Source: a virus (taxonomy: Duplodnaviria; Heunggongvirae; Uroviricota; Caudoviricetes). Taken from it: a stretch of 64,000 bases of DNA. Under the pieces are notes generated by a model. That model was given only the letters and a program-made list of their open reading frames with translations. It had not been told where the DNA came from and searched no databases. Each line of letters begins with the position of its first letter. Positions within the stretch are counted from its first letter, which is position 1. The stretch lies in IMG/VR virus record IMGVR_UViG_3300016457_000036, positions 7,253 through 71,252 of that record; one strand, 5' to 3'. This document shows positions 1-64,000 of the stretch, piece after piece. Position numbers and translations under genes: made by a program.

Positions 1-99
1 GAAGAAGGCTTTTGATCTTCTCACGTGTGACCATCTGAGGAGTATTGGGCACCATCTTTTTAGCGTCCGGAGAAGCTTTCTGCATTAATTTTTCATCCA

Positions 100-336
100 T
101 TACGCGACCTCTATTATTCGTTTATCTTTACGACCTAGCAACACAGATACAGCCAAGCCTAAATAAGTGTTTCCCATTCGTACATCTCGTTGTTGGAAGT
201 CATGAATATAGTGTTCATTATCCTGCATATCTCTAAATGTGACTTCATCAACTATAAGAAAATTTGGCCGCTCAAAAAATTGCTGCTTAAATCTATACAG
301 CTTTTTATTTATATCGTTTTCTAAATTCTGAGCCAT
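100..336 (-). CDS. hypothetical protein (78 aa)
   Basis: ORF on minus strand; AAAGGG Shine-Dalgarno sequence 8 nt upstream of ATG; part of leftward gene block. Confidence 0.4.
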   Translation of the reverse strand: MAQNLENDINKKLYRFKQQFFERPNFLIVDEVTFRDMQDNEHYIHDFQQRDVRMGNTYLGLAVSVLLGRKDKRIIEVA

Positions 337-386
337 GTATACCCTTTACGGTTGAGTTGTTATTGAGTAAGTATAACATAAAATAG

Positions 387-596
387 CTACTTATCGAAGA
401 AGTGTGTCTTAGGAGGAATTTTAGGAAGGTATTTAGGATCTATATAGCGGCCACCCGCGCCCATAAAATCAGCTTCGGCTATCAGTTGCCGCCACTCATC
501 ATCATGGTAAAAACTTCGTGGAAGTAGTTCTTCAAAGACAAGCTCTTTTTTATAAGGCTTCTCTTCAAGCTCTTTGCTTACTGCCATAAAAGACAT
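387..596 (-). CDS. hypothetical protein (69 aa)
   Basis: minus-strand ORF with AAAGGG Shine-Dalgarno sequence. Confidence 0.4.
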   Translation of the reverse strand: MSFMAVSKELEEKPYKKELVFEELLPRSFYHDDEWRQLIAEADFMGAGGRYIDPKYLPKIPPKTHFFDK

Positions 597-666
597 TAGT
601 ACCCTTTAAGAGCATAAGCGCCTATAGCGGCTAGACTTATTATTAATATGCCAATATAATAAGTAT

Positions 667-1020
667 CTACATACATAGTGCATCGTAACGATTTAGAATA
701 GTATCGCCATCAATATCAAAACATTCAGTATGCCCATCGAACACGCTGTCGAACACGCATCTGTAATCCGCGAACTCTTGATGCATCTGAGTTTCTTTTT
801 CAAAATGATTTTCCACCTTTCTAAATCGCTTGATAGATGCGCGAGGCATGTATCTGTATACCATAAAAAATGATCGGAGTATCTGTAACATTCGGTCTAC
901 AGGATTGATACAAGTGATGCCGACTTTATACACTACTCGTTTGTCATCAAGTACGAACTTCATAACATAGAGTGTGCACTTCTCTTTATCGGGATCTCCC
1001 GACACTTTCATAAATGCCAT
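667..1020 (-). CDS. hypothetical protein (117 aa)
   Basis: minus-strand ORF, tightly packed with neighbours. Confidence 0.45.
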   Translation of the reverse strand: MAFMKVSGDPDKEKCTLYVMKFVLDDKRVVYKVGITCINPVDRMLQILRSFFMVYRYMPRASIKRFRKVENHFEKETQMHQEFADYRCVFDSVFDGHTECFDIDGDTILNRYDALCM

Positions 1021-1021
1021 T

Positions 1022-1183
1022 ACTTATCAGGCTTATTAGGTGTCATCTTCGTACCTTTTTTTGGCACAGGATCAGACGTAAATTTCATATCCATTTGGAC
1101 ATCTCTATCGTCTTTAAGATCATCATACATACCCATCTTTAATATCCTTCCTACTCTACGTTTTTTAGGGCCTTTAGCCATTA
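1022..1183 (-). CDS. small basic protein (53 aa, MAKGPKKRRVGRILK...)
   Basis: short minus-strand ORF filling gap between 1020 and 1212; below track cutoff. Confidence 0.25.
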
Positions 1184-1211
1184 CTTCTTCTTGCCGCCGC
1201 CTGATTTTTTC

Positions 1212-1418
1212 TTACATGCCATTACATCCCCTTTTCATACCCATCTTAGCGTACTGAGCCGCTTCTATCTGTTTACGTTCACATTTAAGTGCTTGCTCTT
1301 CGGTCATAGGAGCCGCCATAACTACAACAGCTTTTTTAGGTGCTGTTGAACGCTGACCTTGACTAGAGTTACCTAGTCCTTTGATGTTCTGTGCCGTAGT
1401 TGCAATAAGCTCACTCAT
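1212..1418 (-). CDS. hypothetical protein (68 aa)
   Basis: minus-strand ORF; AAGGATAAG Shine-Dalgarno sequence upstream. Confidence 0.4.
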   Translation of the reverse strand: MSELIATTAQNIKGLGNSSQGQRSTAPKKAVVVMAAPMTEEQALKCERKQIEAAQYAKMGMKRGCNGM

Positions 1419-1551
1419 GCCTTATCCTTGTTGCTTAGTAGAAGTATCTTTCTTCTTGACAATATCAACTTTTGAAATCTTCTTAGTCCGAAGCTCAGGA
1501 AATATTACCGGAGGACGTTTATTAAAATTAGATGTAAGTGCCATGATAAAC

Positions 1552-1830
1552 CTACTTCCGTGCCATTGCAGCACTACGACGCTCTGCTTTAGTCATGCTT
1601 GCCTGCTTTTTAGCTGCGGCTTTTTTATCTGCTGCAATCTCCCACGCTTGTTTAGCTTTAGGTTGCACAGTTTTATTTCCGTCCATATTAAAATCTTCAG
1701 CTTTAGGTGTCTTGGCTATTTCTTTCTTTTTAGCTGCGGCTTTTTTCTTGTCCTCTTTAGAATATTGCTCTAATAGATCATTACCACTTCGTTTACTAAC
1801 TGCTTTTTGCAGGTTCTCTAAAAAACTCAT
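1552..1830 (-). CDS. Lys/Ala-rich basic protein (92 aa), histone-like/nucleic-acid binding candidate
   Basis: AAGGAG Shine-Dalgarno sequence; composition KKKAAAKKK, AAKKQA repeats. Confidence 0.5.
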   Translation of the reverse strand: MSFLENLQKAVSKRSGNDLLEQYSKEDKKKAAAKKKEIAKTPKAEDFNMDGNKTVQPKAKQAWEIAADKKAAAKKQASMTKAERRSAAMARK

Positions 1831-1839
1831 TTTATCTCC

Positions 1840-2232
1840 TTATTTAGTATCGCACATACAGGCGTACTTCTTTTCCCATTCACCGCCCTCTTTGAAGTAA
1901 TCGTGACTAGCTTCCTGGATAGTAATAGCATCAACTGCTTCAGGAGTAACCTCGTCTGTAGGGTGAATACAGAACCACACCGAATCTTCAACTGCATAGA
2001 TACCATGATGTATCCCTGCTCCCATACTAATAACTGTTGGTGCCGTATATTCAGTACCTACACCATTAGCTGTTACAAAAACTTTACCCTCTGCTAAGAT
2101 GCTCATATGCGCAAAATTGTGGCTATGCGTTTCAGCTTCAAAGCCTTTAGGTATATGCATTTCTCTAGCATAAACCCCACTATTAAAGTGATGCTTAGTG
2201 GCGTTGTCAATTACATGTATTTCGTTTTTCAT
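1840..2232 (-). CDS. cupin-like protein (130 aa)
   Basis: AAAGGAAA Shine-Dalgarno sequence; HSHNFAH...E...G and GAGIHHG motifs reminiscent of cupin metal site. Confidence 0.4.
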   Translation of the reverse strand: MKNEIHVIDNATKHHFNSGVYAREMHIPKGFEAETHSHNFAHMSILAEGKVFVTANGVGTEYTAPTVISMGAGIHHGIYAVEDSVWFCIHPTDEVTPEAVDAITIQEASHDYFKEGGEWEKKYACMCDTK

Positions 2233-2247
2233 TAGTTTCCTTTTATG

Positions 2248-2973
2248 TTATCTACCATTTGCTTTTTCTTGCAAAGCTAGAAATCTATCACGCTTAGCAC
2301 GTTCTTGTTGTATCTCTATAGAACTCGCTAGTAACTCTTCTTGTTCTTCATCGGTCATGTCATCAAAAAGGCTATCATTAACCTCAGCATCAGGAAGTAT
2401 AACAACAGTACCATCAGTATCTACATACTCATTAAGCTCTTCATCAAATTGTAATTCATTCCCATACTGATCAAACATCTCAGGATTATCTTCAATGTTA
2501 TAGCCGTCATCTACTTCACCGGTAAGTTCACTACTATCGCCCATAGCATCTTCCCATACTCGCTGTTCACCACTTTCAGTCTCACGGTCAATATCGTCCA
2601 TAACTTGATCTTGTTGGAAGATGTCTACATCACCGTTATCGGCAGCTTGGCTTACTCTCTTCAAGTCATCTACGAAGTTATTTTCATACGCTTCCACAGA
2701 CTCCCAATCGATATTTTCAGCATCCATCAGAGTATTTAGACCCTTCTTAGCATTATAGGCTTTTATAATTTGATCATTTGTAGGAGTACCTTCTACACCA
2801 TGAAGGCCATTATTGACAGCGCTCTCATAAAACTTCTGTTCATCTAAAGCGGCAAGAAGTTCAGGAGATCCTAACCCACCTTGTTTTTGAGCAGGAGTCT
2901 TAGGAGCCATTAAACTGTTATCAGTCACTAAAGCTTGGTGAAGTTCTGTATCCGTAAGAAAGTTCTCAGCCAT
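2248..2973 (-). CDS. highly acidic protein (241 aa)
   Basis: minus-strand ORF, D/E-rich throughout. Confidence 0.45.
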   Translation of the reverse strand: MAENFLTDTELHQALVTDNSLMAPKTPAQKQGGLGSPELLAALDEQKFYESAVNNGLHGVEGTPTNDQIIKAYNAKKGLNTLMDAENIDWESVEAYENNFVDDLKRVSQAADNGDVDIFQQDQVMDDIDRETESGEQRVWEDAMGDSSELTGEVDDGYNIEDNPEMFDQYGNELQFDEELNEYVDTDGTVVILPDAEVNDSLFDDMTDEEQEELLASSIEIQQERAKRDRFLALQEKANGR

Positions 2974-2978
2974 AATAC

Positions 2979-3320
2979 TTACTTCGCTGAATTGGCTTCA
3001 AATAAATGCTGTTTCAAGAGGTAGCCTTCTAAAGCCCAAATCTTTTCACGTGCATTATCTTTAGCTACTTTCTTGCCTATCTCTTCATCGAAGTTATCAA
3101 AAGACACAGCGGCAGACTCACCGACGACACCAAAGCCATTACGTAAACCTAAATAACAGATAGTGACAGTAGTATTATCAACACGAAAGAACTGCTCATA
3201 TACAATAGCTGCATCAATACTATCAGGCGTAAGTCTTGGGGCATTTAAACCCTTGTCCTGGATTTCTTGCTCAAGTGTCTGTTCGTTCATACGTAGCCTT
3301 TTATATAATAAATATGCCAC
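2979..3320 (-). CDS. hypothetical protein (113 aa; more likely 103 aa from ATG at 3290 with AAAGG Shine-Dalgarno sequence)
   Basis: minus-strand ORF; track start is GTG; internal ATG has better Shine-Dalgarno sequence. Confidence 0.4.
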   Translation of the reverse strand: MAYLLYKRLRMNEQTLEQEIQDKGLNAPRLTPDSIDAAIVYEQFFRVDNTTVTICYLGLRNGFGVVGESAAVSFDNFDEEIGKKVAKDNAREKIWALEGYLLKQHLFEANSAK

Positions 3321-3338
3321 AGTATACCAAATTATTAT

Positions 3339-4073
3339 TTAGACTGCCTCACCTCTAATATCATTTTGCATCATAGTAAGAGCTTTTATAACAGCCTCTT
3401 TATCAGCTACTAAAAGCAATGAAGCGGTCATAGGTCTAATCATATCATACGCAATAGCAATACCTTGATCTCCGGGTATACGACTTTCCATCACAGGCTC
3501 GTTCTGCCTGTTTTTTAGATACTGCCATGTCTTATTCATGCTACATTGTTTACCTTCTATTTCAGCAAAACCTGTATTAAAGATCTCAGCGGCATGTGTC
3601 TGACTCTTGTCTACAATAAACTTAGCCTTCTTGTAACTTACAGGACTGATGTCCCACACACTTTTAGCATATTCTAACGCTGTAGGAATACCCATTAGCT
3701 TATGTGCATTACGTGTAACTTGAAATGCGGCGATGATAGCTTTCTGCCCTTTATTAATACTACGTCGAGTATTCTCGGCTAATACGATCTCGTACAACTC
3801 TTTAGGAGTACGGTCAAACTCAACACCTATATCATTCACAGTCGGACTGATGCCTAACTTGGCACATGAGATAGCTCTACGTCTACCATCAATGATTTTA
3901 CCCTTATACAGCATAATAGGCTGAAGCAGACCTGTGCGGTTAATGCTCTGTTCTAGCGTAGCTGTTTTAGGATCCAAAGGAACAATATTAGCCATAGTAT
4001 GTACATCATGTTCTCCTGCTGTAAGTATCTCGGATGGGTTAGTTGGATTAAAAGTATAGTTGTTACCAATCAT
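3339..4073 (-). CDS. ParB-like nuclease domain protein (244 aa)
   Basis: KGKIIDGRRRAISCAKLG resembles ParB/Srx N-terminal motif; AAGGA Shine-Dalgarno sequence; first gene after divergent region. Confidence 0.5.
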   Translation of the reverse strand: MIGNNYTFNPTNPSEILTAGEHDVHTMANIVPLDPKTATLEQSINRTGLLQPIMLYKGKIIDGRRRAISCAKLGISPTVNDIGVEFDRTPKELYEIVLAENTRRSINKGQKAIIAAFQVTRNAHKLMGIPTALEYAKSVWDISPVSYKKAKFIVDKSQTHAAEIFNTGFAEIEGKQCSMNKTWQYLKNRQNEPVMESRIPGDQGIAIAYDMIRPMTASLLLVADKEAVIKALTMMQNDIRGEAV

Positions 4074-4719
4074 GGAGGTATTCCTTCTCGTTTTCTAATT
4101 AGGAAAGTATATCTTATTGCCCATTATAGAATACTTAAGAGCAAAAGGTATACTACGAACTATGCTATACGGTATATGCTATACCTTTTCAATAATGGCC
4201 TGCAATAGTACTACCTATAAGAGGTAGGTACTTTTCCCCTATATCCTACACAACACTACACACCCATCTGACATAAAAATATATCTGCCCGGAGGGATTG
4301 CCTTGCCTGATCCTATTAGAGCACTCCTCGTCCAAATATACTGCTACTGAGCATGGGTAGGGCGAATAGGTGTGGGAAGAGTTGGTGGACTTATATGTAA
4401 ATTTTTGTGTAGCGTGAATGGGTGTAGTATTATGGCCCCCCAGGAATTTAGTGGGTGTACCCCCCCCATGTTCTGTAGATTAACGTTACTTAATTTTTAT
4501 GTGCCATGTAGCTCTGTGTGACACACACATTCTATAGAGTGGTGAACTATTTATATCTTTCATATCAATGAGGCCTGCCGTCCTCAAACTCCTGCTTGCT
4601 CTCTTGACGCAGTTACTCATCGTGCTACCCATACATCCTTGTAGTCCGTGTCATCATTGAGCTTATGGTGCGAAGAACATTAGCGTTTTCTTTAGCCTGT
4701 TAGACCCGAAGGACTTCCA

Positions 4720-4995
4720 ATGAGAAGAACTATTAAACCCCGTAAAGCATTAGGTAATGCAACCTCTGAAGTAGCCGTTACAATCGGTACTACTGCTACT
4801 GTCATCCGTAAGGCTGTTGAAGTTATGGCTATTGCTGTAGACGATATGAGATTTGAATCGGAGCAACAATCTGTTGTTGACCGTAAGCAAGCTGTCTTAG
4901 ATGCATTACTCGATGAGAAGGCTCTGCTTGCTGAAGCTTCTGCTCTTGGTGTGTCAGCTGAACTTACTAAGCGCATTAAGGCTCTTGGTCTGTAA
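4720..4995 (+). CDS. hypothetical protein (91 aa)
   Basis: AAGGA Shine-Dalgarno sequence 6 nt before ATG; first rightward gene after strand switch. Confidence 0.45.
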   Translation: MRRTIKPRKALGNATSEVAVTIGTTATVIRKAVEVMAIAVDDMRFESEQQSVVDRKQAVLDALLDEKALLAEASALGVSAELTKRIKALGL

Positions 4996-5032
4996 TAACA
5001 GGGTTCGTCCCTGCAAATGAAAGGAGCCTATT

Positions 5033-5287
5033 ATGGCTATCCGTGAAACTCTATTTTGGTACGACGAAGCTTCTGATGAGGTCAAAGAAATCTTTACAAC
5101 AGAGTTCTTTATGGCTACATCTTCTGTCTTTTGGAGTCGTGACCGTGAGGACTGCTTAGCTGAACAAGCTCTGCATCAGCCTATCGGTATCGACGAGGAT
5201 ATGGTGGACTCTCTTGAAGTCTCTCAACAAGACCGTTATGGTCAGAACGAGGACTACTTAATTGAGTGTGAACGTAATGAGCCTTAA
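5033..5287 (+). CDS. hypothetical acidic protein (84 aa)
   Basis: AAAGGAG Shine-Dalgarno sequence. Confidence 0.45.
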   Translation: MAIRETLFWYDEASDEVKEIFTTEFFMATSSVFWSRDREDCLAEQALHQPIGIDEDMVDSLEVSQQDRYGQNEDYLIECERNEP

Positions 5288-5386
5288 TGTTCTCATTGCC
5301 GTTGGGCTTTCTCTATGGGTAGTAATACCCTTCTCCCTGTTGCTCTTTTGAGCTTATGACGATAAAACCTCTTGAAAGGAGACGTT

Positions 5387-5455
5387 ATGATGTATGTATT
5401 ACCTGATGGTACGCTTATTTCATATGAAGAGTTCAAAGCTCTTCGTGGATTATAG
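5387..5455 (+). CDS. micro-ORF (22 aa, MMYVLPDGTLISYEEFKALRGL)
   Basis: perfect AAAGGAG Shine-Dalgarno sequence; followed by 6-bp hairpin AAGGGC(10 nt)GCCCTT at 5470-5491. Confidence 0.2.
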   Translation: MMYVLPDGTLISYEEFKALRGL

Positions 5456-6059
5456 GCTATACTTGTAGCAAGGGCTTAGTAATGTGCCCTTAAACATTAA
5501 CCGTGTTGCAATGACGTGAAGCAACAGAGTCGATAATCTCGGAGCAGTACTTATTACAAACCTGCTTAATCAAGGGCGTGAACATACGGACGTGGTATGA
5601 ACAGTAAGCCCTTTTTCTTTTTAGAGCTAGATCGGACACAGGTATTTCTGATAGTTAGTGGCTAACACAGGCTTCCGATAGTCTCAGAGGCTACACACGA
5701 ATCAGATAGACTGTTTACAGCTCACACACACTCAGATAGACAGACTCACACACACCTCATAGAGTACCCTACAAGCCATTTTAGCTCTCAGACGACCTCA
5801 GCTACTCGTTGGGTGTCGTTTGTTTGTCTTACGTGTAGAGAAGTGGTGTGGAGTGGCACGTTGTGGTAACACCCACACCCCATCAACCCACCCATCCCAC
5901 TATCCCTACCTATACACACACCTAATCTCACCCCAACTATAGAATTACCTACCAATAGTTATTCACATCTTATTCACATCTTGTCTATCCTATGTGAATA
6001 TCCTTGACGTTCCACCTTCTATGAGCTTATGTCGAATATCTTATTTATAGGAGGCTCAA

Positions 6060-6332
6060 ATGCCTAGAACCACCACCATTCCACCGTTTGCCCTTAGTGG
6101 CTATAACGTAATGTTCTTAGTCAGTTCGGAGTATTTCGATACATCAGTACCTACCGTTGTTTCTATTATGGAAGCTAGTGCTGAAATAGATAAGCTTGAA
6201 GACGCTTTCTGTACGGACGCTATCCAAAACTACACCACCTTCCTTATTTGTATGGACACTCATACAGTTACTGAAGTATGCAATACGGAGATATACAATC
6301 TTATCCGTTCTAATTTAGCCGAAGGAGAATAA
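6060..6332 (+). CDS. hypothetical protein (90 aa)
   Basis: AGGAGG Shine-Dalgarno sequence; follows conserved promoter-like motif. Confidence 0.45.
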   Translation: MPRTTTIPPFALSGYNVMFLVSSEYFDTSVPTVVSIMEASAEIDKLEDAFCTDAIQNYTTFLICMDTHTVTEVCNTEIYNLIRSNLAEGE

Positions 6333-6587
6333 ATGGCTCACAAAAGAATTGTACTTAGAAGTACACACGTTATCCTTGGTGACTTGACTGATACATTCAA
6401 AGTCAAGACTCCACAGGCTCGTATGCTTATCCGTACCTTACTTAAAGAAAAAGGTTCGCTTACTAGCACTAGCTATGCATACTTTTGTACCGAAAGTCTT
6501 GCCCATCATCGCTATGCTGATTACATTCTATTTGCTAACAGCATTAGAGCTATCTGTAATTCAGACATCAACACACCTACAACTTAG
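6333..6587 (+). CDS. hypothetical protein (84 aa)
   Basis: GAAGGAG Shine-Dalgarno sequence. Confidence 0.45.
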   Translation: MAHKRIVLRSTHVILGDLTDTFKVKTPQARMLIRTLLKEKGSLTSTSYAYFCTESLAHHRYADYILFANSIRAICNSDINTPTT

Positions 6588-6610
6588 TAGGTTTACATAA
6601 AGGAGCCGTA

Positions 6611-6874
6611 ATGGTTTACATCGTAGAAGACGCTTATATGTACGAACGTTCTACCCTCGTTGTTGTAACAGACACACACGAACTTGCCGAAGAGTTTGTG
6701 CAGGACTACATCAGAAAGAACTACTCATATCAAGAGCAGTTCGACCTTGAGTGGGCAGAAGAAGGTACTTGTCCCGACCGTGTTATGCTTATTAATGCAC
6801 AGCACGTTGAGACAGCTACTTCACTTGTTCCTATTAATCCCGACTATCAGTATCAGCCAAAGGAGGCAGTATGA
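6611..6874 (+). CDS. hypothetical protein (87 aa)
   Basis: AAAGGAG Shine-Dalgarno sequence. Confidence 0.45.
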   Translation: MVYIVEDAYMYERSTLVVVTDTHELAEEFVQDYIRKNYSYQEQFDLEWAEEGTCPDRVMLINAQHVETATSLVPINPDYQYQPKEAV

Positions 6875-7146
6875 ACCCCGAACTGAAACCACTCACCCTC
6901 ACTATCTCATCTTATGGTAATCACTATAAGAAGTTACGTGCTTCACTCCGTCACTCACAGAACGCTGTTGAAGAGAAGATACTTCAGTATAAGCACGACC
7001 ATATCAGTAATGATACGGAAGAAGACTCTCACGAATACGAGTCATATATGGAACTATTCAGTACTCGTGATTTCTATCGTAAGCTACTTGCCGACCTAGA
7101 AGCACAGTATAAAATAGCACAACCTCACCTTGTAGAAGAATACTAA
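6871..7146 (+). CDS. hypothetical protein (91 aa)
   Basis: AAGGAGG Shine-Dalgarno sequence; ATGA overlap with upstream gene. Confidence 0.45.
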   Translation: MNPELKPLTLTISSYGNHYKKLRASLRHSQNAVEEKILQYKHDHISNDTEEDSHEYESYMELFSTRDFYRKLLADLEAQYKIAQPHLVEEY

Positions 7147-7147
7147 G

Positions 7148-7171
7148 GAGCTACCGCTCTTTTGTTTTTTT
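7148..7171 (+). terminator. putative rho-independent terminator (short GAGC/GCTC stem + TTTTGTTTTTTT)
   Basis: 4-bp stem then 12-nt T-rich run immediately after stop of 6871..7146. Confidence 0.35.
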
Positions 7172-7287
7172 GTACGTTGTTCTTTTATCTTGAGTACAAG
7201 CATCCTTGCCCTTTAGATTTCTATGAGCTTTTAGAGAGATTAATTATTATCTCAGTAACGGAGTAAACCGTACAAATCATAATCCCA

Positions 7288-7578
7288 ATGCAACTTTATA
7301 AAGGCTTTTATATGCAAACTCCAACTATTCCTAACCCAATGATACCTAACCAAATGGTAGTCGCACCCGCTGAACGTGAAACAAAAACTGTTGACTATCG
7401 TATCAATGTATCTTCTAAAGCAGGTGATGTACGTAGTGCAGGTATTCTTAAATTGTGGAAGCGTTTCGATGAGACTCAACAAGCCGCACTTGTAGCTATC
7501 TTGTCTACATCAGAATCTGTAGTGGAAATTACTCCAATGTCAGAAGAAGCAACAACAGGTGTGAAGGACGAGTTCTAG
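7288..7578 (+). CDS. hypothetical protein (96 aa)
   Basis: ORF after promoter-like motif D. Confidence 0.4.
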   Translation: MQLYKGFYMQTPTIPNPMIPNQMVVAPAERETKTVDYRINVSSKAGDVRSAGILKLWKRFDETQQAALVAILSTSESVVEITPMSEEATTGVKDEF

Positions 7579-7736
7579 GACTCTCCCTCTCCACCGTAAC
7601 TAGCTAGAGACACGAGTTTTGCTAATGTACTCACCCTCTACCTAGTTTGACTGTATGTGACTTATGTCCTACAGTCTTTTTTTGCTTGTATTAGGCTTTA
7701 TGCCTTTCCCCACTTGACTATCTTAAAAGGATTAAT

Positions 7737-8027
7737 ATGTCAGAAACTCAAACTCCAACTTACACTCCACGCCCTCGCAGACAAGGGGTATTTGGTGCTA
7801 CTAACCAAGCACTCACTAAGACTGTCGAAGAGTCTACTCTTACTGTCACATCTGCTTTGACTGCTGTTCGTAAATCTGTTCAACTTGCTGAAATCGCACT
7901 TGATGAGATGAAGGTTGACTTGCAACACGACTACCTTACTCGTAAGCTAGAAGTACAGCACGACTTATCAGCTCAAGGCTACAGTCCTGAACAAATCGAG
8001 GCTATGCTCACATTTCGTGAAGCGTAA
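7737..8027 (+). CDS. hypothetical protein (96 aa)
   Basis: AAAGGA Shine-Dalgarno sequence. Confidence 0.45.
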   Translation: MSETQTPTYTPRPRRQGVFGATNQALTKTVEESTLTVTSALTAVRKSVQLAEIALDEMKVDLQHDYLTRKLEVQHDLSAQGYSPEQIEAMLTFREA

Positions 8028-8043
8028 CTAACTAGAGGGCTTC

Positions 8044-8071
8044 GGCTCTCTTGACTTTTTTGTAGCTCTGT
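8044..8071 (+). terminator. rho-independent terminator
   Basis: AGAGGGC-TTCG-GCTCTCT hairpin (UUCG tetraloop) followed by TGACTTTTTT. Confidence 0.6.
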
Positions 8072-8128
8072 TTGATAGTGGCGTGGAGAAACTTACTAAA
8101 TAGCTAATAGTAATTTCTTTCCGACCTG

Positions 8129-8377
8129 TTGATAGTGGAGACTCAAAGTGATCTAAAAAGGCACAATATAAAAAACCTGGAACTACTCACCTCACTCATC
8201 GCTGAAATGAACCCGGCTGTACTGAAAAGTACAACTCAGAAGAACTACGCACTCAAAAAGATCCATTCTATTCTAGTAGTAGACTATGACCTAAATCTTA
8301 TGGAACTTTCTAAAGATGTTGTATCACCTGAACAGATGTACACCCTACTAGTAGAAATACTCGGAGAGGTTGCCTAG
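8129..8377 (+). CDS. hypothetical protein (82 aa; TTG start uncertain)
   Basis: ORF track; alternative ATG further in. Confidence 0.3.
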   Translation: MIVETQSDLKRHNIKNLELLTSLIAEMNPAVLKSTTQKNYALKKIHSILVVDYDLNLMELSKDVVSPEQMYTLLVEILGEVA

Positions 8378-8430
8378 TACATACTCTAATTGAAGATATA
8401 TTTTAACTGCACACTCTAAAGGAAAACCCT

Positions 8431-8943
8431 ATGGATAATACTGAAATACTATTGTTTCTTATCAAACACACATCTCTACTTAGTAGTACTTCTAGTATGA
8501 CAGGAGCGAAAGCTACTGCCGAATTAAATCAACGCTTATGGTTAGATACTGAACTAGACATAGAAATTGCAGAGCATGAACTATATGCTTTAGACATTAT
8601 CGCTGCTCTACAACTTCGTATCTCTCAAGCTAGTAAAGCTGTGCTACAAGCAGATATTAATAAACAGCAACAAGCTGAAATAGTAAAGAAAGAAAACGAG
8701 CATGTAATGGACAAGAACAGAGTATGTCCTGCTTGTAATAAACCTTTCGTAACTACTAGTGCCCGGAAGAAATACTGTTCAATAAACTGTGGCATGATCT
8801 ACAATAAAGCTAAGAAAATAGCTGAAAGAAAAAACCGACCAATTATTAAAGATGTCTCAAGACACTACATAATGGACAGTACTCAGACTCTTACTGAAGA
8901 TGAGTTAGAACTACAACGCTATATCAGCGACCATTGTCTCTAA
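8431..8943 (+). CDS. zinc-ribbon protein (170 aa)
   Basis: AAAGGAAAA Shine-Dalgarno sequence; C-terminal CPACN...CSINC motif. Confidence 0.45.
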   Translation: MDNTEILLFLIKHTSLLSSTSSMTGAKATAELNQRLWLDTELDIEIAEHELYALDIIAALQLRISQASKAVLQADINKQQQAEIVKKENEHVMDKNRVCPACNKPFVTTSARKKYCSINCGMIYNKAKKIAERKNRPIIKDVSRHYIMDSTQTLTEDELELQRYISDHCL

Positions 8944-8953
8944 AGGAAACCTA

Positions 8954-9199
8954 ATGGAAATACAAGAAAACCCGAACCCGCCTAAATACACACGCGCTGA
9001 AGTTGCAGAGCTTTACCCAAAGATCCAACTCCGTGCATTTGAACTAGATGTATATGGGCATGACCTACCTGAGATCACAAGTATTCTTAACCAAGAATTT
9101 GATGTATCCCCTATGTCATTCTGTGATGAAGACGCAGAGGCTATGATCCGTGCTGAAAACATCTTCTATGGTCTAACTAGCGTATCTCGTAAAGTATAG
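8954..9199 (+). CDS. hypothetical protein (81 aa)
   Basis: AAAGGAAA Shine-Dalgarno sequence. Confidence 0.45.
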   Translation: MEIQENPNPPKYTRAEVAELYPKIQLRAFELDVYGHDLPEITSILNQEFDVSPMSFCDEDAEAMIRAENIFYGLTSVSRKV

Positions 9200-9201
9200 T
9201 C

Positions 9202-9483
9202 ATGTCCTATAACTTACAGTATCAATGTGATAACTGTGGCCGCATAGCATGGGCTGCAGAAGAACCTGAAGAATGGGACTGTCCCTGCTACGATCCGATG
9301 GCTGAAAAGCTAAAAGAATGTGGCTTTGAGCCTACTCACCCGCCGATGAATAAAACAGAGTGTAACGCCCGCTATCGTCATCAGTATCAACTAAATGGAA
9401 ATAAGTGGTTTGATGATCGTGCTAATTGGATGTTCTTAGGAAAATTCGATATTTATCCTGACCGAACGAAGGAGTTTGAATGA
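9202..9483 (+). CDS. Cys-rich small protein (93 aa)
   Basis: CDNCG...CPCYDP motif. Confidence 0.4.
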   Translation: MSYNLQYQCDNCGRIAWAAEEPEEWDCPCYDPMAEKLKECGFEPTHPPMNKTECNARYRHQYQLNGNKWFDDRANWMFLGKFDIYPDRTKEFE

Positions 9484-9668
9484 TAACTGTATACCAACCC
9501 ATCCTACTAGGTGCACGGAATGAGATCGTAACTCGTTCTCTAACTGTTTACTACACAAAAGAAGAGGCTATGCGTCACTTCTCAAACGACGCTACACGCT
9601 ATGTTACTAAGCAAGTCTTAGTTATGAAACTAAAAGGAAATGACCATGAGCAAAGAAATAACTACTAA
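9480..9668 (+). CDS. hypothetical protein (62 aa)
   Basis: ATGA overlap; AAGGAG Shine-Dalgarno sequence. Confidence 0.35.
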   Translation: MITVYQPILLGARNEIVTRSLTVYYTKEEAMRHFSNDATRYVTKQVLVMKLKGNDHEQRNNY

Positions 9669-9843
9669 TCCATTATCCCTGGAAGCATGGTTAGAAATAG
9701 AAGTATATCCTGGTATGAATATGGAGTTCTTCATTGGACTAGAATGTGCTGAAAGTGGCAAAGACAGAGAAAGTGGTTTCGACATAGGAACTGAACAAGA
9801 GGAACAGTATGAACTGTATCTCGAAGCAATGGCTAATTCATAA
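9640..9843 (+). CDS. hypothetical acidic protein (67 aa)
   Basis: AAAGGAAATG. Confidence 0.35.
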   Translation: MTMSKEITTNPLSLEAWLEIEVYPGMNMEFFIGLECAESGKDRESGFDIGTEQEEQYELYLEAMANS

Positions 9844-9852
9844 GGAGCCCAT

Positions 9853-10128
9853 ATGCAAGATCCATACAACTTTTTAAAGGTCACTAGAAGCGACACAGGC
9901 GCAGTATTAGCTATTCGTAAGGATCGCATCATATCTGTAGAAGACTTTCTCGACACACATAGAACTTCACAGATGGAAAAGTTTCATCAACATACCGAAA
10001 CTGTTATCACCTATGAACGTCCACACATCAGCAGAGGCTACCCACAAGGTGAGCCTGACCATGTACTGACCACATCTGTTGCTTTCGTTAGAGAGCCATA
10101 TTCAAAGATTATTCCACTCATCGATTAA
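9853..10128 (+). CDS. hypothetical protein (91 aa)
   Basis: AAGGAG Shine-Dalgarno sequence. Confidence 0.45.
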   Translation: MQDPYNFLKVTRSDTGAVLAIRKDRIISVEDFLDTHRTSQMEKFHQHTETVITYERPHISRGYPQGEPDHVLTTSVAFVREPYSKIIPLID

Positions 10129-10138
10129 AAGGCTATAT

Positions 10139-10360
10139 ATGTCCAAAGAACACTCATTGTTACCTAATGTAAACCTAACAGGAGTCGATGGAAATTCCTT
10201 CGCTATTCTAGGTGCTACTGAACGTGCTATTAAGATGCACTACACCGAACCTGAGAAGAGTAATATCCTTGCTGAGTTCAACACAGAAGCTAAATCCGGT
10301 GACTATGATCACTTAATCCAAACAGTATTCAAATACTGTAATGTAACTATGAAAGGCTAA
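10139..10360 (+). CDS. hypothetical protein (73 aa)
   Basis: internal ATG of track ORF with AAAAGG Shine-Dalgarno sequence. Confidence 0.4.
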   Translation: MSKEHSLLPNVNLTGVDGNSFAILGATERAIKMHYTEPEKSNILAEFNTEAKSGDYDHLIQTVFKYCNVTMKG

Positions 10361-10362
10361 AC

Positions 10363-10662
10363 ATGGCAAATCTTATTCACCTCGAAGTACTCGAAACACT
10401 ATCTAAACTAGAGCAAGAAGAAGTTCTTCTTGTCGCTGTTCGTGAGGATAGAGCAGTTCAAGAAATTAACTACACGCTAGAACAGGAAGATGACCATTTT
10501 GCTCTTACTCAAGAAGATCTATGTGAACTACTCACTATGCACCTTGACGATGATACTATTATCAAAAAGGTACGCAAAGGTAGTAAGTATCGTTACGATG
10601 CAGATGCTCATAAAATCATCACAGAAGCTATTCCATACAAATGGCAAACGGCAGGAGAATAG
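10363..10662 (+). CDS. hypothetical acidic protein (99 aa)
   Basis: ORF, tight spacing. Confidence 0.4.
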   Translation: MANLIHLEVLETLSKLEQEEVLLVAVREDRAVQEINYTLEQEDDHFALTQEDLCELLTMHLDDDTIIKKVRKGSKYRYDADAHKIITEAIPYKWQTAGE

Positions 10663-10663
10663 T

Positions 10664-10879
10664 ATGGAAAACTCTCAATACATCACACAATACGGTGTTA
10701 CAACACAGACTATCGCTATCGTAGACGCTATGTGGGACTTCTCTGAAGATGCTCATACACGTGGTGACATTCTGCAAGAGTTAGGTCTTATTACTAAACT
10801 CTACCAAAAAGTAATGAATAGACCTTTTGACTCGGAAGAGATAATTGCCACTATCGTTGTTAAACACGTACTAGCTTAA
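10664..10879 (+). CDS. hypothetical protein (71 aa)
   Basis: GGAGAA Shine-Dalgarno sequence; ATG at 10664. Confidence 0.4.
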   Translation: MENSQYITQYGVTTQTIAIVDAMWDFSEDAHTRGDILQELGLITKLYQKVMNRPFDSEEIIATIVVKHVLA

Positions 10880-10888
10880 GGAGCTCCC

Positions 10889-11284
10889 ATGACCGCACTA
10901 CAATATATGATCCGTAAAAATGAGATTATTCACGATCTAACAGAACTTACTCTTATTCCTGATGACCAACTAATAGATGTACCACCTCAGTATCTATTTT
11001 TTGAAGGTCTTGCACCTGGTAGAAGAAGTGACGCTAAGATCTGTCCTTACTGTATTATTTATCTTAACAGAGAAGAAAGAGACTACGAAAACGAAAGTCT
11101 CTGTGCAGGATGTCCAATGGATACGGCAGATAATAACTGCATAACAAAACATGATGACACAAGTACATATGAACACGTTAGAGAAGCTTTAAGAGAGGAT
11201 TATGACTATTCTGATATTCATGAAATACCTGCTATTCAAATTCTTATCGCTAAATATAATAAGCAGTTTGGAAAACAAAAATGA
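10889..11284 (+). CDS. Cys-rich protein (131 aa)
   Basis: AAGGAG Shine-Dalgarno sequence; CPYC...CAGCPMD motifs. Confidence 0.45.
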   Translation: MTALQYMIRKNEIIHDLTELTLIPDDQLIDVPPQYLFFEGLAPGRRSDAKICPYCIIYLNREERDYENESLCAGCPMDTADNNCITKHDDTSTYEHVREALREDYDYSDIHEIPAIQILIAKYNKQFGKQK

Positions 11285-11523
11285 AACGTTCGTTAATCCT
11301 ACGATATGTCTCTACATTAGCCTTCATTGTAGGCTATGTAGGCACATCTCTTTATGTTGATCCATTCCTCTTATTATTTATTGCACTTGCAACTGTAGGC
11401 TATACCACAGTAATAGATGTAATTCGTATAGAAGAATCTGAAAAAGAACTTAGTGAGCAAATAGAAGTTCTTACTCAAATTAATAAAGCTCTTGTAGAAC
11501 TACGAAACTTAACCACTAAATAA
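11281..11523 (+). CDS. small membrane protein (80 aa)
   Basis: two hydrophobic helices. Confidence 0.4.
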   Translation: MKRSLILRYVSTLAFIVGYVGTSLYVDPFLLLFIALATVGYTTVIDVIRIEESEKELSEQIEVLTQINKALVELRNLTTK

Positions 11524-11552
11524 CTACTCTCCACTATTAAAAAGGAACCCAC

Positions 11553-13319
11553 ATGGCAGAACAATTCAACTTTAAAGAACTAGATAAGCACCTCAGAGCC
11601 GAGTGGCTTGCTAAACGTCCTGACTTCGTACAAGCATTTATTGATAACATTCAAAACATCGCTGATACGCATATGACTGAAGCTCTAGCAGTTGACAGAT
11701 GGGCTGAGTACATCGATATTGAGCGTCAAGCACCTCATATTTATTACTATCTTGCTTCTTGTCAAGATAGTATGCCTATTCAAAATATGATCGGCGGCAT
11801 GGCTACACTTATCAATGATCATAATGAACGTGACCTACCTACAGTATGGAACACGCACCAAATCGCATCAGAGATTATCTTCGCATTGAATGGTATCTTC
11901 ACTACTGTACAGTTGACATACAATGGAAAGTATGTTGTACGTAGCCTACTACGCGATCCTGAGCTCTCTGAGACACTCATGTATCCATTACCATTAGCTG
12001 AGCCTGCTTATGCCTCACGTGCTCTTGGAGCGTATGCTTGGAATATCACTAATGATGATGCTCTGAATGTATTGAACGCTATTCCTATGACAATCATGCA
12101 GTTTCCTGAGCAGATGCCATTCATCGGTGCTAACCCATCGGACGCAGACAAGGAACTAATGGTCAAGTATGAAGTACGTAAGGCGCTACAGCCTAGCTTT
12201 AGTGGTAAACGTATCTTCTATAATTGGCACTCAGACTACAGAGGTCGTATGTCACCTGGTGCATATCACTTCAACCCGCATGGAAATGAGTATGAGAAAT
12301 CTATCATTGCCTTCGCTGAACCTGAGAAAGTATCTTGGGCAGGTGTGATGGAATACCGTAAAGCCTTAGCTCGCTGTGCAGGTCTTGGAAAAGATACTGA
12401 CATGGAGAAACTAAAGTGGTACGCACAAAACTCACTCACCAACTTCGCTGATGTAATATGGAAAGAGCCACATACTGCTGTCTCTATCCTAACTGCATTT
12501 GAGCAGATCAAGAACACAGGACGTACTAATATCCCTATTGAACTTGACTCTACTAATTCACAGTTGCAAATGGTAGCGGTACTAACCGGTGACATGCAGA
12601 CAGCACTTACTTGTAACGTCGTACCTGATGGTGATAAGATCGCTGATGCCTATGGTATCTTGGCTGAGATTATGACTAAGATCTCCGGCAAACTCTATAC
12701 TCGTCATGACGTTAAATACGCAATGATGGTAGCAGGTTATGGCGGTGGAAAAGATGTAGTAATCGCAGAGTTCGTGGACGCTATGGACAATGACTACGAT
12801 GTTGGTGAAACATACGAGACATTCCTAGCTGCTATGGAATATGTGAGCCCTGCTTCCGGTCTACTTAAAGACACATTCGACAATCTATGGAAGGACGATT
12901 GGACTGAGGTTACTTGGACTCTACCTGATGGATTTGTAGCTTGCTATAAGCCTGTTCAGACTATGACTCTAACTCTACGTCCATTCGGTATCGACATCGA
13001 GTGTCTTGCTACAGTTAATCAAGCTATCGACTTCTCTACTGCACTCTACGTGAATGTAATTCACTCAGTTGATGCATACGTAGCTCGACAGAAAGTTATC
13101 CGTGCTAAGGGTAAATCATGGTCTATTCATGACGGCTTTCCAATGAGAGCAAACTTCGTATCTACAGGTGTTCAGAACTACAAGGACATCTTAGGTGAAA
13201 TCGCAGACTCGCGCCTATTAGAGGACATCTTAACTGAGATCTCCGGATCATACGTACCTACATTTGGAAAACAATTCGGCAACGATGCAATTCAATTAGG
13301 CAACTACGCTATCTCTTAA
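11553..13319 (+). CDS. large hypothetical protein (588 aa)
   Basis: AAAGGAACC Shine-Dalgarno sequence; long uninterrupted ORF; no motif recognised. Confidence 0.6.
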   Translation: MAEQFNFKELDKHLRAEWLAKRPDFVQAFIDNIQNIADTHMTEALAVDRWAEYIDIERQAPHIYYYLASCQDSMPIQNMIGGMATLINDHNERDLPTVWNTHQIASEIIFALNGIFTTVQLTYNGKYVVRSLLRDPELSETLMYPLPLAEPAYASRALGAYAWNITNDDALNVLNAIPMTIMQFPEQMPFIGANPSDADKELMVKYEVRKALQPSFSGKRIFYNWHSDYRGRMSPGAYHFNPHGNEYEKSIIAFAEPEKVSWAGVMEYRKALARCAGLGKDTDMEKLKWYAQNSLTNFADVIWKEPHTAVSILTAFEQIKNTGRTNIPIELDSTNSQLQMVAVLTGDMQTALTCNVVPDGDKIADAYGILAEIMTKISGKLYTRHDVKYAMMVAGYGGGKDVVIAEFVDAMDNDYDVGETYETFLAAMEYVSPASGLLKDTFDNLWKDDWTEVTWTLPDGFVACYKPVQTMTLTLRPFGIDIECLATVNQAIDFSTALYVNVIHSVDAYVARQKVIRAKGKSWSIHDGFPMRANFVSTGVQNYKDILGEIADSRLLEDILTEISGSYVPTFGKQFGNDAIQLGNYAIS

Positions 13320-13381
13320 AAAGGGGTATGCCAATTTTAGAGGGTGTTACACAATAACATCCTTTTTCCTAGGAGGAAATA

Positions 13382-13657
13382 ATGAGTGAACCACTACAAG
13401 AAACTATGCCAGGCAACAGCCTAAAAAGTCTAAGAACTATCCTATTTCAAGAGTTGATGGATCTTCGTAACGATAAAGTAGATACTTCTCACGCAATAGC
13501 AGTAAGTAAAATATCTTCGCAGGTGATTACTAGTTACAAAGCAGAAATTGATGCAGTAAACAGCATTAATAATCTCAAAGATAAGAACATGGCTTATGCT
13601 CATGTACTGGCCAACACAGTTACTCCTGACATTACTACTGTGATAAAAGAAAAGTAA
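13382..13657 (+). CDS. hypothetical protein (91 aa)
   Basis: AGGAGGAAA Shine-Dalgarno sequence. Confidence 0.45.
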   Translation: MSEPLQETMPGNSLKSLRTILFQELMDLRNDKVDTSHAIAVSKISSQVITSYKAEIDAVNSINNLKDKNMAYAHVLANTVTPDITTVIKEK

Positions 13658-13658
13658 A

Positions 13659-14369
13659 ATGCTTAATTACTCATTTGACAAGTTTAGCGGAGAAGAGCTA
13701 AGAAAATGTGGAATATGTGAACTTAATATAGCAGGGCCTGCAGTGGTGCCTGCTCGTGAAAATACTAATATACCTACAGTAGCAAAATTCATATTAGAAG
13801 ATTTATCATTCATCTTCTTAAACCGTAATCATATATGCCCTGACTGCGCTACAGCTTTCATACGCTTTACCGCAAATAAGAAATATACTTCTATTAACTC
13901 CTATGTAGAGGCTAGAGATTTTGGAGATACTGTTGACTATATAAACATACAACTTAATCTTATCAGAAGCAGTGTCTCAGCTATGAGTACAGAATATTTT
14001 GATATGGAAGAATATACCTTCATGCTAAGTATGTTAAAACAACACTCTAAAATAATAGCAAAAGAAGTATTAAGCGTAAAACGTAATGTAGCTACTATAG
14101 ACGCACTTAGAGCTAAGTATGAAGCAGAGTTAGAAGTAGCTTTTATAGAGTTCTATATCCATAAAATAGAGTACAAAGTAGATAATGGTGTACCATTATC
14201 TGAAGCTGCTAGGTTTTCTCGTGTACCTTCAAACCATTTTCATCGTATTAGAAGAATACGTGATATAGGGCACAAAAGCAGAGGTAAGCTCGTAGTTACA
14301 TTAGAAGGTATACAGCAAATAGAGTCGCTATATAAATTAGAACAGGTGCTTAAATGCCCTACACAATAA
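13659..14369 (+). CDS. zinc-finger protein (236 aa)
   Basis: CGICE...HICPDC motif. Confidence 0.45.
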   Translation: MLNYSFDKFSGEELRKCGICELNIAGPAVVPARENTNIPTVAKFILEDLSFIFLNRNHICPDCATAFIRFTANKKYTSINSYVEARDFGDTVDYINIQLNLIRSSVSAMSTEYFDMEEYTFMLSMLKQHSKIIAKEVLSVKRNVATIDALRAKYEAELEVAFIEFYIHKIEYKVDNGVPLSEAARFSRVPSNHFHRIRRIRDIGHKSRGKLVVTLEGIQQIESLYKLEQVLKCPTQ

Positions 14370-14379
14370 AAGGATCCCT

Positions 14380-14730
14380 ATGCAAAAAGAACAACTCATC
14401 ACTAAAGTAATCGAACAGATCAAAAAAGATCTTGCTGTACCTGACACAGAGGCTCTCTATGAGCTTCTTACCTATGTACCATCACACAACTTAGTAGGGT
14501 ATCTACCTGAAGAAGAGGCTCCTATCACAGTAGATCTCACTCTTATCGAATACTTACAGACTAATGAGATCGACTACAAGGAACTTAATGGCGGTGTACA
14601 CGTAGTAGTTATCGGCAAAGATTTTCAAACGTATGATGTCTATCCTACTACTGAGAAGTGGAAAGCTCGCGCTGCTACTGATTGGGGTAAAGGTCTAAAG
14701 AACTTCTACCGTGAATTGGAGGGCAAGTAA
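14380..14730 (+). CDS. hypothetical protein (116 aa)
   Basis: AAAGGATCC Shine-Dalgarno sequence. Confidence 0.45.
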   Translation: MQKEQLITKVIEQIKKDLAVPDTEALYELLTYVPSHNLVGYLPEEEAPITVDLTLIEYLQTNEIDYKELNGGVHVVVIGKDFQTYDVYPTTEKWKARAATDWGKGLKNFYRELEGK

Positions 14731-14873
14731 TGCTATTTACGGGGATCACACCCGGATACTACTTTTGTTTAGTAGGCCAAATAAATAGAGGAACATGCAG
14801 TAAACAAGTGTTCAGACGACATAATAAATATGGCGATGATACGTACTATTTAGTAACATAAAAAGGATGATCA

Positions 14874-15059
14874 ATGGAAGTAATTAAAGAACAGGCTGAA
14901 ATACAATACAGCCTTCGTCTCACAGCAGCCGAAGCTTCATGGCTTAAAGGCATTATGCAGAACCCATTTTGGGGACAGCACCCTACTGAAGAAGCTGAAG
15001 AGGACCGTGAAAATCGTCATGCTTTATTCGACACACTTAATATACAAGGAGTAAAGTAA
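14874..15059 (+). CDS. hypothetical protein (61 aa)
   Basis: AAAAGGATG Shine-Dalgarno sequence. Confidence 0.35.
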   Translation: MEVIKEQAEIQYSLRLTAAEASWLKGIMQNPFWGQHPTEEAEEDRENRHALFDTLNIQGVK

Positions 15060-15316
15060 TGAGCACTTATCAGAAATTCTATGCCCAAGTAACACTTGCT
15101 AATAAAAGTAGCCATGTACTTAGTAGAGTGGAAGATAAGATGCTCAAAATAATTGCGGATCAAGCTGATCGCATTACTAAACTTGAACAGAATGACCACT
15201 TACATGAATTTGTACCTCACACACGTCGTACTATCCATATGGAAGGTATACACAGCGTTCGTGAAACCTACAAGTGTAAATTCTGCAATGCTACAAAGGT
15301 GGTAGATGATGGCTGA
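15059..15316 (+). CDS. hypothetical protein (85 aa)
   Basis: AAGGAG Shine-Dalgarno sequence; CKFCN motif. Confidence 0.4.
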   Translation: MSTYQKFYAQVTLANKSSHVLSRVEDKMLKIIADQADRITKLEQNDHLHEFVPHTRRTIHMEGIHSVRETYKCKFCNATKVVDDG

Positions 15317-15815
15317 TATGATTGGATTTATAATCGGATGGGGAATAGTCACCTGGCTATTCGTTAAATTCGTACAAGGTGGTATGAAACTATCCGGTGA
15401 ACTCAAAAAGAAAAAGGCTAAGGCTACACAGAAACGTAGAGCTGAAGCACAGCATGGCTTTGGAGAGATGCTCACATCATGTGAACGTGAACTCGAAGAG
15501 ATGCATGCATATAAACCTGAAGTACCCTACGATCAGTATCTTGACTACCTCGATTCACCTGAATGGAAGAAGAAACGTCTTGCTACTATCAAACGTGATA
15601 AGAACTGTTGTCAACAATGTGGAAATAAGTTTCCTAATAAGGAATTAGAGGTACATCATATTCACTATAAACGTCTTAAAAGAGAGCAACCGGAAGACCT
15701 CATTACTCTATGTGAATTCCATCACGAACTACTGCATGACTTTCATGGAGATAAAGCAGGATATTATCCTCTCTTAACCATGTCTCAACTAACTACTGCG
15801 CTAAAGGACTACTAA
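15306..15815 (+). CDS. HNH endonuclease with N-terminal transmembrane segment (169 aa)
   Basis: CCQQCG...EVHHIHY...LCEFHHELLH = HNH motif; N-term hydrophobic MADMIGFIIGWGIVTWLFV. Confidence 0.55.
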   Translation: MMADMIGFIIGWGIVTWLFVKFVQGGMKLSGELKKKKAKATQKRRAEAQHGFGEMLTSCERELEEMHAYKPEVPYDQYLDYLDSPEWKKKRLATIKRDKNCCQQCGNKFPNKELEVHHIHYKRLKREQPEDLITLCEFHHELLHDFHGDKAGYYPLLTMSQLTTALKDY

Positions 15816-15935
15816 CTATGGAACTCAAGCGCAGAATACTCAAAAAGCTGTAAAAAGCTCAACACAGTCTCAAGCGCAGCCCTTAAAATGGCTCTGTTTG
15901 TGACTTTTTATTTTTTTCTTACTAAAGGACCGGAA

Positions 15936-16271
15936 ATGGCAGGATTACCAACATCACCCGATATGAAAACAGACAGCTCTAAACTTTACTTCTTATTCTC
16001 AGATAATCCTTATGATGGACTATCTATTATCATGGTGGGAAACAAGTTAGCATGTATCACTCACATTCTAAATCTAATGAAAAAAGACAAGACAGGATAC
16101 TTTGTTTACACAGTAGGAGAAGCTGATGAAGCTCTTCGTAATGATGTTGATGCCTACATTGCAGATGACTTACTTGTATACCTCAGACCTGTCAGTTCAG
16201 TGCGTCATGAACGAGATGCTTATGATCACTTCATGGCACAACCTGTCCCTGAAGAAGAGAGTACTTTTTAA
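15936..16271 (+). CDS. hypothetical protein (111 aa)
   Basis: AAAGGACC Shine-Dalgarno sequence before ATG at 15936. Confidence 0.4.
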   Translation: MAGLPTSPDMKTDSSKLYFLFSDNPYDGLSIIMVGNKLACITHILNLMKKDKTGYFVYTVGEADEALRNDVDAYIADDLLVYLRPVSSVRHERDAYDHFMAQPVPEEESTF

Positions 16272-16471
16272 TGAATAATACATACACATCAAAAGTAACT
16301 ATCTACACAGGCTCCTCTAGTTTATGCACGTACACAGTAGGTCAAAACTGCCTTGAAATTGAATACACAGCAGGTACTTCAGGTGTTGAAGTAACTATCT
16401 TATTCAGCACAGGCAGTATTAAAATCTATCGCGGTAATTTCGCTTATGAATTGGAGCAAGAAAATGTTTAA
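16271..16471 (+). CDS. hypothetical protein (66 aa)
   Basis: ATGA overlap. Confidence 0.3.
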   Translation: MNNTYTSKVTIYTGSSSLCTYTVGQNCLEIEYTAGTSGVEVTILFSTGSIKIYRGNFAYELEQENV

Positions 16472-16733
16472 ATGGATCAAAAATTTATTTACTGCACTTG
16501 ATGAACCTTATAAAGGCAGTAACGAAACCTTCATCAATAAGTATACAGAGATCGAAGCTATCTTAGCTAGAAAACCTCTAACTACCGATGATCTAAAAGA
16601 GGCTAATCTGCAAATGACTATTCTTGTAGAGTATGCTCTTACGCAGGGTGATGCAAGACTTATGCACACACTACACGCTATCATTGGAGTAGAAATCGAT
16701 CTATATGCACTAAGACAAAAAAGGGAGACATAA
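16446..16733 (+). CDS. hypothetical protein (95 aa; start uncertain)
   Basis: ORF track. Confidence 0.35.
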   Translation: MNWSKKMFKWIKNLFTALDEPYKGSNETFINKYTEIEAILARKPLTTDDLKEANLQMTILVEYALTQGDARLMHTLHAIIGVEIDLYALRQKRET

Positions 16734-16842
16734 TGCTTACTATTATAGTAGTATTCCTCGAAGCTTTCGTAAACTATAGACCAGGTGAAATCTACAACGG
16801 TACATTCATCTTAGATCTTGTACTACTTGCTATTTTCGCTAC

Positions 16843-17091
16843 TTGGCTATTATCGTGAAACGTCAGTATCGAATTGAAAAAAGAGAAGATCTCTACCGAG
16901 TAGTCACATATTGGCGCATCTTCGGTATTGTCTTTACTTCTTATGATGACCACGCTGTCGATGGAGGCAGTTTTAGACCTACTACGTTTAAGACTTTAGA
17001 TCATGCTAAAAAAGCACTTAAATTAAAAATGCGTAAATACCATGATCCTGAATGGGTAATTATTTTAGATACTGCAAAGGCTAAACTATGA
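16843..17091 (+). CDS. hypothetical protein (82 aa; TTG/GTG start)
   Basis: ORF track. Confidence 0.3.
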   Translation: MAIIVKRQYRIEKREDLYRVVTYWRIFGIVFTSYDDHAVDGGSFRPTTFKTLDHAKKALKLKMRKYHDPEWVIILDTAKAKL

Positions 17092-17546
17092 ACACTAAAA
17101 ACGGGATCCCGATCAGAGAAGTAAAAGAGAAATTTGTCAACACTGTAGTTCTATTTGACTCTGAAAATGTAGATGTTACTAATTGGTATAAACGCATACA
17201 GAAGTTCTTAGGCGCACAGGCTAAAGTAAACAAAGAGTATCACTGCATAGCAGCCTTCTCACGACACAATCAAGAGTATGCCTTCTCTGTACACGATAAT
17301 CGAGTAAAACAGCTCACAACAAACAGTAAACAGCCTAATGCTGCAGACGACCTGATAGTTGAGTGGTATGAAAAAGATACTCGCTACTACAGATATGTAA
17401 TTGTCACAAATGATAAGCTTCTAATTGAACGCTTAAATAAAATCGCACACGACAAAGATAAATATCTAATGATTATTTACACAAATAAAGATCTACTTAC
17501 TTCCTACGAAAATGTAATGTTTCATCACTTAGTGGCTAAGGACTAA
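17088..17546 (+). CDS. hypothetical protein (152 aa)
   Basis: ATGA overlap with upstream. Confidence 0.45.
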   Translation: MNTKNGIPIREVKEKFVNTVVLFDSENVDVTNWYKRIQKFLGAQAKVNKEYHCIAAFSRHNQEYAFSVHDNRVKQLTTNSKQPNAADDLIVEWYEKDTRYYRYVIVTNDKLLIERLNKIAHDKDKYLMIIYTNKDLLTSYENVMFHHLVAKD

Positions 17547-17547
17547 T

Positions 17548-17859
17548 ATGACTAAAATAGAATTATGGCAAGACTCTGTAGTAAAAACTGTTATAGCAGC
17601 TCGTAAATCACAACGGCTATTAAAAGAAGCGGAAGCGAATTTTGAAATGCCTATTAATCTCAGACCTGCTACACCTGAAGATATTCGTCCTGGTAATATT
17701 ATTTGGTATCCTGTTACAGAAAACTCGGACCCGTTTTGGCAATCAGTTACACAGATACTAGCCGGAGGTACTGACGATTTCAAAGCGTATGAAGCACACG
17801 ATGGATGCCGATATGGATTACATAATGCCTACATAGAAGTCACTCATGAAAGCCATTAG
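17548..17859 (+). CDS. hypothetical protein (103 aa)
   Basis: AAGGACTAATATG. Confidence 0.45.
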   Translation: MTKIELWQDSVVKTVIAARKSQRLLKEAEANFEMPINLRPATPEDIRPGNIIWYPVTENSDPFWQSVTQILAGGTDDFKAYEAHDGCRYGLHNAYIEVTHESH

Positions 17860-18196
17860 CGGAAAAATCTTTGATGATATGCGAGTTATCAGCTATCACC
17901 ACAAAGATAAAACTAAAGCATGGTGGGCTGTAGAGTGCATCTTCTGCCATAAACGTAAGATTATGGCTCGACCTAAGATCTTAGAAGGCGTAGGCACTCA
18001 TTGTGTCCTATGTACTAATAAAAAAGGCAACGTCTTAAAAGCAGAAGAGATAGAGATCACCGACGAATATAACTCAGGCATCGCTGTAAAAATAATCGCT
18101 TACAATCATTCGCTCAGTTTAAGATCAGTTTATAATATCTTACATAGAACAAAAACTAATCTACGAAGAAAAAAGGATGATAATGACTCAAAATGA
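17846..18196 (+). CDS. zinc-ribbon protein (116 aa)
   Basis: CIFCHKRK...CVLCTN. Confidence 0.4.
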   Translation: MKAISGKIFDDMRVISYHHKDKTKAWWAVECIFCHKRKIMARPKILEGVGTHCVLCTNKKGNVLKAEEIEITDEYNSGIAVKIIAYNHSLSLRSVYNILHRTKTNLRRKKDDNDSK

Positions 18197-18446
18197 GCTA
18201 AAGACTACATTACAGGGTATATGTAAAGACTACTACACTATTACAGAAATTCTCTTTTATACAAATGAACATAGTCAATTAATTGTAGTGATCTTCACAT
18301 TCAACAATAGAGATGAGGCAGACTTACGCTCTATGAGCTTCGATAAAATTCAAGGCGCTATTAACTTCTTCGATGCTACTGATCGAATTACAATGGGTAA
18401 TGCACCACTCGCTGAAGTATCTCAACCTACCCTCTCACTATCATAA
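18177..18446 (+). CDS. hypothetical protein (89 aa)
   Basis: AAAAGGATGATAATG. Confidence 0.4.
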   Translation: MIMTQNELKTTLQGICKDYYTITEILFYTNEHSQLIVVIFTFNNRDEADLRSMSFDKIQGAINFFDATDRITMGNAPLAEVSQPTLSLS

Positions 18447-18456
18447 GGAAACACAC

Positions 18457-18810
18457 ATGGAAAAGCCTTCAATAGCACTACTCACAGCTATACACGGTGA
18501 AAAAGTCATCTTCGTAGATGATGAACCAATTAAAAACGATGTACTTCGCTTTCTCTTTCTTAACCGTTGTTACACTAACTCGACAGCAGAGTTCATGAGC
18601 ATCTATAAACTCACAGACCTGATGAAAACATGGCTACTAACCTTAGACTATGAAATCGACATGGCAATCTCTACACACAGTGTCGGAGCTGAGCTTATCG
18701 GTGAATGTGACTGTGATGAATTTGGCTGCTTAAAATTCTCTGCTACTAAAGACTCTGAATATGAAGCTGTTCTAGCTCTTGCTGAGTGGGCATTAAAGGA
18801 AATTAAATGA
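18457..18810 (+). CDS. hypothetical protein (117 aa)
   Basis: AAGGAAACACACATG start inside track ORF. Confidence 0.4.
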   Translation: MEKPSIALLTAIHGEKVIFVDDEPIKNDVLRFLFLNRCYTNSTAEFMSIYKLTDLMKTWLLTLDYEIDMAISTHSVGAELIGECDCDEFGCLKFSATKDSEYEAVLALAEWALKEIK

Positions 18811-19220
18811 CTAAACAAGAAATCCAAGCTCAAATAAATGAGCTACAAAAACAGTTGGACAAATGTCCTGACGTAGCACCATTTACTTGTAAAGGTCAGT
18901 GGCATACAGGATATGGTGGTCAAGCACATGAAGAAGTTTCGCAATCTACTTATAGAAAAGCCTCATTCAACTATTGGCAAACCCAAAAGATCGCAGAGAA
19001 GGCTTATCAGCTACAGCTATGTCATCGTAAGATGTTAAGTTTTATTAGTCAGTATCAAGAGTTGGGTGAAGGTGAATATTACATATATAAGTCAAGTACA
19101 GCGATTGGATGGCATACATCTCGAAACACTGCATACTTTCCTGATGTGGTAACAATGACCAAAGAGACAGCAGACAAGATGCTAAAAGCTCTTGAGAATG
19201 GCTCATTGGATCTATTATGA
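18807..19220 (+). CDS. hypothetical protein (137 aa)
   Basis: ATGA overlap. Confidence 0.45.
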   Translation: MTKQEIQAQINELQKQLDKCPDVAPFTCKGQWHTGYGGQAHEEVSQSTYRKASFNYWQTQKIAEKAYQLQLCHRKMLSFISQYQELGEGEYYIYKSSTAIGWHTSRNTAYFPDVVTMTKETADKMLKALENGSLDLL

Positions 19221-19297
19221 TCAAATACCCAAATAAAGGCAGAGGTGTACACCGCATAAAAATGTGGAAATATCTTCGCGCTAAATAAGGATCTCAA

Positions 19298-19534
19298 ATG
19301 AATAAATACATACTACTAATGGGCTATTGGTACTTCTCTATGAACACAGGAGAAGACTGTGAATCAGATGTGGTCGCTATCTTTGACTCACAAAAAGATC
19401 TTGATAAATACATCTCAGAAAAAGGTATTGAATTAGGTAAAGTCAAACTTACTTATGCAGATGAAGATCCTATCACCGGCGACAAAGAGTGGTATTACAC
19501 TCAAGAATTGACTACTGATGAAAATAAGAGATAA
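19298..19534 (+). CDS. hypothetical protein (78 aa)
   Basis: AAGGATCTCAAATG. Confidence 0.4.
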   Translation: MNKYILLMGYWYFSMNTGEDCESDVVAIFDSQKDLDKYISEKGIELGKVKLTYADEDPITGDKEWYYTQELTTDENKR

Positions 19535-19625
19535 GCTACTATTTGCAATCGCTATACTAGCCGCTCTAACAGATACGATATTAATCATTAATGTCGTACA
19601 CCATTGGAACTAAAAAGGAACAAGT

Positions 19626-20342
19626 GTGACTTATAAAATAGGAGACATAGTAGCTGCAATACACGGAGAATATGTATATGTAATTAATGCTGTCAATACA
19701 AGTACTGCTACCCGTCTGTACAACAGTTCATCTACTGATGTTGAACACTGTATCAGTCTTCCCGCCTCAGAGCTTAGATTTGCCACTCCAACAGAGAAAG
19801 CCCTATATTTCACAGAAATAAAAAAAGCTGCTCTCGAATATACCGGACCGGGTTTAAGAGAACTCTTACAGAACACAGAAGTACTCGCAAAAGCGATTAT
19901 AGACTTCAAACCTAAAGGAAAGAATATGATACACCCGCACAAAGATGAAATCGTTAAATGGGCTAATGGCAACTACAACGTAGGCGTATGGTGGAAACCT
20001 AAAAACAGCAGTGCTAAATGGTCATTAAAACATTTCTCTATAGCATGGGCTAAAGAAGCTGACTACATTATCGATGATGAATGGGCGACTATTCGTAAAT
20101 TTGCAATAGATAATGGCTACATCTATTTCAAAGGTACTAAATTCATAGCTAACATAGCATGGGACGGAGATATAACTGACTATGCTACAGAACTTGATCC
20201 TATTGTACATAGATGTGATACTTGTGGTTTAATCTTACAAGAACTTGCGCATAACTCTAAACACACTAAAGGCTCTTACTGCTCTACTTTCTGTGCAGCT
20301 GTAGCCGATCATAAACGTATTCAGCAGTATATCGATGTCTGA
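19626..20342 (+). CDS. hypothetical protein (238 aa; GTG start) with C-terminal Cys/His cluster
   Basis: AAAAGGAACAAGTGTG; HRCDTCG...HNSKH...CSTFC. Confidence 0.45.
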   Translation: MTYKIGDIVAAIHGEYVYVINAVNTSTATRLYNSSSTDVEHCISLPASELRFATPTEKALYFTEIKKAALEYTGPGLRELLQNTEVLAKAIIDFKPKGKNMIHPHKDEIVKWANGNYNVGVWWKPKNSSAKWSLKHFSIAWAKEADYIIDDEWATIRKFAIDNGYIYFKGTKFIANIAWDGDITDYATELDPIVHRCDTCGLILQELAHNSKHTKGSYCSTFCAAVADHKRIQQYIDV

Positions 20343-20405
20343 TACATACGAAGATGCCTACGATAAACGCGGAGGCCGTCTACCTGAAGGAAATGAGAAG
20401 ATGAA

Positions 20406-20855
20406 ATGACTGAAATACAGCACCTAATGGGGCAGATCGAAGCTCTGAAAGAACAAGTAAAACTTTACCGCTTCGACTACGTTACCGGTTTAAAACAGCG
20501 TCACGACTTCGAGCATGATGCACGTACTAAATTTGAACAAGGCAGCTACTACCTCACTATGTATGACATAGATGGTCTTCACACAGTAAATCGTATTAAA
20601 GGCTATGATGTAGGTGATGCCCTAATCAAACGTATTGCTAACGACATTAAAATACTAGGTGGCCGCTCTTACCGTATTGGTGGTGATGAATTCATGACTA
20701 TCAACTGTGAGCGTCCTCTAACTGCAAAAGTACGTAATACTACCTACGCAACTATTTATACAGGTGATTATGATACATTCGACGAAGCACTTAAAATTCT
20801 CGACGAAGCTATCATCCGTAAAAAGATCGGCACTAACCGCAGAAAGGAAAGCTAA
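20406..20855 (+). CDS. stand-alone GGDEF-domain protein (diguanylate cyclase-like, 149 aa)
   Basis: DYVTGLKQRHDF...MYDIDGLHTVNRIKGYDVGDALIKRIA...RIGGDEFMTI matches GGDEF core motifs incl. intact GGDEF; short N-terminal coiled-coil stalk. Confidence 0.6.
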   Translation: MTEIQHLMGQIEALKEQVKLYRFDYVTGLKQRHDFEHDARTKFEQGSYYLTMYDIDGLHTVNRIKGYDVGDALIKRIANDIKILGGRSYRIGGDEFMTINCERPLTAKVRNTTYATIYTGDYDTFDEALKILDEAIIRKKIGTNRRKES

Positions 20856-21133
20856 TGCATACCAATGACATTATCGGACTTATACTTTTGGGTGGTCTTA
20901 TAATTGCAGGACTTATAGATTTTTATCTAGCACGTAAAAAATCAACTCGTGAAGAAACGATCCTAAAAACCTGTGGCTGTGTATGCTACTGTCCTCAATG
21001 TAAAGAACCTCTTAATGACCAGGCTGACTGTACTGACGAAGAATTTGTCACCTACACTTGCTCTGTTTGTGGCACAGTTTCTAAGTGGAACTTTGACATA
21101 GCACCTGTACCTATCTTAATGAAGGATTTATAA
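20855..21133 (+). CDS. membrane-anchored zinc-ribbon protein (92 aa)
   Basis: N-terminal TM helix; CGCVCYCPQC...CSVCG. Confidence 0.4.
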   Translation: MHTNDIIGLILLGGLIIAGLIDFYLARKKSTREETILKTCGCVCYCPQCKEPLNDQADCTDEEFVTYTCSVCGTVSKWNFDIAPVPILMKDL

Positions 21134-21411
21134 TGAACACTCAACATTCAGGAATAGGCAAACAACCTAAAGCAACGCCTGCTGCAGAGCCCTTAAATAA
21201 TATAGGTAAACCGATCAGTGCTGAAAGCAGAGAACGTGCAAGTAAGATGCTGAAATCTATCGGAATGAAAAACTCCGGTGATCGCTATAACTGTATCAGA
21301 GACGTAGCTCTTTATCTTGAAAAAGATGAGCCTCACACAGCAATGAAAAAAGCAATGGGCTATGTGGACCTTACCGGTGCATACCGTCTATTTGCAGAAC
21401 TTTTAATTTAA
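21133..21411 (+). CDS. hypothetical protein (92 aa)
   Basis: ATGA overlap. Confidence 0.4.
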   Translation: MNTQHSGIGKQPKATPAAEPLNNIGKPISAESRERASKMLKSIGMKNSGDRYNCIRDVALYLEKDEPHTAMKKAMGYVDLTGAYRLFAELLI

Positions 21412-21421
21412 GGAAATCCCT

Positions 21422-21610
21422 ATGAGTATGACATTAGAAAAAGACACAATCGCTATCTTAGACGCTATTAAAGCAACAGGCGCACAAATCACAGTAAGCT
21501 TCGACATTGATGCTATGAAAATCATATCCGCTATTGACAAAGATCTTAGAGACTTCTCTACCGAAGAAGATTTTCGTGATTACTTATCAGCTATTCTTGA
21601 AGTAGCTTAA
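21422..21610 (+). CDS. hypothetical protein (62 aa)
   Basis: AAGGAAATCCCTATG. Confidence 0.35.
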   Translation: MSMTLEKDTIAILDAIKATGAQITVSFDIDAMKIISAIDKDLRDFSTEEDFRDYLSAILEVA

Positions 21611-21611
21611 T

Positions 21612-21806
21612 ATGGCACTCACAGAACATCAACTCTTCTTTAAAGGAGAGGCTAAAAACTGTAAAAACTGTTTCTATTTTCAACGAGGCTTCTTAGGCAA
21701 TCAATGTAACTTATGGCCAAATTGGAGCATTAACTCAGCTCTTAGAGACTGTGGCTATAGAGAGTGGAAGCCTAATCATAAGCTTCACCATAAAAAGGAA
21801 AAGTAA
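21612..21806 (+). CDS. Cys-rich small protein (64 aa)
   Basis: CKNCFYF...C..C. Confidence 0.35.
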   Translation: MALTEHQLFFKGEAKNCKNCFYFQRGFLGNQCNLWPNWSINSALRDCGYREWKPNHKLHHKKEK

Positions 21807-22219
21807 TGATCCCTTATGTAGAAAACGATGACACATGCTCTATTGCTATGCTTATTGAACCTCTCGATATGATGGCGTATTATCTACGTACAGGTTTAGT
21901 TGACCACCCTAAAGATAACACAGAAGAGAACTATACTATGAACTGTGTAGATCTCTGTAATATCAGTACCTTCACTATCGCTAAAGAACTTTCTCGTTTC
22001 GCAGATGATGAAGAACTGACGGTACATGAAGGTGTCTTCAATATGCAAGGTAATCATACCTGGCTACAAATCGGTGACACTATTATTGACGCTACTTTAG
22101 CTCAATTTATAGCACATGCAAAGCCTTTGTCTATGGTCGATGCTTCATGGGATGCCTACTCTTCAGTACGAAGCTACACATTTAGTGAGTGGCAAAAACA
22201 CAGCCCATTAGTGGCATAA
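21806..22219 (+). CDS. hypothetical protein (137 aa)
   Basis: ATGA overlap. Confidence 0.45.
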   Translation: MIPYVENDDTCSIAMLIEPLDMMAYYLRTGLVDHPKDNTEENYTMNCVDLCNISTFTIAKELSRFADDEELTVHEGVFNMQGNHTWLQIGDTIIDATLAQFIAHAKPLSMVDASWDAYSSVRSYTFSEWQKHSPLVA

Positions 22220-22236
22220 AAATTAAAAGGAAAATT

Positions 22237-22731
22237 ATGGGATTAGATCAATACCTATACGAACGTACTTACATCGGCGAAGAATTTACTCACAGAAAAG
22301 TAGAGTTAACTATCGACTTTAAAATAGACGGCGAAGCACAAAAAGTACCTCGTCCTATCACATACATGACTTCAGAAGTAATGTATTGGCGTAAAGCTAA
22401 TCAGATCCAAGAGTGGTTCCAACAGTTCACAGAAGGTATGAGCAGCACTAACAGTGTAGACATCTCAGTAACTCCTACAGATCTTATTAATTTACTTAAT
22501 ATCTGTAACAAAGTACTTGAACGTAAGCCTATAGAGGGACGTGATCCAGGTTTCTCACAAGCAGCTACACCTGCCTCTGAACTTCTACCTACTTCACAGG
22601 GCTTCTTCTTCGGTAGTGATGAATATGATGATTACTATTACAATCAGATACAAGCAACTAAAGAGATGTTAGAAAATCTTAAACTTAACACAGATGATTA
22701 TCGTGATTTCATCTACAATGCAAATTGGTAA
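22237..22731 (+). CDS. hypothetical protein (164 aa)
   Basis: AAAGGAAAATTATG. Confidence 0.45.
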   Translation: MGLDQYLYERTYIGEEFTHRKVELTIDFKIDGEAQKVPRPITYMTSEVMYWRKANQIQEWFQQFTEGMSSTNSVDISVTPTDLINLLNICNKVLERKPIEGRDPGFSQAATPASELLPTSQGFFFGSDEYDDYYYNQIQATKEMLENLKLNTDDYRDFIYNANW

Positions 22732-22742
22732 AGGGACATTAC

Positions 22743-23129
22743 ATGGGACGTTATTATCAAGGTGATATAGAAGGCAAGTTTTGGTTCGGAGTACAAAGTA
22801 GCGATGCTGCTGACCGCTTTAATCCTACCAATAATGAGTATGCTGCAGAAGACGGAGAGATCTGTTATGAGTTTTCAAGAGAAAATGATCTTGCTGATAT
22901 AATCGAAGAACTTACAAATATCGAAGAAACTATTGGCGGTGTCGCCATGAAAAAACTTGATGATTTCTTCGACGAAACAAACGGCTATAACGATACAATC
23001 ATGAAAAAACATGGTGTACTAGATATGTGGAACGAGCATAAAACTAATTATGCTGACTATTATTTAGGCATTAAAATTCGTGACTACCTAAAAGAACATT
23101 CTTACTGTGCCTTCACAGCTGAGTGCTAA
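22743..23129 (+). CDS. hypothetical protein (128 aa)
   Basis: AAGGGACATTACATG. Confidence 0.45.
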   Translation: MGRYYQGDIEGKFWFGVQSSDAADRFNPTNNEYAAEDGEICYEFSRENDLADIIEELTNIEETIGGVAMKKLDDFFDETNGYNDTIMKKHGVLDMWNEHKTNYADYYLGIKIRDYLKEHSYCAFTAEC

Positions 23130-23130
23130 T

Positions 23131-23481
23131 ATGGTAACTCTTATTTGTGGTGGCCGTGACTTCACTTCTTACGATGCACTTGAAGAAGCTATGAAAATGC
23201 TACCTACTAAACCTACTATCCTCATTCAAGGTGGTGCTAAAGGCGCTGACTATCTTGGTAAACTATGGGCTATCTTAAATGATGTACAATACGCCGAAGT
23301 TCCTGCTATGTGGGAAAACTTCGGTAAATCTGCAGGCTTTAAACGTAATGCTGCAATGCTTTTACTAAGACCTGAATACTGCATCGCCTTACCTGGTGGT
23401 GTCGGTACTCGTATGATGATCGATCTCTGCAATAAAGCAAATGTTCCTGTATGGGAACCATATCCAAAGGAAACCACATGA
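23131..23481 (+). CDS. SLOG / DUF2493-like (YspA-type) nucleotide-binding protein (116 aa)
   Basis: LICGGRDF...ILIQGGAKGADYLGKLWA matches DUF2493 GG..D / GGA.GAD motifs. Confidence 0.5.
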   Translation: MVTLICGGRDFTSYDALEEAMKMLPTKPTILIQGGAKGADYLGKLWAILNDVQYAEVPAMWENFGKSAGFKRNAAMLLLRPEYCIALPGGVGTRMMIDLCNKANVPVWEPYPKETT

Positions 23482-23765
23482 AAGTCGAATCAAAATTTAA
23501 CATAGGTGATAAAGTATACAGCGTAAGCTCTAATATCTATGTTCATATCATAAAGCGAATAACTACTACATCCTGGCAAGCTAGTAATAAAGATGGACTT
23601 AGTACAGATTATTCTTATGACGTTAGTAAAGTACCTAATGTAGACAATTCTGAAACAAGTTCTTATACAGGTATAGGCCAACATCGTCTTTACTCTACTA
23701 AACAAGCAGCAGGTGAAGCATGGATGAAAAGTAACGGTCTTGATTGTGGAATGAGTGAGACATGA
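23478..23765 (+). CDS. hypothetical protein (95 aa)
   Basis: AAAGGAAACCACATG. Confidence 0.4.
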   Translation: MKVESKFNIGDKVYSVSSNIYVHIIKRITTTSWQASNKDGLSTDYSYDVSKVPNVDNSETSSYTGIGQHRLYSTKQAAGEAWMKSNGLDCGMSET

Positions 23766-23926
23766 TCTGTAAAAACTGTCAATATTACTCATACAACGAA
23801 AATGATGAGCTTGGACATTGTGAACAAGGTGTTAATGACGGCACCGACGATACTAACTATCAAATAGCTAATGGCGATGTAGTTGAAGAAGATTTTGGCT
23901 GTAATAAATTTGAGGACAAAAAATGA
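23762..23926 (+). CDS. small CxxC protein (54 aa)
   Basis: MICKNCQ...GHCEQ...FGCNKF; ATGA overlaps both neighbours. Confidence 0.3.
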   Translation: MICKNCQYYSYNENDELGHCEQGVNDGTDDTNYQIANGDVVEEDFGCNKFEDKK

Positions 23927-24156
23927 AATTCTCAGACTTAACACATCACTTCCCACTTGCCGGTGCAATCATGGAGGTGAAAGCCTCTACTAAAAAGAAA
24001 CAGGGCTATATCAAAGTAGCTGTTCCTGATGAACTTCTTAATCATCTAATGAACGCTGCTATGGATATAGAAGTACCTATTGACGGACTCATTATTGCTT
24101 ATCGCGATAAGAATGTTACGTCACCAAAAACTGATGATGCAGAGGAGCACTCATGA
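23923..24156 (+). CDS. hypothetical protein (77 aa)
   Basis: overlap coupling. Confidence 0.4.
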   Translation: MKFSDLTHHFPLAGAIMEVKASTKKKQGYIKVAVPDELLNHLMNAAMDIEVPIDGLIIAYRDKNVTSPKTDDAEEHS

Positions 24157-24626
24157 AACAACTAACTGAAGAACAACTTGAACTTATCGAACACTTATTT
24201 AGTGGCGGTGAGGTAACTGCACAGGATCCAAGTATCAAATCCCTGCCTAAAATCTGTACGCTTAGTGAATTAACACTAGCCTGTATCGATATTGGACAGG
24301 GTGAAAAACTTGTTGATATAAACCCTGCTAACTTCCTTACTATTGGACGTATCTATAAAGACGCTAAAACTTTACGTATTGAGGAACTTGAACGACAATT
24401 AGCTATACAGTCTGAAGAGTTACAAAAACTTTGTACACCTCCTCCTCGTAAACATCGTGCACATGTTACAAAAGAAGAAGCTATAGACATCGAAGAAGCA
24501 CTTGCTAAAGACGTACCACATGAACAGATCATGGCTACTTACGATCTAACAGAAAATCATCTCTATCAGTTTCGTAGACATCTTCACAAATTCTCTACGC
24601 CTCTTATAGCTAAAAAAGAAAAATAA
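24153..24626 (+). CDS. hypothetical protein (157 aa)
   Basis: ATGA overlap. Confidence 0.45.
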   Translation: MKQLTEEQLELIEHLFSGGEVTAQDPSIKSLPKICTLSELTLACIDIGQGEKLVDINPANFLTIGRIYKDAKTLRIEELERQLAIQSEELQKLCTPPPRKHRAHVTKEEAIDIEEALAKDVPHEQIMATYDLTENHLYQFRRHLHKFSTPLIAKKEK

Positions 24627-25468
24627 TGCTGTACGATAACGCATACACGGATTACTTCCAAAAACTCTATGACACAGGTGTAGCCTTAAAGTTTAGTAAT
24701 TCTGCACTTACAGATAACTGTCGATGGGGAAGAGTTAACGATACATTCTTTCAACCTAAACAAGAACGTTGCAGACACTCCGCAGACTATCCTTCTCGGT
24801 ATACTTTAAATTCTCATCCTGCAGATTGCCCACAACATGAAAATACTGCAGAGTATCGTGACTATTGGAAAACTGCTTACCTGACTAGACTTGTAGGTTA
24901 CTATGATATGGAAGGTATAGCATGTCTAGTAACAACTACTGAAATTTTTAATACAGTGCTTGGTCCTACTGTTTTCTTTTTATGGAGTGAAGAACTTCCT
25001 ACTCCAGTAATTTCTGATTCTATATCGGTACAAAGCTCTGCTTCAGATGCTTTTGTTAGTGATGGTACTACTCTATTTGATACAGTAGCTACACAAGAGT
25101 ATGTAGATACCGCTATCGCTAATCATGTTTGTACACATTCTACTTGCTGCTCTCCGGAGCCTACCCCACCCCAAAATCTTAAGGAAACCCCTATGTCTAC
25201 TGAAAAAATCACAATCGAAATCGATGCTAAATGTATCAAAACACCTAAAGCTGTAAAAGAACTTACTGCATTTGAAAAGAAACACACACTACTTGTTAAG
25301 TATTACTCTCAATCAGGTAGCCTTTACTCTTCTAAAGAGTTCTCAGGTAAACGTGCCTTGAAAAAAGCTAAAGATCTATTGCGCGATCCTGCATTTGCCG
25401 GTTGTACTATGGTCCCTTACACTATCGGTAAAATGGTACGTGTCAAGATCGATCTCGAAGAGGTTTAG
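24626..25468 (+). CDS. hypothetical protein (280 aa)
   Basis: long ORF; followed by hairpin. Confidence 0.5.
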   Translation: MLYDNAYTDYFQKLYDTGVALKFSNSALTDNCRWGRVNDTFFQPKQERCRHSADYPSRYTLNSHPADCPQHENTAEYRDYWKTAYLTRLVGYYDMEGIACLVTTTEIFNTVLGPTVFFLWSEELPTPVISDSISVQSSASDAFVSDGTTLFDTVATQEYVDTAIANHVCTHSTCCSPEPTPPQNLKETPMSTEKITIEIDAKCIKTPKAVKELTAFEKKHTLLVKYYSQSGSLYSSKEFSGKRALKKAKDLLRDPAFAGCTMVPYTIGKMVRVKIDLEEV

Positions 25469-25478
25469 ATCTCTTATT

Positions 25479-25501
25479 GAGCCGTAACTTTTTTACGGCT
25501 C
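25479..25501 (+). terminator. stem-loop (GAGCCGTA-ACTTTTT-TACGGCTC), possible terminator
   Basis: 8-bp perfect stem right after stop; no downstream T-run. Confidence 0.35.
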
Positions 25502-25528
25502 TGTTAATAGATTTATAAAAGGACTTAC

Positions 25529-25741
25529 ATGGACAGCTTATTTTACATTCTCGTTACTTGGATAAGAAAAGAGGATATGGTACTACAAGAGACAGTATTC
25601 ACTATGAGTCGAGATACAAAATTCGGGCAAGAATACATGTATTGGGGCGAAAGCTATATTGCTAACTCATATGCAGAACGCTTCGACTTCGATGATGAAG
25701 TAGTAATCCTTGGTGCTAGAGAAATTGAAGGTATCCGTTAA
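25529..25741 (+). CDS. hypothetical protein (70 aa)
   Basis: AAAAGGACTTACATG. Confidence 0.4.
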   Translation: MDSLFYILVTWIRKEDMVLQETVFTMSRDTKFGQEYMYWGESYIANSYAERFDFDDEVVILGAREIEGIR

Positions 25742-25744
25742 GTT

Positions 25745-26083
25745 ATGACTAACTATGAAATGAAAGAAGAGTTAGGCGCATCTGAAGCTCTTATCGTAGT
25801 AATCTCTCGCATCCTTTATAAAAAAGAAATTGATTACAGCATGAAACATGTGACAATGGATCTCTTTACACCCGATTCACTTGGACGTGAGGTACGAAAA
25901 AAGGAAGTAGCAACATATGACTTAGATGAAGTCTTAGAGTTCCTACAGGACCGCTTAGAACGTCTTGAACTCACATGTAACATTAAAGAGCAAAAGGCAG
26001 TTGAGCATACTAAACGTATGATCACAGAATTAGAAGGCATCATAAAAGATTGTGAAGCCTTTAACATAGACACAGGAATATAA
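25745..26083 (+). CDS. hypothetical protein (112 aa)
   Basis: ORF track. Confidence 0.4.
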   Translation: MTNYEMKEELGASEALIVVISRILYKKEIDYSMKHVTMDLFTPDSLGREVRKKEVATYDLDEVLEFLQDRLERLELTCNIKEQKAVEHTKRMITELEGIIKDCEAFNIDTGI

Positions 26084-26084
26084 A

Positions 26085-26429
26085 ATGGTAAAATCACCTA
26101 TCACTAAATCACTTGGAAAGATCGAAAAAGTATTCTTCGGAGTACAAGATGGCCGTATTGGAATATGGTTTACTCTTACTACAGACGGATGGGGCGTAAT
26201 GCACCACACAGCTTCTTGGGATCCGGAAACAATAGAAGTTACAGAACATACTCAATGGACTGAAAAAGACCGTAGTGACGAACTTGATAAAATTATGCGT
26301 TACATTAGTAAACTCCTGTCTCAAGCTAAAGTAGAAAGTATTAATAGTCTTAAAAATGTACCGGTAGAAGTCTCTATCGATGCTACGAGATCTATTACGG
26401 GGTTTAGAATTCTTACAGAAGTACTCTAA
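26085..26429 (+). CDS. hypothetical protein (114 aa)
   Basis: ORF track. Confidence 0.4.
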   Translation: MVKSPITKSLGKIEKVFFGVQDGRIGIWFTLTTDGWGVMHHTASWDPETIEVTEHTQWTEKDRSDELDKIMRYISKLLSQAKVESINSLKNVPVEVSIDATRSITGFRILTEVL

Positions 26430-26641
26430 TGGATAACGATATTATCGAGATCACAGAACTTACTGACTTCTTTACAGTTATTAAAAAAGAAGTGGATAAA
26501 GCTCCTTTTTCTCCTGCTAAAAAAATCAGAGTAACTAACTATCTACGCAAACTTATTACACAAGGCTTTGAACTTGGTAAGAACGGAAAAACAACTATCG
26601 AACTAAGTGAGTTCGGTGAAGATGAATTGGAGAACCTATGA
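26429..26641 (+). CDS. hypothetical protein (70 aa)
   Basis: ATGG overlap. Confidence 0.35.
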   Translation: MDNDIIEITELTDFFTVIKKEVDKAPFSPAKKIRVTNYLRKLITQGFELGKNGKTTIELSEFGEDELENL

Positions 26642-27165
26642 CTAAACGAGATCCTATGCCTGGAGAATTACATGAATTTTATTCTAAAGTACTTGTAATC
26701 TCCGTATTTCTTGCACATGCAGGAGTAAAAGACTCTACAAGAAAAATGTCAAAACTTCGCAGACATATTCGCATTGCTTTAACTAAAGATACACTAAAAT
26801 GGCGTGAGCAAATGGTCGCGCTATCTAAGCATGTAGATCATTCATATTCAGAAGCTACTAAGGCTATTCCTAAAGAAGCACATTTAAAAGTACAGCTATC
26901 TATGGCTATGAATATCCTCTATGGCACACTTGATAACAATGAGTACCAGCATAAATGGTTCACTAATCGTGTATTCATCGACGCAGTACAATCACTCGGC
27001 TATGGCACAGGTGAAGATACAGACTGCAATGACGAAGAAGATACATATTTTCTTGTAGATAAATTCTTAGAAATCGTAGGCTACCCACGTGAGTCAGCCT
27101 TTGCTAAAAAGATACGCCTTGCTAAAAAGATCAAAGAGCAGAATGACATACTAGAAGGAAGATAA
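26638..27165 (+). CDS. hypothetical protein (175 aa)
   Basis: ATGA overlap. Confidence 0.45.
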   Translation: MTKRDPMPGELHEFYSKVLVISVFLAHAGVKDSTRKMSKLRRHIRIALTKDTLKWREQMVALSKHVDHSYSEATKAIPKEAHLKVQLSMAMNILYGTLDNNEYQHKWFTNRVFIDAVQSLGYGTGEDTDCNDEEDTYFLVDKFLEIVGYPRESAFAKKIRLAKKIKEQNDILEGR

Positions 27166-27166
27166 C

Positions 27167-27409
27167 ATGAGTGTTAACACAGGTATTTACCGTAGAGTAG
27201 AACGTAATAATAAAGTGGAAACAGTACTTCTTGAAGATCATACTGCTGAAGAACTTAGTGACTTATTGCACTATCTTATTGAACATGAAGATGCGACAGG
27301 TGAAGATTTAGTAAAATGGATTATGCCTATTATTGAAGCACTTAAAAACTCAGAAGCTTATCGACTAGAACTACAACAAAGTATCGAAAACTTCAGAGAG
27401 CAATTTTAA
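27167..27409 (+). CDS. hypothetical protein (80 aa)
   Basis: GGAAGATAACATG. Confidence 0.4.
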   Translation: MSVNTGIYRRVERNNKVETVLLEDHTAEELSDLLHYLIEHEDATGEDLVKWIMPIIEALKNSEAYRLELQQSIENFREQF

Positions 27410-27416
27410 AGGAAAT

Positions 27417-27641
27417 ATGATGAAACTAAACTATGCTATCGGCACAGACGATATAGGCAAATATATTGAAGTAGCTAATTTACCTATTATAGGTAGTCCC
27501 GATACTATGGTAGCTCAACTAGCTCGTTATTATTACGACACTATTGATATAGCAGTTATGGTAGAAATGCCTACTGAAATGTTAGAAGCTATCATCGAAC
27601 GCTCTACAACTGAACTTAAACGACGAAAGGCTGAAGGATGA
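27417..27641 (+). CDS. hypothetical protein (74 aa)
   Basis: AAAGGAAATATGATG. Confidence 0.4.
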   Translation: MMKLNYAIGTDDIGKYIEVANLPIIGSPDTMVAQLARYYYDTIDIAVMVEMPTEMLEAIIERSTTELKRRKAEG

Positions 27642-27844
27642 AAAAGGGCCAAATAGTAGTATTAAAAGATACTACTTGGGGAGGTATAACACTTTTACGT
27701 TATCACTCATCTTACAATGAAACTCATTTTAATGCTTATCTTCACTTTGATATGTCAAGTGAACATTCTGTTATTGAGGACCTCTCAGAAATTATGTCTA
27801 CAGAGTTTTTAACAGAATTACTTAAAAAGGAAACACATGAGTAA
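27638..27844 (+). CDS. hypothetical protein (68 aa)
   Basis: ATGA overlap. Confidence 0.35.
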   Translation: MKKGQIVVLKDTTWGGITLLRYHSSYNETHFNAYLHFDMSSEHSVIEDLSEIMSTEFLTELLKKETHE

Positions 27845-28163
27845 TTGGGAACCTACACCTGGTGAGATGATTAATACACCTATGGGCATACGAGAGTTTT
27901 TAGCTTTAAGCTCAGAAGAAACGTATATTTGTTGGACACCTAGAAAAACAAATACAGGAGTATATCCCTCACACCTATGTTCAGAAATCAAACCTGAACC
28001 TATTATCGAACGTAGATGGATATGGCTACGAGATGTGGCAGAAGGTCACACAGTATCAACAGCAAGTTATTTTAGTGCTGCATACGCAAATATTAACTAC
28101 GCAAAACTTGACGGATGGTACAGATCTGAGCATTACATCGATGTGGACGTATCTCATGACTAA
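27837..28163 (+). CDS. hypothetical protein (108 aa)
   Basis: AAAAGGAAACACATG. Confidence 0.45.
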   Translation: MSNWEPTPGEMINTPMGIREFLALSSEETYICWTPRKTNTGVYPSHLCSEIKPEPIIERRWIWLRDVAEGHTVSTASYFSAAYANINYAKLDGWYRSEHYIDVDVSHD

Positions 28164-28356
28164 ATTAGAAGTAGTACAAGTTATGGAAGCTGCTGATGAC
28201 TTTGTTCTGTGTAACTCTGAAGATGCTCTTATCGGTCGAATGGTACGATTAGGTGTAGCCCTTAAAACAGCTGATGATAATAATGCACCTGCTATCGGGT
28301 TAGAATTAGCCTGTCTAGTTGCTTTTGCGCAAGACTATTATATGAAGGACGAATAA
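28156..28356 (+). CDS. hypothetical protein (66 aa)
   Basis: internal ATG of track ORF 28033..28356 overlapping stop of upstream gene. Confidence 0.35.
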   Translation: MTKLEVVQVMEAADDFVLCNSEDALIGRMVRLGVALKTADDNNAPAIGLELACLVAFAQDYYMKDE

Positions 28357-28886
28357 TGAATTACCCTGTAAGAAAAATACACCGCAAAGAAAGATTTGTT
28401 GTAGAGTTTACAGCCCAAGAACAAGGGACGGTTATTGCAACTACTGACTTAATGGAAGCTACACGTCCTGTAGGCTATGTCTCTCATTCATGGCGTACTT
28501 GTCTCGACACTAGTTTATGGGAAGATGTTATTCTTGCTTGTAAAACTTGTGGTAAAGAAGCTCTCTTATACGCTAATGGATACTGCTCTCAAGCTTGTCA
28601 AGATAAAGCACTTAGCAGTAAAAAAACTAATGGCAGTAACGACGGATCTAAGAACTCATTCTACGCAATTCCTGAATGGGTAGAAGACGTAGATGATTTA
28701 GCTGAGTATCTTAAGCTAGATGGCTTTGAATTTAACGTACTGAAGAGCTTATGGGCTCATATCGGTGATCGTCACTCCGGCACTAACGTCAAACGTGAAG
28801 CTAACAAGCGAGTACATTATGCAAATCGCTCAGTAGCTAAAATTATACGCGCAGAAGAAGAGGCAAGAAATGAAAGCAGAACTTAA
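28356..28886 (+). CDS. zinc-ribbon protein (176 aa)
   Basis: CKTCGKEALLYANGYCSQAC. Confidence 0.45.
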   Translation: MNYPVRKIHRKERFVVEFTAQEQGTVIATTDLMEATRPVGYVSHSWRTCLDTSLWEDVILACKTCGKEALLYANGYCSQACQDKALSSKKTNGSNDGSKNSFYAIPEWVEDVDDLAEYLKLDGFEFNVLKSLWAHIGDRHSGTNVKREANKRVHYANRSVAKIIRAEEEARNESRT

Positions 28887-29127
28887 ATTCTCAGTACCCT
28901 GTACTGCAACAGATTACTATTATGTAGACTCTAAAACACTTACTAATGCAGAAGTGAAAGCGGCTATCGCTGCATGTGACAATGATCCCTGGCAAGCTGA
29001 AGATGAATACGACATTGTAGTATCTCTCGGTAGTTCATGTGATCCTGACACAGATGTAGAAGCACTTGAATGGGAGGAAGAATATGAAGAACGAAAAAAC
29101 TCAGAACGTGCCGCTAAATCTATGTGA
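28870..29127 (+). CDS. hypothetical acidic protein (85 aa)
   Basis: ORF track. Confidence 0.4.
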   Translation: MKAELKFSVPCTATDYYYVDSKTLTNAEVKAAIAACDNDPWQAEDEYDIVVSLGSSCDPDTDVEALEWEEEYEERKNSERAAKSM

Positions 29128-29512
29128 CACTTGCCGTTTCAGTTTTGCAACTTGCCGTCCTAGAAAAGTTGTGTTTAAATCTGCGACAGAAGACGCTGTT
29201 ATTGAGTGTGACAAATTCGAGGAACCGCCTACTAAACATGGTTTTAAATACACAGGTCCCGGTCGTATACCTGACACACTTCTTCTTAACGTATCTCATC
29301 GTGAATATCATCGTAGAGTATTTGAAAAATGTGTACCTGAATACCTTACATACAAACTTCGTAAACTAAAAGACGTTATTGAACATTCTGTAAAAGATGG
29401 ACTACTAGTTCTTTCACCTAATGAAAACCTTCAATTACTACATCGCCTCAAAGCACTTAAAACTGTACAGGCTGAACTCGACTATATCTACTCAACAGGA
29501 AAAACTTCATGA
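29084..29512 (+). CDS. hypothetical protein (142 aa)
   Basis: ATG at 29084 inside track ORF. Confidence 0.4.
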   Translation: MKNEKTQNVPLNLCDTCRFSFATCRPRKVVFKSATEDAVIECDKFEEPPTKHGFKYTGPGRIPDTLLLNVSHREYHRRVFEKCVPEYLTYKLRKLKDVIEHSVKDGLLVLSPNENLQLLHRLKALKTVQAELDYIYSTGKTS

Positions 29513-30267
29513 AACCATTCTTTAAGTACGCAGGTATTCACTACCCTGTATTCGGCTCTGCTGTAGGGTGGGAAAACGGCCGCTATAAGTCAGAAATGTC
29601 ACGCTTAGTCGGTGGCTATGGTGATAACTACGGTAAGTGGTGGACATTCTCTTGGGGATGGAAAACACGTGTATGGAATAAAGCTAAGCCTCTTAAACAG
29701 TTTATCGTTGATGCAGTAGCCGATCACCCTGAGATGGAAATTGAATGGCGTTGGTTCGAGGACTCACATCCTGAACAAGGCGGTATGTGGGCGGTAGTTC
29801 ACGCTGAAACTAAACAGTATCTTGGAAATCTCTTAGATGCGTTCTACATGACACCACTTACACAGATCACACATGGTACAGGCTTTAACATCTCAGAGCA
29901 GAAATGGTACGGATGGTCACACCGTGCTAAATATGGCTTTGGTGTTGGTTCTACAGTCAAGAAAGGCGATGTTGCTTATAAAGCACGTAACCCACATGAA
30001 CTTGTAGAGGCCTGTCTCAGATTTTGGGGCGATGTAGACTACCCTAAAAAAGTAGAGAAAATTGAACATAACTACCTTGAAGATTTTAATAATACTACAG
30101 GTGTGATGATCACTTTCGATACTACTGAAGAACTCGTAGAAGGCGGTGTACAACAGACCGGTGAATTTATCCCGTATCCTGAAACATGGGGACGTGGTGA
30201 ATGGACTGCAGAAACTCTTGAAGATGCTCATGAAATGGCACTAGCTTTCTCAGATGGCGTATCGTGA
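29509..30267 (+). CDS. hypothetical Trp-rich protein (252 aa)
   Basis: ATGA overlap; no motif recognised. Confidence 0.5.
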   Translation: MKPFFKYAGIHYPVFGSAVGWENGRYKSEMSRLVGGYGDNYGKWWTFSWGWKTRVWNKAKPLKQFIVDAVADHPEMEIEWRWFEDSHPEQGGMWAVVHAETKQYLGNLLDAFYMTPLTQITHGTGFNISEQKWYGWSHRAKYGFGVGSTVKKGDVAYKARNPHELVEACLRFWGDVDYPKKVEKIEHNYLEDFNNTTGVMITFDTTEELVEGGVQQTGEFIPYPETWGRGEWTAETLEDAHEMALAFSDGVS

Positions 30268-30476
30268 AAGAACTCTATGCAGTAACCATATGGGATCTTT
30301 CTCTAAAAAATCCTGCTTCTAACGACTTCTTAAAAGGTTGGGAACGCTTGTGGTTATCTGAAGTAGGTACAGATAGACCGCTATACCTATCTAAAAAAGA
30401 CATCATTCGTTTTAAAGAGAATGGCTACACAGTACATCATATAGCATTGGAGTATCCGAATGACCGAAATTCATAA
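30264..30476 (+). CDS. hypothetical protein (70 aa)
   Basis: GTGA/ATG overlap. Confidence 0.35.
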   Translation: MKELYAVTIWDLSLKNPASNDFLKGWERLWLSEVGTDRPLYLSKKDIIRFKENGYTVHHIALEYPNDRNS

Positions 30477-30699
30477 CTACTTCTCATTTAAAAAGAAGTT
30501 TCTATATGACTTACAAGCTTCCTACGCTAACACACAAACTAACTTAGAATTTGAGGATTATGTAGACTTCAAGTATACACAATACGTAGAAGATGAGTAT
30601 GATAAATGTGTTAAAACTGTATCTGCTCGTCATGCACCTACATACAACTTAGTAAACGCCTTCAGACGTTTTATCTCAGAAAGGGGCTTTAATGCCTAA
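30460..30699 (+). CDS. hypothetical protein (79 aa)
   Basis: ORF track. Confidence 0.35.
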   Translation: MTEIHNYFSFKKKFLYDLQASYANTQTNLEFEDYVDFKYTQYVEDEYDKCVKTVSARHAPTYNLVNAFRRFISERGFNA

Positions 30700-30860
30700 T
30701 TTAAAAAACATGCTCTTCGATGTAGCTAAAGATACCGGCACAGACTACGTTAAGTCAGGGCTCGGTATTATGACGGCTATAAAAGTCTTCATCTACTTTA
30801 TGATGGCAGTAATCGCTGTCAGCTTCACAGCAGGGCTATACGCTCTATTCACCAATTAAA
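30692..30860 (+). CDS. small membrane protein (55 aa)
   Basis: AAAGGGGCTTTAATG; C-terminal hydrophobic helix IKVFIYFMMAVIAVSFTAGLYALF. Confidence 0.35.
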
Positions 30861-30870
30861 AAGGACACAC

Positions 30871-31215
30871 ATGGAATTTATGATCGCTTGGTATCCCCTA
30901 GCTCGTTTCTTCTTCTTCGGAACTATTATCGCTATCGCAGGTTATCTACTTTATAAAAAATGGTACAAGACATCGGGCACTTTGTTTATGGCACTGTTTC
31001 TTTTCGCTGTCTTTGCTCCGGTAAAGATCGACGGTACACAATCGCACTCTGCCCATAAAGCTGAAGTAAGTGCACGTACTCAAGAGTATAGAATCGTCGA
31101 AAGTGAAAAGGTAATAGTCACCACTAAAAAACCCACATTTGAAGAACGCATGGCAGCTGAAGAAGCTCGCTCTGCCTCTGCAAACAATAAGGTCGAAAAT
31201 GAAATGCTCAAATAA
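30871..31215 (+). CDS. membrane protein (114 aa, two TM helices + charged tail)
   Basis: AAAAGGACACACATG; FFFFGTIIAIAGYLLY and LFMALFLFAVFAPV. Confidence 0.45.
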   Translation: MEFMIAWYPLARFFFFGTIIAIAGYLLYKKWYKTSGTLFMALFLFAVFAPVKIDGTQSHSAHKAEVSARTQEYRIVESEKVIVTTKKPTFEERMAAEEARSASANNKVENEMLK

Positions 31216-31378
31216 AACAGGCTTTACAATTATCGAATTAATTTTCGTAATTGTTATCTTAGGTATCTTGGCTTCTGTAGCCATTCCTGGAATAAAAAAA
31301 GCTCAAAAAAGAGAAGCCGCAGCTCAACAATCTTTTGAACAACCTGCTAAAACAGATGACGATGGAAGTACCTGGTAA
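31199..31378 (+). CDS. type IV prepilin / pseudopilin-like protein (59 aa)
   Basis: MKCSNKTG|FTIIELIFVIVILGILASVAIP = class III signal peptide (G-1, F+1, E+5) and N-terminal pilin helix. Confidence 0.55.
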   Translation: MKCSNKTGFTIIELIFVIVILGILASVAIPGIKKAQKREAAAQQSFEQPAKTDDDGSTW

Positions 31379-31587
31379 TGGAACTCTATGATGCCTTATG
31401 GATAGTTATACCTCTATGGCTATTCGTCGATGAAAGATTAGCTTTCCTTGTAGGTGTTGTTCTTTTATTCGGAGTAGGTATTACTTATCTTCCCGAACAT
31501 TCTCCATCTCAAAACTTAACTCAGATCCACGCAACAGATGTAAATACGTCTGCACCTAGTAGTGATGATACTACTGATTGGCATTAA
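31378..31587 (+). CDS. small membrane protein (69 aa, 2 TM), possible NfeD-like SPFH partner
   Basis: hydrophobic WIVIPLWLFV / LVGVVLLFGVGITYL; immediately upstream of SPFH gene. Confidence 0.4.
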   Translation: MELYDALWIVIPLWLFVDERLAFLVGVVLLFGVGITYLPEHSPSQNLTQIHATDVNTSAPSSDDTTDWH

Positions 31588-31588
31588 C

Positions 31589-32461
31589 TTGAAAAAAATT
31601 CTATCTCTATTGGCTTTAGTAGCCGTAATGATGCTCAGCACAGGCTGTTCGTATGACACAGTACCACAAGGTACAAAAGGTAAGGTCTTAGACCGCTCAG
31701 GCTTCCAACCGGAAGTTTACCCACCGTCACGTGTTGATGTTGGTTTACACGGTAACTTGGTACTTGTTGAAACGATCACACATACTGTAAACGAAACTGT
31801 TACAGTACGTATGAAAGACGATATGAACCTTGTTGCACAGGTACGTTTTAAATTACGTATGGGTGAGAAACCAAAATCTCTTAATCTTGTATTCAATGAT
31901 ATTAGACCTGGTGAAGGTGGTATTATTACTCTGAAACAGATCTATGAAGTACACGGTAAGATGCTTGTTAACAAGATCGCACGTGAAGTACTTTCACAGT
32001 ACAACATTGGAGATGTAAACGATAACTTTACACATATCTCTTCTGACATTTATAACAAGACTCTTGAAGCTTTCAAGCCTACACCACTTATCGTAACTGA
32101 TGTAGCACTTGGTAAACTTGACTATCCTGATGTTATTGACCGCGCTATTGAAGCAGCAGCTAAACGTGAACTTGAAATCAAACAAGCCGAAGCTGATGTT
32201 GCTGTACGTCTTACAGAACTGAAGGGTAAAGAGAAGGTCGCAGAAGGTGAATATCGTATCAAAATGCAGGAAGCGAAACGTATTCGTGACTACAATAAAA
32301 TGATCGCTAAAGGTATTACACCACAACTTCTACAACTTCGTCAGCTTGAAGTACAACAAGCGATGGTGCAAACTATCGAAAAGGGTGATGCTACCACTAT
32401 CTTTATTCCTTACGGATCTCAAGACAGCTTAGGTATGCAAACACGCATGTACAGTAAGTAG
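31589..32461 (+). CDS. SPFH (band-7/stomatin/HflC-like) domain lipoprotein (290 aa from TTG)
   Basis: TTG start gives MKKILSLLALVAVMMLSTGC lipoprotein signal; body has SPFH-like ...VALGKLDYPDVIDRAIEAAAKRELEIKQAEADVAV. Confidence 0.55.
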   Translation: MKKILSLLALVAVMMLSTGCSYDTVPQGTKGKVLDRSGFQPEVYPPSRVDVGLHGNLVLVETITHTVNETVTVRMKDDMNLVAQVRFKLRMGEKPKSLNLVFNDIRPGEGGIITLKQIYEVHGKMLVNKIAREVLSQYNIGDVNDNFTHISSDIYNKTLEAFKPTPLIVTDVALGKLDYPDVIDRAIEAAAKRELEIKQAEADVAVRLTELKGKEKVAEGEYRIKMQEAKRIRDYNKMIAKGITPQLLQLRQLEVQQAMVQTIEKGDATTIFIPYGSQDSLGMQTRMYSK

Positions 32462-32468
32462 TGATATT

Positions 32469-32500
32469 CAGCAGCCTTTTGGCTGTTGGTCTATCTCTAT
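32469..32500 (+). terminator. putative terminator hairpin after SPFH gene
   Basis: CAGCAGCC-TTTT-GGCTGTTG stem-loop then T-rich GTCTATCTCTATT. Confidence 0.45.
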
Positions 32501-32589
32501 TAGAGAGATTTTAAAATGAAGATTATGAGAATTAAAGAGGCTATATAAATCATGTAATGATTATACCTACTACTACTTAAAGGACTCCT

Positions 32590-32820
32590 ATGCCATCTAT
32601 TCATTCACAAGCAGAACGTCATCGTATCCATGAAAAGTATGATCTTACATTCAAACTTATTGATATGTATCTTACACTAGAACCTGTTCTAGCCACAGAC
32701 ACAGCACACGAACAACTACTACTGCTAGAAGATGCTTCAGAAGCTACTAAACGTCTTGGTGGACAGCTAGTATCGCGCCAGGCTGTAGCAGTATTGCTTG
32801 CACCTTACTTGGAGTTATAA
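32590..32820 (+). CDS. hypothetical protein (76 aa)
   Basis: AAAGGACTCCTATG. Confidence 0.4.
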   Translation: MPSIHSQAERHRIHEKYDLTFKLIDMYLTLEPVLATDTAHEQLLLLEDASEATKRLGGQLVSRQAVAVLLAPYLEL

Positions 32821-33221
32821 TGACTGAAATATTCCTTCTACTAGTCCTGTTTCAACTTAAACATTTCCTAGCAGATTACCCTCTGCAATTTCCGTATATG
32901 TATGAAAATAAAGGTAAAGCTACAGGATGGGTTGCGCCATTAGCTAATCATGCTTGGATACACGCTGCAATGACTTTAATCATAGGCGTATTCTTTTTAC
33001 TTGATGTAAATCCTGAGATACTAACAAGACCTGCATTTGCTATCTTATTCTCTATTACTGCAATAGACTTTACTACTCACTTCATAGTCGATAGATGGAA
33101 GGCTACACGCAAAGGTGGACCTGATACACCTCGTTTTTGGATCAACCTCGGATTAGACCAAATGGCTCATCATTTAGTTGGTATTTTCATTATCTACATT
33201 TTAATAACTCAAGGACTTTAA
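32820..33221 (+). CDS. polytopic membrane protein (133 aa)
   Basis: 3-4 hydrophobic segments. Confidence 0.45.
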   Translation: MTEIFLLLVLFQLKHFLADYPLQFPYMYENKGKATGWVAPLANHAWIHAAMTLIIGVFFLLDVNPEILTRPAFAILFSITAIDFTTHFIVDRWKATRKGGPDTPRFWINLGLDQMAHHLVGIFIIYILITQGL

Positions 33222-33515
33222 ATGTCATGCTCCTCCCTCACAGAAAAAGAAAAAGCAAAAGCGCTCACAGAAGCAATCAATGAACTGCATAAAAAAGAGT
33301 TGTTTAAAGACAATTTAAAAACATGGTCTGAAAGAGTGGTACAAAGTCTTTATACACCTAAAAAAGGTGATGATGCTCTACTCTTCTACCACTCTCGTTT
33401 ACCTATCGAATTTCCTGCTGCAGAGTGGTTTATCCGCTATCCTGCAGATGAATTCGATGTTCGTCTTGACTACCTAACACTTACTGCTTATGCTGAGTTA
33501 AAGGAAGAGTCATGA
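33222..33515 (+). CDS. hypothetical protein (97 aa)
   Basis: ORF track. Confidence 0.4.
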   Translation: MSCSSLTEKEKAKALTEAINELHKKELFKDNLKTWSERVVQSLYTPKKGDDALLFYHSRLPIEFPAAEWFIRYPADEFDVRLDYLTLTAYAELKEES

Positions 33516-33961
33516 TTACACCTAAATTTGATCCTGAAAGTATCTCTCATGATATTCTAAAAGAAGTCATAGAGCCTATCCTCAAAGATAAGTTAGAAGC
33601 TCTTGCTATTAACGGTGTAAAAAACATTAAGTACAAAGAGGATACATGGAATAGAGACTTATCTTATGAAATAGATACAGACAACCTATCAGCTAAAACT
33701 GTTAAGCAATGTAAGCGTCTTTTTACTATTCGTATGGAAGCTAAAAATAAAGTAGTTGTAGACCTTCTAGCTAGGTGTGATGCAGTACTTTACGATATTA
33801 AATCATACCCTAAATTTAAAGAAGCCATCTTTGAAATGGATCTATGTAAAGCTGAAACAGAGATGAGTGACTTCCTTAAACGCTACATTAAAGGTACTGC
33901 TCCAAGTAAAGCTATCTATCGAGCTAGACTACAAAAATTTTATAAAATTCAATGCACATAA
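33512..33961 (+). CDS. hypothetical protein (149 aa)
   Basis: ATGA overlap. Confidence 0.45.
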   Translation: MITPKFDPESISHDILKEVIEPILKDKLEALAINGVKNIKYKEDTWNRDLSYEIDTDNLSAKTVKQCKRLFTIRMEAKNKVVVDLLARCDAVLYDIKSYPKFKEAIFEMDLCKAETEMSDFLKRYIKGTAPSKAIYRARLQKFYKIQCT

Positions 33962-33971
33962 AGGACAAATA

Positions 33972-34286
33972 ATGGCAATCATTACTACTTCAATTTCCGG
34001 ACCTAAAAAAGGTATCCCACATCGCCTCAGAGCAGGTGTAGTTATTAGAACACCTGAACGCGCAGAAACAGATGGCGAGTATTATGAACGTAATTTAGGC
34101 TTCTTCAACAATAGTGCTAACGTCCCTACTACTTGCCCTAAGTGTGAAGCTGTGCTAATACAGCGTATGAAACGTCTCAGTCCTGGTAACATCACAAGTG
34201 TTACTCTAAACTGTTCTAACAAAAAATGTAAACGTGTGTATGTATCTGCATACCCGGCTAAAAAGGTAAACGCTTATGGAAACTAA
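33972..34286 (+). CDS. zinc-ribbon protein (104 aa)
   Basis: AAAGGACAAATAATG; CPKCEA...CSNKKCKRV. Confidence 0.4.
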   Translation: MAIITTSISGPKKGIPHRLRAGVVIRTPERAETDGEYYERNLGFFNNSANVPTTCPKCEAVLIQRMKRLSPGNITSVTLNCSNKKCKRVYVSAYPAKKVNAYGN

Positions 34287-35136
34287 ACAAAAAACAGTGT
34301 GTGTATATCACGGTAACTGTCTTGATGGATTTACTGCTGCATGGGTTCTACACTCAGCCTTAAATCCTTTTACTGATTTAACACTTGTAAAAGGTGCATA
34401 CACAGAAAAACTTGATGTAGATCAATTTATTGATGCTGACGTATACTTTGTAGACTTCTCAGTTAAAGCTCCTGAAATGCAAGCAATCGCTGCAGTAGCC
34501 AATAAAGTAGTTATTCTTGATCACCACGCTTCAGCAGAACGTGAACTACAAATCGTAGCTGAAAAAACCGGTAATGTTCACATCGAATTTGATATGAAAC
34601 GCTCAGGCGCTATGATTACATGGGATTATTTTTTCCCTTCTTCAGAAGCTCCTACTCTTATTAAAATCGTACAAGATCGTGATCTATGGCTATTTAAAAA
34701 TCAGTATACTAAAGCACTTACTGCTTATATGTTTACACTTGAACAGACTATTGATGTATGGAACGATCTTCTTACTGATGTAAATTCAGGTAAAGCTATT
34801 GACATGGGTCAAGTACTTCTTGATGCACATGACAAAAATGTAGCTGCTATCATCGATGGCTGTACTCGTGAAGTTTTACTCGGAGAGCATAAAGTCAATT
34901 TAACTAATGCTCATTGGATGTATGCCTCTGATATAGGTCATAAAACTATTGGTGACAACCTATTCTCAATGTCGTATTTTATCAACTCAGATGGGGTATA
35001 TTCATACTCTCTACGCGCTGATAATAATTTCGACTGCTCTGTATTAGCTGAAACTTACAGAGGTGGTGGGCATCCTAATGCTGCAGGTTTCTCATCAGTT
35101 TTACCGGTATGGACTGAGATCAACGAAGAACTGTAA
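34276..35136 (+). CDS. DHH/DHHA1 family phosphoesterase (NrnA/RecJ-like, 286 aa)
   Basis: VCVYHGNCLDGFTAAWVL (motif I), ILDHHASAE (DHH), GGGHPNAAGF (DHHA1). Confidence 0.75.
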   Translation: METKQKTVCVYHGNCLDGFTAAWVLHSALNPFTDLTLVKGAYTEKLDVDQFIDADVYFVDFSVKAPEMQAIAAVANKVVILDHHASAERELQIVAEKTGNVHIEFDMKRSGAMITWDYFFPSSEAPTLIKIVQDRDLWLFKNQYTKALTAYMFTLEQTIDVWNDLLTDVNSGKAIDMGQVLLDAHDKNVAAIIDGCTREVLLGEHKVNLTNAHWMYASDIGHKTIGDNLFSMSYFINSDGVYSYSLRADNNFDCSVLAETYRGGGHPNAAGFSSVLPVWTEINEEL

Positions 35137-35447
35137 TGGGTAAAGCACTTAAAGTCTTTACAGCAATCTATGGCGATACAGTTAAATACGGTCCTACTCT
35201 CTATAGCATACAAGATAGAGACGGTACAGAATTTACAGATCATCTCAACATCGACATAGCAGCTAATTCTGAAGTACCTCCTAGAGGTGCTTTGGTTATG
35301 GTGAAGGGGTATAAACCTTCTCACAAAAATAAACAAACTGTAGTTTTAGTAACTGTTGCTCGTAAAGGGCTCATTAAAGCTATCATAAAAGGAACTTTCC
35401 ATGAAAAAATATTTAATCGCATTTATCGTGAGTGCCACACTCGCTAG
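35136..35447 (+). CDS. hypothetical protein (103 aa)
   Basis: ATGG overlap. Confidence 0.4.
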   Translation: MGKALKVFTAIYGDTVKYGPTLYSIQDRDGTEFTDHLNIDIAANSEVPPRGALVMVKGYKPSHKNKQTVVLVTVARKGLIKAIIKGTFHEKIFNRIYRECHTR

Positions 35448-35559
35448 TGCATGTATCACACCTATTAAACCTATCGCACCTATTGGTTGCTCGTCTTCTG
35501 ACGCTGTACTGATCACAAATTCTGATGGTACATGCTATTGGGTATTTATGGGTTGTTAG
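35401..35559 (+). CDS. small secreted Cys-containing peptide (52 aa)
   Basis: AAAGGAACTTTCCATG; signal peptide MKKYLIAFIVSATLASA|C; overlaps upstream ORF by 47 nt. Confidence 0.3.
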   Translation: MKKYLIAFIVSATLASACITPIKPIAPIGCSSSDAVLITNSDGTCYWVFMGC

Positions 35560-35865
35560 GCTATAATACATCTCTTGGGTCCATGTTCCCGCTACACATG
35601 GCATGAAAACTAGATCTGCAGATCTTAAGCGCCTCAGTAAGCAAGTAGCCGTTATCGGAAGAGTACGTAACTCTTCTAAAAAACTTACCTCTTAAAATAT
35701 AATATAAAATATTCTAAAAGGTGTGTTTTATAAGCCGCCAATCCCGCACTCTGTAGGGGCATATAACAGAGTATGAAAAAAGGTTATGGTACGCAGCCTA
35801 GACATCATCTAAACGTCTAAAGGTACTAGGTGTAGAAATTAAATACTTCTACACCGCGCACTTAT

Positions 35866-35940
35866 CGAGGTATGGCCAAGTGGTAAGGCGGCGGCTTTTG
35901 GTGCCGTTATTCGGGGGTTCGAGTCCCTCTACCTCTACCA
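35866..35940 (+). tRNA. tRNA-Gln (anticodon TTG)
   Basis: cloverleaf: D-arm GCCAAGTGGTAAGGC, anticodon stem GCGGC/GCCGT loop TTTTGGT, T-arm GGGGG-TTCGAGT-CCCTC, CCA encoded; resembles E. coli tRNA-Gln. Confidence 0.8.
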
Positions 35941-36106
35941 TATGGTCGAAAGACCACCATGACTAAACAACAGGTAACTTCAGAAAGCTTATAGTGAGCT
36001 ACGTTGAAGATTAAAAGCATCACGTACTAATGGATCACTAATCCATGAACGCAACGTCATCCTGTACTGCATACTAAGTTACAGTAGAGAATTGTTTAGT
36101 CTAAAT

Positions 36107-36190
36107 GTAAAGTAAAAGTTGTTCGGATACAGCACCGAGACTGTAAATCTCGTCTTTAGGGGAGTGGTTCGAGTCCACTACTTTACACCA
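36107..36190 (+). tRNA. tRNA-Tyr (anticodon GTA), long D/variable region
   Basis: acceptor GTAAAGT/ACTTTAC, anticodon stem CGAGA/TCTCG loop CTGTAAA, T-arm AGTGG-TTCGAGT-CCACT, CCA encoded; D-arm fold ambiguous. Confidence 0.6.
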
Positions 36191-36195
36191 TATGT

Positions 36196-36271
36196 TACGT
36201 TATAGCTCAGTTGGTAGAGCGTTTCGCTGTTAACGAAAATGTCCCTGGTTCGAGTCCAGGTTACGTAGCCA
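36196..36271 (+). tRNA. tRNA-Asn (anticodon GTT)
   Basis: TAGCTCAGTTGGTAGAGC D-arm, TTTCG-CTGTTAA-CGAAA anticodon arm, CCTGG-TTCGAGT-CCAGG T-arm, CCA encoded. Confidence 0.85.
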
Positions 36272-36443
36272 CATGATCGCAAGATCACCAAAAAAACAGG
36301 TACTCACCTGTACAAAAAGAGTAGCTAAATTTTTGACAACTTGGAAAGACAAGTCAGTAGTCCTCTCGAAGCCGAGGAGCAAATAGTTATTTAAGGGTAG
36401 AGCCTATATGCCTAGTCATACAATGATAACTAGCTACATAAGT

Positions 36444-36519
36444 GGGGAATTAGCTCAGCTGGGAGAGCGTCTGCCTTGCACGTAGAAGGTCAGCGGTTCG
36501 ATCCCGCTATTCTCCACCA
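36444..36519 (+). tRNA. tRNA-Ala (anticodon TGC)
   Basis: GGGGAAT acceptor with G3:U70, anticodon loop CTTGCAC, T-arm AGCGG-TTCGATC-CCGCT; near-identical architecture to E. coli tRNA-Ala. Confidence 0.85.
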
Positions 36520-36725
36520 AATATGGGACGAAAGTTAGCGAATACTGTCGGAGTCATGACCTTCAGGAGTGAGTAAAAATCTCACAGATCCCACCACTTA
36601 AATATGGTCCGACTAGAAATAGATTACCATGCGCGGTAAGGGAAGCCTAAAACTTTCTCGGCCACCACCTAAATATGGTCGTTACACGATCACCATCACA
36701 CACAAATTAAATAAGGAACTACCCC

Positions 36726-37487
36726 ATGTCAAAACCTGTATTACACGAATTACTTGCCGTAGAGCAAGGACTATCTGAAACAGCTAATCGTATCACTAAA
36801 GAGACGATCAAAACACTATCTACTAAGCAATCTATCTTTGCCGGTATGAACAAAGCACACACTATCTTCGCAGAAGATCAGCAACACCTGGTTCAAGCTA
36901 CAGAGTACAAAGAAGTACAATCTACTGCAGATGAGCAGATCAACTTTCTAAACACAGAGATCGCTCGTTATTGGGACGTTACTCTACAAAAAGAAGAGGC
37001 AAACCAACGTGCTAATGCAGACATCATTATTGATGGTACTACTCTCGCTACAAATGTACCTTCTATCGTTTTACTAGGTCTTGAAAAGAAACTTACTTCT
37101 CTTCTAGCAGTTTATAACGCATTACCTACACTTGATGCTGCTACAGCTTGGGAAAGTGATCCATCTGCATCTAAAGATGGTATCTTTCGTACTAAGTATC
37201 CTGAAGAGCGTCAGCACAACGTAACTGAGCTAAAGTATATCATTGCTGCACCTGCAACTGAGCGTCATCCTGCACAAGTCAAAGAGCAAAGTATTACTGA
37301 TGTTATCGGTAAATATGTGATCACTACTTTCTCAGGTGCTATCACTTCATACGACAAAGCAGCACGTCTTGAGAAGCTTACTAAACTGATCCGTGCTGTG
37401 AAAAAAGCTCGTCAACGTGCCAACAACACAGAAGTAAACACAGATCTTACTATCGGTGCTACTATGCTAAAATACATTAACGATTAA
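36726..37487 (+). CDS. hypothetical protein (253 aa) embedded in stable-RNA island
   Basis: ATAAGGAACTACCCCATG; long clean ORF. Confidence 0.5.
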   Translation: MSKPVLHELLAVEQGLSETANRITKETIKTLSTKQSIFAGMNKAHTIFAEDQQHLVQATEYKEVQSTADEQINFLNTEIARYWDVTLQKEEANQRANADIIIDGTTLATNVPSIVLLGLEKKLTSLLAVYNALPTLDAATAWESDPSASKDGIFRTKYPEERQHNVTELKYIIAAPATERHPAQVKEQSITDVIGKYVITTFSGAITSYDKAARLEKLTKLIRAVKKARQRANNTEVNTDLTIGATMLKYIND

Positions 37488-37806
37488 TTCGTTAGTGGGT
37501 AAACGAAAGTTTGCCACATTAAGTGTATTTACAATAGCTATGTAACGTAGGCATTAAATGATAGTATATGTCTCAAAGCACAGCTAGGAAACTATCCTTG
37601 TTCATTCGGCTATGCATAGTTGTATGATCACCTGTAAATACATTTACTGTGGTAAATTTATCTTTACATTTATTCACCCTACTATACTCTAACTGAGGTG
37701 GTAGGTTATTTTCATTCTTATTTTATCACCACGATAAATTAAGTTCTGAAGACCTTTAAAAAAGAGTACACCACTCGCGCAGAACTACTTCTTTTAGTTA
37801 ACGTAC

Positions 37807-37868
37807 ATGGGTTCGAGTCCCATTCCGGCCACCATTTAATACGGCCGGGTGATGTAAGCGGCTTACAT
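37807..37868 (+). ncRNA. permuted tRNA-like element P1: 3' half (T-arm + TCCGGCC-A-CCA) followed by matching 5' acceptor GGCCGGG
   Basis: ATGGG-TTCGAGT-CCCAT T-arm, acceptor 3' strand, ACCATTTAATAC spacer, then complementary 5' strand and 8-bp palindrome ATGTAAGCGGCTTACAT. Confidence 0.4.
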
Positions 37869-37940
37869 CGTTAATATAATTTATCTTAAAAAGTAGTTAC
37901 TAGCAACTAATAGGTTGAACATCATTTAACACAAAAATTT

Positions 37941-38010
37941 GAAGGTTCGAGTCCTTCCCCGCCTACCATTACTTTACAGGCGGGTAGTCGAATTGGTTAT
38001 AGACGTTTGT
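37941..38010 (+). ncRNA. permuted tRNA-like element P2: T-arm + CCCGCCT-A-CCA, spacer, 5' half AGGCGGG-TA-GTCG...
   Basis: GAAGG-TTCGAGT-CCTTC T-arm; 5' acceptor AGGCGGG perfectly complementary 13 nt downstream followed by D-arm-like GTCGAATTGGTTATAGAC. Confidence 0.4.
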
Positions 38011-38019
38011 ATAATGCAC

Positions 38020-38052
38020 GACAGAGGAAATAAAGGTTATTATTCCTCTGTC
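38020..38052 (+). other. strong hairpin (10-bp stem GACAGAGGAA / TTCCTCTGTC, 13-nt loop)
   Basis: perfect 10-bp inverted repeat in ORF-free region. Confidence 0.6.
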
Positions 38053-38297
38053 TCAAAACATAGCTCTAGGGGTATATACGTATTGTAGTACTTAGTAGTG
38101 TGGATCACGGACTACAATCCCGATCTCGTATTTTGTCTCGTCCCGCAAGGATGTACAGACAGAGCGACAAAACGCTGCGGTGTACCCTGAGAGGTGTGTT
38201 TTAAAGCCACCACAAGATTCTGTAGTAATAGTCTCTAATGCTGTAAGTATGGCACTACTTGTAATAGTGTCAGGATCACTTACTGTATTACGTCCGA

Positions 38298-38419
38298 CAT
38301 GACGTTAAACATGACATTACTTTGTGATTAAAGTAGTTACCGAGAACGTAGACTAATAATCTACTCAGTACCGGACCGGCATGACGTTAAACATGACATT
38401 ACTTTGTGATTAAAGTAGT
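38298..38419 (+). repeat. two perfect 40-bp direct repeats (CATGACGTTAAACATGACATTACTTTGTGATTAAAGTAGT) 42 bp apart
   Basis: copies at 38298-38337 and 38380-38419; each contains ACTTT-GTGATT-AAAGT inverted repeat. Confidence 0.7.
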
Positions 38420-38736
38420 CAGTACAGACTTAAAAAACATAATCATATATTCACGATTATTTTTATTGTGACTGATAGGATAGACTATCTCCTGCTGCGG
38501 ATTCGCGGTGGGGTAACATATAAGGTAATAATTATGAGTAATCTTAAAAATGCAATCGTACAACAGTTAATAACAGAAGACGCTGCAATCTATAAAAACA
38601 ATGATAAATATATCCACATCTACGGACGAGAAGATGCAGATTGGGGTATAGATATTTACGATGGAATGGATTATAATGTTCCTTCATTTTCCTGTATAAT
38701 GGAAAAAGGCACAGCAGCTGAAGCTTTCGATTACGC

Positions 38737-38811
38737 GGGTGAGTCGTCTAACGGTTAGGGCCCGCCTCTCATAAAGGCGGTATCAGAGTTCGATTCTCTG
38801 CTTACCCACCA
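38737..38811 (+). tRNA. tRNA-Met/Ile2 (anticodon CAT), elongator-type
   Basis: acceptor GGGTGAG/CTTACCC (G1-C72 paired), anticodon arm CGCCT-CTCATAA-AGGCG, T-arm CAGAG-TTCGATT-CTCTG, CCA encoded. Confidence 0.7.
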
Positions 38812-39262
38812 TTTAGCACAGCCTAGTGCATAGAGCCTACATGGTTAAAGGCTTGAGTATATGTAAGAAATACCTATCTTAACATAACTCTTAATCTATG
38901 TACTATGGTGTGCTTTGAGGCATACACAACGAGTTCTTCTTTGATGTAACTCAGCATAAAGTTCTCAGCTCCCACCGGCCCAGTTTAATCAGCAGCGATG
39001 GCCTATAACTCAGAAATGATTAGCGAGACTCAGGTTCCTCTTTTAGGCTCCTTCCTTGTCTCGCGATTAAGCATACCTTTCATTACATTATGTGTACTGA
39101 CAGGTGTGCTTTTTTGGTAATTATGTACACATGGTGGAGATTTCTAGTAGTGGCGGAATTCAATAAAGACGCTAAATAACAGTTCCTCCGTTCAGAGTGC
39201 TGTATGAGCTAACTTGAAAATTAGCAATTCATAGGTGGAAGTCCTGTGACTACTTTATATAT

Positions 39263-39610
39263 GGGCGCAACATGGCTTCGACAGGAAATTGGTCCCACCC
39301 CGAATGATACAAGGTATGATACTACCTCAACAGATCATTAACTTAAATGTAAACAACATGAATTTTAATCCTACTGCAGAGCTTGCTGCTGCGTAGTGTG
39401 GACCGGGACAGACACATAACCAACTTGTCCCACACTTTAAGTCTTTGCCTTGTTGCAGAGCCTAGCACCGTAAGTTCACGCTAGTAACCAATTCTTACAT
39501 CCTTGTTTTACAGTTTTACGCATATTGACTGTGATAAATTGCACGTATCGTGAAGTTCGGTTAAAAAGATGATTTTTTGGACTCGGGTTCGATACCCGAT
39601 GCGTCCACCA
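39263..39610 (+). ncRNA. ssrA: tmRNA (ssrA-like transfer-messenger RNA), tag reading frame ...NFNPTAELAAA-stop
   Basis: 5' GGGCGCA-ACATGG-CTTCGAC-AGG and 3' GGAC-TCGGG-TTCGATA-CCCGA-TGCGTCC-A-CCA match tmRNA consensus; internal ORF gca gag ctt gct gct gcg tag ends 39396. Confidence 0.75.
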
Positions 39611-39762
39611 TACGCTATCCCCTTGATACTATTATGTAGTATGAATGGGGTTGCGAAGCTGCAGATGCAACCACTAAAATCTTATACGCAGCATAGTACT
39701 TCTTCATTTCTATTAAAACTATGAAGAACGCTCCCGGGTATGGTCGGCTAGGGAGAGTAGTG

Positions 39763-39785
39763 TTGACCTTTGTTTATGATATAAT
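39763..39785 (+). promoter_or_regulatory. promoter candidate: TTGACC ... extended -10 TGATATAAT
   Basis: perfect TGnTATAAT at 39777-39785; -35-like TTGACC at 39763 (short spacer). Confidence 0.4.
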
Positions 39786-39824
39786 TTTCTCAGTTCCTTT
39801 ATACATGTTAAGTATATAATTGTA

Positions 39825-40021
39825 GTTACTCCGCCTTCGGGCATCACATTTGGGATATGACTTACTGCAATTTCTAACTTAGCATTTATAAGGGAATATG
39901 TACACAGTTACTCCTGCTGTTTTCAGCAATTCACTGCTAATGATTTTACTGTGCACACTCTCCCTGTTAGTCTTCAATAAACTCAAGTTTATGGTATTGG
40001 TTACTCCGCCTTCGGGCACCA
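39825..40021 (+). repeat. repeated leader element GTTACTCCGCCTTCGGGCAYCA (x2; GTTACTCC x3) each preceded by AT-rich -10-like box
   Basis: copies at 39825-39846 and 40000-40021, third GTTACTCC at 39907; contain C-UUCG-G tetraloop. Confidence 0.5.
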
Positions 40022-40098
40022 AACTTCTAATTTGATCTTACCTCTACTACTCACTTGAGTTTATTGAACACTATCACTAAAACTAAAAGGAAATCCCC

Positions 40099-42294
40099 AT
40101 GAAAAACTTAGCACTACAACGCCTAATCTATGGCATGACAAACACTATCGTAATCGAGTCTACCGGTCCTAAAGAAGTCGTAACTGAAATCGAGGCTGTA
40201 CGTTCTAGCATGGCTATCGAGGGCTTTATCTTCCGTCCGGGTTTCGCTAACACTACTGAACTAACTGACTATACAGAAGCTGATTGGGCTGCTATGTATG
40301 CACAATATTCTTTAACATATGGATGGAGTACACTTTACACAGCCCGTACAGGTAATAATCCTGTTACTGTACTTGATGCATACTTTACTGATCTTGGCAA
40401 TATCTTTTCTCCGCTTGAAGTAGCGCCTAAAGCGTATTATGTGGCTGAGCCTGTTTTCTATGAAAAAGTATTGACTGACATCGCTGAGTCAAAAATTGTA
40501 TTACGTACACATCAGATCGAGATCTTAAATCTTATGCCTATCGAAATACTTGCTAAAATTTATGAGAATGTCGTATTCACCATCATAGAAACTCGTATTC
40601 TGTTTCTAAAACGTCTCATTACTGAAGGTAAAGAAATCGCTGCATTTACTACACCTGAAGAGATTGTAAAATTCGTCATAGCTGTCTTTCCTAAGAACAC
40701 AGAGCCATACACAGGACAAGTCACTAACGACATATTAAAAGCAATCGAAGTAAAAATTCCTACATCTATGCGTAAAGTTATTGTTCGCTCTATTCAAAAG
40801 ATGAGCTACTTTAAAGCTATCAGAGGCATGAAGAAAAACAAAAACTTTTGGAAACGTCTATTTAAGCAACTTGCATGGCAATCCGAAGAAAAAATGATCG
40901 CTACTGCTCGCTTTCAAAACTACCTTGATATTAAAGGTACTGTCTTCAATGAGACTATCATCACACCTCGCTCAGACATCGAACAGTATCGTCGTGAAGG
41001 TAACTTAGAAACTGCTTTTATTGTTGAGATGAAAAACACAGGCGGGATGTTACGAAATCTTATGTCATACCTACGTTATCCGATCGGATCTACTTATGCT
41101 AAAAAAGTAAGCATGGCACCTGATGCAAAAGAACACGGTATTGCTATGTACTTTAATAAAAAAGTACAGGAAGAAGTACGTGCTACTGTCGTTCATTCTG
41201 ACATTACCAATGTCTTAGCATCTGACGAATTTATGAAGTGTCTTACTCAGGCTAACTCTAAGCTACTATGGCAAGTACTCACACTTCTACAGGACAAGAA
41301 AAACACAGTCCCTAAATCTGTTCGTGTTGTAAACGACACTAAGATCAAATACTCAAAAGCTTTACCGGGTATCGATCCTAAAATGACTGAGCTTGCTAAA
41401 AAAGCCATTAAAAAGGCTATCAAAAAAGTGAAACGTGCTGAAAATGCATCTCTTGGTAAAGTTTACATAGACAAAACACTTAAAAACTACGCTATGCAGT
41501 TCTCAGGTCGCTCAGAAACGTCAATCTCACTATCAGGTGAATACTTGTCTCCGGGAAGTAAAATTGACCTTACAGACCTTCTGAAGGGTGAAGATAAAAT
41601 CTTACGTATGGGTATTGCATGGACAGGTGCTTCATGTGATGTTGACCATGCTCTAAATATCTTCGGTATGCGTTCTATCTATTACGGTAATCCTACCTTA
41701 GCAGATACAGAAGGTCGTGTAGTTATCTCATCTTCAGGTGATATTACATCATGTAGTCCTGGTCTATTCAGTACAGAGATTATCGATATTGATGTAGATC
41801 AACTTGCTACGTCTAACGTAGAGAAGATCTTTAATTCTGCTCATATGTTTGCAGGTCCTACTTTCGATAAAATTGAATGTTATTGGTTCATGAATATCAT
41901 CGATAAAAAAGATCGTATCCTTGAAAAACGTAAAGTTGCAATCGCACTTGATGCAATGCAATATGCTATTAAGCTTCAAGAACCTACTCGTGCACAGGTA
42001 GGTTTCTCTGTCGATCTGAAAAAGAAAGAACTTGAAGTTTTAAATCTTCCATCAAAACAATCGCAGTATAATAATGCTGCTACTTGTAAAGAAGATTTTG
42101 AGAAGCTGTTAGCTGAACGTCCTAAGCAAAAATCATTGTATAAAGCAATGAAAACTGTTATCGCTAAAGATCAGCTGACTGATAATATTTTAGAAGCTGA
42201 CTTGATTATTTCTGCTGAACCTGATCAGCCTGCAGGCATTACTGTCTTGCATCCGGGCAGAGATGCAGTAGCACTACAAGAAATTATCTTTTAG
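40099..42294 (+). CDS. large hypothetical protein (731 aa)
   Basis: AAAAGGAAATCCCCATG; long clean ORF; no motif recognised. Confidence 0.6.
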   Translation: MKNLALQRLIYGMTNTIVIESTGPKEVVTEIEAVRSSMAIEGFIFRPGFANTTELTDYTEADWAAMYAQYSLTYGWSTLYTARTGNNPVTVLDAYFTDLGNIFSPLEVAPKAYYVAEPVFYEKVLTDIAESKIVLRTHQIEILNLMPIEILAKIYENVVFTIIETRILFLKRLITEGKEIAAFTTPEEIVKFVIAVFPKNTEPYTGQVTNDILKAIEVKIPTSMRKVIVRSIQKMSYFKAIRGMKKNKNFWKRLFKQLAWQSEEKMIATARFQNYLDIKGTVFNETIITPRSDIEQYRREGNLETAFIVEMKNTGGMLRNLMSYLRYPIGSTYAKKVSMAPDAKEHGIAMYFNKKVQEEVRATVVHSDITNVLASDEFMKCLTQANSKLLWQVLTLLQDKKNTVPKSVRVVNDTKIKYSKALPGIDPKMTELAKKAIKKAIKKVKRAENASLGKVYIDKTLKNYAMQFSGRSETSISLSGEYLSPGSKIDLTDLLKGEDKILRMGIAWTGASCDVDHALNIFGMRSIYYGNPTLADTEGRVVISSSGDITSCSPGLFSTEIIDIDVDQLATSNVEKIFNSAHMFAGPTFDKIECYWFMNIIDKKDRILEKRKVAIALDAMQYAIKLQEPTRAQVGFSVDLKKKELEVLNLPSKQSQYNNAATCKEDFEKLLAERPKQKSLYKAMKTVIAKDQLTDNILEADLIISAEPDQPAGITVLHPGRDAVALQEIIF

Positions 42295-42414
42295 TATTGA
42301 TGCGTTGAGTTCTTCCATGTCTCTTGTAAGTCATCGCTCCTTTAAGACTATGGGGATAGTCCTTAAATAATTTCCGTCGGGTTATTAACTTTTTCCCGGC
42401 GGTTTCCTAAATGT

Positions 42415-42491
42415 TAGAGATTAGCTCAGTTGGTAGAGCAATCCTCCGTAAAACAGAAGATGTGTCGAAGGTTCGAGTCCTTCATCTCGCC
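42415..42491 (+). tRNA. degenerate tRNA-like gene (possible pseudo-tRNA; anticodon arm not foldable)
   Basis: perfect D-arm TAGCTCAGTTGGTAGAGC and T-arm GAAGG-TTCGAGT-CCTTC, but acceptor has 2 mismatches and no 5-bp anticodon stem; no CCA. Confidence 0.3.
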
Positions 42492-42536
42492 ATTAGTAAG
42501 TATATTGTATTAGTTACTTCAAACACGCACGATGTC

Positions 42537-42613
42537 GCAGGTTCGAGTCCTGCTCGCTCCACCATTTAATTATGAGGAGCGATAGCTCAGTTGGTAGAGC
42601 GCATGCCTTAACT
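42537..42613 (+). ncRNA. permuted tRNA-like element P3: 3' half (GCAGG-TTCGAGT-CCTGC + TCGCTCC-A-CCA) then 5' half GGAGCGA-TA-GCTCAGTTGGTAGAGC-G-CATGC-CTTAACT
   Basis: 5' acceptor perfectly complementary to upstream 3' strand; spacer ACCATTTAATTATGA; no T-arm downstream of 5' half. Confidence 0.4.
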
Positions 42614-42970
42614 ACTATTACAACTCACTTACTAGTTTATTCTATACAGCATCCGAGTACTGCAACTCCTCGGATACTGTCAGAGTAAACTGTAAATCAT
42701 TTCCGTTTAAGGGCCCTATCCACTCTGTAATAACGGCAGATATAAAACTGTAAATTGATCCAAAGGTAACTCTTAACAGTAAGACCTATATCGCACATCG
42801 CAATAGGCAAGTTTAGAGTGTAATTCCTATCTTACATTCCCTGTATATTCGTAACACCTTTATACCCTCTACGTGTCTATCCTACTCGTAGAGGGATCAT
42901 TAAATATGGCTGAAATGCCACCAAAATAATCTGAACCTGCAGAAATACAGGCGAAGATGTTTGAAACAAC

Positions 42971-43049
42971 TTGACTGCTAGGAAAGACTAGTTAACATAA
43001 TCGATTTAACAATCGGATGTGAAAAAATTTGACTGTTAGGAAAGACTAA
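42971..43049 (+). repeat. two copies of TTGACTG(C/T)TAGGAAAGACTA, promoter-like
   Basis: copies at 42971 and 43030 in 1-kb ORF-free region; begin with TTGACT. Confidence 0.4.
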
Positions 43050-43282
43050 CACAACTAGAGACATGGCAACTAATCGCGATACGTCGTGGGGTAGCCCGCT
43101 GTCCTAGTCTCTTTTGTTTATGGTAAAGTATATTTTGATATACTATCTCATGAATAAGGTTTCCCCATGTTATACACATCATTGTTGACGTATGCTCAAG
43201 GCATTATCATTCCCTCACTTACACTTACCTGTACTGCACCGTACCAACCATTTCTCGTACTTATGTCCGATAATACATCAAA

Positions 43283-43501
43283 ATGGTTCTGCTTATGAGC
43301 CTTAAAAATTTAGGAGTATCAATGCTTAATTTCTATAAGACTATTTATCATGAGATGAAAATCTCTGTCAGTCGCATCATGGACAATAACTATACACATC
43401 AGGATAAGATGACTGAAGCTGTTGGTCTTGTAATGTTAGGTACTGTCAGTATCCTGCCTCCACTAATGATCATTCTTGGTACTTCTTGGTTAATCTTCTA
43501 A
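43283..43501 (+). CDS. small membrane protein (72 aa)
   Basis: TAGGAGTATCAATG; C-terminal hydrophobic helix. Confidence 0.4.
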   Translation: MVLLMSLKNLGVSMLNFYKTIYHEMKISVSRIMDNNYTHQDKMTEAVGLVMLGTVSILPPLMIILGTSWLIF

Positions 43502-43881
43502 TGGCAGTTTATAATCAAAATCCTGAAACTTATGAACACACCTACTATGTAGGGCAGTCGCTCGGTAAGTTAGAGATCATTCAGATCGACAAAGTTAACA
43601 TCACAGCAGTATGTGAATGTGGTAACGTCCTTTCAAGGGGTATTGCTGCTTTTCAAGCTCGTCCACCTTTTAGTTGTAAGCCTTGTGCTAAAGCTGTACA
43701 TGCTGATAGTGCTATTATCCAAAATAATAATACTGCTTTACATATTCGTGACTATGATGCTATTGAAGCACTCATGATGAAAGAAGCATCTCATAAAAAG
43801 CTTACCTCACATGAAAAAAATATTCTTTGTGAATACAGAGAAAAAATCGCTAATACTAAAATTAAAAAGAAGGCCTCTTAA
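43501..43881 (+). CDS. Cys-containing protein (126 aa)
   Basis: ATG at 43501; CECG...CKPC. Confidence 0.4.
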   Translation: MAVYNQNPETYEHTYYVGQSLGKLEIIQIDKVNITAVCECGNVLSRGIAAFQARPPFSCKPCAKAVHADSAIIQNNNTALHIRDYDAIEALMMKEASHKKLTSHEKNILCEYREKIANTKIKKKAS

Positions 43882-44030
43882 TGTCCCCTGCTCTAATTGA
43901 AATTCGTCAAGACAATAAATTCTTTGTCGTCTATGTAAAAAATATCGAAGTCTCTCGCCAAAAATCGCTTGTAAAAGCGACACAAAAACTTGCTGCTTAT
44001 GTAAAAAGTCAGCCACAAATAGGAGCCTAA
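43881..44030 (+). CDS. small protein (49 aa)
   Basis: AAGGCCTCTTAATG. Confidence 0.25.
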   Translation: MSPALIEIRQDNKFFVVYVKNIEVSRQKSLVKATQKLAAYVKSQPQIGA

Positions 44031-44031
44031 C

Positions 44032-44544
44032 ATGGGTGCATATTATCAAGGTACAGTAAATCATACTCGTTACGAAACTTGGTCTATAGGACAGGGCGCT
44101 AAACTTATGGAACACTCATATATAGGTAACAACTATGTAGGCTTAGTCATGGACGAGCTAGAGAAAAAGCCCGCGCCTGTTAGATGGGTATGTGATTATT
44201 CAGAAAATGAAGATGGCTTCGATTGGGAAAAAACTACAGAGGCATCTTTCTCAAAAGACGCTAAAGCTTTTGATCCTATATACTTTATTTACAACCACAC
44301 TAAAAATGTATACATCGATATGGCTGAGCTTATCTCTTTATTTAGTGATCGCTCAATGATGATGCACCCTATCCCTATTCTCTGTAACTCTGAAACAGAA
44401 AGTATGGGCGGTGGAGATCTACATCAGGAAGAGTCTCGTCGTGGCACATGGTACGGTGACACACTAGAAGTAGTCTATGACAGAATTAATGTTCTTGATG
44501 CTCTAAATGTCACAGAAGAAGTAAAATTTGTAGAAGGGGAGTAA
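44032..44544 (+). CDS. hypothetical protein (170 aa)
   Basis: AGGAGCCTAACATG. Confidence 0.45.
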   Translation: MGAYYQGTVNHTRYETWSIGQGAKLMEHSYIGNNYVGLVMDELEKKPAPVRWVCDYSENEDGFDWEKTTEASFSKDAKAFDPIYFIYNHTKNVYIDMAELISLFSDRSMMMHPIPILCNSETESMGGGDLHQEESRRGTWYGDTLEVVYDRINVLDALNVTEEVKFVEGE

Positions 44545-44545
44545 T

Positions 44546-44818
44546 ATGGCAACAGACATTAAAAAAGCACTTGAAGATATTATTGAACTTCGTAAAGAAT
44601 TTGAAAATGATATTCTATACATTACCCCTGAATTAGCTGCACAGCAACTAACTAAACTTATGATGGCTATGCAACCTACTTCTGCTAATGCACTTGATGT
44701 TGTAAAATATCGTGCAGATATTGCTACTTTCTTTGAAGAAGTAGACAAGATAAAAGTTATAGCAGAAAAAGTTACTCCACAATCTATTCTTGAATACAAA
44801 AAGGTACATAATGATTAA
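44546..44818 (+). CDS. hypothetical protein (90 aa)
   Basis: GGGGAGTAATATG. Confidence 0.4.
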   Translation: MATDIKKALEDIIELRKEFENDILYITPELAAQQLTKLMMAMQPTSANALDVVKYRADIATFFEEVDKIKVIAEKVTPQSILEYKKVHND

Positions 44819-45269
44819 TCAATTACTGCTTTCATTAGAAAATTGTACGGAGCCTACTAAAGGTTCTAAATATTCAGCTGCTGTTGATCTTTACTCTTCT
44901 CAAACTACTACTATGTATCCAGGTACTACTCATATTATAGGACTTGGAGTAAAAATATCTAAAGAACAATTAGAGAAACTAACGCCTGAAATAAGAGAAC
45001 ATTTTATGCTTCGTCACTATCTTGCTTTACATCCACGCAGCTCTTTCCGTGCTAAAGGCATGGTATCGAATACCGGTATTATTGATATGGACTACCCTGA
45101 TGAGATTAAAATCATTTTACACTATCCTGAAGGCTCCGATCAAAAACCTTTTGAAATTAAAAAAGGTGATCGTATCGCTCAAATCATGCTAATGTCTCAT
45201 GACAGTATGCTACTTAACGTACATTCAGAAGAGGAGAGAACCGGTGGCATTGGTAGTACCGGGACATGA
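44811..45269 (+). CDS. dut: dUTP diphosphatase (dUTPase, 152 aa)
   Basis: SAAVDLYSS (motif 1), GIIDMDYPDEIKIILH (motif 3), RTGGIGSTG (motif 5). Confidence 0.75.
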   Translation: MINQLLLSLENCTEPTKGSKYSAAVDLYSSQTTTMYPGTTHIIGLGVKISKEQLEKLTPEIREHFMLRHYLALHPRSSFRAKGMVSNTGIIDMDYPDEIKIILHYPEGSDQKPFEIKKGDRIAQIMLMSHDSMLLNVHSEEERTGGIGSTGT

Positions 45270-45537
45270 AAAGCTTCTAAGAGTATTCACCGCAGGTTGT
45301 AAAACTGTTATGCCTGAATTACCGCATAGATATTTCTCAATAGATTTCTACGCTGACAGCGCACCTACTCAGTCTATGAGTAATCAGCTTATTAACATGC
45401 TTGATCAGGTAACACCTGAAATTATTGATGAGATAGGTTTTCTAATCGATAATGAAACAGGCCAACTCATGTGGGCCACTAAAGATTTAGAAAAAGAAAT
45501 AAAACATAAATTTCTACACGATAATGTAGACTTTTAA
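45199..45537 (+). CDS. hypothetical protein (start uncertain; 75-112 aa)
   Basis: ORF overlaps dUTPase 3' end; likely starts at internal ATG ~45311. Confidence 0.3.
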   Translation: MTVCYLTYIQKRREPVALVVPGHEKLLRVFTAGCKTVMPELPHRYFSIDFYADSAPTQSMSNQLINMLDQVTPEIIDEIGFLIDNETGQLMWATKDLEKEIKHKFLHDNVDF

Positions 45538-45547
45538 AGGACTACCT

Positions 45548-45754
45548 ATGGGTAAGAAACACCAAATCCGTAAAAAAGTAAAAATGAGTGACATCACTAC
45601 ATGTTGTTTTGACTGTGCTACTAAGTACAAAGATCCTGAAATACCTGCATACGATGGTACATGTACAGTTCATGAAGGTATTTGTGAAATCTGTAAAGAG
45701 ACTAAACCTGTAACGTCAGCTCGTAAACTTTTCGGATACCATCGCTTCTTATGA
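45548..45754 (+). CDS. zinc-ribbon protein (68 aa)
   Basis: AAAGGACTACCTATG; CCFDC...CTVHEGICEIC. Confidence 0.4.
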   Translation: MGKKHQIRKKVKMSDITTCCFDCATKYKDPEIPAYDGTCTVHEGICEICKETKPVTSARKLFGYHRFL

Positions 45755-45891
45755 ACCCTGTATGTACAGGATGTAAATTCTATAAACATGTATTCGACGA
45801 AAAAACGGGAAAGTGGACAGGACGTTCAGGCTGTACTCTCCCTTACCCAAAACTCAGACAGTACACTTGTCTAAGCTTCAGAAAAGAGTAA
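45751..45891 (+). CDS. small Cys-rich protein (46 aa)
   Basis: ATGA overlap; CTGC...CTLPY. Confidence 0.25.
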   Translation: MNPVCTGCKFYKHVFDEKTGKWTGRSGCTLPYPKLRQYTCLSFRKE

Positions 45892-45892
45892 T

Positions 45893-46690
45893 ATGAAAAT
45901 AGTAATTTACGACATTGAAACCACAGCTATTGAACGTGACCTACAAGGCCTCGTAAGACGCATTTGGGCTATCGGTCTAAAAGTGATTGAAGATAACGTA
46001 GTACAGCCTACACAGGTCTTTAGTGCATATCATACTACAGGCACAGACGGCTCACTTGTTCACGCTAAAGCAATTATTCTCTCAGCAGATGTCCTAGTCG
46101 GCTTTAACTCTATATCATTTGATGATGCAGTACTTAGATCCCATTGGAAAATAGAGATACCTACCTCACTTGATTTGATGATACTTGCTAAATTGATGTT
46201 CACTAAAGATGAGCTATTCGCTATCGATATGGACCTCAACTTACCTAAAGACCTATGGGGCTCATTCAGTCTTAAAGCCTTCGCTCTAAGAATGGGTGCT
46301 GAACAGAAAATAGAGTTCGATGATTGGACTAAGCTCACACCTGACATGCTTACTTACTGTAAGGGTGACGTTGACATTACCTATAATTTCTACGGCTTCC
46401 TGACACAGCATGAACGCTATCCTATCCCCACAGTAGCTAATCTTGAAATGCATGTAAAACGTCTTGTTGTAGATCAAGAACGAGCAGGCTTTCACTTTAA
46501 CTACGGAGCTGCTAGAATACTCAGCACTAAAATGCTCGGTGAAAAGTTTACACTTGAACGTAAGCTCACTAAAACTTTCACACCTCGCTTCTTACCGGAA
46601 GGGCAGCCTAAAAAAACTGATAATATGATCAAGTCTAAAGTATGGCTACCTAATAAAGACTACACTCCATTATTAGGAACTAAACTATGA
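45893..46690 (+). CDS. family-A DNA polymerase, N-terminal 3'-5' exonuclease part (265 aa)
   Basis: IVIYDIETTA (Exo I), VGFNSISFDDAVL (Exo II), YCKGDVDITY (Exo III-like YxxxD). Confidence 0.65.
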   Translation: MKIVIYDIETTAIERDLQGLVRRIWAIGLKVIEDNVVQPTQVFSAYHTTGTDGSLVHAKAIILSADVLVGFNSISFDDAVLRSHWKIEIPTSLDLMILAKLMFTKDELFAIDMDLNLPKDLWGSFSLKAFALRMGAEQKIEFDDWTKLTPDMLTYCKGDVDITYNFYGFLTQHERYPIPTVANLEMHVKRLVVDQERAGFHFNYGAARILSTKMLGEKFTLERKLTKTFTPRFLPEGQPKKTDNMIKSKVWLPNKDYTPLLGTKL

Positions 46691-46923
46691 ATAAACAACA
46701 TTCACTCAATACATTAGCACTCTTCGCTGTACGCTATGCATTGCCTCGCAACACATCGGCTGATTTTGCTACTACAGCATCTTTAAAACAATGGTGGCCT
46801 AAAATCTCAAAACGCGTACAAGAACAAATTATAAATGAGATCGAATCTGAAAAAGATCTCTATGGAAACAATCCTTGGTTATGGGACGATTTCCTAACTT
46901 GGACTAAAAAGGACATTAAATGA
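46687..46923 (+). CDS. hypothetical protein (78 aa) inserted between polymerase halves
   Basis: ATGA overlap with exo gene. Confidence 0.4.
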   Translation: MNKQHSLNTLALFAVRYALPRNTSADFATTASLKQWWPKISKRVQEQIINEIESEKDLYGNNPWLWDDFLTWTKKDIK

Positions 46924-47153
46924 TAACATGGATTAAATCACTAGCAATACGACTCAGTTACTACAATCAAAATACAGCAGATACTAAAACTGCTAGTAAC
47001 TACACTCTATTAATTGAGTATCTTAATAATCCTTCACATCCTGACTATATTATGCGGATACATACTGATAAAGATGACGGAAAATTTATTGATGTCAATC
47101 CTGAATGGATGCAAGCAGCGTGTGAAAAAATTAAAGCAATGGAGAAGTTATAA
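46920..47153 (+). CDS. hypothetical protein (77 aa)
   Basis: ATGA overlap. Confidence 0.4.
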   Translation: MITWIKSLAIRLSYYNQNTADTKTASNYTLLIEYLNNPSHPDYIMRIHTDKDDGKFIDVNPEWMQAACEKIKAMEKL

Positions 47154-47350
47154 TGTTAAGTGATATTGTATGTCCCTATTGCAACTGTTCTCATAGACAG
47201 GATCAAGAAGATGTAGGTGAGTGGCTCTATATAGAACTTAAAGAACCCTTTAATGAATGTGGTCATACTTTTGTATGTGCTGCGTGTGAGCGAGAATTTG
47301 AAGTATGTATTAATGTTACATATTCTTTCTCTACTGTAGAAATGGATTAA
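47153..47350 (+). CDS. zinc-ribbon protein (65 aa)
   Basis: CPYCNC...CAACE. Confidence 0.4.
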   Translation: MLSDIVCPYCNCSHRQDQEDVGEWLYIELKEPFNECGHTFVCAACEREFEVCINVTYSFSTVEMD

Positions 47351-47352
47351 AA

Positions 47353-47583
47353 ATGAGTGATAAAATGATAATGGAACAAGAGTACTGTGTAATCTGTAAC
47401 GGTACAGGTGTAGCACGTGTAGGCTTAGGCCATGCAATTTATAGAAATATAACTTGTGACCATACACTAGCTAAGTCCGAGTTTCAAAGACACCTAGACT
47501 TTCTGTTAGAGGATCGTAAAGAAACTGATGATGCTATTGCACAATGGGAAGAAGCCTCAGAGCACTCCGAGTTTATAGAGTAA
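47353..47583 (+). CDS. hypothetical protein (76 aa)
   Basis: CVICNGTG motif. Confidence 0.4.
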   Translation: MSDKMIMEQEYCVICNGTGVARVGLGHAIYRNITCDHTLAKSEFQRHLDFLLEDRKETDDAIAQWEEASEHSEFIE

Positions 47584-47587
47584 GCTT

Positions 47588-49045
47588 ATGCTGTCTCCTT
47601 TCACAGAACCGTGGCACTATGTCAAGAAGCTTACTTGGATACCTGATAACTCATATTCTGTCTCCGGTATACTCACATTCAACAGAAAAAAGAAACGAAA
47701 AATGTTTAAAAAATCTGATATGTTTCACGCTCAACCTGTACGTGGCATACATGAAATTAAGTTTCCTTCTAAGTCTAAAATAAAATGGTTTGCCATTCCT
47801 ATGCGTATGACTATGCAATGGAAGAACGGTGAGTATCAAGATGTTAAATATACTAAATTCACAGCTACTGATAATCAGATTAAAATATGGCTTGACATCA
47901 TGTATGATTTTCAATTCACTAGCTATACCGAAAAAGGTAATGTGAAAGTGGATCGTGATGAGCTTGAAAAACTAGGTGATTACGGTGCAGATCTACGCCG
48001 CCTTATGAAACTTAAAAAAGATATTTCACAATTAAGCGGGACAGATAATTCACTTATCGCACGTTTTAATGAAAATACTCACTCTATACATGGTCGTGTA
48101 GATACACTAGGTGCTGCAACTCATCGATGTACCCACTCTGGACCTAACCTCGCGCAGATCCCACAGGGCGACTATTTCCGTGAACTATTTACGGTGCCTG
48201 AAGGCTACGTCCTGGTCGGGGCTGACCTCGCTAACATTGAAGTTAGAGTACTCGCGCACTACCTTGTAAATTTTGGTAATACTGACTACGCTAAAGCTGT
48301 ACTATCAAAAGATATGCATTGGTATCACGCAAGTCTTGCCGGCTTTATCGATGAAGGTATCGAGTATGATGAACATAACCCTATACACAAAGCTGCACGT
48401 ATGGCATCTAAAGTATTCTTCTTTGGATATTTATACGGACAGGGTGACACCATTCGTGGCTTTACACTATGGAAAGACGGCATCTTAAAATCGTATACAC
48501 AAGAAGAGTATGACTCTGCTTATGAACGTATACAGAACCGTCTTAATGATGCAGGACTTTTTCCACTTAAAACAGATCTCTACGTACAACCTACTGAACT
48601 ACTTATATTTCAAACTATTTACGGTAAACAAGTAGCCGATGACTTCTTAAAAAATCTTGATGGTATTAAAGATCTCATCAAAGACTGTCAGAAGCAATCT
48701 CGTAAAAAGGGTACTGTCACAGCGATAGATGGTCGTGAACTATACTCACGTTCTCCTCACTCATCTCTGAACCTATTACTACAAGGCTCAGCAGGAGTAA
48801 TCGGAAAACAATGGATGGTGAACTACCATGCTCTAGCTGATGCACAGGGACTTAAAACACCTGACGATTGGTATCAGATGGCTTACATTCACGATGAGTT
48901 TCAATGTGCTGCTAAAAAACAGTACGGAGATATACTTGGTAAATGTCTTGAAGACGGAGCTATCCTCGTTGGTGATCAATTCAATATGAACCTTCCCATT
49001 AAAGCTGACTACGACATCGGTCAGTCATGGGCAGACACACACTAA
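47588..49045 (+). CDS. family-A DNA polymerase, C-terminal polymerase part (485 aa)
   Basis: motif A LVGADLANIEVRVLAH, motif B KAARMASKVFFFGYLYGQG, motif C YIHDEFQCAA. Confidence 0.8.
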   Translation: MLSPFTEPWHYVKKLTWIPDNSYSVSGILTFNRKKKRKMFKKSDMFHAQPVRGIHEIKFPSKSKIKWFAIPMRMTMQWKNGEYQDVKYTKFTATDNQIKIWLDIMYDFQFTSYTEKGNVKVDRDELEKLGDYGADLRRLMKLKKDISQLSGTDNSLIARFNENTHSIHGRVDTLGAATHRCTHSGPNLAQIPQGDYFRELFTVPEGYVLVGADLANIEVRVLAHYLVNFGNTDYAKAVLSKDMHWYHASLAGFIDEGIEYDEHNPIHKAARMASKVFFFGYLYGQGDTIRGFTLWKDGILKSYTQEEYDSAYERIQNRLNDAGLFPLKTDLYVQPTELLIFQTIYGKQVADDFLKNLDGIKDLIKDCQKQSRKKGTVTAIDGRELYSRSPHSSLNLLLQGSAGVIGKQWMVNYHALADAQGLKTPDDWYQMAYIHDEFQCAAKKQYGDILGKCLEDGAILVGDQFNMNLPIKADYDIGQSWADTH

Positions 49046-49053
49046 GGATAAAA

Positions 49054-49311
49054 ATGTTTAACTTTCTTAAACAAAAACAAAATTACACCCCTACTTACTT
49101 TTTAGTAACTGTATCTTTTGTACCTACTAAAAAGGGTGTAAGACTTACTACAAGCCAAAAACACAAAGGCATCGAAATTAGTAATCACCGTCTTCAATTT
49201 ACAATGTTAGTAGTTAACCCTCTAAAAATTAGAGAAAAGGTAGACGCACATCTTCGTACTATTAAACCCGACGCACACAACATACATATCACAGATATGA
49301 TCAAACTTTAA
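49054..49311 (+). CDS. hypothetical protein (85 aa)
   Basis: ATG at 49054 (GGATAAAAATG). Confidence 0.4.
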   Translation: MFNFLKQKQNYTPTYFLVTVSFVPTKKGVRLTTSQKHKGIEISNHRLQFTMLVVNPLKIREKVDAHLRTIKPDAHNIHITDMIKL

Positions 49312-49321
49312 AGGATATACC

Positions 49322-49585
49322 ATGAAAGAAATTATCGCAAAAAGAAAAACATCTCATGAACTACGTACTAAATACATTGAATCACTTCATGAATACTATG
49401 CCGCTGAAAATGAAGATGAACAAGCACTTGTCATCGAAAAAGCTAATGCACTTATAAATGAAATTGATCACGCAGAAATAGCAGAAATGGACGCTATTCG
49501 TGCGGTTGAACTCGCTAAAACTGTAGCTGAGAAAAAGTACACGACACTTGCAGACGCTATAAAGAAAATCTTAAACGAGCAATAA
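49322..49585 (+). CDS. hypothetical protein (87 aa)
   Basis: AAGGATATACCATG. Confidence 0.45.
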   Translation: MKEIIAKRKTSHELRTKYIESLHEYYAAENEDEQALVIEKANALINEIDHAEIAEMDAIRAVELAKTVAEKKYTTLADAIKKILNEQ

Positions 49586-49586
49586 T

Positions 49587-51869
49587 ATGAGTATTCAAAC
49601 TAAATATACCCAAGAAGATCTCGATAATATGGCGGTCACTAAAAAGACAATGATGGACTATATGGTTTCTCGTCATGCCTTTACTTCTAAGAAAGTCGGG
49701 GATGTGTTTGAACAAGGTGTAGCAGCTATTTATACTGACGCACCTTATAAAATGAAGCTTATTATGGCTGCATCTGAGTTCATCACTTTCGCTAGTCAAC
49801 TTCGTAAGCCTATTCAACTAGACTCTAAAACACTTGTCACAGTAAACACTATTACTATGCTTCTGTCACAAAGTGGATCAGGTAAAGATGCTGCGATGAA
49901 GATGATACGTAATCCACTTATCCCTGCTTACGACAAGATTTCTGAGTATCGTAAAGAACTTGCTCGTGAACAAGCAGAGGCTAAAGCTATTGCTAATGGT
50001 AAAGAGGCAGAAGATTGGTATCAATTTTATTCTGCACCTCGTGAACTATTCGCAGGTATCTCAACACTTGAAGGTACTATTAAGCATCTCGCATCTATTG
50101 AATCAGGTAGACTCGGCGCGGGTTACTTACAAGTATCAGAAATTGCTTCTGACCTTCAATCAAGTAAAGATCTTATTCCTAATATAGAAGCTCTCTCACT
50201 TGGATATGACTTAGGTGCCATTCCTAGTAAAATAGTAAAGTCTGACGAAAATCAGATACCTTCTATCAAAGGTTTACCGTTTTCGGGGCTGTTATTTGGC
50301 TCTTTCGACATTATCTTATATGATGAGGCTGTTAAGACGAAATTTGATCTGCTATTCAAGTCAAAACTGTCAAGACGTACTACACTTCATTTTAATACTG
50401 AACTATCAGTTGAAACAGCTATTACGGATATTGACAGTATGGACGATGCCGAAGAAGAGTTAGAGGCTAAAGCTATTGAAGCTCAATTAGCTCTTGAGCC
50501 TTGGATGACAAGTCTTGTAGACTCAACAACACAAGATCCTCTAGGCTTTAGTAAAGCCGCTAAAAAACTATACCGCTCTTATAAGAAGTACAATACAGTA
50601 GAGTTTAAGCTTATGTCAAAACTCTATCCACTTGTAATCCTATCTCGTGCTCATGCTCATTGGAGAGCTTTAAAAGTAGCCGCTGCTTTAGCTGTTCTAA
50701 ATGGTCGTGAGAACATTGAAGAAGAAGATATGGTACATGCTATTAACTTTACTGAGCTGTATAGTGAAGATCTGAAAGAGTTTGAGATGGAACTTGCTAA
50801 AGAGCAATACGAGCTGTTCTGTGACTACATGCAATCACGTTCTATCGACGGCGCTTCATCAATCTCTGCACACGCACTTCGTAAATTGGGCTACATTCCT
50901 AAAACAGGTCGTATGGAAAATTCTATGACTGAATTAGTGAAATGGGCAGCCACCTATGACGCAGAAGGTATTTACTCTGTGCAAGAAGGTAACTCGATCC
51001 ACTATGAACTTATTCAACGTACTGATGTCATCGGCTGTAGTTGGCGTACTATCGACAACACTAAACTGCATGACTTAGTAGCTAATCATAGACCTCGTAA
51101 TCTTATACAGGACGAGAAATCTTATGTAGCTTCTACAGCAGTTAATGACTACGTTTATTCTGAAGGAGACTTCGCATCACTTGGAGTATTCTTACAGACT
51201 GACGTAGCCTTTACACCTTTCCGTCTTAAAGATGGTATACGCGGTAAAGACAATACATTTGGAGCTATTAAGTGGGTTTGTTTAGACATCGATGACAGTA
51301 AGATTACTGACGAAGAAGCACATATTATTCTATCGTCTATTAATCATCACATTGCTCGTACATCTGATCCTGAAAATGCCTTTAAGTTTCGTATTATTCT
51401 TGAGTTAGATGCTTCAGTAGAAGTAACCGATAAAATTTGGAAGTTCTTTATTGACTCAATGAAAGATTATCTATCTATCAACATTGATCCTATATCTCGC
51501 TCACACATCATCTTTGGCTACGCTAATAGAAATGTACTCTCTGTAACCGATCAGTACCCTGTAGAGGCTAAAGAGCACATCATGTATGCACATAGCGCTG
51601 AGGCAGATCGCCCTGAGCAACCACCTATGACCGAGAAGCAGAAAAAGGCAGCACTTGGCACACCTTTCTCAACTTACGGCTATGCATTTGAAGCTGAACA
51701 GGGTGAAGGCAGTAGAAAGCTTATCGCTGCTGCTTACCACGCTAAAAAACTTGGTGCCACTAACCATGAGATTATTGAGCTATTACATGAGATCAACAAT
51801 TATTGGGAATATCCTATGCCGCAAGAGCGGTTAGACGCTACGATACTTGCACAAGTAAGGAGATTTTAA
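49587..51869 (+). CDS. large replication protein, possible primase/prim-pol-like (760 aa)
   Basis: position after polymerase; SQSGSGKD P-loop-like; C-terminal WVCLDIDD ... INHHIARTSD resembles archaeo-eukaryotic primase (AEP) DxD / sxH motifs. Confidence 0.35.
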   Translation: MSIQTKYTQEDLDNMAVTKKTMMDYMVSRHAFTSKKVGDVFEQGVAAIYTDAPYKMKLIMAASEFITFASQLRKPIQLDSKTLVTVNTITMLLSQSGSGKDAAMKMIRNPLIPAYDKISEYRKELAREQAEAKAIANGKEAEDWYQFYSAPRELFAGISTLEGTIKHLASIESGRLGAGYLQVSEIASDLQSSKDLIPNIEALSLGYDLGAIPSKIVKSDENQIPSIKGLPFSGLLFGSFDIILYDEAVKTKFDLLFKSKLSRRTTLHFNTELSVETAITDIDSMDDAEEELEAKAIEAQLALEPWMTSLVDSTTQDPLGFSKAAKKLYRSYKKYNTVEFKLMSKLYPLVILSRAHAHWRALKVAAALAVLNGRENIEEEDMVHAINFTELYSEDLKEFEMELAKEQYELFCDYMQSRSIDGASSISAHALRKLGYIPKTGRMENSMTELVKWAATYDAEGIYSVQEGNSIHYELIQRTDVIGCSWRTIDNTKLHDLVANHRPRNLIQDEKSYVASTAVNDYVYSEGDFASLGVFLQTDVAFTPFRLKDGIRGKDNTFGAIKWVCLDIDDSKITDEEAHIILSSINHHIARTSDPENAFKFRIILELDASVEVTDKIWKFFIDSMKDYLSINIDPISRSHIIFGYANRNVLSVTDQYPVEAKEHIMYAHSAEADRPEQPPMTEKQKKAALGTPFSTYGYAFEAEQGEGSRKLIAAAYHAKKLGATNHEIIELLHEINNYWEYPMPQERLDATILAQVRRF

Positions 51870-52075
51870 TGACTACTAAAGAAAAAGCAGTTGCTTGGCT
51901 ACTACATCGTGATATAGATGCGAAAGAAGAGACATTCACTCCTATCATAGGGACATCTAATGTGTATGTACATTTGAATGAAGACATTACTGTAGAGCTT
52001 TCTACTAATGAAGTAGATTATCGTGCTGAACTATGGGACGATATGCAAGAAACTAATGAAGAAGAGGGAGTGTAA
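51869..52075 (+). CDS. hypothetical protein (68 aa)
   Basis: AGGAGATTTTAATG. Confidence 0.4.
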   Translation: MTTKEKAVAWLLHRDIDAKEETFTPIIGTSNVYVHLNEDITVELSTNEVDYRAELWDDMQETNEEEGV

Positions 52076-52389
52076 TGCAATACTTACTAACACAAGAGGA
52101 ATATAATGACATCTCTGCTACTTTCGAGAAACGTATTGCAGACCTCGAAAAACAGCTTGAAGAGAAACGTAAAAATGAACTTGATATTAGTATCGAGATT
52201 GAACAGATGGAAAGATTTACTCATGTTCGCATAGAAAATAATTCTATAGGCATAGATCCTTATAATCAACAAAAAAGAGTATCTCTGCAATACGACTATA
52301 ATAAGCTTCCTGAAAATATGCAACGTAAAATCGACAGACAGCTTATGATCGATGGTTCTAACGCACCTAAGACGGGACGTAAATACTAA
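52075..52389 (+). CDS. hypothetical protein (104 aa)
   Basis: GGAGTGTAATG. Confidence 0.4.
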   Translation: MQYLLTQEEYNDISATFEKRIADLEKQLEEKRKNELDISIEIEQMERFTHVRIENNSIGIDPYNQQKRVSLQYDYNKLPENMQRKIDRQLMIDGSNAPKTGRKY

Positions 52390-52443
52390 TAGACTTTGTT
52401 TGTGAGTAATTTTTACTCTACTCCCCAAACTAAAGGATCTACT

Positions 52444-52668
52444 ATGGAACTAATTCTAATCGCAGGTATAGCAACCGCATTTAACTTCATTATTATTTTA
52501 TGGAAATTCAGCCATGACAGAACTATGGACGGCGTTATTGATTTAGGCGGATTTATCGCTATTTCAACACTCTTTGCCGGAACTATGTCAGGCATGGCTG
52601 CAGGTATGGTAGCGTCTGCACTATTAAGTGTATACCTACTTATTGCGCCTCCTAAGTTTGCATTATGA
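52444..52668 (+). CDS. small membrane protein (74 aa)
   Basis: AAAGGATCTACTATG; three hydrophobic stretches. Confidence 0.4.
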   Translation: MELILIAGIATAFNFIIILWKFSHDRTMDGVIDLGGFIAISTLFAGTMSGMAAGMVASALLSVYLLIAPPKFAL

Positions 52669-53192
52669 TAAATCCTTATCGTACAATGAAAGCTAAAGAC
52701 TGGGATTTTCGCAGTCCTACTCTTTATAAGACAAATAAAACACTTCTTCTTTTAGACGAAGCTAATGATGCACAGATGAAATTCTTAGAAGCTATCGAAC
52801 GATCTACCGAAGACTTCGAGTGGGCATGGTCAGACAGCGTAATGATAGATGAGAATTACACAGCTTATCTTATCGATTACAATGAGTCTGACACAGTAAT
52901 AATGGACGGATGGGTACTAGGACGTAAAATGATTGAGGATGGTGAACTTGACATCGATGAAATACTCGAAATTTTCATCAACGTAAATAATCGAGCCCTA
53001 CCATCATGGATTACCCCGCCTAAGTCTTGGACAGAACGCTCTTGTGATTTTCAAGCCGGTATGTATGACCGCTATGATGATCCTAAAGTAATATGTAAAC
53101 AACTAAATGAAGATGGCTTTGATGTCCTCTTTCAAATAGATACAGTATCACCATTCGCAGTAGATTACTGTGTGTGGGTAAAGGAAAAATAA
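52665..53192 (+). CDS. hypothetical protein (175 aa)
   Basis: ATGA overlap. Confidence 0.45.
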   Translation: MINPYRTMKAKDWDFRSPTLYKTNKTLLLLDEANDAQMKFLEAIERSTEDFEWAWSDSVMIDENYTAYLIDYNESDTVIMDGWVLGRKMIEDGELDIDEILEIFINVNNRALPSWITPPKSWTERSCDFQAGMYDRYDDPKVICKQLNEDGFDVLFQIDTVSPFAVDYCVWVKEK

Positions 53193-53608
53193 TGGATATA
53201 GCAGCAGAACTCAGAGAATGTACTGTCTTATGGGACAAGTGCAGAACAGAAGAACTTGTACACACTCTTAAGACTATTCACGACTTCATCATAAACGATA
53301 TTCCTCTTGAATATTACAGTTGTGAAGATGCAGAAGCTACTTCATTTGAAGACACTATGGCAGAAGCTTGTAAAATTTTAAACGAAGACTACGCTCATGT
53401 AGTTGGAGTACAACATAGATGGGACGGAGCAGCTGACATTGATCTTGATATGCCTATGTCTAATTTCACCTCTCTAATTAGAGATATGGATGGTCCTGTA
53501 ATTACTGTGTACATGGACAGAGTAGAAGTAGAAAATCGTCATTATGACGGTACTAATCGCTATACACTTACACCTACACTTACAAAGGAAACTGATGAAT
53601 CTGAATAA
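53192..53608 (+). CDS. hypothetical protein (138 aa)
   Basis: AAGGAAAAATAATG. Confidence 0.45.
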   Translation: MDIAAELRECTVLWDKCRTEELVHTLKTIHDFIINDIPLEYYSCEDAEATSFEDTMAEACKILNEDYAHVVGVQHRWDGAADIDLDMPMSNFTSLIRDMDGPVITVYMDRVEVENRHYDGTNRYTLTPTLTKETDESE

Positions 53609-54800
53609 ACTACAACAAAAAGCTTTTGACCTTGTAGTAGTCGATAAGGAACCTGTAGTTGTACTAACAGGCTCAGGCGGTACAGGTAAATCTACCACTA
53701 CTGCCGAGATTATCCGTGCCTATAAAGGTGAGATAGCTGTAACTGCTACCACTAACAAAGCTAAAGATGTTCTTGCTCAAGCTTCTAGTCATCATGCATC
53801 TACTATTCAGTCACGCATGGGCTTCGTTATCGTACAGAAAGGTTTTACACAAGACCTTCAACAGATGAACGATCCTAAATATGCTCGTCTTATTGTAGTT
53901 GATGAAATCTCTATGCTGCCGTATAACGTATACGCTGAAATTATGAGAGCACTTGATGAGAAGCTTATTCAACAAGTACTATTCTTAGGTGATCCTATTC
54001 AGCTTAAAGCTATTGGTAAAAGTATTCACCCGGATGAAATTCCAGGTGTGCATCTTGAACTTATGGAACAGATGCGACAGACCGGTGACGACCCAAGCAG
54101 AACTGCTTACTTACAAGCACTCAGAACTGCTATCGAAGAAGGGCATGACGCACCTCCACCATTCCCTGAAGACTCTCCATCACTAACACTTACACAAGAT
54201 CATAAAGAATTTGCTGATGCTTATAATGCACAAACAGGCATTAAAAAAATCATTGCTTACCGTAATCGTGTCGTAGATAAGTATAATACGACTATCCATG
54301 AAGGTGATGAAGCTTTCTTACCTGGCGACTCTGTAATTATCGATCAACCACTTGGAAAAGCACGTAATGGCGACTTAGTAAACATTATCTCTGTAGATCT
54401 TGAAGATAAGCTTGATCGTTATCGTTTACGTGTAGTAACTACCATTGGTGAACGCTATACTATTTATCATTGGAATAACACTACAGCCTATAATAACTAT
54501 CTCGAAACCTTCGTAGATGTTGGTGATGAGATCGGCTATTGGAAAGTACGTAATGAGTCATTCGGTCTGAAGCACCAATATGCATGTACAGTATTTAAGG
54601 CGCAGGGTTCGTCATACGATGCGGTCTTTTTAGACGGCACAGACTTATGGAACGCTCATGCAACACCTAAAAACGAATGGAACCACCCTATTTCAATGGA
54701 CGATTTCCTTCGTATGCTGTACGTATCAGTATCACGTATGAGAGAACATTGCTACGTATTTGTCGGAGATCTTCGCCGGTACGAAAAATTCTCTGTATAA
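53595..54800 (+). CDS. Dda/RecD-like SF1 DNA helicase (401 aa)
   Basis: VVLTGSGGTGKSTT (Walker A), IVVDEISML (motif II), TVFKAQGSSYDAVFL (motif V/VI). Confidence 0.75.
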   Translation: MNLNKLQQKAFDLVVVDKEPVVVLTGSGGTGKSTTTAEIIRAYKGEIAVTATTNKAKDVLAQASSHHASTIQSRMGFVIVQKGFTQDLQQMNDPKYARLIVVDEISMLPYNVYAEIMRALDEKLIQQVLFLGDPIQLKAIGKSIHPDEIPGVHLELMEQMRQTGDDPSRTAYLQALRTAIEEGHDAPPPFPEDSPSLTLTQDHKEFADAYNAQTGIKKIIAYRNRVVDKYNTTIHEGDEAFLPGDSVIIDQPLGKARNGDLVNIISVDLEDKLDRYRLRVVTTIGERYTIYHWNNTTAYNNYLETFVDVGDEIGYWKVRNESFGLKHQYACTVFKAQGSSYDAVFLDGTDLWNAHATPKNEWNHPISMDDFLRMLYVSVSRMREHCYVFVGDLRRYEKFSV

Positions 54801-54828
54801 AAGATTTAAACACTAAAAAAGGAACACT

Positions 54829-55629
54829 ATGTCATTCGCATTAAATAACCCCGTCCGTCAGGACATTATTACACAAACTGAGGCTTTCGGAGACGTATCT
54901 GAACGCTATATCGCTACTTCAACTGAGGACATCATTACTGAAATGAACCACTTTCACAAATTTTCTCCGGTAGGCTTTAGTAACTCACAAGTACGTAAAC
55001 CTGAACGTGATGGCTTTCAAAAGCACACTATCATGCTTGAAGCACCTGATGCTGAGATGATCGATGGAACTAAAATGCGTGTTGTACTATTTAATAGTAA
55101 TGACCGTTCTACTTCTATCCGTCTTTACCTTGGCCTCTACCGTGATGCATGTGCTAACGACTGTGTATTCGGTCAAGACTTTATGGAGCCTATCTTTATT
55201 CGTCATACTAAACAAGATTGGCGCTCATCTGTCCGTAATCTAATGGACGAGTATGAAAACATTCAGGCTAAAACTGATGAGATGATCAATCGCATGATGG
55301 ACAGAAAACTATCTTACGGTGACATTGGTCGCTATACTGAACGTCTTGCAGGTGCTATGAACAAAGAAATCACCGGTAAAATTCTTGATCCTATGCAATT
55401 CAACATCGCACAACGTGAAGAAGACATTGGTAAAGACCTATGGAGCCTATATCAGCGTTCACAAGAGCATGTACTAAAAGGCGGCATTGACCGTATCGTA
55501 CCTCAATTCGATCCTGAAACTAACGCTCCACTTGAAGCAGTTATCAGTAAAACACACATTGTTACATCTGACATGCAAAAGATCAAACTTAACCGTATGG
55601 TGCATGATCTTGCTTACGATATGGTGTAA
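54829..55629 (+). CDS. hypothetical protein (266 aa)
   Basis: AAAAGGAACACTATG; no motif recognised. Confidence 0.5.
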   Translation: MSFALNNPVRQDIITQTEAFGDVSERYIATSTEDIITEMNHFHKFSPVGFSNSQVRKPERDGFQKHTIMLEAPDAEMIDGTKMRVVLFNSNDRSTSIRLYLGLYRDACANDCVFGQDFMEPIFIRHTKQDWRSSVRNLMDEYENIQAKTDEMINRMMDRKLSYGDIGRYTERLAGAMNKEITGKILDPMQFNIAQREEDIGKDLWSLYQRSQEHVLKGGIDRIVPQFDPETNAPLEAVISKTHIVTSDMQKIKLNRMVHDLAYDMV

Positions 55630-55632
55630 AAA

Positions 55633-55818
55633 ATGACTCCTAAAGAAATTGCTATGTACTACAATAGCGGTACTCTAGGTAGCTTCAGCACAAAACTTAT
55701 GGACCTTTTCGGAATTGCCGATTTAGGTAACAGAGCTGTACTTGCTGCAGCTTTTCCTCTCTATGCAGAAGCATGGGAGTTATGGTTTCACAAACCTGAA
55801 GGATGGAACAATGTTTAA
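55633..55818 (+). CDS. hypothetical protein (61 aa)
   Basis: ORF track. Confidence 0.35.
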   Translation: MTPKEIAMYYNSGTLGSFSTKLMDLFGIADLGNRAVLAAAFPLYAEAWELWFHKPEGWNNV

Positions 55819-55987
55819 TGCAGACAAAGAAGAACTCACAGTAACTCTCCCACTTAGCGGAGAAGCTAGTATCATAGTCGCACATATCCTCAGAATTATT
55901 AATACTGATGGAGATGAAATGACTGATGGCGAGTGTATTGATGCTATTTATGACTACTGTACGGAATTAAACACAGGCGGAGCATAA
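55811..55987 (+). CDS. hypothetical protein (58 aa)
   Basis: ATG inside track ORF overlapping upstream stop. Confidence 0.3.
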   Translation: MFNADKEELTVTLPLSGEASIIVAHILRIINTDGDEMTDGECIDAIYDYCTELNTGGA

Positions 55988-55988
55988 C

Positions 55989-56120
55989 ATGGAAAAGAAA
56001 TCTGAAAAAGAGCAATGTGCTCAAGAAGTCATGGAAATTCTTACAACATCTGATATAGATGAAGAGGAACAACTTTCTCGTATTTATGACTACTGTCGAA
56101 AAATCATCGAAGGAGACTAA
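55989..56120 (+). CDS. small acidic protein (43 aa)
   Basis: fills gap; GGAGCATAACATG. Confidence 0.25.
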   Translation: MEKKSEKEQCAQEVMEILTTSDIDEEEQLSRIYDYCRKIIEGD

Positions 56121-56121
56121 C

Positions 56122-56658
56122 ATGGCTAATTTATCTCAAACAGATATTGAAATGTACGGTACTGATGAAGCTATTGCAGCTGCAACTGCGGATATAAAAA
56201 GTATTGTACACGGTACTGATCCCGACTTTCTTTACCTAGTACCTAATAAAGGTGAACTAGGTAAAAATGGCTATAATTCCTTAGAAGCAGATCAGTTAGA
56301 TTTTAATCCTAATTCAATCATTATAAGCGGCTCAGGACGTTGGGCAGGTCCCGACAAGTACATTGCTCACCTTATGGAAGAGTATGGCTTAACAGGCACT
56401 TATACCGACTCAGAAAACGGCTGTAACTTCTTCTATCGTACTGAATTTGAAGAAGGTAAACTCACTAAAGAGATTGAAAGCTCGTACTTTTCTAACGAGT
56501 CTATAAAGTATTTCGGTATCGACTACTTCTTAGAGCATTACGCTTATATCTCAGAAGAGGACGATTGGGAAGACGATTGGAAAGATGAGATTAAACTCTT
56601 CGCTGATAACGGCTACTCTTTCGCAGATTTAAAAGAAGCGTGGAAAGGATATACATAA
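56122..56658 (+). CDS. hypothetical acidic protein (178 aa)
   Basis: AGGAGACTAACATG. Confidence 0.45.
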   Translation: MANLSQTDIEMYGTDEAIAAATADIKSIVHGTDPDFLYLVPNKGELGKNGYNSLEADQLDFNPNSIIISGSGRWAGPDKYIAHLMEEYGLTGTYTDSENGCNFFYRTEFEEGKLTKEIESSYFSNESIKYFGIDYFLEHYAYISEEDDWEDDWKDEIKLFADNGYSFADLKEAWKGYT

Positions 56659-57095
56659 TGAGTTGGACTACTTTAAAACATAATGTACAGTTACCTCTTT
56701 ATGAAGGGGATAATTTTGCTGAAGTAACAACATCAGAAGAATTACTACAGGGACTTTCCGGAACATTGCATGACAAAGACATCTTTTCTGATGAAGCTCT
56801 AATGGAGCTATTAAATGCATTATTACTTCCTTGTAAAGATAGATATATTCGTGAAAATATGACATATGACATGGCACTCGATATGATTGCTGCTGAAGGT
56901 AAAACAGTAATTGAAGATCTTGAACTCACTTCACCACAAATAGCTGATGCCATCGGTATTTATTACCATAATGACATCAACTACTCAACTGAAAACCCTA
57001 ACACACTACCATACATTCTCTGTATGGAATACCCAACTGCTGCTGCTTCTCTTTATGAAGAGTTAAAATATTGGGCCTCTAAAGGACGTATCTAA
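56658..57095 (+). CDS. hypothetical protein (145 aa)
   Basis: ATGA overlap. Confidence 0.45.
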   Translation: MSWTTLKHNVQLPLYEGDNFAEVTTSEELLQGLSGTLHDKDIFSDEALMELLNALLLPCKDRYIRENMTYDMALDMIAAEGKTVIEDLELTSPQIADAIGIYYHNDINYSTENPNTLPYILCMEYPTAAASLYEELKYWASKGRI

Positions 57096-57346
57096 TGACC
57101 ATAACTACTAAATATAACCCGGAAGACGTAGTATTCTTAATTGTAAGTAATGCTATCAAAGAAGTAAAAATCAATTCTTTTAAGATCACTTCTTATGCAA
57201 CTACTAACACTCCTCCTGCTATTCACTACTACATAGGAGCATTAGATCGTAATTATTCTGAAAATGAAGTATACGCTACTAAAGAGTTAGCTGCTACAGA
57301 TTGGCTACATGCACAAGGTATTAAAACTGCTTTAGTGGAGACATAA
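57095..57346 (+). CDS. hypothetical protein (83 aa)
   Basis: ATGA overlap. Confidence 0.4.
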   Translation: MTITTKYNPEDVVFLIVSNAIKEVKINSFKITSYATTNTPPAIHYYIGALDRNYSENEVYATKELAATDWLHAQGIKTALVET

Positions 57347-57347
57347 T

Positions 57348-57554
57348 ATGAGTGAAGAATATGACATCATTCATGATGGTAGGCTCAGAAACGAGATTAG
57401 GACTGATGCTGAAGAAAAAGGTTTAACACCTCTTGAAGCTCGTATACTTGCTGATACTAAAGGCTCATATATCGTCAGCGGTATGTGGGATAACTACAAC
57501 GATACACTTGATGATCTTGTAGAACGTACCATCGATTCAAGAGAAACGTCATGA
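57348..57554 (+). CDS. hypothetical protein (68 aa)
   Basis: GGAGACATAATATG. Confidence 0.4.
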   Translation: MSEEYDIIHDGRLRNEIRTDAEEKGLTPLEARILADTKGSYIVSGMWDNYNDTLDDLVERTIDSRETS

Positions 57555-58108
57555 CCATATATGGCATAGACATCGGTTTATCCGGTGGTGTCTCAAATGG
57601 TGATTACGATTTAAAAATGCCTACCTATAAACGTCTCACTAAAAAAGCCTATATGGTACAAAAGAAAGACGCAAAAGGTAAGGCTATTATTACTAAGTCG
57701 GGACCTAATAAAGGCCAAAAGCAGATGGTTATTAAATCACCCGCTAAGCACCAAAATGAAATCGACACACCTGTACTTTATAAGTGGCTAAATGATGCTG
57801 ATTACATCGTGATAGAAGCACCTGGTAACACACAAGGTAATTCTGCACGTGTAACTAAAACAACTATGACTAATTTTGGTAAAGTACTTGCATGTGCTGA
57901 ACTTTCTAATGCTAAAGTGATCATAGTACCCCCTTCACAATGGAAAAAAGATCTTGATCTCTCTAAAGAAAAACAAGACTCTATCGATCTATGTGAAAAA
58001 CTCTCCGGTCGTAAACATAAAATTACATGGGACGGACCTGCAGAGGCTTATCTTATACGTCATTGGTTCATGACAGTAAAACTACCTCAACTTGAAAAGG
58101 AGTCCTAA
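57551..58108 (+). CDS. RuvC-like Holliday junction resolvase (185 aa)
   Basis: N-terminal MTIYGIDIGLSGG (catalytic Asp in GIDxG), IVIEAPG, later acidic residues; typical RuvC/YqgF fold order. Confidence 0.45.
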   Translation: MTIYGIDIGLSGGVSNGDYDLKMPTYKRLTKKAYMVQKKDAKGKAIITKSGPNKGQKQMVIKSPAKHQNEIDTPVLYKWLNDADYIVIEAPGNTQGNSARVTKTTMTNFGKVLACAELSNAKVIIVPPSQWKKDLDLSKEKQDSIDLCEKLSGRKHKITWDGPAEAYLIRHWFMTVKLPQLEKES

Positions 58109-58713
58109 TGGGCTGTGACATACACTTAAATCTCGAAGAAAAAATAACTCGAGATGATGAAACGCTATGGGTAGACCGTAACTTCTACGCACGAAACGAA
58201 TACTACCCTAAGTATAAAGACGATGGAGAAAATGAGTTTACTCCTTATTGGAGTGGTGAGTCAGATAAACGTAACTATCTCTTGTTCGCTATTCTTGCTA
58301 ATGTACGTAATGATGGCTCTATCACTCCTATAGCTGAGCCTAGAGGCTTACCTGCTGACATGAATTCTTATATAGCTGAAAAAGCTAAATCATGGGAAGA
58401 TGATGGACATTCAATGAGTTACTTCACACTTCAAGAACTTGAAGACGCTAATGATGATTACGAAATACTTCCTTGTACAGGTTATGTAACAGAAGTAGAT
58501 AATGTCAAGCTAAAAACCGGACAAGGTGTACCTACATTTTGGTATACCACTTCTAATGATCGTCATTCTATCTATGCTGAATGGGATATGGAAATTACTT
58601 GTCTTACAAATCTTATTGCAGATATTAAAGCACAACTAAGCGCACAGTATCGCTACGTACAAAAAGATAAACCTGCAGACAATTTTCGTATTGTCTTTTG
58701 GTTCGATAACTAA
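58108..58713 (+). CDS. hypothetical protein (201 aa)
   Basis: ATGG overlap. Confidence 0.45.
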   Translation: MGCDIHLNLEEKITRDDETLWVDRNFYARNEYYPKYKDDGENEFTPYWSGESDKRNYLLFAILANVRNDGSITPIAEPRGLPADMNSYIAEKAKSWEDDGHSMSYFTLQELEDANDDYEILPCTGYVTEVDNVKLKTGQGVPTFWYTTSNDRHSIYAEWDMEITCLTNLIADIKAQLSAQYRYVQKDKPADNFRIVFWFDN

Positions 58714-58721
58714 GGTTCATC

Positions 58722-59282
58722 ATGATCACTATTACACTAACCGGTGAAGAAGCTGAAGAGTACATTGCATTTAAGACAGCTAAAAAAGAGCCGTCAAAAG
58801 ACGTTTCGGACGAAATTATGCCGCTTTCGGCTTTTAAAGCCCCACTTGTAGCTCGTTCTCCACAACCTCCTATTACTGAAACTAAGGTAGATTTACCTAT
58901 ATCTACTGTAAAAACAACTACAGCTCATCTAACAAGACAGGCTGCTATTCAAGATGAATTAGAAGCTAGTAAATCTCCATCATTTCCTACTCCTCCTTCA
59001 ATCAGTAAGCCTATTCCGGCTAACCCTCTTGAAAAGCCTGTAAAGAAAAAACCTTTCAGTTGGAAACCTTACATGCCTTCATTAAAAAACATCATGAGGC
59101 TTAAACCTAGAGAACGTACACTTCAGCGTGTTATTAACGTATTACAACCTAAAGTAGTAGCTACTACTGTACTTCGTGATAAATTAATGCGTGAAGGTAT
59201 TACCTACGATTTAAACACAGGTTTATTATATTGGCGTGATGACGGTTTTAACCACGCTAAAAAAGGAATTCGATATGAGTAA
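58722..59282 (+). CDS. hypothetical Pro-rich protein (186 aa)
   Basis: ORF track. Confidence 0.45.
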   Translation: MITITLTGEEAEEYIAFKTAKKEPSKDVSDEIMPLSAFKAPLVARSPQPPITETKVDLPISTVKTTTAHLTRQAAIQDELEASKSPSFPTPPSISKPIPANPLEKPVKKKPFSWKPYMPSLKNIMRLKPRERTLQRVINVLQPKVVATTVLRDKLMREGITYDLNTGLLYWRDDGFNHAKKGIRYE

Positions 59283-60135
59283 AGTAACAACACGCCTCGA
59301 CTATTATAATGGTCAAAATGAAGTCCCTGCAGGATCAACACGTATCTCTGCTTCATCTATTGCTAAATTCTTCTCTAAAACTACAGGTTGGTGGAGAGAA
59401 AACTTAATGGGTGAAGAAGGCTTCACTAACTCAACTGCCTCTATTTTAGGTACATGTACACACTTCGTAGCTGAGGAATTTGCTCGTACAGGTGAAGTAG
59501 ATAAAGACGAAATTGAACGCTATATTGCACAATTCGATGATGAAACTGTCGAAGAGAATTGGGAATTAGACACCTCACTTATTCGTCTACAGTACCCTAT
59601 TATGGGCATGGCTCTTGTCAATAACTATTTAATGGAGAACCCTCCTTCTGCTATTGAAGAATTTATGTATAAAGAGATCTTACCTGGCATAGGTGTAGGT
59701 GGCTCATGTGATAACCGTACTAACGATTGTGTTGTAGATTACAAGACATTCGGAGGCCTCACAGCACCTTCTACGATCTCCTATGAGTACAAGTTGCAAT
59801 TACTTGTTTACGCATGGCTCTATACTCAAATGGGCATCAAAATCAATCAAATACGTATCGTCTACATTACTCGTAACACAGTCGGTCGTATTTCTGAAAA
59901 AACACAGAAGCCGATGAAAGATTATCCTACTACTGTTACAGTCATAAATGAAGTAATTGAGCAAAAAGATCTTGACTTTATTGAGTCACTTATCTATCTA
60001 GTATCTGACAGTATCGACGCATGGAATAAAATGCCTGAACTACGTTATTTACTAGCGCAAGACTATAGACTTAAGAATTATAATTGGGACGGCTTACCGA
60101 GTACTCTCCATGCCTTCCCTACTGCAAAAGCTTAG
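59275..60135 (+). CDS. PD-(D/E)XK nuclease, Cas4/RecB-exonuclease-like (286 aa)
   Basis: AAAGGAATTCGATATG; GSCDNRTNDCVVDYKT (D..EVK/DYK motif) and YKLQLLVY (QxxxY motif). Confidence 0.55.
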   Translation: MSKVTTRLDYYNGQNEVPAGSTRISASSIAKFFSKTTGWWRENLMGEEGFTNSTASILGTCTHFVAEEFARTGEVDKDEIERYIAQFDDETVEENWELDTSLIRLQYPIMGMALVNNYLMENPPSAIEEFMYKEILPGIGVGGSCDNRTNDCVVDYKTFGGLTAPSTISYEYKLQLLVYAWLYTQMGIKINQIRIVYITRNTVGRISEKTQKPMKDYPTTVTVINEVIEQKDLDFIESLIYLVSDSIDAWNKMPELRYLLAQDYRLKNYNWDGLPSTLHAFPTAKA

Positions 60136-60145
60136 TCTATGGTAA

Positions 60146-60162
60146 AGCCCTCCTACAGGGCT
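60146..60162 (+). terminator. stem-loop AGCCCT-CCTAC-AGGGCT after nuclease gene
   Basis: 6-bp perfect stem 10 nt past stop; followed by TATAAT at 60170-60175. Confidence 0.35.
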
Positions 60163-60200
60163 ATAACGCTATAATACACATCTAAAATAAAGGTAACAAC

Positions 60201-60440
60201 ATGATCAAAGAAATGATGGGAAAAATTGCTAATATGGCAGCATCCCCTACTATGAAAACAGAAAAGAAACAACGTATTGTCGGCGGAGGCTATTGGGCTC
60301 TTGAAGACACTAAATATGGAAGTAAGCTTGTAAAAGCTGTACAGATCGCAGGTACTAACACATATCAAGATGACACTATGCGTAACCCGCAAAAACGTCG
60401 TGGTCGTCGTGCTATTAAATTGCTTCAACAGGCGGCTTAA
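60201..60440 (+). CDS. hypothetical protein (79 aa)
   Basis: AAAGGTAACAACATG. Confidence 0.4.
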   Translation: MIKEMMGKIANMAASPTMKTEKKQRIVGGGYWALEDTKYGSKLVKAVQIAGTNTYQDDTMRNPQKRRGRRAIKLLQQAA

Positions 60441-60442
60441 TC

Positions 60443-61153
60443 ATGGCTATTAAATTACTTGTATGTGGATTTGAAAACTCTGCAAAATCAACAATCACCT
60501 CTAAACTTGCTAACTCGATGGTAGTAAACTTCGACCGTAAAGAATACGGCTTTGAAGTACCTCACGTTAACATTCCTACATGGACACAAGAGAACGCACC
60601 TAACAGCGTCTCAGAATCTGCAATCAGTCTTATCAATGAGAAACTTGGTGTATATCAAGAAACTTATGGAAAATTACCTGAAAGCATCATTCTTGATACT
60701 GTTACACAATTCTATAGTGGTATGTCAGCCTATAACGAAAATCGTTACAAAGGCTTTGACATTCACTCAGGTAACAATAAAGACACTATGAACTTTAACA
60801 ACTATGTTGAAGATGTTCTTATCGGCAATAACATTAACGTCATCATTGTTGCGCATACTGTTTATGATGAAAAAACACTTCGTCATATTATCCCGGCCGC
60901 AGGTAAATTTAAAGACGCAGGCTCATGGTTATCAGTCGTAAATGATGCTATCTTCATTGAGAAAAAGTCTAATAAACTTATTGCTCATCAGAAGTCTCTA
61001 AAGTATCCATGTAGATCGACTCTTCCTAAAATTGAAGCGTCACTACCTGTACCTGAAGCAGAAGCAGAGCCTAAAAAAGGCGAGTACGACATTAACAAAC
61101 ACATCGCTGATCTAACAGCATCTAAAGTCGAGGCAATCAAGTTCGTACTTTAA
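60443..61153 (+). CDS. Sak4-like / RecA-fold ATPase (236 aa)
   Basis: N-terminal KLLVCGFENSAKSTIT P-loop-like; size and position next to SSB-like gene. Confidence 0.35.
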   Translation: MAIKLLVCGFENSAKSTITSKLANSMVVNFDRKEYGFEVPHVNIPTWTQENAPNSVSESAISLINEKLGVYQETYGKLPESIILDTVTQFYSGMSAYNENRYKGFDIHSGNNKDTMNFNNYVEDVLIGNNINVIIVAHTVYDEKTLRHIIPAAGKFKDAGSWLSVVNDAIFIEKKSNKLIAHQKSLKYPCRSTLPKIEASLPVPEAEAEPKKGEYDINKHIADLTASKVEAIKFVL

Positions 61154-61221
61154 CGACCTTGTTTATGATGATTTTACCTCCGCAACGAGGCTAATCTAAA
61201 ATTTAATAAAAAAGGACCTAC

Positions 61222-61887
61222 ATGGCATTTTTAAAAGTAAACGCGGATACAGTCGCAAAAGAAGGACAAGGCGGGAATTTCTTCGCTACATCAGGAGTCT
61301 TCCCTGTAACATTACGTGCTTGTGAGATTAAAGGCACAACAAACGGAGCTACTGAAGCTAACTACTACTTCAAAGAGGGTAACTCTTTTGGTAACACTAT
61401 TTTCGGTAAAGACGGTAAGCAGCTATTTGGTGGAAATATCCTTGAAGCACTTGGTGCAGTACTTGGTCTTAGCGAACTTGCTGATCCTGAAGAGTTCGAT
61501 CTTAAACTTAAGACTCGTACTAAGCAGATCATGGCACTTCCTGATCTTGAAGAGATCGAATGTAAAGTATGGGTTCAATACGGCTACCGTGTGTACAACA
61601 ATGCTATTCAAGAGTCTATCTCTGTAAAACGCTTTTATCGTTCTGAAGATGATGCAAGTGGATCTGAAGTTATGTCGGGTGAAGGCATGGGTACACAGTT
61701 TGAAAAAGACACTAAATACCATGCAGAAGTTAAGTATGAAAATGACCTAACTCCTGAGATGATTGAAGACTGGAAAAAAGACCAAAAGAGCGCATCTAAA
61801 GGTGCCGCATCTACTGCCGGTTCTGCTGCAAAGTCGGGCTTTCCTAAGCCTGCTGCAACTACAGGTTTTCCAACACCTGCTGCATAA
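61222..61887 (+). CDS. single-stranded DNA-binding protein-like (221 aa)
   Basis: AAAAAGGACCTACATG; context in recombination module; Gly/Pro-rich C-terminal tail. Confidence 0.3.
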   Translation: MAFLKVNADTVAKEGQGGNFFATSGVFPVTLRACEIKGTTNGATEANYYFKEGNSFGNTIFGKDGKQLFGGNILEALGAVLGLSELADPEEFDLKLKTRTKQIMALPDLEEIECKVWVQYGYRVYNNAIQESISVKRFYRSEDDASGSEVMSGEGMGTQFEKDTKYHAEVKYENDLTPEMIEDWKKDQKSASKGAASTAGSAAKSGFPKPAATTGFPTPAA

Positions 61888-62027
61888 GTAAAATTATCGC
61901 TCCTACTACTTTCTTAAGCCTTTAGTAGTAGGTAGCTTCACAATGGGATTGTGATTTAACGTAACTTATTCGAGTAGCCTTCGGGCTCCTCTCTATAAGC
62001 TTATATACTCCTTTTAAAGAAACTCCT

Positions 62028-63506
62028 ATGACACTAACTGATGAACAACAAAAAATTATTGATGCCTGCCTTGACCCTAAAATAACTCTTCTACTTGTTG
62101 AAGCAGTTTCCGGTGCAGGTAAGACTGCCACACTTATCGAGATTGCTCTCGCTACAAAACCTAAAAGAGGTAGATACTTAGCTTACAATAAAGCTATTGC
62201 TACTGAAGCAACTGAAAAATTTGCAGGTACTAACATCGAATGTAGCACTATCCATTCACTAGCTTATCAAGCCGTAGTACGTCCTTATGGACTGAAAGTA
62301 GGCTTCTTCAAAGCACGTGATGTAGACAAGACTTACCCATATCAAGCTCGTCTTGAAATTGCAGGTATTATTGAAGACTTCTGTCTATCTGCTTCAACTG
62401 ATGTAAACGAGTATCTAGCTAATGCTACTATCGTATACGAAAATCCTAATCTTGTAAAAGAAGGTATCCAAGTACACCTAGATAAAATGGCTAGAGGTGA
62501 CATCGCCTGTAACCATAGCTTCTACTTAAAGTTCTACCACCTAATGCTTGCTACAGGTGAGATCGTACCTCCTGAGATGGATATTCTGATGCTCGACGAG
62601 TTCGGAGACATCACAGGTCTTACACTTGAGATATTCAAACTTATGAACGCTAAAATGAAAATTGCTGTAGGTGACTCTATGCAGACTATCTACCGCTTCA
62701 ATAAAACGATTAACGGCTTCAAAGCACTCGAAGGTCAAGGAACACTATTAAAACTCTCTCAGAGCTTCCGTGTGTCCACTCAGATAGCACAACGTATCGA
62801 ACTCTTTTGTAATGAGTATATGAAACGTGATAATATTGAATTTAAAGGTATGGATTACCCTTCTATTCCACCTATTGCTTCACATGCTTACATAGCTCGT
62901 ACAAACAGTTCTCTCATTGCTGAGATGATCCGTCTCGATAACATGAATATTCCATACTCACTAACTCGATCGGTCAAAGCTATGTTCTCATTACTACTCA
63001 CTCTGATGAACCTCAAAGAGGGTATGACAGTACATGATGCACAGTATAAATTTATTGAACGCGACATAAAAAAGTATTACGACAGTAAAGATCTCAAACA
63101 ACGCTATGCCACACCTGCTAAATATGTGATGTATAAACATGAAGATGACATCACTATCATGGGAGCTTTCCGTTTACTACAGAAGCACTCATACACTACA
63201 ATTTACTCTGTATATGGCAATGCTAAAGATCATGAAGCAACTAAACGTAAACAGCTTGTGACACTCACTACAGCCCATTCAAGTAAAGGACTAGAGTACG
63301 ATAAAGTAACTCTATTGCCTGACATGAACGAGGCTTTCTCTTTCGCTTATACTGAATATCTTTCTATTCAACGTGACCCTGAAGCTACTGATGCAGATGA
63401 ATTTGAAGCCCTCAATAACTTTGAAGACGAAACAAAACTCTATTATGTAGCTACATCTCGTGCACGTTACATTATAGAAAATGCAGGGTACTTACCAAAT
63501 GCTTAG
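62028..63506 (+). CDS. UvrD/PcrA-like SF1 helicase (492 aa)
   Basis: VEAVSGAGKT (Walker A), ILMLDEFGD (motif II), TAHSSKGLEYDKV (motif V), YYVATSRAR (motif VI). Confidence 0.7.
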   Translation: MTLTDEQQKIIDACLDPKITLLLVEAVSGAGKTATLIEIALATKPKRGRYLAYNKAIATEATEKFAGTNIECSTIHSLAYQAVVRPYGLKVGFFKARDVDKTYPYQARLEIAGIIEDFCLSASTDVNEYLANATIVYENPNLVKEGIQVHLDKMARGDIACNHSFYLKFYHLMLATGEIVPPEMDILMLDEFGDITGLTLEIFKLMNAKMKIAVGDSMQTIYRFNKTINGFKALEGQGTLLKLSQSFRVSTQIAQRIELFCNEYMKRDNIEFKGMDYPSIPPIASHAYIARTNSSLIAEMIRLDNMNIPYSLTRSVKAMFSLLLTLMNLKEGMTVHDAQYKFIERDIKKYYDSKDLKQRYATPAKYVMYKHEDDITIMGAFRLLQKHSYTTIYSVYGNAKDHEATKRKQLVTLTTAHSSKGLEYDKVTLLPDMNEAFSFAYTEYLSIQRDPEATDADEFEALNNFEDETKLYYVATSRARYIIENAGYLPNA

Positions 63507-63572
63507 TCTTAACTCAACAACTGACCTGGTAGCTTTAGCTCTTGCCGTATTAAAGACATACAAGGACATTTA

Positions 63573-63728
63573 ATGAAAGCAGCCATAATTGCAATTATCG
63601 TAGGAGTAATCACAGTATTACTATCAGTAAGTTTTGCCGCTACCGGTCTTATTTACGACTTCCTAATGCCTAAAATTGCAGTAGGTGCTATCATCGGATT
63701 TCTAGTATATTTCGTAGTATTGGACTAA
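63573..63728 (+). CDS. small membrane protein (51 aa)
   Basis: two hydrophobic helices. Confidence 0.3.
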   Translation: MKAAIIAIIVGVITVLLSVSFAATGLIYDFLMPKIAVGAIIGFLVYFVVLD

Positions 63729-63729
63729 C

Positions 63730-63960
63730 ATGGTAAAAACAACTGTTAAAGAATTTAATGAAAAGTATGGCCATAGCACTTATAGACAAAATGTTTATAA
63801 GATAGCCTCTGATGAAGACATCGGAACTTTCGTATGTATGAAGCTTGCCGGTCTGAGATTACCGTACTTTTGCCATTGGGAGCAAGAAGCTACATATGAA
63901 AAACTTCCACAAGGCAAAGAATGGGGCTACTACCACGAAATAGTGGCAGAGGCTTCTTAG
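63730..63960 (+). CDS. hypothetical protein (76 aa)
   Basis: ORF track. Confidence 0.4.
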   Translation: MVKTTVKEFNEKYGHSTYRQNVYKIASDEDIGTFVCMKLAGLRLPYFCHWEQEATYEKLPQGKEWGYYHEIVAEAS

Positions 63961-64000
63961 TCTCCGTAGAACATAAATGGAAACAGACCATGTTTTACTG

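What the first reader, a model, noticed from the sequence alone, without database searches (positions are those of the whole stretch)
37807..42613. Three circularly permuted tRNA-like elements: a tRNA 3' half lies directly upstream of its matching 5' half
At 37807-37868, 37941-38010 and 42537-42613 a canonical T-arm (xxxGG-TTCGAGT-CCxxx) is followed by a 7-nt acceptor 3' strand, a discriminator A and CCA. An AT-rich spacer of 8-11 nt beginning ACCATT comes next, and then a 7-nt segment perfectly complementary to that acceptor strand (GGCCGGG, AGGCGGG, GGAGCGA). In the second and third elements a D-arm continues from it (GTCGAATTGGTTATAGAC; TAGCTCAGTTGGTAGAGC-G-CATGC-CTTAACT). No partner 5' half lies upstream and no T-arm lies downstream, so these are not ordinary or intron-containing tRNAs. 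The layout is that of permuted tRNA genes, where the 3' half precedes the 5' half. Such genes have been described in the red alga Cyanidioschyzon merolae (a eukaryote) and a few archaea, and would be highly unusual in a phage. The alternatives are tRNA-derived recombination scars, attP-like 3'-tRNA fragments, or tRNA-mimicking minihelices (T-arm + acceptor) followed by hairpins. Three copies with the same architecture argue for a function.
Basis: seen in the sequence. Interest (0 to 1): 0.8.

Follow-up and report, generated by a model that had tools for sequence, protein, structure and literature searches.

The report
Phage tRNA-mimic Y-like RNAs, not tRNAs
The three "back-to-front tRNAs" are real, but they are most likely tRNA-shaped decoy domains inside small Y-RNA-like non-coding RNAs that work with a neighbouring, highly divergent Ro60-like protein, a design already known from bacteria and some phages, not permuted genes for working tRNAs.

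Summary
At 37807-37849, 37941-37984 and 42537-42582 a canonical T-arm is followed by a 7-nt strand, ACCA, an AU-rich loop and a perfect 7-nt complement. These are the only T-arms in the window outside tRNA or tmRNA genes.

They are not permuted tRNA genes, because no anticodon loop can be rebuilt. The layout (T-arm, loop-closed acceptor stem, D-arm, all closed by a long 5'/3' stem) is that of YrlA-type bacterial Y RNAs. The literature itself describes those as resembling circularly permuted tRNAs.

- **Element 3:** it matches Rfam YrlA below threshold (36.6 bits, cut-off 69). It has syntenic orthologues with compensatory changes.
- **Shared motif:** a GUUACUYC-plus-stem motif occurs in element 3, in three small RNA units upstream of the gene, and in RNA arrays next to genuine TROVE/Ro60 genes in other phages.

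The encoded ACCA and 7-bp stems predict RNase P opening into a two-piece, CCA-ended mimic, as shown for Mycobacterium smegmatis YrlA.

Verdict: a new variant of a known kind, of moderate interest.

The parts
37779..37904 (+). E1: a small RNA whose ends pair (AACTACTT(C)TTTT / AAAAAGTAGTT, then TTAACG / CGTTAA). They close a four-way junction made of a T-arm (37807-37823), a loop-closed 7-bp acceptor stem (37824-37849, loop ACCATTTAATAC) and an 8-bp D-position hairpin (37851-37869).
   Evidence: RNAfold minimum-free-energy structure -37.2 kcal/mol, z -3.1. Sequence. My covariance model, which was not trained on E1, gives 35.5 bits.
37941..38010 (+). E2 core: T-arm (37941-37957), loop-closed 7-bp acceptor stem (37958-37984, loop ACCATTACTTTAC) and a D-like arm GTCGAATTGGTTATAGAC (37987-38004). 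The outer closing stem is not defined.
   Evidence: Sequence. The fold of the wider region is ambiguous (z -0.4). Compared with E1, the acceptor hairpin differs by two double compensatory changes (G1-C72 to A1-T72, C3-G70 to G3-C70), read directly from the sequence.
42495..42633 (+). E3: a complete Y-RNA-like molecule. It has an outer stem (42495-42501 / 42627-42633), an inner stem ending in GT followed by the GTTACTTC motif (42513-20), a variable region, a T-arm (42537-42553), a loop-closed acceptor stem (42554-42582, loop ACCATTTAATTATGA), a D-arm (42585-42600) and an anticodon-stem analogue.
   Evidence: Rfam YrlA 36.6 bits, E 4.9e-5. RNAfold -40.7 kcal/mol, z -2.9. Orthologues in L089, L092 and L090 have 7 of 25 consensus pairs changed on both sides.
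39818..39872 (+). Y-like unit U1: a closing stem AATTGTAGT / ACTGCAATT around TACTCC and two small hairpins.
   Evidence: Orthologous units occur in L089, L090, L092 and L098.
39899..39957 (+). Y-like unit U2: a closing stem TGTACACAGT / ACTGTGCACA around TACTCC.
39973..40068 (+). Y-like unit U3: a 16-bp outer stem (TTCAATAAACTCAAGT / ACTTGAGTTTATTGAA) enclosing a GGTTACTCC unit.
   Evidence: minimum free energy -33.6 kcal/mol for the folded stretch 39965-40075, which contains U3..
40099..42294 (+). Candidate partner protein, 731 aa: a Ro60-like helical-repeat domain (about residues 1-450) followed by a TerD-like beta-sandwich (about residues 480-660).

Best explanation
E1-E3 are the tRNA-like domains of small non-coding RNAs of the Y-RNA / YrlA type.

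**Architecture (shown)**
- Each RNA's 5' and 3' ends pair into a long stem.
- The middle folds like the upper part of a tRNA: T-arm stacked on a 7-bp acceptor stem, plus a D-arm or a D-position hairpin.
- The acceptor stem is closed by a loop, and there is no anticodon loop.

**Partner protein (inferred)**
- In E3 the stem carries a conserved internal-loop motif (5'-..GU|UACUYC ... AC..-3'). I infer that this is the docking site for the 731-aa Ro60-like protein encoded 200 nt upstream.
- Three simpler RNAs with the same motif (U1-U3) lie in that gene's leader.

**Processing (inferred from the M. smegmatis YrlA precedent)**
- In this phage the acceptor stems are exactly 7 bp and are followed by A-CCA and an AU-rich linker.
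- RNase P would therefore cut 5' of the acceptor 5' strand, and 3' exonucleases would trim back to CCA.
- The product would be a two-piece RNA with a tRNA-like CCA end, held together by the acceptor stem and the closing stem.

**Function (inferred)**
- The ribonucleoprotein presents a tRNA look-alike to host tRNA-binding or RNA-decay factors during infection.
- It would act as a tether or decoy, as Ro60-Y RNA complexes do with PNPase.
For: 1. **Rfam YrlA matches.** RF02553 is the only non-tRNA family matching E3 (36.6 bits, E 4.9e-5, full-length model). It also matches independently found elements of the same layout: L035 40.1, L044 40.2, L043 36.2, L089 41.1, L092 35.7, L096 48.3 and L095 35.7 bits.
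2. **Conservation of E3.** It is syntenic downstream of the 731-aa gene in phages whose protein is 60% identical. The acceptor hairpin is completely replaced yet still paired: TCGCTCC/GGAGCGA, CATCGGT/GCCGATG and CATGACG/CCTCGTG. The closing stems covary.
4. **The GTTACTYC motif.** There are 33 copies in the non-coding flanks of this gene family in 11 loci. An anchored closing stem of at least 8 bp occurs in 21 of them (control 7%), and of at least 10 bp in 11 (control 1.2%).
5. **Link to genuine Ro60 genes.** The same motif, and an E3-like element with an ACCA loop, lie just upstream of genuine TROVE/Ro60 genes in two other phage contigs, L099 and L100.
6. **Published precedent.** YrlA is described as a permuted-tRNA mimic. 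M. smegmatis YrlA has a 7-bp stem, is cut by RNase P in vivo and in vitro, and receives CCA. Y RNAs typically lie within 4 kb of Ro60 on the same strand.
7. **CCA style.** All true tRNAs and the tmRNA of this phage encode CCA followed by A/T, like E1-E3.
8. **Loop dichotomy.** Every acceptor loop of 11 nt or more begins N-CCA, and every loop of 8 nt or less lacks it.
Against: - All Rfam YrlA scores are far below the gathering score of 69. E1 and E2 get no YrlA hit at all.
- The published Ro60-binding motif GNCGAAN0-1G is absent.
- E1 and E2 lack the GUUACUYC motif in an internal-loop context. They have no orthologue in the related phages. E2's outer fold is not better than shuffles.
- The E3 orthologues lack the CCA, and the L090 copy has lost the acceptor hairpin and half the D-arm. 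The CCA end and even the complete tRNA shape are therefore not indispensable.
- There are no expression or binding data.
Confidence: 0.7

Rival explanations
1. E1 and E2 (and perhaps E3) are free-standing tRNA-acceptor mimics that act without any Ro60-like protein. After RNase P and exonuclease processing they would expose a CCA end. They would then serve as decoys or substrates for enzymes that act on the acceptor/T-arm minihelix, such as CCA-adding enzyme, tRNA-targeting toxins or defence nucleases, aminoacyl-tRNA synthetases or EF-Tu.
For: - E1 and E2 lack the GUUACUYC internal-loop motif and have no Rfam YrlA hit.
- All three carry 7-bp stems plus ACCA, exactly like this phage's own tRNA 3' ends.
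- They sit in an island of tRNAs and a tmRNA.
Against: - E3 clearly carries the motif shared with RNAs next to Ro60 genes.
- E1 and E2 are within 2.3 kb of the Ro60-like gene on the same strand, which meets the published neighbourhood criterion for Y RNAs.
- The E3 orthologues do without CCA.
Confidence: 0.15
2. They are true circularly permuted tRNA genes. The transcript would be circularised or its ends ligated, then opened at the acceptor loop to give a functional tRNA, as in Cyanidioschyzon merolae.
For: - The 3'-half-before-5'-half order is present, with a perfect acceptor stem, discriminator A and CCA.
- After rotation, ARAGORN in intron mode recognises a tRNA body.
Against: - No 7-nt anticodon loop closed by a 5-bp stem can be reconstituted.
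- The ARAGORN 'introns' scale with the arbitrary flank length, and the 'anticodons' are stop or SeC.
- The anticodon-side ends form long helices of 7-16 bp with internal loops, conserved by covariation.
- E1 has no D-arm.
- The E3 orthologues have short closed loops without CCA.
- From established knowledge, bacterial hosts lack the bulge-helix-bulge (BHB) splicing endonuclease that the algal pathway requires.
Confidence: 0.03
3. They are debris of tRNA genes: halves left by deletions or duplications in a tRNA array, or attP-like 3' fragments.
For: - The region is a tRNA island.
- At a relaxed threshold, ARAGORN can join E1's 5' half to E2's 3' half as a 'tRNA-Val with a 44-nt intron'. That shows E1 and E2 are related to each other.
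Against: - That cross-pairing has a C-C mismatch, whereas each element's own hairpin is 7/7.
- E1 and E2 differ by two double compensatory changes that preserve the within-element hairpin.
- The E3 orthologues keep the hairpin with entirely different sequences.
- A 44-nt intron at 36/37 with A33 has no bacterial splicing mechanism.
- No Pfam, PHROG or Pfam-on-record match among the neighbouring genes I scanned was to an integrase. I did not scan every ORF in the window.
Confidence: 0.05
4. They are pieces of a two-piece (permuted) tmRNA gene, in which the acceptor piece precedes the coding piece.
For: - The gene order is the same as in permuted ssrA genes.
- E1's T-arm gives a weak tmRNA hit (12.6 bits).
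Against: - A complete one-piece tmRNA is present at 39263-39610.
- There is no hit to Rfam tmRNA_permuted at E1-E3.
- None of the three has the G3-U70 pair needed for alanine charging. The third pairs are C-G, G-C and A-U, read directly from the sequence.
Confidence: 0.02

Closest known systems
YrlA (Y RNA-like A; Rfam RF02553), especially Mycobacterium smegmatis YrlA
   Same: - The order is T-arm, loop-closed acceptor stem, D-arm, with the anticodon-stem analogue continuing into a protein-binding stem formed by the RNA's two ends.
- It is encoded next to its Ro60-type partner on the same strand, alongside further small Y-like RNAs.
- The M. smegmatis form has a 7-bp acceptor stem, is cut by RNase P and ends in CCA (PMC4201824). 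That matches the 7-bp + ACCA design of E1-E3.
   Different: - Scores are below the Rfam gathering threshold.
- The GNCGAAN0-1G motif is replaced by GUUACUYC.
- CCA is fully encoded and followed by an 8-11 nt AU-rich linker.
- The partner protein is not a recognisable TROVE protein and carries TerD instead of vWA.
- E1 replaces the D-arm with an 8-bp hairpin.
Phage Ro60-Y RNA systems (mycobacteriophages, CcrColossus, Bacillus phage G, Thermus phage phiLo phiRo60 with Yrl1/Yrl2; PMC12135203)
   Same: A phage-encoded Ro60-type protein has two or more Y-like RNAs directly upstream of the gene. Each RNA has a stem-bulge-stem protein-binding region.
   Different: - The phiLo Yrls use a CGAA motif and are not described as tRNA-like.
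- Those proteins are canonical TROVE + vWA.
Circularly permuted tRNA genes of Cyanidioschyzon merolae and some archaea
   Same: The 3' half lies upstream of the 5' half, with a short intervening sequence joining the acceptor strands.
   Different: Those reconstitute a complete cloverleaf with an anticodon, through a circular intermediate made by the BHB endonuclease and a ligase. Here there is no anticodon loop and there is a conserved long closing helix.
tmRNA and viral tRNA-like structures
   Same: They are tRNA mimics with a T-arm and acceptor stem, and (as predicted here) a CCA end.
   Different: Those have a free, chargeable acceptor end made directly from the transcript termini, and they have identity elements such as G3-U70. 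E1-E3 have neither.

Membership tests
YrlA (Rfam RF02553) | Covariance-model score at or above the curated gathering score (69 bits) | tested here: not met
   E3 scores 36.6 bits (E 4.9e-5). E1 and E2 have no hit at E <= 1.
YrlA (Rfam RF02553) | tRNA-like module in the order T-arm, loop-closed acceptor stem, D-arm, closed by a stem formed by the 5' and 3' ends | tested here: met
   E3 shows it fully. E1 has an 8-bp hairpin in the D position. E2 has a weak D-arm and an undefined closing stem.
YrlA (Rfam RF02553) | GNCGAAN0-1G motif near the 5' end (the proposed Rsr contact; Chen 2014) | tested here: not met
   A regex search over 37700-38120 and 42400-42720 finds none in the 5' strands. The one match, at 42464, is inside the T-stem of the neighbouring odd tRNA. 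GUUACUYC occupies the equivalent place.
YrlA (Rfam RF02553) | Encoded within 4 kb of a Ro60 (TROVE) gene on the same strand | tested here: inconclusive
   E3 lies 200 nt downstream of the 731-aa gene, and E1 and E2 lie 2.1-2.3 kb upstream. That gene is Ro60-like by fold only, not by Pfam TROVE.
YrlA (Rfam RF02553) | Bound by Rsr/Ro60; T and D loops modified by TruB and DusA | not testable with these tools
   This needs immunoprecipitation and modification mapping.
Permuted tRNA genes (C. merolae type) | The 3' half lies upstream of the matching 5' half | tested here: met
Permuted tRNA genes (C. merolae type) | The two halves together give a full cloverleaf with an anticodon stem-loop and a sense anticodon | tested here: not met
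   Rotated sequences are called only in intron mode. The 'intron' length equals the flank supplied, and the 'anticodons' are stop or SeC.
Permuted tRNA genes (C. merolae type) | A bulge-helix-bulge motif at the transcript ends, used for endonuclease cleavage and circularisation | not tested
   No formal BHB search was run. The ends form long regular helices.
Two-piece (permuted) tmRNA | Match to the Rfam tmRNA_permuted model; G3-U70 in the acceptor stem | tested here: not met
   No hit at E1-E3. The third acceptor pairs are C-G, G-C and A-U.
Ro60 / TROVE protein family (for ORF 40099-42294) | Pfam TROVE domain (PF05731) | tested here: not met
   None of the 19 family members match, even at E <= 10. 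hhalign against a phage TROVE protein gives probability 0.2.
Ro60 / TROVE protein family (for ORF 40099-42294) | Helical-repeat fold of Ro60 | tested here: met
Ro60 / TROVE protein family (for ORF 40099-42294) | C-terminal vWA domain with a MIDAS site | tested here: not met

The most novel reading that the evidence does not exclude
The 731-aa protein founds a previously unrecognised branch of Ro60-like RNA-binding proteins. It is invisible to TROVE sequence models and has a Ca2+-binding-type TerD domain in place of vWA. The branch occurs in gut-metagenome phages and at least one apparently cellular contig. It would have its own Y-RNA family, defined by the GUUACUYC module. In this phage the tRNA-like Y RNAs carry genomically encoded CCA, so they would be opened by RNase P into two-piece molecules with a genuine tRNA 3' end. 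Such molecules could be charged, or could be recognised by enzymes that act on the CCA end.
Probability: 0.4. Interest if true: 0.65.

Novelty: new variant of a known kind. Interest (0 to 1): 0.5.

Why it matters
- **It removes an apparent anomaly.** What looked like permuted tRNA genes in a phage is placed in the Y-RNA/YrlA class of tRNA mimics.
- **It points to something unannotated.** There appears to be a phage Ro60-like ribonucleoprotein whose protein escapes every sequence model. Its RNAs share a new conserved module that is also found next to genuine Ro60 genes.
- **It would extend what is known, if confirmed.**
  - It would widen the known range of Ro60/Y-RNA systems in phages.
  - It would offer a compact system of one protein and four to six small RNAs for studying how tRNA mimicry is used during infection.
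  - It would give a natural second example of a Y RNA opened by RNase P to expose a CCA end.

Tried and rejected
- **Close relatives in cultured phages:** none. Megablast of 35800-43000 found only tRNA matches. tblastn of the 731-aa protein found one weak fragment.
- **Protein-based locus searches:** the IMG/VR search found nothing. Two scans of GTDB genomes found nothing.
- **Sequence annotation of the 731-aa protein:** nothing from Pfam, PHROGs, PDB sequence search, a profile search of PDB sequences, or hhalign against a TROVE protein.
- **My own covariance model of the tRNA-like core (R1):** it found the known elements, but junctions between tandem tRNAs score up to about 50 bits. It therefore cannot separate weak candidates such as E1 at 35.5 bits. 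This is the same artefact that Chen et al. warned about.
- **MAFFT alignments:** they misplace the acceptor hairpins because loop lengths differ. I therefore read acceptor covariation from a regex parse, not from the count of structure pairs.
- **One pattern hit rejected:** L029 turned out to be two ordinary tandem tRNAs.
- **A reading considered and rejected:** E1's 5' half plus E2's 3' half as an intron-containing tRNA.
- **No covariation from other samples:** the same phage in other samples is more than 99.9% identical.
- **Not available:** the AFDB Foldseek library.
- **No literature found:** no paper in the held library links TROVE with TerD or DUF2828.

Full report
**1. Observation**

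- Each has a 5-bp T-stem with the loop TTCGAGT.
- This is followed directly by a 7-nt strand, then A-CCA, then 8-11 AU-rich nucleotides, then a 7-nt strand that pairs 7/7 with the first.
- ARAGORN finds six tRNAs and a tmRNA in the window, but nothing over E1-E3, even in intron mode. Rfam's tRNA model agrees.
- A scan for T-arm-like hairpins shows that, apart from one weak non-canonical match at 5427, every one on the + strand outside a tRNA or tmRNA gene belongs to E1-E3.
- A 7/7 hairpin with a 3-30 nt loop occurs at 2.5% of random positions. Three out of three is therefore far beyond chance.
- Only E3 has a canonical D-arm. E2 has a weak one. E1 has an 8-bp hairpin with a CGG loop in that place.

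**2. Not permuted tRNA genes**

- I rotated each element, placing the 5' half and its downstream flank in front of the upstream flank and 3' half, and ran ARAGORN.
- Without introns nothing is found, apart from one spurious call.
- With introns a tRNA body is recognised. However, the 'intron' is always as long as whatever flank I supplied, and the 'anticodons' are UUA (stop) or UCA (SeC).
- There is no 7-nt anticodon loop.
- RNAfold instead closes E1 and E3 with long helices formed by the flanks (-37.2 and -40.7 kcal/mol, z about -3).

**3. What the layout matches**

- A permissive Rfam scan gives one non-tRNA family for E3: YrlA, 'Y RNA-like'. The match is full-length, 36.6 bits, E 4.9e-5, against a gathering score of 69.
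- The model's structure is the order seen here: closing stem, T-arm, closed acceptor hairpin, D-arm.
- Chen et al. 2014 (PMC4201824) defined YrlA as a Ro60-bound RNA with a tRNA-like module. They reported it in 254 bacteria and 22 phages.
- They showed that M. smegmatis YrlA, the one with a 7-bp acceptor stem, is cut by RNase P in vivo and in vitro. It ends in CCA and so forms a two-piece RNA.
- Wang et al. solved the YrlA module. [quoted passage not shown]

**4. Independent examples elsewhere**

- I scanned IMG/VR for T-arm + 10 N + ACCA + gap + D-arm, which gave 88 loci.
- Only three distinct loci besides the window had fully complementary acceptor halves: L035 (same as L064), L043, and L044 (same as L083). 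A fourth, L029, was a chance pair of tandem tRNAs.
- All three fold with a closing stem and hit YrlA at 36-40 bits.
- A regex search without the ACCA requirement found further copies with short loops.
- Across the twelve elements, every acceptor loop of 11 nt or more starts N-CCA, and every loop of 8 nt or less lacks it.
- Three of the CCA cases were found with a pattern that required ACCA. The frequency of CCA is therefore not meaningful. The dichotomy still holds for the elements found without that requirement.

**5. The neighbouring protein**

- ORF 40099-42294 (731 aa) has no Pfam, PHROG or PDB-sequence match.
- It has 19 homologues at 29-100% identity, all from metagenomes.
- An AlphaFold2 model has pLDDT 81.9. 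It shows a helical-repeat N-terminal part and a beta-sandwich.

**6. Conservation around that gene**

I fetched contigs carrying homologues.
- **Close relatives.** In L089 and L092 (60% protein identity), E3 is present at the same place.
  - The T-arm, D-arm and flanks are conserved.
  - The acceptor hairpin is entirely different but still paired: CATCGGT/GCCGATG, and CATGACG/CCTCGTG at 6/7.
  - The loops are short and have no CCA.
- **Consensus fold.** RNAalifold on four orthologues gives the outer and inner closing stems, the T-arm and the D-arm. Seven of the 25 pairs are changed on both sides.
- **A degraded copy.** In L090 (45% identity) the T-arm and closing stems remain, but the acceptor hairpin and half the D-arm are gone.
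- **Distant homologues.** L095 and L096 (29-30% identity) have YrlA-like elements with 4-nt loops. These lie 2 kb and 0.35 kb upstream of the gene, at 35.7 and 48.3 bits.
- **An unrelated contig.** In L044, two such elements directly precede a 687-aa protein that is weakly similar to the 731-aa protein in the TerD-like part (BLASTP 3e-8).

**7. A shared RNA module**

- Upstream of every homologue there are 300-600 nt without ORFs. These stretches carry two to four copies of GTTACTYC.
- Each copy sits at the end of a helix whose two strands differ from unit to unit but stay complementary (5'-NNNNNGT|TACTYC ... AC NNNNN-3').
- Of 33 copies in the gene's flanks in 11 loci:
  - 21 have an anchored stem of at least 8 bp (control 7%);
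  - 11 have one of at least 10 bp (control 1.2%);
  - 24 have a 3' strand starting with AC.
- In the window these are U1-U3 (39818-40068). E3 carries the same module (TAGT|TACTTC ... CCTTA|ACTA).
- The same module, extended 5' by GAAGCGG, forms arrays upstream of genuine TROVE genes.
  - In the jumbo-phage contig L043/L099, five units and an ACCA-loop tRNA-like element precede a 553-aa protein. That protein scores 20.5 bits on Pfam TROVE and has PDB phmmer hits to phiLo Ro60 at 3.3e-9.
  - In L100 the TROVE score is 38.3 bits.
- This ties the module to Ro60-type proteins. It is the main reason I read the 731-aa protein as the partner of E3 and U1-U3.

**8. E1 and E2**

- Related phages have no orthologue of them. 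Neither hits YrlA. Neither has the module in an internal-loop context.
- They appear to be paralogues of each other. Their acceptor hairpins share four pairs and differ by two double compensatory changes and one G-U to G-C change.
- That argues for the within-element hairpin. It argues against the relaxed-threshold ARAGORN reading that joins E1's 5' half to E2's 3' half. That reading has a C-C mismatch, A33, and a 44-nt 'intron'.
- Both lie within 2.3 kb upstream of the Ro60-like gene on the same strand.
- I consider them additional tRNA-like small RNAs of the same system, with lower confidence than for E3.

**9. Mechanism**

- **Shown:** the folds, the covariation, the gene association and the module.
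- **Inferred:** binding of the module by the Ro60-like protein.
- **Inferred from the M. smegmatis precedent:** RNase P cleavage 5' of the acceptor 5' strand and trimming to CCA. This also rests on the 12-bp acceptor/T helix plus ACCA, and on the fact that this phage's own tRNAs and tmRNA all end ...CCA followed by A/T.
- **Inferred function:** a tether or decoy toward host tRNA-binding or RNA-decay factors, by analogy with Ro60-Y RNA-PNPase complexes and the phiLo system.
- **Caveat:** the orthologues lack CCA, so the free CCA end is a lineage-specific elaboration and not the core function.

**10. Verdict**

- The 'permuted tRNA gene' reading is not supported.
- The elements work like YrlA-type Y RNAs but fail three formal membership criteria: Rfam score, the GNCGAA motif, and a TROVE neighbour.
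- I therefore class them as a new variant of a known kind.
- The more interesting by-product is the sequence-invisible Ro60-like/TerD protein family and its GUUACUYC RNAs.

Noticed in passing
window 42415-42491: An aberrant tRNA-like gene sits just upstream of E3. ARAGORN calls it tRNA-Leu(UAA), and Rfam tRNA gives only 35.8 bits. It has an imperfect acceptor stem and an over-long anticodon arm with a 9-nt loop by eye. It ends G-CCA. It is conserved at the same place in L092 (8673-8744) but not in L089.
   Followed up: partly
window 38050-38210 (L092 4611-4765): A conserved non-coding stretch lies right after E2. It begins CATAGCTCTAGGGGTATAT and ends CCCTGAGAGGTGTGTTTTAA, and the two ends are complementary. 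The same ends flank a stretch in L092, where it follows an ordinary tRNA. There is no Rfam hit. It may be another structured RNA.
   Followed up: no
window 38294-38337 and 38376-38419: A 44-nt direct repeat (about 98% identical, containing CATGACGTTAAACATGACATTA) lies in the non-coding stretch between E2 and tRNA-Met. It showed up as a self-match.
   Followed up: no
window 39768-39785 and 42636-42652: A conserved box TTTGTTTATGATATAAT lies just upstream of unit U1. Related boxes occur in L089, L090, L092 and L095. A similar GTTTATTCTATACAG follows E3 in all orthologues. These may be a phage promoter or a processing signal.
   Followed up: no
window 42640-43280: About 640 nt after E3 contain no ORF of 50 aa or more, yet they are 69-75% identical to L089, L090 and L092. 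There is no Rfam match. This may be a further non-coding RNA or a regulatory region.
   Followed up: no
window 39263-39610: The phage encodes a one-piece tmRNA with tag VNNMNFNPTAELAAA. It lies in the same RNA island and is conserved in L089.
   Followed up: no
L035 1514-3022: In an unrelated tRNA-rich phage contig, two YrlA-like elements (1056-1135 and 1210-1278) are followed by a protein with DUF2828 + DUF7788 and a DxSxS vWA-type motif. This could be another unrecognised Ro60-like partner.
   Followed up: partly
L093 5693-8553: An 850-aa homologue of the 731-aa protein, with two GTTACTTC units upstream, lies on a 36.6-kb contig whose other genes look cellular (pyruvate:ferredoxin oxidoreductase, rhodanese, UvdE). 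The system may therefore not be restricted to phages.
   Followed up: partly
window 29509-30267, 31562-32461, 34276-35136, 36726-37487: Genes upstream of the RNA island include a Tad6-like Thoeris inhibitor, an SPFH/Band-7 protein, a DHH phosphoesterase and a DUF7873 protein that lies directly before E1.
   Followed up: no

What the first reader, a model, noticed from the sequence alone, without database searches (positions are those of the whole stretch)
39263..39610. Phage-encoded tmRNA (ssrA-like) with tag ...NFNPTAELAAA
The 5' end (GGGCGCA-ACATGG-CTTCGAC-AGG) and the 3' end (GGAC-TCGGG-TTCGATA-CCCGA-TGCGTCC-ACCA) match the acceptor/T-arm tRNA-like domain of tmRNA, including the conserved UUCGAC and GGAC signatures. 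These are separated by about 300 nt. The middle contains a short reading frame ending gct gct gcg tag (39361-39396) that encodes ...N-F-N-P-T-A-E-L-A-A-A, a typical ssrA degradation tag ending. The gene sits in the tRNA island, where phage stable RNAs usually cluster. tmRNAs are rare in phages.
Basis: partly seen in the sequence, partly recalled or inferred. Interest (0 to 1): 0.7.

Follow-up and report, generated by a model that had tools for sequence, protein, structure and literature searches.

The report
Phage-encoded tmRNA gene, confirmed
A roughly 119-kb uncultured marine phage related to N4 carries a complete ribosome-rescue RNA (tmRNA) among its tRNA genes; the gene is real and under selection, but tmRNAs are already known from about 2% of phage genomes, so this is a new example and not a new kind of thing.

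Summary
ARAGORN and Rfam RF00023 both call a one-piece tmRNA at 39263-39610 (+), with tag (A)VNNMNFNPTAELAAA. The acceptor stem has the G3:U70 alanine identity pair and an encoded ACCA end. The T-arm, D-loop analogue, P2 helix, PK1 and tag frame are all present.

A diverged relative, metagenomic contig L005 (neighbouring protein 60% identical), has the same gene at 82% identity. All 77 proposed base pairs form in both copies. Seven pairs changed on both sides and none is broken. The tag frame is the best conserved part (94%): apart from a GUA/GCA difference at the resume codon, its only changes are two synonymous ones. Similarity stops right after ACCA.

The gene is patchy. It is present in the window phage, L005 and (as a 3' fragment) L011. 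It is absent from four other relatives and from the searched part of Alteromonas phage AD45-P1. No SmpB or integrase is encoded in the window.

It most likely uses host AlaRS, SmpB and EF-Tu to free stalled ribosomes during infection. Two features are unusual: the Val resume codon (which has a Helicobacter precedent) and the ...LAAA tag end. Verdict: a new member of a known kind, of modest interest.

The parts
39263..39610 (+). Complete one-piece tmRNA (ssrA-like) gene, 348 nt, with encoded CCA
   Evidence: ARAGORN. Rfam RF00023 at 56.2 bits against GA 47, full model. Identical in four other metagenomic copies of the same phage. 82% identical to the homologue at L005:569-921.
39263..39269 (+). 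Acceptor stem (P1), 5' strand GGGCGCA. It pairs with 39600-39606 and includes the G3:U70 wobble pair.
   Evidence: 7 of 7 pairs form in both phages. Two pairs changed on both sides (G5:C to C5:G, A7:U to G7:C). G3:U is invariant.
39270..39281 (+). D-loop analogue ACAUGGCUUCGA, matching the tmRNA consensus GGxUUCGAC
   Evidence: cmscan alignment with posterior probability about 1. Conserved in L005 apart from one base.
39282..39310 (+). P2 helix, 5' strands. P2a is 39282-39291, P2b 39300-39304 and P2c 39305-39310. They pair with 39570-39579, 39556-39560 and 39545-39550.
   Evidence: 21 pairs, all formable in both phages. Two one-sided changes give G-U pairs.
39312..39338 (+). Pseudoknot PK1: stem 1 AGGU/ACCU and stem 2 AUGAU/AUCAU
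   Evidence: One compensatory double change in each stem relative to L005 (AGGA/UCCU and AUGGU/ACUAU).
39349..39396 (+). Tag reading frame: resume codon GUA, 15 codons VNNMNFNPTAELAAA, stop UAG. It is preceded by UUAAAU, which puts U at -5 and A at -4.
   Evidence: ARAGORN. 94% identical to L005. The only differences are the resume codon GUA/GCA and two synonymous Asn third-position changes.
39371..39396 (+). Helix 5 (CUAC-U-GCAG...CUGC-UGC-GUAG), which holds the stop codon in its 3' strand
   Evidence: 8 pairs, invariant between the two phages, so covariation neither supports nor refutes it.
39397..39431 (+). Pseudoknot PK2: UGUG/CACA and GGGACA/UGUCCC
   Evidence: One compensatory double change in each stem. 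These helices were chosen from the same two sequences, so the evidence is lenient.
39462..39498 (+). Pseudoknot PK3: CUAGC/GCUAG and GUAAG/CUUAC
   Evidence: Stem 2 has one compensatory change (A:U to G:C). Stem 1 is invariant.
39508..39534 (+). PK4 stem 1 hairpin (UUACAGU/ACUGUGA). The second stem is weak in this copy.
   Evidence: Stem 1 is conserved with one wobble-preserving change. In L005 stem 2 is a 6-bp helix, AGGCUU/AAGCCU. In the window only weak alternatives exist.
39545..39579 (+). P2 helix, 3' strands (P2c 39545-39550, P2b 39556-39560, P2a 39570-39579)
39583..39599 (+). T-arm: stem UCGGG/CCCGA with the 7-nt loop UUCGAUA
   Evidence: cmscan posterior probability about 1. Five invariant pairs. 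The last loop base differs in L005, as expected for an unpaired position.
39600..39610 (+). Acceptor stem 3' strand UGCGUCC, then discriminator A and CCA
   Evidence: Similarity to L005 and L011 ends directly after ACCA.
39229..39262 (+). Hairpin followed by CTACTTTATATAT, directly upstream of the mature 5' end. This may be a transcription or processing signal; its role is inferred only.
   Evidence: A hairpin followed by CTACTTTwTATAT immediately precedes G1 in both the window and L005.

Best explanation
This is a genuine, selectively maintained one-piece tmRNA gene carried as an accessory gene in the tRNA island of a roughly 119-kb uncultured marine phage related to N4. The steps below are inferred from the sequence and from what is known of bacterial trans-translation. 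(1) The RNA is transcribed with the co-oriented tRNA cluster and trimmed to a 348-nt molecule that ends in the encoded CCA. (2) Host alanyl-tRNA synthetase charges it through the G3:U70 pair and the A discriminator. (3) Host SmpB and EF-Tu deliver it to ribosomes stalled on broken or stop-less mRNAs. No SmpB is encoded in the window. (4) The nascent chain is transferred to the alanine, and translation resumes at GUA. This appends (A)VNNMNFNPTAELAAA and stops at UAG, which releases the ribosome. (5) The hydrophobic Ala-rich end marks the product for host proteases. The likely benefit to the phage is keeping ribosomes available for its own genes when infection raises the load of truncated mRNAs or lowers the supply of host tmRNA. 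That load could come from nucleases of the phage or of host defence systems. Shown here: the gene's identity, its structure, and purifying selection on it. Inferred: expression, charging, dependence on SmpB, tagging, and the benefit.
For: Two independent detectors agree on the exact ends.

All the tRNA-like domain determinants are present: a 7-bp acceptor stem with G3:U70, an ACCA end, a 5-bp T-stem with loop UUCGAUA, and a GGCUUCGAC D-loop analogue.

The homologue in L005 is 82% identical, while the flanking coding DNA is 66-77% identical and the adjacent protein 60%.

All 77 pairs in 14 helices form in both sequences. Seven pairs changed on both sides and four on one side while keeping a wobble pair. 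Slid-partner controls give 0-1 such pairs and only 36-48% pairing.

Conservation follows the expected tmRNA pattern: tag frame 94%, tRNA-like domain plus P2 90%, pseudoknots 71-75%. Inside the frame, the only changes besides the resume codon are synonymous.

Similarity ends immediately after ACCA in three phages.

The gene is identical in four independent metagenomic assemblies of the same phage.

No ORF longer than 51 aa overlaps it.

No SmpB family hit appears among the 66 window ORFs of at least 100 aa.

There is precedent. Phage tmRNAs occur in 2.3% of phage genomes (PMC9004378). The tmRNA of mycobacteriophage Wildcat is its most highly expressed lytic gene (PMC7474061).
Against: There are no expression or biochemical data. 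Only two independent full-length sequences exist, so the covariation rests on a single comparison. The PK2 and PK3 helices were picked from those same two sequences, which biases the count upward.

The Rfam score is only 9 bits above the gathering threshold, and the model's alignment of the PK2-PK4 region has low posterior probability. The second stem of PK4 is weak in the window's copy.

The tag ends in ...LAAA. All 19 bacterial tags in Table 1 of PMC12493166 end in x-A-A with x = L, V, I, F or K, so recognition by host proteases is uncertain.

Close relatives do without the gene (L006, L012, L007, L009), so it is dispensable. The host is unknown, so its own tmRNA and SmpB could not be compared. 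About 55 kb of the phage genome lies outside the window and was not checked for SmpB.
Confidence: 0.85

Rival explanations
1. Decoy or altered-fate tmRNA. The phage RNA would compete with host tmRNA for SmpB and stalled ribosomes. It would either damp host trans-translation or attach a tag (...ELAAA) that host ClpXP and its adaptors recognise poorly. Ribosomes would then be freed without sending the products to proteolysis, or with a different fate for them.
For: The tag's C-terminus AAA differs from the x-A-A endings (x = L, V, I, F, K) of all 19 bacterial tags in Table 1 of PMC12493166. No tmRNA with a tag of the form [A/V]NNxxFxxxxxLAAA-stop was found in 185,579 bacterial species genomes. 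There is precedent for SmpB titration: mycobacteriophage DS6A carries little more than the tRNA-like domain, and a similar molecule strongly inhibits tmRNA (PMC4131195).
Against: The complete messenger part is conserved, synonymous-only changes point to a translated frame, and PK1 covaries. None of this would be needed for simple SmpB titration. The tag still ends in two alanines after a leucine-containing hydrophobic stretch, which may well remain a degron. Nothing tested here separates a weak degron from a normal one.
Confidence: 0.1
2. A recently captured, functionally neutral passenger or decaying gene. On this view the tmRNA was picked up from a bacterium or another phage and is not used.
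For: The distribution among relatives is patchy. The Rfam score is low for a tmRNA (56 bits). PK4 stem 2 is weak in the window.
Against: Two lineages have diverged to 60% identity in the adjacent protein but keep the RNA at 82%. Every one of the 18 substitutions in paired columns preserves pairing, and the tag frame is intact. A neutral sequence would have lost pairing and frame at that divergence. No near-identical donor was found in phage, E. coli, IMG/VR or JGI contig collections.
Confidence: 0.03
3. An attachment-site remnant. Temperate phages that integrate into the host ssrA gene carry a copy of part of it.
For: ssrA is a common integration site, and ssrA fragments occur in prophages (discussed in PMC9004378).
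Against: The gene is complete, with the 5' acceptor strand, PK1, tag frame and 3' end, and is not just a 3' fragment. No integrase or recombinase family was found among the 66 window ORFs. The genome type is N4-related, with its own RNA polymerases.
Confidence: 0.01
4. An intron-containing or split tRNA-Ala, not a tmRNA.
For: The two ends form a tRNA-like acceptor stem and T-arm about 300 nt apart.
Against: There is no D-stem and no anticodon arm. The 5' segment matches the tmRNA-specific GGxUUCGAC motif. Rfam's tRNA model gives no hit here even at E <= 1, while the tmRNA model covers the whole length. The interior holds a conserved tag frame and covarying pseudoknots.
Confidence: 0.01

Closest known systems
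Bacterial one-piece tmRNA (SsrA, Rfam RF00023), for example E. coli SsrA
   Same: The order of parts is the same: acceptor 5' strand, D-loop analogue, P2, PK1, tag frame with the stop in helix 5, PK2-PK4, P2 3' strand, T-arm, acceptor 3' strand, CCA. It has the G3:U70 pair. The U at -5 and A at -4 before the resume codon match E. coli U85/A86 (E. coli positions are from my own knowledge).
   Different: It is encoded by a phage. It is very divergent in sequence: 56 bits, and no blastn match to any E. coli genome. The resume codon is GUA (Val), where GCA is usual. The tag has 15 residues and ends in LAAA, not ALAA. PK4 is possibly reduced.
Helicobacter pylori SsrA (tag VNNTDYAPAYAKAA; PMC12493166 Table 1)
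   Same: The tag starts with Val-Asn-Asn. It has an aromatic residue at position 6 and Pro at position 8, is of similar length (14 vs 15), and ends in Ala-Ala. This shows that a Val resume codon is compatible with function.
   Different: The H. pylori tag ends in AKAA and the gene is chromosomal. I could not compare the RNA sequences, so a relationship to Campylobacterota tmRNAs is only a lead. The L005 homologue has the ordinary Ala (GCA) resume codon.
tmRNAs of mycobacteriophages (Bxz1, Catera, Wildcat and others) and Bacillus phage G (PMC4131195; PMC7474061)
   Same: These are complete one-piece tmRNAs in phages. In Wildcat the tmRNA is very highly expressed during lytic growth.
   Different: There is no detectable DNA similarity: blastn against 50,697 phage records found nothing. 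The hosts and phage types differ, since these are not N4-related.
Two-piece (permuted) tmRNAs of marine phages such as Melnitz and pelagimyophages (PMC9004378)
   Same: They are marine phages with an accessory tmRNA that is patchy among relatives. The same hypotheses have been offered: maintaining the hijacked translation machinery, or selective tagging.
   Different: Those are circularly permuted, and in Melnitz the tmRNA is linked to a glutamine riboswitch. This one is colinear: the permuted model RF04321 scores only 26.7 bits against GA 47, and no riboswitch was found. According to that paper, only 2.5% of one-piece phage tmRNAs were marine.
Translation modules of huge phages, with tmRNA plus SmpB and release factors (PMC7162821)
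   Same: tmRNA accompanies phage tRNAs as part of a translation-support set.
   Different: The genome here is about 119 kb, not over 200 kb. No SmpB or other translation factor was found in the 64-kb window.

Membership tests
tmRNA (one-piece SsrA, Rfam RF00023) | Covariance-model score at or above the curated gathering score, over the whole model | tested here: met
   56.2 bits against 47, model positions 1-374 of 374, E = 2e-19. L005 scores 67.8 bits.
tmRNA (one-piece SsrA, Rfam RF00023) | tRNA-Ala-like acceptor stem with a G3:U70 wobble pair, an A discriminator and a CCA end | tested here: met
   GGGCGCA/UGCGUCC followed by ACCA. G3:U is invariant, and two other pairs changed by compensation in L005.
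tmRNA (one-piece SsrA, Rfam RF00023) | T-arm (5-bp stem, 7-nt UUCGAnn loop) and a D-loop analogue GGxUUCGAC, with no D-stem or anticodon arm | tested here: met
   UCGGG-UUCGAUA-CCCGA and AUGGCUUCGAC, aligned with posterior probability about 1. No tRNA-model hit at this position.
tmRNA (one-piece SsrA, Rfam RF00023) | Long P2 helix that joins the tRNA-like domain to the messenger and pseudoknot ring | tested here: met
   21 pairs in three segments, all formable in both phages. Two changes, both to G-U.
tmRNA (one-piece SsrA, Rfam RF00023) | Pseudoknot PK1 just upstream of the resume codon | tested here: met
   Stems of 4 and 5 bp at 39312-39338, each with one compensatory double change.
tmRNA (one-piece SsrA, Rfam RF00023) | Short internal reading frame without a start codon that encodes a tag with a hydrophobic, Ala-rich C-terminus and is closed by a stop codon in or near helix 5 | tested here: met
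   VNNMNFNPTAELAAA* at 39349-39396. This is the most conserved segment (94%), and its substitutions are synonymous except at the resume codon. The ...LAAA ending is atypical but is hydrophobic and Ala-rich.
tmRNA (one-piece SsrA, Rfam RF00023) | Pseudoknots PK2-PK4 downstream of the tag frame (variable, and replaceable in some lineages) | tested here: inconclusive
   PK2 and PK3 form as H-type pseudoknots with 3 compensatory changes. However, they were derived from the same two sequences. PK4 stem 1 is conserved. PK4 stem 2 is strong in L005 and weak in the window.
tmRNA (one-piece SsrA, Rfam RF00023) | Alanylation by AlaRS, SmpB binding, and trans-translation activity | not testable with these tools
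   This needs biochemistry or infected-cell data.
Self-contained phage trans-translation module (tmRNA plus SmpB, as in some huge phages) | A phage-encoded SmpB | tested here: not met
   No SmpB family appears among the 66 ORFs of at least 100 aa in the window. The Pfam family list was complete at 23 families. About 55 kb of the genome outside the window was not examined.
Two-piece (permuted) tmRNA (RF04321, RF01849) | Circularly permuted gene order, with the acceptor 3' piece before the coding piece, and a score at or above the gathering score | tested here: not met
   RF04321 gives only partial matches of 26.7 and 17.4 bits against 47. The gene is colinear.
Intron-containing tRNA | An intact D-arm and anticodon arm flanking an insertion | tested here: not met
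   No D-stem or anticodon arm. ARAGORN classifies it as a tmRNA. There is no Rfam tRNA hit at E <= 1.
ssrA-derived phage attachment site | A partial (3') ssrA copy next to an integrase | tested here: not met
   The gene is full length. No integrase family was found in the window.

The most novel reading that the evidence does not exclude
The tmRNA may be a phage-tuned variant and not a simple spare copy. Its tag ((A)VNNMNFNPTAELAAA) matched no tmRNA in 185,579 bacterial species genomes at the pattern tested, and it ends in AAA, not the usual x-A-A with a bulky x. It might therefore give rescued polypeptides a different fate from the host tag, for example slow ClpXP degradation or escape from adaptors. 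Alternatively, the gene might act with the neighbouring tRNAs as a counter-defence, clearing ribosomes stalled by host tRNA- or mRNA-cleaving immunity. It would also be the first tmRNA that I could find described in the N4-related podophage lineage.
Probability: 0.15. Interest if true: 0.55.

Novelty: new member of a known kind. Interest (0 to 1): 0.3.

Why it matters
Phage-encoded tmRNAs are catalogued, but their function is almost unstudied. This one extends them to an uncultured lineage of roughly 119-kb phages related to N4, found in deep-sea metagenomes. There the gene sits in a variable tRNA island and is gained or lost between close relatives. The pair of diverged copies gives a clean, testable structure and tag. 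The natural GUA/GCA resume-codon difference and the unusual ...LAAA end could be used to ask two questions: whether phage tags are tuned differently from host tags, and whether ribosome rescue limits phage yield. As it stands it is a solid annotation and a modest addition to a known class, not a discovery of a new mechanism.

Tried and rejected
(1) DNA similarity searches with the tmRNA found nothing. I tried blastn against 50,697 phage records and against all complete E. coli genomes.

(2) Exact and degenerate pattern scans found no further copies. IMG/VR gave none. One JGI metagenome contig scan gave none. The other returned two unrelated permuted alphaproteobacterial tmRNAs (tag ANSYEYALAA) that merely share a 21-mer of the 3' tRNA-like domain.

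(3) A scan of 185,579 bacterial species genomes for the tag pattern [A/V]NNxxFx5LAAA-stop gave six matches, none of them a tmRNA. No donor or host lineage was identified. This tested only that exact length and pattern.

(4) A protein-seeded search of IMG/VR with the neighbouring 731-aa protein found nothing. The large protein database did find relatives.

(5) The neighbours were tested as possible trans-translation partners. These were the 731-aa protein, the DUF7873 protein, a DHH phosphoesterase and two small ORFs. There was no informative PDB, Pfam, PHROG or NCBIfam hit.

(6) Pseudoknot-free MFE folding of the whole RNA does not recover the acceptor stem, as expected for a tmRNA. It gives only z = -2.2 against shuffles.

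(7) The promoter and terminator consensus scan was at background level (9 found, 8.5 expected).

(8) Host identification from sample accessions anchored only L005, to seawater above a South China Sea cold seep. The window's own samples were not found in the paper library.

(9) The aligner's 'mean column identity' values (88-91%) overstate the similarity. The true pairwise identity is 82%.

Full report
**1. The observation.** ARAGORN reports a tmRNA with exactly these ends and the tag VNNMNFNPTAELAAA*, coding part 39349-39396. The Rfam model RF00023 matches the same 348 bases over its whole length. It scores 56.2 bits against a gathering score of 47, with E = 2e-19 for the 64-kb window. The permuted-tmRNA model gives only partial, sub-threshold matches (26.7 and 17.4 bits). 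The gene lies among six tRNA genes on the same strand: Gln, Tyr, Asn, Ala and Met upstream, and Leu downstream. No ORF longer than 51 aa overlaps it.

**2. What genome this is.** The window is phage DNA. It encodes an N4-type single-subunit RNA polymerase (11553-13319), a family A DNA polymerase, a primase, Dda-like and UvrD-like helicases, a PD-(D/E)XK nuclease and an N4 gp49 homologue. The primase's best matches among 50,697 deposited phages are seven records of Alteromonas podophages (R22Y, PT11-V19, AD45-P1 to P4) at only 36-38% amino-acid identity. These phages are annotated with N4-like genes. The same phage occurs as contigs of 118.9-119.1 kb in JGI and ENA metagenomes and as a shorter (6.2-kb) contig in a Logan assembly. 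The four stretches fetched from these are about 99.95% identical to the window, and their tmRNAs are identical to it. It is therefore an uncultured phage of about 119 kb, related to N4.

**3. Relatives and distribution of the gene.** The 731-aa protein encoded just downstream (40099-42294, no known domain) has 19 homologues in the large protein collection. I fetched their contigs.
- L005 is 89.6 kb, with the neighbour protein 60% identical. It comes from seawater above a South China Sea cold seep. It has a tmRNA at L005:569-921 with tag ANNMNFNPTAELAAA** and scores 67.8 bits.
- L011 (58% identical) starts inside a tmRNA 3' end that is identical to L005's over its 28 bases.
- L006 (59%), L012 (49%), L007/L008 (45%) and L009/L010 (29%) have tRNAs at the equivalent place. 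They have no tmRNA even at E <= 0.5.
- Alteromonas phage AD45-P1 has only tRNA-Met in the 49 kb searched.

The tmRNA is thus an accessory gene that is gained or lost among close relatives.

**4. Evidence for selection and structure.** The window and L005 tmRNAs are 82% identical (291 of 355 columns). The flanking coding DNA is 66-77% identical, and similarity stops directly after ACCA. Conservation follows the classic tmRNA pattern:

| Region | Identity |
|---|---|
| Tag frame | 94% |
| tRNA-like domain plus P2 | 90% |
| PK1 | 71% |
| PK2-PK4 | 75% |

Within the frame there are three differences: the resume codon (GUA in the window, GCA in L005) and two synonymous third-position changes in Asn codons.

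I wrote out a full structure: P1, P2a-c, PK1, helix 5, PK2, PK3, PK4 stem 1 and the T-arm, 77 pairs in 14 helices. I counted it on the two-sequence alignment.
- Every pair forms in both sequences.
- Seven pairs changed on both sides: two in P1, one in each stem of PK1, one in each stem of PK2, and one in PK3 stem 2.
- Four pairs changed on one side while keeping a wobble pair.
- All 18 substitutions that fall in paired columns preserve pairing.
- With partners slid by 1-3 columns, pairing drops to 36-48% and compensatory pairs to 0-1.

Two caveats apply. There are only two sequences. The PK2 and PK3 helices were found by searching those same sequences for covarying helices, so those counts are lenient. 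P1, P2, PK1 and the T-arm come from the canonical model and carry four of the seven compensatory pairs. PK4's second stem is a good 6-bp helix in L005 but weak in the window.

**5. Functional determinants visible in the sequence.**
- The acceptor stem GGGCGCA/UGCGUCC has the G3:U70 wobble pair, invariant in both phages. It is followed by an A discriminator and an encoded CCA. From established knowledge, G3:U70 is the main identity element for alanyl-tRNA synthetase.
- The T-arm (UCGGG-UUCGAUA-CCCGA) and the D-loop analogue (GGCUUCGAC) match the tmRNA consensus with high posterior probability.
- The resume codon is preceded by UUAAAU, which puts U at -5 and A at -4. This matches E. coli U85/A86, which set the frame (E. 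coli positions from my own knowledge).
- A Val resume codon is unusual but has a natural precedent. The H. pylori tag is VNNTDYAPAYAKAA (PMC12493166, Table 1). That tag also shares the N-N start, an aromatic residue at position 6 and Pro at position 8.
- The ...LAAA end differs from the x-A-A endings (x = L, V, I, F, K) of all 19 bacterial tags in that table.

**6. Partners and context.** Pfam scans of the 66 window ORFs of at least 100 aa found no SmpB and no integrase. The family list was complete at 23 families. The uncharacterised neighbours gave no link to translation. A 38-nt block at 39103-39140 is conserved upstream in both phages. So is a hairpin followed by CTACTTTwTATAT immediately before the mature 5' end. 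Their role in transcription or processing is unknown. The sigma-70 consensus scan was at background level.

**7. Mechanism.** The best-supported reading is ordinary trans-translation driven by a phage-supplied RNA and host proteins. The RNA is charged with alanine and delivered by SmpB and EF-Tu to stalled ribosomes. Translation resumes at GUA and appends (A)VNNMNFNPTAELAAA. The ribosome is released at UAG, and the product is marked for proteolysis. What is shown is gene identity, structure and purifying selection. Expression, charging, SmpB dependence, tagging and the benefit to the phage are inferred.

The benefit is probably a supply of free ribosomes during infection. This fits the gene's position in a translation-support island of tRNAs. 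It also fits earlier suggestions for other phage tmRNAs (PMC9004378; PMC7162821) and the very high expression of the Wildcat tmRNA (PMC7474061).

The main rival is a decoy or altered-fate role. It is suggested by the atypical tag end and by the SmpB-titrating precedent of tRNA-like-domain-only molecules (PMC4131195). The conserved, apparently translated frame argues against pure titration. Neutral passenger, attachment-site remnant and intron-containing tRNA are each contradicted by tested features.

**8. Comparison with what is known, and novelty.** The RNA meets every sequence-testable defining feature of one-piece tmRNA, so it is a member of that family. Phage-encoded tmRNAs are documented in several groups:
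- eight mycobacteriophages and Bacillus phage G (PMC4131195);
- 402 of 18,146 phage genomes, with 133 unique structures (PMC9004378);
- huge phages, sometimes together with SmpB (PMC7162821).

This one has no detectable DNA similarity to any deposited phage or to E. coli ssrA. No tmRNA with its tag pattern turned up in 185,579 bacterial species genomes. In the paper library, N4-like phage papers mention tmRNA only in methods sections or as absent. It is therefore a new, divergent member of a known kind in a lineage where I found none reported. It is not a new mechanism.

**9. Verdict.** Novelty: new member of a known kind. Interest 0.3. This is a sound annotation with a clean comparative structure and a slightly unusual tag, useful as a test case for what phage tmRNAs do, but unsurprising to a specialist.

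Noticed in passing
window 42510-42618 (+); also L006:12788-12853, L009:8020-8118, L012:230-294: There is a sub-threshold but recurrent match to Rfam YrlA (Y RNA-like, RF02553). It scores 36.6 bits against GA 69 (E = 3e-5) and covers the full model in the window, directly after tRNA-Leu. Similar matches lie next to tRNAs in three related phages. The window region is conserved in L005. It could be a tRNA-like or Y-RNA-like module shared by this phage group.
   Followed up: partly
window 38294-38337 and 38376-38419: A 44-bp direct repeat (one mismatch between the copies) lies in the gene-poor stretch between the DUF7873 gene and tRNA-Met.
   Followed up: no
window 37941-37957 (+): GAAGGTTCGAGTCCTTC looks like a tRNA T-arm, but neither ARAGORN nor Rfam calls a tRNA there. 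It may be a degenerate or unusual tRNA.
   Followed up: no
window 39103-39140 and 39229-39262; L005:503-541 and 545-568: A 38-nt block (GGTGTGCTTTTTTGGTAATTATG...ATGGTGGAGA) is about 90% conserved upstream of the tmRNA in both phages. A hairpin followed by CTACTTTwTATAT abuts the mature 5' end in both. The window has about 90 extra bases between the two elements. These are candidate transcription or processing signals.
   Followed up: partly
window 39611-39763: About 150 nt immediately downstream of the tmRNA are absent from L005. They fold into several hairpins, for example CCCCUUGAUACUA...UAGUAUGAAUGGGG (z = -2.4 against shuffles). None is followed by a U-run.
   Followed up: no
window, among the 56 ORFs listed (individual ORFs not localised): Pfam hits include a Type I Thoeris inhibitor Tad6 homologue (E = 4e-25), a GGDEF diguanylate cyclase domain (8.6e-8), a SLOG/YAcAr protein, DUF932, and T5orf172 and HNH nucleases. 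Relatives L007 and L009 carry anti-Pycsar Apyc1 homologues. This phage group therefore carries several counter-defence genes.
   Followed up: no
window 36726-37487 (+): A DUF7873 protein (E = 6e-66) sits inside the tRNA island between tRNA-Ala and tRNA-Met. It has no PHROG or NCBIfam match. Its function is unknown.
   Followed up: partly
L019:281-599 (-) and L020:416-734 (+): Two JGI metagenome contigs carry permuted alphaproteobacterial tmRNAs (tag ANSYEYALAA). They share an exact 21-mer (UUUUUUGGACUCGGGUUCGAU) with the phage tmRNA's P2a and T-arm region. This is probably convergence in a constrained region.
   Followed up: partly
window 36107-36190 (+): ARAGORN calls tRNA-Tyr here. The Rfam tRNA model does not report it, either at the gathering score or at E <= 1.
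   Followed up: no

What the first reader, a model, noticed from the sequence alone, without database searches (positions are those of the whole stretch)
45893..49045. Family-A DNA polymerase split into two genes by a ~900-bp insertion carrying four small ORFs
The 3'-5' exonuclease domain (45893-46690; YDIETT, FNSISFDD, YxxxD motifs) and the polymerase domain (47588-49045; motifs A, B, C) are separate ORFs. Between them sit four 65-78-aa ORFs, one a CxxC zinc ribbon. None shows HNH, GIY-YIG or LAGLIDADG motifs, so the insertion is not an obvious homing endonuclease or intein. Split family-B gp43 DNA polymerase genes with intervening inserts are known in some T4-like phages. The two halves would have to assemble as a heterodimer.
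Basis: partly seen in the sequence, partly recalled or inferred. Interest (0 to 1): 0.55.

Follow-up and report, generated by a model that had tools for sequence, protein, structure and literature searches.

The report
Two-gene phage DNA polymerase with cargo
An uncultured ~120-kb phage encodes its T7-type DNA polymerase as two separate genes, broken at the tip of the "thumb"; the break is old and shared by relatives, and the gap has become a slot where small accessory genes come and go, so this is a new variant of an already published phenomenon.

Summary
A 265-aa exonuclease ORF (45893-46690), four small ORFs (46687-47583) and a 485-aa polymerase ORF (47588-49045) lie head to tail. Together the two large ORFs make one complete, catalytically intact family-A polymerase.

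It is not an assembly error: 13 contigs carry the exo protein, and six loci from three assembly sources match with 0 indels. It is not an intron: only 6 nt are non-coding and there is no ribozyme match, while the same search finds introns in relatives. There is no room for a split intein.

The same break point occurs in relatives down to 37% exo identity, but the gap content varies. I found 59 nt holding a remnant of the first cargo gene, 3 unrelated ORFs, 4 ORFs, 6 ORFs, 10 ORFs (6.9 kb), and more than 10 kb. So this is an old gene fission, and the gap gains and loses genes.

The break maps to about T7 gp5 residues 287-298, in the thumb-tip thioredoxin-binding loop. That differs from the published S-SBP1 split (about T7 203/204) and from the MEP401 split.

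All six genes are under purifying selection. A two-subunit enzyme is the likely mechanism, but this is inferred. I rate it a new variant of a known kind, of moderate interest.

The parts
45893..46690 (+). polA N-terminal subunit: 3'-5' exonuclease domain plus the first thumb helices (265 aa)
   Evidence: ORF. PHROG phrog_17 'DNA polymerase' E 1.6e-22, profile positions 670-893. Pfam DNA_pol_A_exo1 scores 17.8 bits, below the 23.6 cut-off. T7-equivalent residues D7, E9, D77, Y155 and D159 are present. In the AF2 model (pLDDT 74) residues 1-172 form a confident exonuclease fold, followed by helices 179-197 and 204-228 and a disordered tail 229-265. The best PDB match is T7 DNA polymerase 6n7w_H, E 4.6e-07. 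It aligns to T7 gp5 1-287. dN/dS against L010 is 0.09.
46687..46923 (+). cargo gene s1 (78 aa), unknown function, member of a small phage protein family
   Evidence: phrog_11947 E 1e-09. 67% identical to L010 ORF a and 78% to L067. dN/dS 0.15. 19 cluster representatives at E<1e-3, mostly 71-152 aa. Its start overlaps the exo stop (ATGA). A truncated remnant of it sits in the L011 gap.
46920..47153 (+). cargo gene s2 (77 aa), unknown function
   Evidence: 51% identical to L010 ORF b in the same order. dN/dS 0.31. No Pfam, PHROG or NCBIfam hit.
47153..47350 (+). cargo gene s3 (65 aa), CxxC...CxxC zinc-ribbon-like protein
   Evidence: Cys pairs C7/C10 and C42/C45 are visible in the translation. 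phrog_6504 E 1.6e-06. 67% identical to L010 ORF c. dN/dS 0.25.
47353..47583 (+). cargo gene s4 (76 aa), CxxCxGxG...CxH motif plus a conserved acidic C-terminal tail
   Evidence: 74% identical to L010 ORF e and 86% to P0009. Invariant C12, C15, C35 and H37, and tail DDAI.QWEEA.EHSEFIE. dN/dS 0.07. Only two homologues among 5.8 billion proteins. The AF2 model is unusable (pLDDT 58).
47588..49045 (+). polA C-terminal subunit: rest of the thumb loop, then thumb, palm and fingers (485 aa)
   Evidence: Pfam DNA_pol_A 100.4 bits against a cut-off of 34.3. phrog_17 E 3e-61, profile positions 897-1233. PDB sequence match to T7 gp5, E 1.6e-26. Residues D213, E218, R271, K275, F279, Y283, H435-D436-E437 and the C-terminal H485 align to the T7 catalytic residues. 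Residues 1-110 precede the anchor at T7 354 and include a basic patch, NRKKKRKMFKK. dN/dS 0.05.

Best explanation
The phage makes its replicative T7-type family-A DNA polymerase from two gene products. Subunit 1 (45893-46690) carries the proofreading exonuclease domain and the first helices of the thumb. Subunit 2 (47588-49045) carries the rest of the thumb, the palm and the fingers. The break lies in the surface loop at the thumb tip, the position where T7 gp5 carries its thioredoxin-binding insertion. The two chains can therefore pack into the normal polymerase fold, leaving two loose, solvent-exposed ends (inferred).

The fission is old and is inherited by a whole clade of uncultured ~90-120-kb phages. 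After it happened, the new intergenic site became a place where small genes are inserted and deleted. The four ORFs in this window are one such cargo set: real genes under selection, co-oriented and translationally coupled with the replication genes. They are not needed to hold the polymerase together, because a close relative has deleted them.

Shown: the gene structure, conservation of the break, variability and loss of the cargo, intact catalytic residues, and purifying selection. Inferred: non-covalent assembly of the two halves, and co-expression of the cargo.
For: - Completeness. Exo 1-260 aligns to residues 1-256, and pol 64-485 to residues 278-700, of an intact 700-aa relative, L001. 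The two halves abut in phrog_17. All exo and pol catalytic residues are present.
- Not an artefact. 13 contigs carry the exo protein; six loci from three assembly sources match with 0 indels.
- Conserved break. All 8 exo homologues are stand-alone proteins of 257-280 aa. Exo tails end '...Y(I/T)PL(L/I)GTK*' or '...(P/K)W*', and pol heads begin 'M..P(F/Y)T.P'. These match the continuous sequence of the intact L003.
- Variable gap. 59 nt in L011, 717 nt with 3 unrelated ORFs in L012, 897 nt with 4 ORFs in the window, 1456 nt with 6 ORFs in L010, a YopX gene added in L067, 6943 nt with 10 ORFs (including Metallophos and an AAA ATPase) in L021, and more than 10 kb in L071.
- Cassette loss. The L011 gap retains the s1 5' end (33/44 nt; 0 of 5000 shuffles reach that score), followed by a strong AGGAG and the pol ATG.
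- Selection. dN/dS is 0.05-0.12 for the polymerase halves and 0.07-0.31 for the cargo.
- Break position. [quoted passage not shown]
- Structure. The exo ORF model has two post-exonuclease helices of lower confidence and a disordered tail, as expected for elements that need a partner.
- Precedent for assembly. An AF2 complex of the split S-SBP1 PolA superposes on an intact PolA (PMC10201439). Split gp43 43A/43B co-purify and are active (PMC2988022).
Against: - Nothing here shows directly that the two proteins bind each other or that the enzyme is active. A complex prediction could not be run with these tools.
- The alignment inside the thumb loop is approximate, so the break is only bounded between T7 residues 269 and 354.
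- The NJ trees do not resolve whether there was one fission followed by re-fusion in L001/L003, or repeated fission at the same loop (internal bootstrap 40-52%).
- In some relatives (L071) the pol half was not found within 10 kb, so co-occurrence of the two halves is not shown for every lineage.
- Synonymous sites are saturated, so the dN/dS values are rough.
- Cargo function remains unknown.
Confidence: 0.8

Rival explanations
1. The 897-bp insert is a recent mobile insertion (a homing-endonuclease cassette or similar) that split a previously intact polA in this phage.
For: Intact polA genes exist in relatives L001 and L003. This polymerase family is heavily invaded by mobile elements: two ORFs with HNH-like motifs lie upstream of the L001 polA, L003 has a group I intron with an HNH-like ORF, and L012 has four group I introns plus a mini-intein. 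Homing-endonuclease insertions are known to split phage genes (PMC2988022).
Against: The same break point is found in lineages only 37-41% identical in exo, with unrelated or no cargo. L011 lost the cassette yet remains split. The gap holds no endonuclease family and the cassette has no convincing terminal repeats. The cargo genes have diverged along with the flanking genes (51-74% identical between the window and L010). An insertion may have caused the original fission, but it was not this cassette and it was not recent.
Confidence: 0.07
2. The insert is a self-splicing intron (group I or II) carrying ORFs, so a single polymerase is made after RNA splicing. Alternatively the halves are joined by a split intein or by translational bypassing.
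For: Group I introns are common in this same gene in relatives and in phage polymerase genes generally (PMC10580990).
Against: No Rfam intron match appears in 46300-48000 even at E<=10. The same method scores 101, 82, 57 and 49 bits on L012 and 33-43 bits on L003. Only 6 nt of the gap are non-coding. The four ORFs are conserved and under purifying selection. The exo ORF ends in a stop, and the pol ORF has its own ATG in all split relatives, with a strong AGGAG in L011. The halves lie 6.9 kb and more than 10 kb apart in other lineages. Both termini align colinearly with intact homologues, leaving no room for N- or C-intein blocks.
Confidence: 0.03
3. The two ORFs no longer work together. The pol ORF acts alone as an exonuclease-deficient polymerase, and the exo ORF is an independent nuclease or a decaying remnant.
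For: Exo and pol are unlinked by more than 6-10 kb in some relatives. Exo evolves faster than pol: 34-43% against 60-63% identity to L001/L003. Pfam's exo model scores below its cut-off.
Against: The exo ORF is under strong purifying selection (dN/dS 0.09-0.12) and all five catalytic residues are retained. It carries about 90 residues beyond the exonuclease fold that correspond to thumb elements of T7 gp5, up to residue ~287, and these have no role outside the polymerase. PolAs are reported to need the exo domain structurally for stability (PMC10201439, discussion).
Confidence: 0.07
4. The split is an assembly or sequencing artefact (frameshift or chimeric join), or a pseudogene.
For: The window comes from metagenomic assembly and no isolate exists.
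Against: The identical architecture appears in ENA, JGI and Logan assemblies with a few SNPs and no indels. The arrangement is conserved in diverged relatives. An 897-bp block of four conserved genes cannot be produced by a frameshift error. Both halves are under purifying selection.
Confidence: 0.01

Closest known systems
S-SBP1-like split T7-type PolA of marine cyanopodoviruses (Czernecki et al. 2023, NAR, PMC10201439)
   Same: A T7-related family-A polymerase is encoded as separate exo and pol genes through gene fission, not splicing. Both halves are retained in the same replication module, and assembly into the normal fold is inferred.
   Different: The S-SBP1 break maps to about T7 residues 203/204, the linker between the exonuclease and polymerase domains. 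Its exo is only 171 aa, and the two ORFs overlap by 40 nt with nothing between them. Here the break is about 85-95 residues further on, inside the thumb-tip loop, so the exo subunit carries part of the thumb. The halves are separated by 0 to 10 or more genes. The host phages are ~90-120-kb genomes rather than ~45-kb podoviruses. Pol identity to T7-like enzymes is only about 30%.
MEP401/MEP402-type OM43 phage DNA polymerase (Microbiol Spectr 2023, PMC10580990)
   Same: A family-A DNAP is encoded by two ORFs with a small ORF of unknown function between them. The inserted ORF has no endonuclease homology.
   Different: In MEP401 the first ORF holds exo plus the N-terminal part of the pol domain, so the break is inside the pol domain. 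There is a single inserted ORF, and the authors consider an intron possible. I did not analyse the MEP401 sequence here.
Split PolB gp43 (43A/43B) of T4-related Aeromonas phages 25 and 44RR, and the mobE-split nrdA of Aeh1 ('genes in pieces')
   Same: An essential replication enzyme is split into two polypeptides that reassemble. The content of the gap differs between related phages (untranslated spacer versus seg endonuclease), so the split may predate the current insert (PMC2988022).
   Different: Those cases involve a different polymerase family (B) and different phages, and their inserts include recognisable homing endonucleases. Activity of the split enzyme has been shown biochemically there, but not here.
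Intron- or intein-interrupted polA in sister lineages (L003, L012) and in phages such as SPO1 (SPO1 is from general knowledge, not tested here)
   Same: The same gene family is interrupted in sister lineages of this very clade.
   Different: Those interruptions are removed at the RNA or protein level and have ribozyme or intein signatures. The window's gap has neither.

Membership tests
Family A DNA polymerase (PolA), T7-like branch | Polymerase motifs A (D..E), B (R...K...F/Y..YG) and C (HDE), and a significant match to the DNA_pol_A model | tested here: met
   Pfam PF00476 scores 100.4 bits against a cut-off of 34.3. D213/E218, R271/K275/Y283 and H435-D436-E437 align to T7 D475/E480, R518/K522/Y530 and H653-D654-E655. 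The C-terminal His485 aligns to T7 H704. PDB best hits are T7 gp5 chains, E 1.6e-26.
Family A DNA polymerase (PolA), T7-like branch | DnaQ-type 3'-5' exonuclease domain with Exo I/II/III acidic residues | tested here: met
   D7, E9, D77, Y155 and D159 align to T7 D5, E7, D65, Y170 and D174. PHROG phrog_17 E 1.6e-22 and phrog_403 'exonuclease subunit' E 1.8e-10. The AF2 model's best PDB match is T7 DNA polymerase. Pfam PF01612 alone is below its cut-off (17.8 against 23.6).
Family A DNA polymerase (PolA), T7-like branch | Tyrosine at motif-B position B3 (T7 Y526), stated as typical of cluster #5 in PMC10201439 | tested here: not met
   The window has F279 at that position, as does its relative L001. 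The cluster #5 statement is. With only about 30% identity to T7, this clade is T7-related but not a typical cluster #5 member.
S-SBP1-like split PolA | Exo and pol encoded as separate genes | tested here: met
S-SBP1-like split PolA | Break at the exo/pol domain linker, created by a +1 frameshift, with overlapping adjacent ORFs | tested here: not met
   S-SBP1 breaks at about T7 203/204 with a 40-nt overlap. The window breaks at about T7 287-298, with an 897-nt gap holding four genes.
Group I/II intron-interrupted gene | Ribozyme core detectable between the exons, and exon 2 lacking its own start | tested here: not met
   There is no Rfam hit in the gap at E<=10. As a positive control, RF00028 scores 49-101 bits in L012 and 33-43 bits in L003. 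The gap is 99% coding. The pol ORF has its own conserved ATG.
'Fractured genes' (split intein plus free-standing endonuclease; PMC2677866) | N-intein at the end of half 1, C-intein at the start of half 2, and an endonuclease gene between them | tested here: not met
   The exo tail extends only about 8 residues, and the pol head about 9 residues, beyond or around the homologous junction of the intact L003. The extra ~40 aa in the pol head lack an HN[CST] end. No endonuclease family hits s1-s4. No dedicated intein HMM was run.
Homing-endonuclease 'genes in pieces' (Aeh1 nrdA-mobE, phage 25 gp43-seg) | Free-standing HNH or GIY-YIG endonuclease gene occupying the gap | tested here: not met
   None is found in the window. 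None is found among the gap ORFs I scanned in the relatives: L010 d and f, the three L012 ORFs, all ten L021 ORFs, and the L067 YopX.

The most novel reading that the evidence does not exclude
The gap genes are not just hitch-hikers. At least s4 would be a polymerase accessory subunit. It is the most conserved cargo gene (dN/dS 0.07), with a zinc-binding CxxC...CxH motif and an invariant acidic tail ending ...EHSEFIE. The idea is that it docks on the very basic thumb-tip segment of the pol subunit (NRKKKRKMFKK, KFPSKSKIKW). In T7 (from general knowledge, not tested here) the acidic C-terminal tails of gp4 and gp2.5 dock on the basic thioredoxin-binding loop. On this reading, splitting the gene at that loop would have opened a site for recruiting phage-encoded processivity or coupling factors in place of host thioredoxin.
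Probability: 0.07. Interest if true: 0.6.

Novelty: new variant of a known kind. Interest (0 to 1): 0.38.

Why it matters
Natural exo/pol fission of family-A polymerases was first described in 2023, for one cyanopodovirus group. This locus shows an independent fission at a different, structurally sensible site, the thumb-tip loop that in T7 holds the thioredoxin-binding insertion. It occurs in an unrelated, uncultured clade of ~100-kb phages.

The series of relatives captures what happens after a fission. The new intergenic site gains and loses genes, with gaps of 59 nt, 0.7, 0.9, 1.5, 6.9 and more than 10 kb, until the two halves are unlinked genes. That is a clear natural example of how multi-subunit enzymes and scattered operons can arise from one gene.

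It also identifies a permissive split site that could be used for engineering split PolA enzymes. And it warns annotators and polA-marker surveys that 'exo-less' or truncated viral PolAs may have their other half elsewhere in the genome.

Tried and rejected
- A concatenated s1-s4 query in the 5.8-billion-protein search returned nothing, not even the proteins themselves. That search was wasted.
- tblastn of s1, s3 and s4 against GenBank phages gave no match. NCBIfam and Pfam gave nothing meaningful for s1-s4.
- I suspected a short duplication at the break (exo IKSKVWLPNKDYT against pol VKKLTWIPDNSYS). Shuffling gave p of about 0.02 in the window only, and it was not significant in L010 or L011. 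The junction catalogue shows the true homologous junction is pol residues 3-9, so the resemblance lies in a ~40-aa lineage-specific insert. I rejected the idea as unsupported.
- The AF2 model of s4 had pLDDT 58, so I ran no fold search on it.
- I looked for terminal repeats or target-site duplications of the cassette and found only weak two-copy matches.
- Promoter and terminator scans showed no excess over shuffles, so there is no internal transcription unit.
- The genome-contig scan for prophage or host links found no relative. Megablast to GenBank phages found nothing.
- The primase links the phage distantly to Alteromonas podophages AD45-P1 to P4 (36-38% identity), but those have no comparable polA locus next to the primase.
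- The NJ phylogeny could not decide between one fission with re-fusion and repeated fission.
Full report
**1. The observation**

- exo, 45893-46690 (265 aa)
- s1, 46687-46923 (78 aa)
- s2, 46920-47153 (77 aa)
- s3, 47153-47350 (65 aa)
- s4, 47353-47583 (76 aa)
- pol, 47588-49045 (485 aa)

All are on the + strand. They are joined by overlapping or near-abutting stop and start codons (ATGA, ATGA, TAATG, then 2-nt and 4-nt spacers), so only 6 of the 897 gap nucleotides are non-coding.

The pol ORF passes Pfam DNA_pol_A (100.4 bits against a cut-off of 34.3). Pfam's exo model is below its cut-off for the exo ORF, but phrog_17 'DNA polymerase' matches exo at E 1.6e-22 (profile 670-893) and pol at E 3e-61 (profile 897-1233). 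The two halves therefore abut in one profile.

Against an intact 700-aa relative (L001), exo 1-260 aligns to residues 1-256 and pol 64-485 to residues 278-700, so nothing is missing.

All catalytic residues are in place: exo D7, E9, D77, Y155, D159; pol D213, E218, R271, K275, Y283, H435-D436-E437 and the C-terminal H485. No endonuclease family hits the four small ORFs. Two of them, not one, carry CxxC motifs (s3 and s4).

**2. Artefact, intron and intein are excluded**

*Artefact.* Thirteen contigs carry the exact exo protein. The six loci read, from ENA, JGI and Logan assemblies, are 99.84-100% identical over the 3153 bp (or over the part each covers), with a few SNPs and no indels.

*Intron.* Rfam finds nothing intron-like in 46300-48000 even at E<=10. 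The same search scores four group I introns in relative L012 (101, 82, 57 and 49 bits) and 33-43 bits in L003, which is a positive control on the same gene family. There is no excess of promoters or terminators.

*Intein.* The termini of both halves align colinearly with intact homologues, leaving no room for split-intein blocks.

**3. What the relatives show**

Every homologue of the exo half in the 5.8-billion-protein search is a stand-alone protein of 257-280 aa, down to 37% identity. Their contexts are:

| Locus | Exo identity | What lies between exo and pol |
|---|---|---|
| L010 | 78% | 1456 nt, six small ORFs. Four are same-order homologues of s1-s4 (67, 51, 67 and 74% identity); two are extra |
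| L067 | 81% | A YopX gene between exo and s1 |
| L011 | 68% | Only 59 nt, then pol |
| L012 | 41% | Three unrelated small ORFs (717 nt) |
| L015/L021 (one contig) | 41% | 6943 nt, ten genes, including a metallophosphoesterase and an AAA ATPase |
| L071 (= L017 contig) | 39% | No pol within 10 kb of exo |
| L002 | n/a (pol half only) | No exo within 6 kb |

The L011 gap begins with the first ~16 codons of s1 (MNKHHNMNTLAFFAVI*). This is 33/44 nt identical to the window's s1, and 0 of 5000 shuffles reach that score. It is followed by AGGAG and the pol ATG.

The break point itself is conserved. Exo tails end '...Y(I/T)PL(L/I)GTK*' (window, L010-like, L011, L017, L065, L066) or '...(P/K)W*' (L021, L012). 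Pol heads begin 'M..P(F/Y)T.P'. Together these match the continuous '...IKWDPVHQYTRPL...' of L003, which is intact at this site.

So the fission is old and shared. The gap content is variable cargo. L011 shows that the s1-s4 cassette can be deleted while the polymerase stays in two genes.

**4. Selection**

Between the window and L010 or L011, dN/dS is as follows:

| Gene | dN/dS |
|---|---|
| pol | 0.05 |
| exo | 0.09-0.12 |
| s4 | 0.07 |
| s1 | 0.15 |
| s3 | 0.25 |
| s2 | 0.31 |

Synonymous sites are saturated (pN/pS 0.17-0.50), so these values are rough. Even so, all six are functional genes.

**5. Where the break lies in the structure**

Two anchors frame the break: exo 225-237 (KLTKTFTPRFLPEG) aligns to T7 257-269 (KLTETFGSWYQPKG), and pol 111 onward (TSYTEKG) aligns to T7 354 onward (TKYTDKG). 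MAFFT places the break at about T7 287-298.

That is inside the T7 thioredoxin-binding domain, an insertion on the thumb tip. [quoted passage not shown]

The AF2 model of the exo ORF has mean pLDDT 74. It shows a confident exonuclease fold (1-172), then two long helices (179-197 and 204-228) of lower confidence, then a disordered tail. Its best PDB match is T7 DNA polymerase.

The 'exo' subunit therefore carries part of the thumb. The pol subunit starts in the loop with a lysine- and arginine-rich head. This argues that the two chains must assemble and that the break sits in a permissive surface loop. Assembly itself is inferred, not shown.

**6. History**

NJ trees place all these polymerases in one clade, with 100% bootstrap against T7 and P-PSG-11 (about 30% identity). 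The far-split L002/L021 pair is sister (99%) to a group holding the window subclade, L012 and the two intact genes L001 and L003. Internal nodes are weak (40-52%). There was either one old fission with later re-fusion, or repeated fission at the same loop. My data cannot decide between these.

The gene family is a hotspot for mobile elements:
- L003 has a group I intron with an HNH-like ORF inside polA.
- The L012 pol half has a mini-intein (ATHR|C...N|STHS) and four group I introns.
- L001 has two ORFs with HNH-like motifs just upstream of polA.

An endonuclease-type insertion could therefore have caused the original fission, but no trace of one remains in the window.

**7. Comparison with what is known**

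- *S-SBP1-like cyanopodoviruses.* Exo/pol fission of T7-like PolAs was published in 2023, arising from a +1 frameshift that left overlapping adjacent genes (PMC10201439). I mapped S-SBP1 (MT424636) onto T7. Its break is at about 203/204, the inter-domain linker, and its exo is only 171 aa. That is a different site from the one here.
- *MEP401-type OM43 phages.* Their DNAP is split inside the pol domain with one small unknown ORF between the parts, and may contain an intron (PMC10580990).
- *A cyanophage lineage* with a split DNAP is also reported (bioRxiv 10.1101/325100).
- *T4-related phages 25 and 44RR.* Their split PolB gp43 yields 43A/43B proteins that co-purify and are active, and the gap content differs between relatives (PMC2988022). 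This is the closest conceptual parallel.

The window's polymerase also has Phe at the T7 Y526 position, unlike the Tyr stated for cluster #5. It is T7-related but not a typical member.

**8. Cargo function**

- s1 belongs to a small family (phrog_11947). It has 19 cluster representatives, mostly 71-152 aa, and no known function.
- s3 is zinc-ribbon-like (phrog_6504).
- s4 is lineage-restricted, with only two homologues. It has an invariant C-x2-C...C-x-H motif and an invariant acidic tail. Its model was too poor to use.
- s2 has no relatives outside the subclade.

My best reading is that these are ordinary small accessory genes expressed with the replication module. A role for s4 as a polymerase partner is not excluded, but L011 does without it.

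**9. Verdict**

This is a new variant of a known kind of arrangement, of moderate interest (0.38).

Noticed in passing
window 39263-39610 (+), with tRNAs at 35866-42491: The phage carries a tmRNA gene (tag peptide VNNMNFNPTAELAAA; ARAGORN, and Rfam RF00023 at 56.2 bits against a 47-bit cut-off). It sits inside a cluster of six tRNA genes (Gln, Tyr, Asn, Ala, Met, Leu). A virus-encoded tmRNA is uncommon.
   Followed up: partly
L012 5387-8549 (Logan SRR24204721 contig): The pol half of this relative is in five coding pieces. A ~136-aa mini-intein is inserted at ATHR|C...N|STHS. Four group I introns of ~250-300 nt without ORFs follow (Rfam RF00028 at 101, 82, 57 and 49 bits). All of this is in addition to the exo/pol fission.
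   Followed up: partly
L003 6685-7782 and 9066-9362: This polA is intact at the thumb-tip site. It is interrupted after motif B (…KKFFFG) by a ~1.1-kb element containing an HNH-like ORF (6886-7719) and a partial group I intron match (7560-7729, 33 bits). A second group I intron match (43.5 bits) lies in the next gene downstream.
   Followed up: partly
L001 2016-2666 and 4188-5111: Two ORFs that read like free-standing HNH/NUMOD-type homing endonucleases (for example HINHIDNDGTNNHVSNLEW) lie just upstream of the intact polA of this relative. This rests on motifs seen by eye; no HMM was run.
   Followed up: no
L064 (Alteromonas phage vB_AmaP_AD45-P1, NC_021532.1) 66479-68744: In the closest cultured relatives by primase similarity (36-38%), the thyX thymidylate synthase is annotated as two CDSs. 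An HNH endonuclease gene and a GIY-YIG endonuclease gene lie between them, another 'gene in pieces'.
   Followed up: no
L017/L071 6816-9684 (L017 coordinates): Directly downstream of the stand-alone exo gene lies ~2.8 kb with almost no ORFs of 60 aa or more on either strand, and no tRNAs. I did not test it for non-coding RNA, introns or an alternative genetic code.
   Followed up: no
window 47588-49045, residue F279: The polymerase has Phe at the position of T7 Y526, the residue that (from general knowledge) governs dideoxynucleotide discrimination. Its relative L001 also has Phe there. The PolA reclassification paper states that T7-like cluster #5 enzymes have Tyr at this position.
   Followed up: partly
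L002 2420-8503 and L015 7176-7526, 10944-11183: A family of small paralogous proteins starting MD.F.Y or M.EFEY is scattered many times through the replication region of the far-split lineage, including inside the exo-to-pol interval. Their function is unknown.
   Followed up: no
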